DNA of 10,586 nt from Synechococcus sp. (GTDB taxonomy: Bacteria > Cyanobacteriota > Cyanobacteriia > Thermostichales > PCC-7336). The stretch is from the NCBI GenBank assembly GCA_051439425.1, contig JBFRWD010000125.1, positions 1-10,586 on the forward strand, read 5' to 3'. Both the position numbers and the translations under genes were made by a program. Of the stretch, positions 1 to 10,586 are shown in pieces (position 1 is the stretch's first letter; each line of letters starts with the position of its first letter). The notes under the pieces are model-generated. The model saw only the letters and a list, made by a program, of their open reading frames with translations. It ran no database searches and had not been told where the DNA came from.

Positions 1-126
1 TCAGGAATATAGATTGAAAAGCGGGTTAATGGCATAATAGAGAGCAAACGAATCGCGTAAAACCTAGGCCCAGTATGACTTTCTCTTTCATATGGCAGGT
101 TTTTACACGTATCTCGTTATGGGGCC

Positions 127-250
127 ATGTTGGGATTCCAGCGCTTCCAAAGGGCATGAGCTCTCTATTCTTTGCCCGATTGGCCAACTTTAATAGTTGG
201 TCTATTTTCTGCTGCGACTGTTACCCAAATTGGCCTGTTATTGAACCATG
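127..250 (+). repeat. Left copy of a 124-bp inverted repeat (partner at 10463-10586)
   Basis: Manual ungapped alignment of 127-250 to the reverse complement of 10463-10586 gives 111/124 identities; the first 29 nt (ATGTTGGGATTCCAGCGCTTCCAAAGGGC) are identical. Confidence 0.95.
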
Positions 251-384
251 CCACGCTTCCTTTGTCGCATGCTTTCGCTTGGCCATTTGGCAGTCTCCTC
301 GTTACTCGGGATTCTAGACCGCTTACACAAAATTCCGATCGCTCTCCAAAGGCCTACCTCGCATTGAACCTCGCTCTCTACCGT

Positions 385-804
385 CTACTTCTGCAAGGCT
401 TGCATAGCATTCTTCTGCCGCGTCAAAGCCGCACGTAACGACACAAATTGCTTGCGGCGATCGTTGCGCTCCTTTGCCGCTGAATGGACCTCCTCAAGCA
501 ACCCTTTTTCTTTTGCTAGCAAGAACAGCGCCTCCAACAGAGTCTCTCGGCTATGCCCGTGCTGTTTGCAGCCCTCGTCCATCGCTCTCATCAACTCTTC
601 TTCCACATTCAGACGAATCGATTTCAGCTCAGGAATTTCCGGCAATTCAACGGCTTTTACTGCAGGTTTTGGCGTCTTCTCCTTGGCATCTGTTGACTGG
701 ACATCTGGAACAGGTAAAGGCTCGGACTGAGTATTGCCCAACAACCCCAGATCGGACAGCGAGGTGGCCCGATTTCCGCGCAAACGATTGTAAGCATCTG
801 ACAT
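385..804 (-). CDS. Small ParA partner, putative centromere-binding protein (ParG/omega-like, predicted ribbon-helix-helix), 139 aa
   Basis: Translationally coupled to parA through a TAATG overlap at 802-806, with GGAGG upstream. Flexible Arg/Pro-rich N-terminus, then a beta-alpha-alpha-like segment (SIRLNVEEELMRAMDEGCKQHGHSRETLLEALF) and a basic helical tail. The RHH fold is an inference. Confidence 0.7.
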   Translation of the reverse strand: MSDAYNRLRGNRATSLSDLGLLGNTQSEPLPVPDVQSTDAKEKTPKPAVKAVELPEIPELKSIRLNVEEELMRAMDEGCKQHGHSRETLLEALFLLAKEKGLLEEVHSAAKERNDRRKQFVSLRAALTRQKNAMQALQK

Positions 805-1589
805 TAAGCAGCCACCTCCCTGGCACCCAAGGTCTCAATGATTGATTGGAAGGGATACTCCAAATCTTCAAAGCCAATGTCCTTAAGCGACATTCCGCGA
901 TTTAAAGCCTCTTTGTACTTCTGAGACTCCAAAATAGATGGGTATACTTTCCCTCCTGCCCTCTCCAGAATGTTCGACATCTCCTCAACTGCCTGCCGAC
1001 TATCCTTAGATTGATATGCCCCAACCCAACGATCACGAAAAGGTAATGCCCCCAGAAAATCCCCTTGCAATACTCGAAACTTCTTCAATTCGACCAACAT
1101 TTCTAACGTTCTGACGAGCGATTGAACCCCTTTCGAACCTGCTTCAGCAGGAATCAGAATCGCATCAGCCGCTCCAGCCACGGCAACAGCTAGCTGACTC
1201 CTCTGGGGCGGACTATCTAAAATGCAGAAATCGTATTCTCCCTCAATTGCTTCTAAAGCGATTCGCAGCGATAGAGCTGCCATTCCTGAACTGGCCAATA
1301 TCTGCTTTGCTTTCTCCAAACCATCATCGGCAGGAATCACATCTAAATTTTTCTTGGTTGTCGAGTAGATTGCCGATTGCGCCGACACCTCACCTGAAAG
1401 AAGCTCCAATAAGGAAGGCTTGCTTTCGTCAATTTCTACACCGCTGTAGAAAGTCAAATTTGCCTGCGGATCGCAATCCACTGCGAGAGTTTTTCCATGT
1501 TCAGCCAACTTCCTTGCCAACATCAACCCGCTGGTTGTTTTGCCCATTCCACCGGCAAGTGACAAAAACGCAATTTTTTTCATCTGCAT
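804..1589 (-). CDS. parA: ParA/Soj-family partition ATPase (likely start MQMKKIAF at 1589 or 1583, not 1667)
   Basis: Deviant Walker A SLAGGMGKTT, Walker A' AVDCDPQANL, Walker B ILDSPP. The ORF-track extension to 1667 runs into the repeat array. Confidence 0.93.
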   Translation of the reverse strand: MQMKKIAFLSLAGGMGKTTSGLMLARKLAEHGKTLAVDCDPQANLTFYSGVEIDESKPSLLELLSGEVSAQSAIYSTTKKNLDVIPADDGLEKAKQILASSGMAALSLRIALEAIEGEYDFCILDSPPQRSQLAVAVAGAADAILIPAEAGSKGVQSLVRTLEMLVELKKFRVLQGDFLGALPFRDRWVGAYQSKDSRQAVEEMSNILERAGGKVYPSILESQKYKEALNRGMSLKDIGFEDLEYPFQSIIETLGAREVAA

Positions 1590-1639
1590 TACCGACAACA
1601 CACGAACCAAGGCTACAGCCAATACTGGAACCCAGCCAT

Positions 1640-1887
1640 GTGCATATTCGCCTATTCGTACACCCATTTATGCGGGTACACAGGTTGCCGGGTACCTAGC
1701 AGTACGGGTACGCAGATATGATTATCCCTGTATATGCAGGAGGCTGGTTGTCTGTGTATACAGAATCATGCATTCCTTAATACCTGACAGCCTAGGTATA
1801 TGCATACTCGTATATATGTTTATGTCGGTGTAGAGGTTGTGGTGTAAGTACCTATCCAGATAGCTGGATACCCATTCTTACCGGTAC
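1640..1887. repeat. Degenerate 8-bp-periodic tandem array upstream of parA; putative centromere (parS/parC-like) and par operator
   Basis: Cut in phase from 1640, 17 of 31 octamers end in TAC or TAT (e.g. GCGGGTAC, CCGGGTAC, ACGGGTAC, GCAGATAT, CTAGGTAT, CTGGATAC, ACCGGTAC). CGGGTAC recurs at 1673, 1689 and 1705, 16 bp apart. Confidence 0.75.
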
Positions 1888-2132
1888 ATCGGCCCTTCGA
1901 TGATCACTATCAGGGATTTGGTTATTTAAGTCTATACTCCCATCGCATCTGAATGACAAACCAAGTTGCCTTAAACGCTCAGGCCAACAGAGTCGTATCC
2001 TCTTCGTTACACTAAACCTAGCTACCAAAACCCACACACTTGATGCGGCGGTCAATATGTCCTAGGGCATGAAACACCTGCACCTCATCTGTTGGCTCGT
2101 TTGTATTTGTGCTCAATGATCGAGAATTTCCG

Positions 2133-2453
2133 ATGACGCTGGCCATTTCTGCGGAAACTGTTCCACTCACTACTACTTCGGAAGGGGTGGTTAGAGTGGG
2201 TCGTACGCGCGTTACCTTAGACACTGTCGTACTGGCTTTCCTCGAAGGCGCTGCTGCTGAAGATATCCAGCAGCAATATCCCGTCTTGGAATTGTCAGAC
2301 ATTTATTCCACTTTGGGCTACTACTTGAAACACAAAGCCGACGTAGATGCCTACCTATCAACGCGCCAGCAGCAGGCAAAGCTAGTTCAAGAAGAGGCCG
2401 AGCATCGCTTCAAGCCAACTGGCATCCGCGCTCATCTACTGTCGCGCCGCTAG
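2133..2453 (+). CDS. DUF433-family antitoxin (VapB45-like)
   Basis: Typical DUF433 pattern GVVRVGRTRVTLDTVVLAFLEGAAAEDIQQQYPVLELSDIYSTLGYY; ATG at 2133; immediately upstream of a PIN-like gene. Confidence 0.9.
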   Translation: MTLAISAETVPLTTTSEGVVRVGRTRVTLDTVVLAFLEGAAAEDIQQQYPVLELSDIYSTLGYYLKHKADVDAYLSTRQQQAKLVQEEAEHRFKPTGIRAHLLSRR

Positions 2454-2470
2454 TAGAGCGAGCAAAGTAG

Positions 2471-2824
2471 ATGGTGCTTTTTTTGGCCGATGAGAATTTC
2501 AATAATCAAATTGTGCGAGGAATTCTCAGACAAAGAGAATCTGTTGATATTGTTCGCGTGCAAGATGTTGGTCTATCAGGGGCTGACGACCCGCAGGTAT
2601 TGGAGTGGGCGGCACAATACGAACGCGTCGTATTGACTCACGATGTGGCTACCATGGCCGATTTTGCTTACGAGCGGGTAAAAAAGGGGGTGAATATGCC
2701 TGGATTATTTGAAGTTAGCCGGCGCGTATCGGTTGGGCAGGCGATTGAAGAAATATTGTTGATTGACGAACTCAGTCTCGAGGGAGAGTGGGAAGGACAA
2801 GTTAGGTTCTTGCCTTTGAGGTAA
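2471..2824 (+). CDS. DUF5615-family PIN-like toxin (VapC45-like)
   Basis: N-terminal FLADENF, plus GADDPQVLEWA and VVLTHD acidic PIN motifs; 17 bp downstream of the DUF433 gene. Confidence 0.9.
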   Translation: MVLFLADENFNNQIVRGILRQRESVDIVRVQDVGLSGADDPQVLEWAAQYERVVLTHDVATMADFAYERVKKGVNMPGLFEVSRRVSVGQAIEEILLIDELSLEGEWEGQVRFLPLR

Positions 2825-2836
2825 TGTACAACCTTA

Positions 2837-3831
2837 CTAAATGCTAGGGTTGTCGCTCTCTCCAACGTAAGCATCTGCTGCATGTCTGAAAAACGCCTGC
2901 TCTGCCGCCACTTGTAGCGCCTGCTTGGCATACTGCCGATAGCTGCGCTCGTTCTTTGTCTCGTCAGCGTTCTGGCATGCATCCCATCCATCCCCCATAA
3001 AGCCAAATTGGTCGCAAACGTGTGCCTGAGCCGATGGGGCGTCATCCCTTCTAATCCCGCCAGCTCCCCTAATTACCGAATGACATTGCGAATCCCTTGA
3101 TAGCTCAAGCGATGGGTGGGACGGCCCGGTATCAGCGTCACAAACAGCGGAAGCTCGTCTGTTAGCTCCTCCTTTTGCTCCCGCCATTCCAAATACTCAT
3201 CCAACATCACTGTGGCTTGCGGCAATAGCGGCACTTTGCCGGTACTGTCATCCTTGGCCTGGCAAATATCCAATCTCGTGCCGTCGTAATCTCCCACATC
3301 CAGAAGGCTGACATAACCCGCTCTCAATCCGTGTTCCAAAACGGCCAACAACGCCCGATCTCGCCACAGAGTCACCCCTCGATACTTCACAGCTTCTCTG
3401 AGCGCTTGAACTTCTTCGGTATTCAAATCGAATGGGGGTAACTTCGGTAGCTTCTCCAAACTGACGGCTGATGTGGCCAGTTGAGCCCTTTCGACTGGAT
3501 AGGCTCTGAAAAACCAACCGAAAAAGCTTTTCAACGCTGCTAAAACGCGATTGCGAGATGAGGCTTTCAGTTGTTGCTCGATCAAATAAGACTTGTATCG
3601 CGTCAGATCCTTAATACCGACTTGAAACCAGGGTTTGTCGCACCAACTCAAAAAGCGGCGTAGCTCACATCGGTAGGCATTCTCGGTATTCGGAGCCAGA
3701 GATTTTGCTTTGAGAAATTCATCGATGCCCAGCCAGCGAATATCGGGAGGTGAATTATCTGTACTAGAACGGTGATCGCCATTCAGAGACTTCAATACAA
3801 CTGGAGGAATTTTCTCGTCTGATTTTGCCAT
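2837..3831 (-). pseudogene. Tyrosine recombinase (XerC/D-like resolvase/integrase), disrupted
   Basis: SAM-like N-domain (LAPNTENAY..ELRRF), HGLRA (Arg), AKDDS (Lys), HRLRHTFAT (HxxR), then LTR[H]KNERSYRQY. In-frame TAA at 3073-3075 and an apparent 1-nt deletion at about 2957 in the His codon; the C-terminus continues in another frame to TAG at 2837. Start is 3831 or 3882. Confidence 0.88.
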
Positions 3832-3903
3832 AACTAACTCGTCGCCCAATCGGGATGCGCAAGCTTCTGCTATCGGTGCCAATGGCTTACCAATACAATA
3901 ATA

Positions 3904-3940
3904 ATCTGTACGATGCCATCAGAGCAGCGATCGTACAGAT
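3904..3940. promoter_or_regulatory. Perfect 11-bp inverted repeat upstream of the recombinase (binding/res-like site or terminator)
   Basis: ATCTGTACGAT (3904-3914), 15-nt spacer, ATCGTACAGAT (3930-3940). Function inferred from position only. Confidence 0.5.
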
Positions 3941-3961
3941 CACAAGCATCATTGATTTCGC

Positions 3962-4314
3962 TCAGTCTATTCGCGTCAACGCAATTTGTTTCTTGCTCAA
4001 CTTGATTTCAAATTCATCCCCTGGTTCCAATCCCATTTCATTGGTGTAGGCAGCTCCAATCAATAGATTGCCGTTCTTGTGAACTGATACTCGATAGGTA
4101 GCCGTACACCCTCTGAAACTTCCTTTTGGCTCTGCATCAAAGTTCATTCCTTCAACTTCCAGCAAGGCATTGAAGAACGCCATTAAACTAATGCATTCTT
4201 ATCCGTTCTTCGTAGTGGTGACGTAGCCGCATACTCTAGCGATATCCTTCTTATCGGCTTCTTTCATTTGAACAACTTTATCTTATAAATTTTGTCCGGT
4301 TAGTATGCTGTCAT
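3962..4314 (-). pseudogene. abrB: Cyanobacterial AbrB-like transcriptional regulator (cyAbrB), disrupted
   Basis: Reading through the stops gives ILTGQNL*DKVVQMKEADKKDIARVCGYVTTTKNG*ECISLMAFFNALLEVEG...YRVSVHKNGNLLIGAAYTNEMGLEPGDEFEIKL, matching the cyAbrB pattern. In-frame TAA at 4283-4285 and 4199-4201; the nearest ATG (4314) is out of frame. Confidence 0.88.
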
Positions 4315-4672
4315 GTGAAGTTTTTTGGATTCTAAGTACGAATAGTATCAAAGATATTGGCCTCTTTTGACAAGTACTTTTTATGAATTTTATCTTGAGA
4401 TTTCAGTTCTATAATGTGAACTGCTGTCATAAGTCCATTTCAGGCATATCTTGCAAAGGGTTGATACCCGAGAAAAGCAATAGAGTGAATGAAGAATACG
4501 ACATTCAATAGTGGAAAATTCTCCAACCAACTAGCCTTCACTAGCTGATTGCTTGCTAAAAATAACAATCGACCATCACTAATACGGCAATACAATGATT
4601 AAATATTTACAGCAGAGCTCTTGGTAGAGAGTAGAAATCAGAAATAAGCATCAAATATTTTTAGAATAGATG

Positions 4673-6247
4673 TCATGATTTCTTATAGAAAGAAACATGA
4701 TATTTTTTCCCAACATCAGGCACATTGCGGTTCACTATATCGGATAATGATTTAGTTGATTGGATCTCATTCCAGCCAGCTTCGGAAAACGTCTCCTTGT
4801 TAAATACATTTTCCGACAGTAGAGGATTAGTTAGAACAACTGAGAAGGCATCGCTAGCAATCATGCGCTCAATCAGTAATGGAATTGCTGAATTCGGTCT
4901 TGCATCCTCAGCATAGAGACCCACGTAAAATTCGATATTATCAACCTGGCCATACAGCAGCCTTAGTAAATCCTGAGTCTTCTTATCGCTTGAAATCTGA
5001 TCGAAATCGGTTACACGTGGATACTTGCAACGCTCGCGATAATCATTGTAACTGGCAATCTGATTCTCTCTCCCGTATCGAATACTCGCCAACTCCACTT
5101 CATGCAAAAACTCAGGAGTATTAAATAAACCGATTTGAGTTCCAGATTGCAATGAGGTCTCTTCGAAGAGTTCTCCCAGCCCCCGTTTAAGAATCAGTTC
5201 GTTGTTCCACATTGTTGCTGGCATTGGCATTTCTTTGCCTTCATACTGAAGCACCTCAGGCAAGGCACTATGCCAGCGATAGACTAAGCTAAACTCTACA
5301 GTCATTCGATTGGTACGATACCATCTCTCTTTTCTGAATGAATCAGGATGAACAACAACATTAAAATGATATGGCGTAATGTGATTAACGTATTCCTCAA
5401 CAACAATCTTCAGGATTATTACTATTAAAGTATTGCGTGCCGTTTGAAACAGTCTTTCGTCATCCCAATCAGGATTATTCTTCAAAAGTAAATCGCATAA
5501 TCTATTATGCTCTCTCAAACAAAGAACGTTGAGCATAACGTATCCAATCTGTACATTGGATCGCTCAACTCCCATAGCAAAGAAGGCCTCTTTTTTCTTG
5601 CCTTCCACCTCTTCTTGAACGCGCCTTAGAGGTTCATACAATCCTTCAAATTCCTCTTTGAATATATTATTGTGAGCATCTTCATACAGAAAGAGAGGGT
5701 ATTCTTCTCCATTAAGAATCTGACTTTTTAACTTACCATCCTTTTTTAAGCGCAGTTTATCCGTAGATTCTTTGCTTAGCCCATAGAGCGGAGCAAGATC
5801 AATTTCATGATTTGAAGTATTTTGTCTTCTATTCTTTTGATCGACTCTTAAAAAGCCATCAGTAAACCACTGCACCCAGTAGGGAAACAATAAGCTTGAC
5901 TTGTCTGATTCAATGGTTTTACCATCTTGCTTTTCAAATAAAACCTTCAAGTCTTGCAGCGTTGGTAAGTTGCTAACTTCGTTAAATGAAGGATTGGGCG
6001 CAAGATGCCTACCGGTCCACTTACGATTGGTCAAAGACTCCCACGATGTGTAAGGCGCAAGTGTTGAGAAGGTATGAGGGCGATTAGGCAGTTTGTATAC
6101 AACATTATTTATGAGGAGCTTGTTCAAGAAAAGCTTTATAGATCGATTGGATTGAAGGATCATCCAAATCAGCTTGAAATTACTGAGCAAAAAAACTTCC
6201 AGTTTATTTCTGAAGCCATCTCTAGAGGTATCTCTTCTTGGTCTCAT
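4673..6247 (-). CDS. Peroxidase-cyclooxygenase superfamily heme protein; COX-like fatty-acid dioxygenase, 524 aa
   Basis: COX-like motifs: NHEIDLAPLYG, LREHNRLCD, WDDERLFQTAR, KIVVEEYVNH, EFSLVYRWHSALP (cf. COX EFNTLYHWHPLLP: catalytic Tyr and proximal His), SYNDYR, LYGQVDNIEFYVGLYAE, DAFS..LTNP. Confidence 0.9.
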   Translation of the reverse strand: MRPRRDTSRDGFRNKLEVFLLSNFKLIWMILQSNRSIKLFLNKLLINNVVYKLPNRPHTFSTLAPYTSWESLTNRKWTGRHLAPNPSFNEVSNLPTLQDLKVLFEKQDGKTIESDKSSLLFPYWVQWFTDGFLRVDQKNRRQNTSNHEIDLAPLYGLSKESTDKLRLKKDGKLKSQILNGEEYPLFLYEDAHNNIFKEEFEGLYEPLRRVQEEVEGKKKEAFFAMGVERSNVQIGYVMLNVLCLREHNRLCDLLLKNNPDWDDERLFQTARNTLIVIILKIVVEEYVNHITPYHFNVVVHPDSFRKERWYRTNRMTVEFSLVYRWHSALPEVLQYEGKEMPMPATMWNNELILKRGLGELFEETSLQSGTQIGLFNTPEFLHEVELASIRYGRENQIASYNDYRERCKYPRVTDFDQISSDKKTQDLLRLLYGQVDNIEFYVGLYAEDARPNSAIPLLIERMIASDAFSVVLTNPLLSENVFNKETFSEAGWNEIQSTKSLSDIVNRNVPDVGKKYHVSFYKKS

Positions 6248-6634
6248 AACTGGGTACCTAATGTGTAGTATTCGCGAATAGATTCGAGAAGTTTTTTGAG
6301 TGAATTGAATTTCTACATTGACTGGAGTTACCTTAAGTCTGAATATTATCGACTAAAAATAGCAAAGAAAATCAAGCAAACATGCACTATATATTAGAGC
6401 TTTGCTGTGACTCTTTCTATATGTTTTTCTGGACTCTCTCCAAGATATCAAGCTCAAAAGTATTCAGTTCAGCTCATCAAGAAAAGGTGATTGAATACCA
6501 TATTTTCTTTAGACCGAGTCCAATTTAGCCCATCTGTAATCTTCTTGGGCAGTACTCACCTTCATCTACAACTTTCACCGCTCATTTTCAGTCTTTTGAA
6601 GAATCGGCATGAAGGGTGATTCCTATCTGATAGA

Positions 6635-9600
6635 TCAATTTGCGCCCTCTAGCCTCACCCGCTGCACCTCTGGCAAGGGAACGGCTGCCCGTAACTTGCC
6701 CGTAACTCCTTTCAATCGGCATGTCCCTCGATCAATCGCATCCACCATCCACGATAGCGATGGGTGTTTCGTCCATTTCACCCACTGTCCCTCTTTGAGG
6801 GGAGCCGTATCGACCTCTACCTGTATTGATTGATTAATTGGGGGGGTCGATACCGTCGCCGATTCGGTTTCATCTTGGGTGCGAGCCATTTCTCGACGCT
6901 CCAGTATTTGAGTTAGGAGCTCCCAATGCTCCTCATCGATGCGATAGAGCTTGGTTTGCTCCCCTCGCGGTCCCACAAATCTAGTCCGGCATTTGATGCC
7001 CAACTGGGACAGTAACGCTCGAAAGATCTGTCCGTTACTGGTGCTGTCCGTAACGCTGTAACCCAGCGCATTCTTAATGGCTTTTGCTTGCTGGCGTGCC
7101 AGAGCACACAGCGGTTCTAAATCTTGACTCGACCATTCTTGAGAGGGGTCAATATAGTGATGCAACCCGAGCAGTTCTCTCACCTGCCGTTTCAGCTCGA
7201 AACAGCTTTGGTCTGGGAGAAACAACCCCTTCAGCCAGTAGGCTTGTCGGGCAATACCGCGACTGTCTCGGGTGATGGCAAATGCTTGGCCCTGCAATAA
7301 AGCTTCCAGTTCCACTACCTTGCCTCTGAAGCGACCCCAATCATCCAGCTCCACCCATGAAGATGTGATGTCTGCTTCATCGAGAATGTAAAATCGAGAC
7401 AATGTGGTTTTGCGTTCGTCTCGCAGTTGTTGGGGAGTTCGTTTCTCCTGTTGTTGCAACGAGCTGAATTCCAACTCGGACAGCACTCGGCTGTCAACCA
7501 CCCGCTCGAATTCTGCTTGCTTGCTGCGATCACGGGCTTCTTTGATTTGCTTCTTCAGTTCGTCAGCATCTTCGTTTTCGATGACGGTGATGCTGACATG
7601 GTTGCCTTCCAGCCTGAGACGTTCTGCCAGCCCCCCCCGCAGCCACCACATAGCTGAGTTGGTATTGGCGATAATCCTGGCCCAGTGGTCGAGGTGGGGA
7701 TTGTTGCGAAATCCATATTCTTCCTCCACTACCGACCCCAAATCGGGGCGCAAAGAGGTGCGAATTAAAGCTATTTCGGTATCCCAGCGGGTGAGGAGAT
7801 CCTGTTGGACTCTCAGGGGATAGTCACTCTTGCTAGCTTTGTTGAAGTTCTTGCCGGTGGAGGCACACCAGACGATGCGGGGGATGGGGGCTCTGACTCT
7901 GGCTAAGGCTTGAGCGATATCGGAATCGGAGAGAACGCCGTTGAATAGTCCGAAAACACAATCGAAATGCTCCACTTCGATGCTGACGCCGGTGGCCATG
8001 CTGGGGGTGGCAATCACAATGTCGTAGTCCAGCACATCCTCATTCACATTGCGAATGAACTCCACTTCGATATCCCCGCCGCTGGTATCGCTATTGATAA
8101 TCAGTGTCTTGCTGGCAGGAGCGGCATTCTCGATTTGGGTCAGCAGCTGGGCGATGGTGTTGCTGTCGCTTTTGCTGTCGGTTGCCACAAAGACTTTTTG
8201 TTGGAGGGCGATCGCCTCCAGAAGTCTTGAAATTAAAGCTGATTTGGGGGCCTCCAGCAGTTCGATGGGATAGCCCTTAGGGACATGGGTATTGCGAACG
8301 AGAAAGGCTGAATCACTGTTTTTGCGCAGATTCTCGACATAGGTAAGTTCGTCATCGGTCAGATCGGCGCTGGCAATAATCACCCGTTTGGCAACGCGAA
8401 TCAGATCGTGGAAGCGGGCCAGGAGTGCAGGTCTGCGGCCGCCTTTATTGCAGGTGGAGCTGGAGAGGAGATGGTGCACCACTTGATCGACTTCGTCCAG
8501 CACCAGATCGCAATCTCTGAATTCGGCTGGATCGATAGAGAGTAAGGAATCGACGCACAGCCCCAGTCTTTGAGTGGGGGTATCGCCATCCACAATCCAG
8601 GTGCCGTGGCCGCGATCTGTGTCGGTTTTCCAGGCGATATTTAATCGCTGAGCCAAGCTACGGCCCAAACAAACTCGGTGGGTGAGTAGCAAGGCTTTTG
8701 GGCTGTAAGCTAACAGGCTGCGAATGCTGTTGGTTTTGCCGGACCCCTTGCACGATTCGATGGCGATGATGCCTTTTTCGGGGAAGGCAACCTCATTCAG
8801 TTTCAGTTCGGACTGACTGAGTTTGAGTGAGGGCCTACGGGAGCGTTTGGCCCAATAACGACGATGCCAAAGCCAAGCGGGATAAGGCTGTGCGTCTCGA
8901 TAGAGACGAGCAATCGCCTCGCTACCCTTGGCCACACCGTAATCATCGATGCCGGTTTTGCTGGTGTCGGGCAGCAAGGGAATGCGCAGGATGTTGACGG
9001 TGCAACCGGCATCGGAATAGCAGATGCCGAGTTTGCGTGTTTCTCTACTGACGTCTCTTCTGGTTTTTGGTTTTGTTTCGGTGTCGAGGGCGATGAAGAC
9101 CTGTCGACTTTCTTGAGCAAATAGCTGAAGGTAGGGGCGCAGTCGTTTGCCAGTGCCATCGGGGTTGAAGACCCCCATCGTGATCCCCGAAAGGGCAATG
9201 CAGGCGTGACCTTTGCTAAGAAGATGTTGAGCTTTTTTGTAGCCCTCAGTGATCGTGATGGGAATGGAAGGAGTCAGACTGACCCAAGTCCAGAATTCGA
9301 AATCAGTCGGACGATCCGAACGATTCTCCCCTATATACGCAGGACAGCAGGGATAGATACCTGCATCGTCAGCCACCAGCCACCAGACCCGATCGCTGAC
9401 GGGTGGAAACCCGCCGCGAACTCCCAATCCTTTAGGACTTTCGTACTTGCGGTACTTCCCTTTCTTAGCATCCCAGATGGGGTGGGAGAGTTTGGCTTGA
9501 AAGACTTCCCGTTGCCAGTTGCGCTCGGGATTGAGGGTATAGAGGAGAGCAGCGTATTGGGTGGGAGTGGATTGATGGCGGAAGCGTTTGAACTGCCAGC

Positions 9601-9832
9601 CCAATGCTGCGTGAATGGGGGCAGCGAGAATCTCGCCACCGGCCCCTAGTTCGAGATCGGGGACAAGGCTTACGCCACAGCGATAAAGGTCATGGGCGAT
9701 GCAACTACCTTCCGTCCATTCTCGGTAGATGCGATTGGTGAATTCGTCCGGTGAGTGAAAAGTAGAGGGATCTGGATGTTGAGCGATCCCGACCGATTCG
9801 CCTAAGCGTTCGGTGTCAGTCAGAGTATTCAT
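6635..9832 (-). CDS. repA: Plasmid replication protein, CyRepA1-like (DUF3854 primase-like domain + SF2 helicase/origin-binding domain), 1065 aa
   Basis: RKYESPKG, ITEGYKKA, IALDTETK and KTGIDDY (DUF3854/Toprim-like); Walker A SCKGSGKT; THRVCLG; Walker B LVLDEVDQV; IATPSMATGVSI; QALARVR. Confidence 0.9.
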   Translation of the reverse strand: MNTLTDTERLGESVGIAQHPDPSTFHSPDEFTNRIYREWTEGSCIAHDLYRCGVSLVPDLELGAGGEILAAPIHAALGWQFKRFRHQSTPTQYAALLYTLNPERNWQREVFQAKLSHPIWDAKKGKYRKYESPKGLGVRGGFPPVSDRVWWLVADDAGIYPCCPAYIGENRSDRPTDFEFWTWVSLTPSIPITITEGYKKAQHLLSKGHACIALSGITMGVFNPDGTGKRLRPYLQLFAQESRQVFIALDTETKPKTRRDVSRETRKLGICYSDAGCTVNILRIPLLPDTSKTGIDDYGVAKGSEAIARLYRDAQPYPAWLWHRRYWAKRSRRPSLKLSQSELKLNEVAFPEKGIIAIESCKGSGKTNSIRSLLAYSPKALLLTHRVCLGRSLAQRLNIAWKTDTDRGHGTWIVDGDTPTQRLGLCVDSLLSIDPAEFRDCDLVLDEVDQVVHHLLSSSTCNKGGRRPALLARFHDLIRVAKRVIIASADLTDDELTYVENLRKNSDSAFLVRNTHVPKGYPIELLEAPKSALISRLLEAIALQQKVFVATDSKSDSNTIAQLLTQIENAAPASKTLIINSDTSGGDIEVEFIRNVNEDVLDYDIVIATPSMATGVSIEVEHFDCVFGLFNGVLSDSDIAQALARVRAPIPRIVWCASTGKNFNKASKSDYPLRVQQDLLTRWDTEIALIRTSLRPDLGSVVEEEYGFRNNPHLDHWARIIANTNSAMWWLRGGLAERLRLEGNHVSITVIENEDADELKKQIKEARDRSKQAEFERVVDSRVLSELEFSSLQQQEKRTPQQLRDERKTTLSRFYILDEADITSSWVELDDWGRFRGKVVELEALLQGQAFAITRDSRGIARQAYWLKGLFLPDQSCFELKRQVRELLGLHHYIDPSQEWSSQDLEPLCALARQQAKAIKNALGYSVTDSTSNGQIFRALLSQLGIKCRTRFVGPRGEQTKLYRIDEEHWELLTQILERREMARTQDETESATVSTPPINQSIQVEVDTAPLKEGQWVKWTKHPSLSWMVDAIDRGTCRLKGVTGKLRAAVPLPEVQRVRLEGAN
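6807..6853. other. Intragenic inverted repeat flanking an AT-rich core; candidate replication origin
   Basis: GTATCGACC (6807-6815) and GGTCGATAC (6845-6853) are perfect 9-bp arms around TATTGATTGATTAATT and a G7 run, inside an otherwise GC-richer gene. Confidence 0.5.
8208..8215. repeat. HIP1 octamer GCGATCGC
   Basis: Exact match. Further CGATCG cores occur near 336, 458, 3928, 9390, 10266, 10352 and 10378, consistent with a cyanobacterial host. Confidence 0.6.
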
Positions 9833-9888
9833 CAGTGTCTCAATCCGTTACGTGGTGCGGATTGGAGAACGGACTGGTGGGTTTCTAG

Positions 9889-9914
9889 AAAAAATTAGTG
9901 AAAGTATCTCACTA
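9889..9914 (-). terminator. Weak terminator-like hairpin in the rep leader (candidate attenuator)
   Basis: On the minus strand: UAGUGA-gauacuu-UCACUA followed by AUUUUUU, about 57 nt upstream of the rep ATG. The stem is short and AU-rich. Confidence 0.4.
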
Positions 9915-9915
9915 C

Positions 9916-9944
9916 TTGCCAGCACGAATTTCTGTTCGTAAAAT
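9916..9944 (+). promoter_or_regulatory. Sigma70-type promoter antisense to the rep leader
   Basis: TTGCCA (9916-9921), exactly 17 nt, TAAAAT (9939-9944). Confidence 0.7.
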
Positions 9945-9949
9945 AGGCA

Positions 9950-10062
9950 CTAGAAAACCCCCGAGACCTCTCAATCGCGACCCGCCAAGGCTTGATTAAG
10001 GTTCTCATCCGCATAAAGGCTATCGAGCTCTCCTGTTTCCTCAGGAGGGTTCAAGTCTTTTT
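9950..10062 (+). ncRNA. Predicted ~110-nt countertranscript (antisense copy-number control RNA, CopA/Inc-like)
   Basis: Starts just downstream of the promoter. Bulged stem-loop at 9963-10006 with apical CC-CGCCAA-GG (UUGGCG on the rep-sense strand), then a terminator hairpin and T-run. Confidence 0.65.
10015..10062 (+). terminator. Rho-independent terminator of the predicted antisense RNA
   Basis: GAGCTCTCCTG (10025-10035), loop TTTCCT, CAGGAGGGTTC (10042-10052); 11 bp including G-U pairs, extended by AAAGGCT/AGTCTTT, with TTTTT at 10058-10062. Confidence 0.7.
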
Positions 10063-10274
10063 AGGGGGGTTACGTCATTTTTCTTCCTCCAAACGAGTGT
10101 TTAAAATTGCCTAACCCAAGCTGAGATCTAGTCCGGGGAGACTATCATTAGCGCAACTATACCTCCGAAATTTAACGCTCGCAGCCACTGTCAATAGTGG
10201 TTTCTACAGAGGTTTAGGATTTCAACACGCTACCGCTAGCTTTTGCAACGATAATCAAATAAAAGCGATCGTTT

Positions 10275-10400
10275 CTAAACGAAACGCAATAAAACAACAA
10301 GCTTAAAAGAATACATATCTTGTATTGAATACAACAAGCTATCGGTATCTACGATCGCCAAACGTGCAACCAACAAGCGATCGATTTCGGTTGTCTGCAT
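10275..10400 (-). CDS. Possible 41-aa small protein or gene remnant (MQTTEIDRLLVARLAIVD...)
   Basis: AAGGAGG lies 4 nt before the ATG at 10400; no recognisable family. Confidence 0.25.
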   Translation of the reverse strand: MQTTEIDRLLVARLAIVDTDSLLYSIQDMYSFKLVVLLRFV

Positions 10401-10462
10401 ACCGCCTCCTTCGGTAATGAATTGGCCAGGATAAACGCTCCAGCGAACAGGCAAGAAATCGA

Positions 10463-10586
10463 CATGGTTCAATAACGGTTCATTTTGGGTAACAGTCGCA
10501 GCAAAAAATGGACCAATTATTAAAGTTGGCCAATCGGGCAAATGGTAGAGTGATCACGCCCTTTGGAAGCGCTGGAATCCCAACAT
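10463..10586 (-). repeat. Right copy of the 124-bp inverted repeat; runs to the window edge
   Basis: Reverse complement aligns without gaps to 127-250 (13 mismatches). Its true outer boundary cannot be seen. Confidence 0.95.

Follow-up and report, generated by a model that had tools for sequence, protein, structure and literature searches.

What restrains the copy number of a replicon built around a CyRepA1-family replication gene, and is that restraint encoded in the short stretch directly upstream of the gene? The window analysed here (10,586 bases) is the entire contig C125, taken from a 4.8 Mb genome in 182 contigs whose host is described as a marine cyanobacterium. The contig looks like a plasmid and carries integrase pieces and a haem peroxidase gene alongside the following:

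804-1667: ParA-type ATPase
6635-9832, minus strand: rep, encoding a CyRepA1-family protein of 1065 amino acids, with its ATG at 9832

The rep product matches the NCBIfam model NF042913 ('plasmid replication protein, CyRepA1 family') at 380.6 bits (cut-off 200) and Pfam DUF3854 with an E value of 6e-32, the closest annotated plasmid Reps being those of Pseudanabaena, at 42% identity. A circularity check of the contig detected no end overlap, a blastn search of 9700-10300 against PLSDB plasmids gave no match, and viral contigs searched with the Rep N-terminus contained no relative.

As judged from its sequence, the block at 9916-10062 probably encodes a small cis-antisense RNA about 112 nt long, a countertranscript directed against the rep leader and exerting negative control; such an RNA would most likely limit plasmid copy number. 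The sequence-only reading of this DNA had described a promoter, a bulged stem-loop and a T-run hairpin on the strand opposite rep, and sequence, scans and folds return all three exactly where it had placed them:

9916-9944, plus strand: antisense promoter TTGCCA-17 nt-TAAAAT, with the -35 at 9916-9921 and the -10 at 9939-9944
9951-9962, plus strand: predicted start and single-stranded 5′ tail (UAGAAAACCCCC), the start being placed from the -10 only
9963-10006, plus strand: bulged stem-loop SL1, with its apical loop CGCCAA at 9983-9988, the probable recognition loop
10007-10014, plus strand: unpaired linker
10015-10062, plus strand: stem-loop SL2 with a T run, the predicted intrinsic terminator of the antisense RNA
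10064-10069, no strand assigned: G run following the T run, with GGGG kept in all five sequences compared

The promoter (9916-9944) matches the sigma-70 consensus at 10 of 12 positions. Across the 1087 bases of the window that were scanned there are two promoter-like sites against 1.1 expected, the second at 10121-10148 (9/12), and two terminator-like sites against 1.4 expected. Pattern matches of this kind in a single sequence stand near chance level, not beyond it, and the antisense unit rises above chance because it is kept in four relatives. The RNA predicted from 9951-10062, starting near 9951-9953 and thus about 112 nt long, folds at -36.1 kcal/mol (z -3.53), a stability reached by 0 of 200 shuffles. 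In SL1, GAGA-CCU pairs with AGG-U-UCUC, AAUCG with UGAUU, and CC with GG around the CGCCAA loop; in SL2, an inner stem of 11 pairs (10025-10052) is enclosed by an outer stem of seven (10015-10021 with 10054-10060) and TTTTT occupies 10058-10062.

The comparison set, to which all counts out of five refer, comprises the window and the four relatives L001, L038, L007 and L039. L001, a MAG contig, is 84% identical to the window in the Rep N-terminus; L038 and L039, both metagenome contigs, are 84% and 58% identical in rep; and L007 comes from genome G006 of the same genus, with upstream DNA 75% identical. The four are distinct from one another, with mutual identities of 87% for L001 and L038 and 85% for L007 and L039; the five sequences are nevertheless kin and form one consistent pattern, not five independent tests. 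The upstream DNA is held by 2 of 30 genomes of the order, the window's own included, and the antisense element is single-copy and linked to rep in G000 and G006. Relatives of the Rep N-terminus occur in 81 of the 401 phylum genomes sampled (E 1e-20 or better), those outside the window's own genome never exceeding 40% identity; in the genomes searched, this replicon family is rare. Among public DNA reads, the best run for the replicon was X1 (share 0.81), which may be the sample of origin; X1 and X2, both marine metagenome runs, contain many variant contigs across 9910-10070.

Four-fold degenerate sites of rep, which give the neutral level, have identities to the window of 0.60 in L001, 0.62 in L038, 0.44 in L007 and 0.50 in L039, against 0.94, 0.94, 0.80 and 0.86 for the antisense promoter and 1.00, 0.92, 0.83 and 0.83 for the 5′ tail. 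SL1 stands at 0.76-0.84 (0.70 in L007), the G run with the mini-ORF stretch described below at 0.79-0.86, and the spacer at 10091-10145 at about 0.6, the neutral level for the close pair. The antisense promoter was flagged by the tool in all five sequences and is the only promoter-like site in about 460 bases of each relative; its -10 is invariant, its 17-nt spacer is gapless throughout, and its -35 reads TTGCCA in three sequences, TTGCAA in one and TTGCCT in one.

Downstream, the tail, SL1, linker and SL2 follow one another in the same fold order in all five. The tail (9951-9962) is unpaired in every fold, and 15 of the 18 alignment columns of its region are invariant. The SL1 hairpin is likewise present in five of five folds; its apical part is its most variable stretch (7 of 18 columns invariant) and is flanked by more conserved arms, and the outer stem and loop of SL2 vary more than the SL1 tip. 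On the antisense strand the five SL1 loops read CGCCAA, GCCAA, AGCCAC, CCC/UUCCCAA and CGGCCAAA, while the linker together with the 3′ arm of SL1 yields GGTTCTCATCCGC (10000-10012), which is invariant in all five. A variable tip with conserved flanks is likewise reported for the specificity loops of I-complex plasmids (PMC10724649). The SL2 terminator was flagged by the tool in four of five sequences (L007 was missed) and found in all five by a separate scan, at -17 to -21 kcal/mol; its T run lies 5 nt from the inner stem, is partly paired in the outer stem, and is UUU only in L039.

The folding signal has a strand. On the strand opposite rep the five sequences give z scores of -3.53, -2.72, -2.74, -3.02 and -3.27, against +0.29, 0.00, -0.38, -1.65 and -0.07 for the same bases on the rep-sense strand, so that folding better than shuffles is confined, in all five, to the strand opposite rep. 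SL2 has a U-G pair at one position in every sequence and, at another, U-G in three and U-A in two; the G-U pairs at conserved positions become A-C mismatches on the opposite strand. Covariation in the five-sequence alignment was not significant (the observed values were reached by 259-325 of 500 shuffles on four measures and by 164 of 500 on a fifth), and the antisense structure is kept largely through sequence conservation. Indels led RNAalifold, when run on the MAFFT alignment, to draw SL1 wrongly. The self-contained set of promoter, two hairpins and terminator that had been claimed opposite a CyRepA1-family rep is upheld by conservation far above neutral sites and by strand-specific folding. 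RNA run X15 contains two low-depth contigs of a relative, one over 9880-10055 and one inside rep; the first (188 nt, depth 2.1) lies beside rep-coding contigs of similar depth, and we rejected both as evidence of expression, as they are strandless and DNA carry-over is possible.

The surroundings of the antisense unit contain, on the rep-sense strand, a second set of features:

10156-10184, minus strand: candidate leader promoter CTGCGA-17 nt-TATAGT, with a predicted start near 10149
10070-10090, minus strand: two-codon mini-ORF (GGAGG, 7 nt, ATG, one codon, stop), present in all five sequences
9889-9914, minus strand: weak hairpin followed by AUUUUUU, a candidate attenuator flanked by the antisense promoter and the rep ribosome site
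9838-9870, minus strand: hairpin in which the ribosome-binding region of rep (CGGAUUGAGA) is buried, 5 nt upstream of the ATG (9832)

A -10-like TATAGT (10161→10156; TATATT in L039) stands at -329 to -333 in all five sequences, and the candidate leader promoter is 0.75-0.82 identical to the window; it lacks a good -35, and the consensus scan of the window did not flag it. Because this promoter lies beyond the antisense unit, an overlap between the rep leader and the antisense RNA is plausible. The single codon of the mini-ORF is ACG, ACU or AUU and its stop UAA or UAG; it ends 238 nt before the rep ATG and a few bases short of the leader region complementary to the antisense RNA, and its conservation is weak evidence because the surrounding stretch is conserved anyway. 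Leader ORFs longer than this one differ in all five sequences, and none is conserved.

The ribosome-site hairpin is predicted in all five (-10.1 to -12.7 kcal/mol; identity 0.77-0.88), and two long-range pairings accompany it. The segment GCGGAUGAGAAC (10012→10001), complement of the invariant GGTTCTCATCCGC, can pair with the 5′ arm of this hairpin: its duplex with GUUCUC(NN)AUCCGC reaches about -18 kcal/mol in five of five sequences and is the best leader site in four and part of the best in L001, a modest result in that 23, 44, 15, 14 and 6 of 500 shuffles reach the same energy. A second pairing joins GGGGGUUUUCUAG (9962→9950) to CUAGAAACCCACC (9888→9876) at -18.6 to -22.7 kcal/mol (7, 1, 3, 11 and 1 of 300 shuffles), and C-to-U changes in the CUAGAAACCCACC strand turn G-C into G-U with the pairing kept. 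The C run of the rep leader (complement of 10064-10069) can additionally pair with GGGGG at 9958-9962, as seen in the fold of the window. Given the conserved leader features and the two long-range pairings, the leader is itself a structured RNA, and it spans the antisense start.

We infer from these sequences that both the antisense RNA and the rep-sense leader are transcribed, that they pair in vivo, and which step this pairing blocks. The antisense RNA would start near 9951-9953 and consist of a 12-nt free tail, SL1, a short free linker and the terminator SL2, and it would be fully complementary to the rep-sense leader, whose probable start is near 10149. Contact would begin loop to loop at SL1, with pairing then spreading via the linker and tail; the spread would lock the leader segment GCGGAUGAGAAC, otherwise able to unfold the hairpin concealing the rep ribosome site, so that the site would stay buried and less Rep would be made. 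A rising plasmid dose would raise the dose of antisense RNA and bring copy number down, and incompatibility specificity would depend on the variable loop of SL1.

The candidate step that we favour is the masking of GCGGAUGAGAAC, the activator. In equilibrium folding, masking the target lowers the unpaired probability of the ribosome site from 0.38 to 0.14 in the window and leaves the other four sequences unchanged, and the activator pairing of GCGGAUGAGAAC appears in the minimum-energy fold of one sequence of the five. Such models do not consistently support either a terminator switch or a ribosome-site switch.

A more elaborate version, which we consider doubtful, would see a three-way competition at GCGGAUGAGAAC and GGGGGUUUUCUAG, within an old antisense lineage and in a mode undescribed for CyRepA1 replicons. 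Here GCGGAUGAGAAC would be the long-range activator of the hidden ribosome site and the antisense linker would cover it, while the 5′ tail UAGAAAACCCCC would mimic the leader segment CUAGAAACCCACC (9888→9876) and compete for GGGGGUUUUCUAG. The outcome would be translational control by activator masking, following the logic of IncB and IncI-alpha without their pseudoknot or leader peptide, and the hairpin-UUUUAGG(G/U)G end that the unit shares with pSYSA asRNA1 and L025 would mark an old lineage travelling with CyRepA1.

Among the rival explanations, the first accepts the antisense RNA and changes what it does: as in pT181 and pIP501, it would favour termination at 9914→9889, before rep is reached. 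In those systems the order is target, attenuator, ribosome site, as in the leader of the window. Between target and ribosome site, the rep-sense strand of all five sequences has a hairpin followed by AUUUUUU, CCUUUUUU or AUUCUUU, and its pairing is kept despite changes in the arms (UAGUGA/UCACUA, UGGUGA/UCACCA, GUGGUG/CACUAC). This hairpin (9889-9914) is weak, however, at -5.3 to -8.0 kcal/mol when folded alone, with mostly non-significant z scores of -1.31, -0.13, +0.59, -0.61 and -2.85, and the tool flagged it as terminator-like in L001 only. Masking the target shifts its probability inconsistently (0.91 to 0.84, 0.07 to 0.36, 0.24 to 0.30, 0.73 to 0.88 and 0.91 to 0.80), and a conserved anti-terminator pairing was not found in the leader. 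We hold attenuation to be unlikely as the working step.

The second rival takes its cue from pSYSA of Synechocystis sp. PCC 6803, where Kaltenbrunner et al. (2023) describe asRNA1, antisense to ssr7036 and upstream of the CyRepA1 gene slr7037 (PMC9978351). In that report, asRNA1 is a 153-nt RNA that starts at 32,481, 166 nt before slr7037 (which begins at 32,647), and reads away from it, with evidence for a balance of sense and antisense RNA setting copy number (PMC9978351). Antisense control at CyRepA1 replicons, of which the sequence-only reading had been unaware, had therefore already been published for the asRNA1/ssr7036 pair (PMC9978351). By analogy, the rep-sense leader RNA of the window might help to start replication, for instance through priming or origin opening, and the antisense RNA would block that step and not Rep synthesis.

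The Rep family and the place and orientation of the antisense RNA are indeed shared with pSYSA, and extra sense RNA supplied in trans reportedly raised pSYSA copy number 2.75- to 3.2-fold despite a nonsense codon (PMC9978351). On the pSYSA sequence used (NC_005230; locus position 682 for the asRNA1 start, 848 for that of rep), model R1 with filters off has its best match, of 10.8 bits (E 0.002-0.008), in the 3′ portion of asRNA1 and in the correct orientation; this match rests mainly on the terminator and is not enough to claim homology with asRNA1. With default filters, R1 retrieved from 50 sources (184 kb) the five family members only, at 112-148 bits, the next match scoring 15.3 bits, and, with filters off, of 30 weak matches at 23 distant loci three fell in the expected place, which makes up 7% of the search space and thus leaves no enrichment. 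Upstream of 42 distant CyRepA1-like genes, antisense-strand terminators (-15 kcal/mol or lower) within 450 nt number 0.63 per kb (12 sites), against 0.35 per kb (13 sites) inside those genes, a weak excess.

Further against a priming role, an Ssr7036 homologue and a conserved leader ORF are absent in the five loci: tblastn with the pSYSA ORF gave one match there (E 8), outside the leader, and blastn of pSYSA against the control region of the window detected no similarity, with chance-level matches elsewhere only. The priming role of the sense RNA is, moreover, itself a proposal in pSYSA, and we regard its transfer to the window as quite improbable.

The third rival dispenses with a functional antisense RNA altogether: the block would act as DNA (an origin, a Rep-binding site or primase initiation hairpins) or as a cis-acting leader, the promoter-like match being a by-product. 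The high invariance of the sequence, with covariation not significant, is in keeping with a constraint at the level of DNA or protein binding, and the rep leader does have conserved long-range pairings of its own. In addition, CCCCTAAA adjoins the terminator (10060-10067), and the related motif TTT(T)AGG(G/T)G is enriched upstream of CyRepA1 genes, with 19 and 10 overlapping matches in 23.5 kb per strand as compared with 6 in 227 kb of coding sequence; three tandem 21-nt repeats in L014-L016 and in L024 are built around it. That motif was picked post hoc, however, from loci several of which are close kin, and we rejected CCCCTAAA as an iteron in the window, which contains it exactly once, with near copies no more frequent than chance (8 against 7.8 expected) and no cluster. 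The folding signal lies on the strand opposite rep and not on the leader strand, and a fixed -35/-10 pair 17 nt apart with a T-run hairpin 110 nt further on, in five of five sequences, is a requirement of a transcription unit but not of an origin. A purely DNA or cis-leader role is a slim prospect.

On the antisense reading, the unit is of value mainly for the design of vectors and as a counterpart to pSYSA, and it opens no new kind of biology. New cyanobacterial shuttle vectors build on CyRepA1 and CyRepA2 replicons (PMC10079941, PMC10899382), among which pSYSA is the only plasmid with known determinants of copy number and incompatibility. CyRepA1 replicons can be maintained in Synechococcus elongatus PCC 7942 (PMC9978351). 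A second compact control unit, with a leader of about 330 nt, a predicted 112-nt antisense RNA and a variable recognition loop, would offer a defined handle for copy-number tuning and compatible vector sets. It would also mean that pSYSA does not stand alone in its arrangement and that an antisense target need not be a small protein gene.

How does the unit compare with known systems? The sequence-only reading had tied it to CopA/CopT and Inc RNA because of a hexamer, UUGGCG, the exact target of the loop CGCCAA. CopT, the target RNA of R1, has a UUGGCG motif, and the title of Asano et al. 1998 reportedly places a 5′-rUUGGCG-3′ motif in the target of ColIb-P9. This kinship fell away: the target hexamer, and with it the CGCCAA loop, occurs in the window only (1/5), a tap- or repY-like leader peptide is absent, and Rfam gave no support. 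A cmscan of 9500-10586 with E values up to 10 returned only mir-4841 and LPR10, both elsewhere, with no hit at 9916-10062, so that neither CopA (RF00042) nor any other relevant family matched the unit.

The pseudoknot partner expected of I-complex plasmids amounts, in an alignment reading, to four pairs (UUGG:CCAA) in the window and L001, with a wobble in L007 and L039 and none in L038. What is shared with CopA and Inc RNA is a short countertranscript against a rep leader, with a bulged stem-loop and a 6-nt loop, followed by a free segment and then a terminator hairpin. The differences are that the Rep protein is unrelated, that the window has no leader peptide coupled to rep, and that its target lies 119-230 nt before the rep start codon. 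The unit would thus work like the CopA and Inc RNA systems, but it does not appear to be a member of their family.

With RNAI/II of pT181 and RNAIII of pIP501, the window shares the succession of sense promoter, target, opposing promoter, hairpin with U run, and ribosome site; it differs in that its candidate attenuator is weak and shows no switch in folding models. The pT181 and pIP501 plasmids are Gram-positive and their Rep proteins are unrelated. Like the RNA predicted here, RNA I of ColE1 is an antisense RNA that measures about 110 nt and has a free 5′ tail. The report on pSYSA compares RNA I with asRNA1 (PMC9978351). ColE1 replication is Rep-independent and RNA I has three stem-loops, whereas the window has a rep gene and two stem-loops.

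The closest counterpart is found in pSYSA itself. For pSYSX, Ohdate et al. (2024, PMC10899382) describe additional sense/antisense RNA pairs, located at its CyRepX genes. The passages covered in these two reports mention no antisense RNA at other CyRepA1 replicons, and the literature searched on CyRepA1/DUF3854 and cyanobacterial plasmid copy control yielded no case beyond pSYSA. In pSYSA the target is a coding part, the 64-codon ssr7036, on a presumed priming RNA subject to RNase E processing, as its report describes, whereas in the window it would be a non-coding leader joined to rep; the antisense RNAs also differ in size (153 nt against a predicted 112 nt). In both, a CyRepA1-family rep lies directly downstream, and a small, structured, terminator-ended RNA opposite rep is proposed to hold copy number down, starting at its rep-proximal end (166 nt before the ATG in pSYSA, about 119 nt, as predicted, in the window) and reading away. 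The unit at 9916-10062 is, on present predictions, a further case of the kind of control known from pSYSA.

In two marine metagenome runs (X1 and X2), the depth added up over contigs was highest at window positions 9910-9977, at 153 and 90 versus 20-60 nearby, and numerous variant contigs were present. These data suggest that there are many further relatives having just this stretch in common. The peak lies over the predicted antisense promoter and start.

The leader in the sense of the CyRepA1-family replication gene (rep) also contains a miniature reading frame, found in all five relatives (the window included):

10070-10090, minus strand: GGAGG, which makes a strong Shine-Dalgarno sequence, and a two-codon ORF (ATG, then ACG, ACU or AUU, then UAA or UAG).

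On its 3' side, this element is immediately followed by the part of the leader that the predicted antisense RNA would cover. The case for selection on its reading frame is weak.

Further upstream, two copies of ACAACAAGCT and one of CCAACAAGCG occur at 10294-10379 (also 10223-10240) with a spacing of 37-39 nt. These repeats lie 460-550 nt ahead of rep, inside the most AT-rich stretch of the window (GC 0.385), and the pattern has six matches in the window versus 1.2 expected, three of the six being grouped near 10294-10379. They resemble iterons or a partition site. They are absent from the relatives, which have other repeats instead; L001, for example, carries two copies of its own repeat, TGATAATATTATC.

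Several coding features were recognized on the window and in the relative L007:

2668-3045 and 3073-3882, minus strand: two adjoining ORFs, each matching part of a phage-integrase domain.
4673-6247, minus strand: haem peroxidase domain (PF03098, E = 1.6e-49).
L007 1094-1378, same strand as the rep leader and directly upstream of it: a small ORF.

The first integrase ORF comprises a SAM-like N-terminus and the beginning of the catalytic domain, and the match in the second is a short catalytic fragment. Together they have the appearance of a recombinase that has been split or frameshifted. The peroxidase domain is of the animal type, carried here by a small plasmid-like cyanobacterial contig. 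By eye, the L007 ORF resembles a helix-turn-helix repressor, for which it is a candidate.

Elsewhere in the same genome (G000), three further DUF3854 proteins are encoded on contigs C149, C146 and C70 (L003-L005; 32-39% identity), two of them within open frames of approximately 1700 residues. A search of this genome with R1, a model of the antisense unit, found no second copy of the unit.

The motif TTT(T)AGG(G/T)G or its complement CCCCTAAA, picked post hoc, is approximately tenfold enriched ahead of CyRepA1-like genes. Sites were located as follows:

Window 10060-10067.
L014, L015, L016 and L024: 340-370 nt before rep.
L025 and L053.

In one Nostocales-like group, a 21-nt repeat (CTTTTCCGAATACCCCCTAAA) with the motif as its core occurs three times in tandem. 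The motif may represent a Rep-binding core. It immediately follows the antisense terminator in the window, in L025 and in pSYSA, the Synechocystis sp. PCC 6803 plasmid with a CyRepA1 gene and the published antisense RNA asRNA1.
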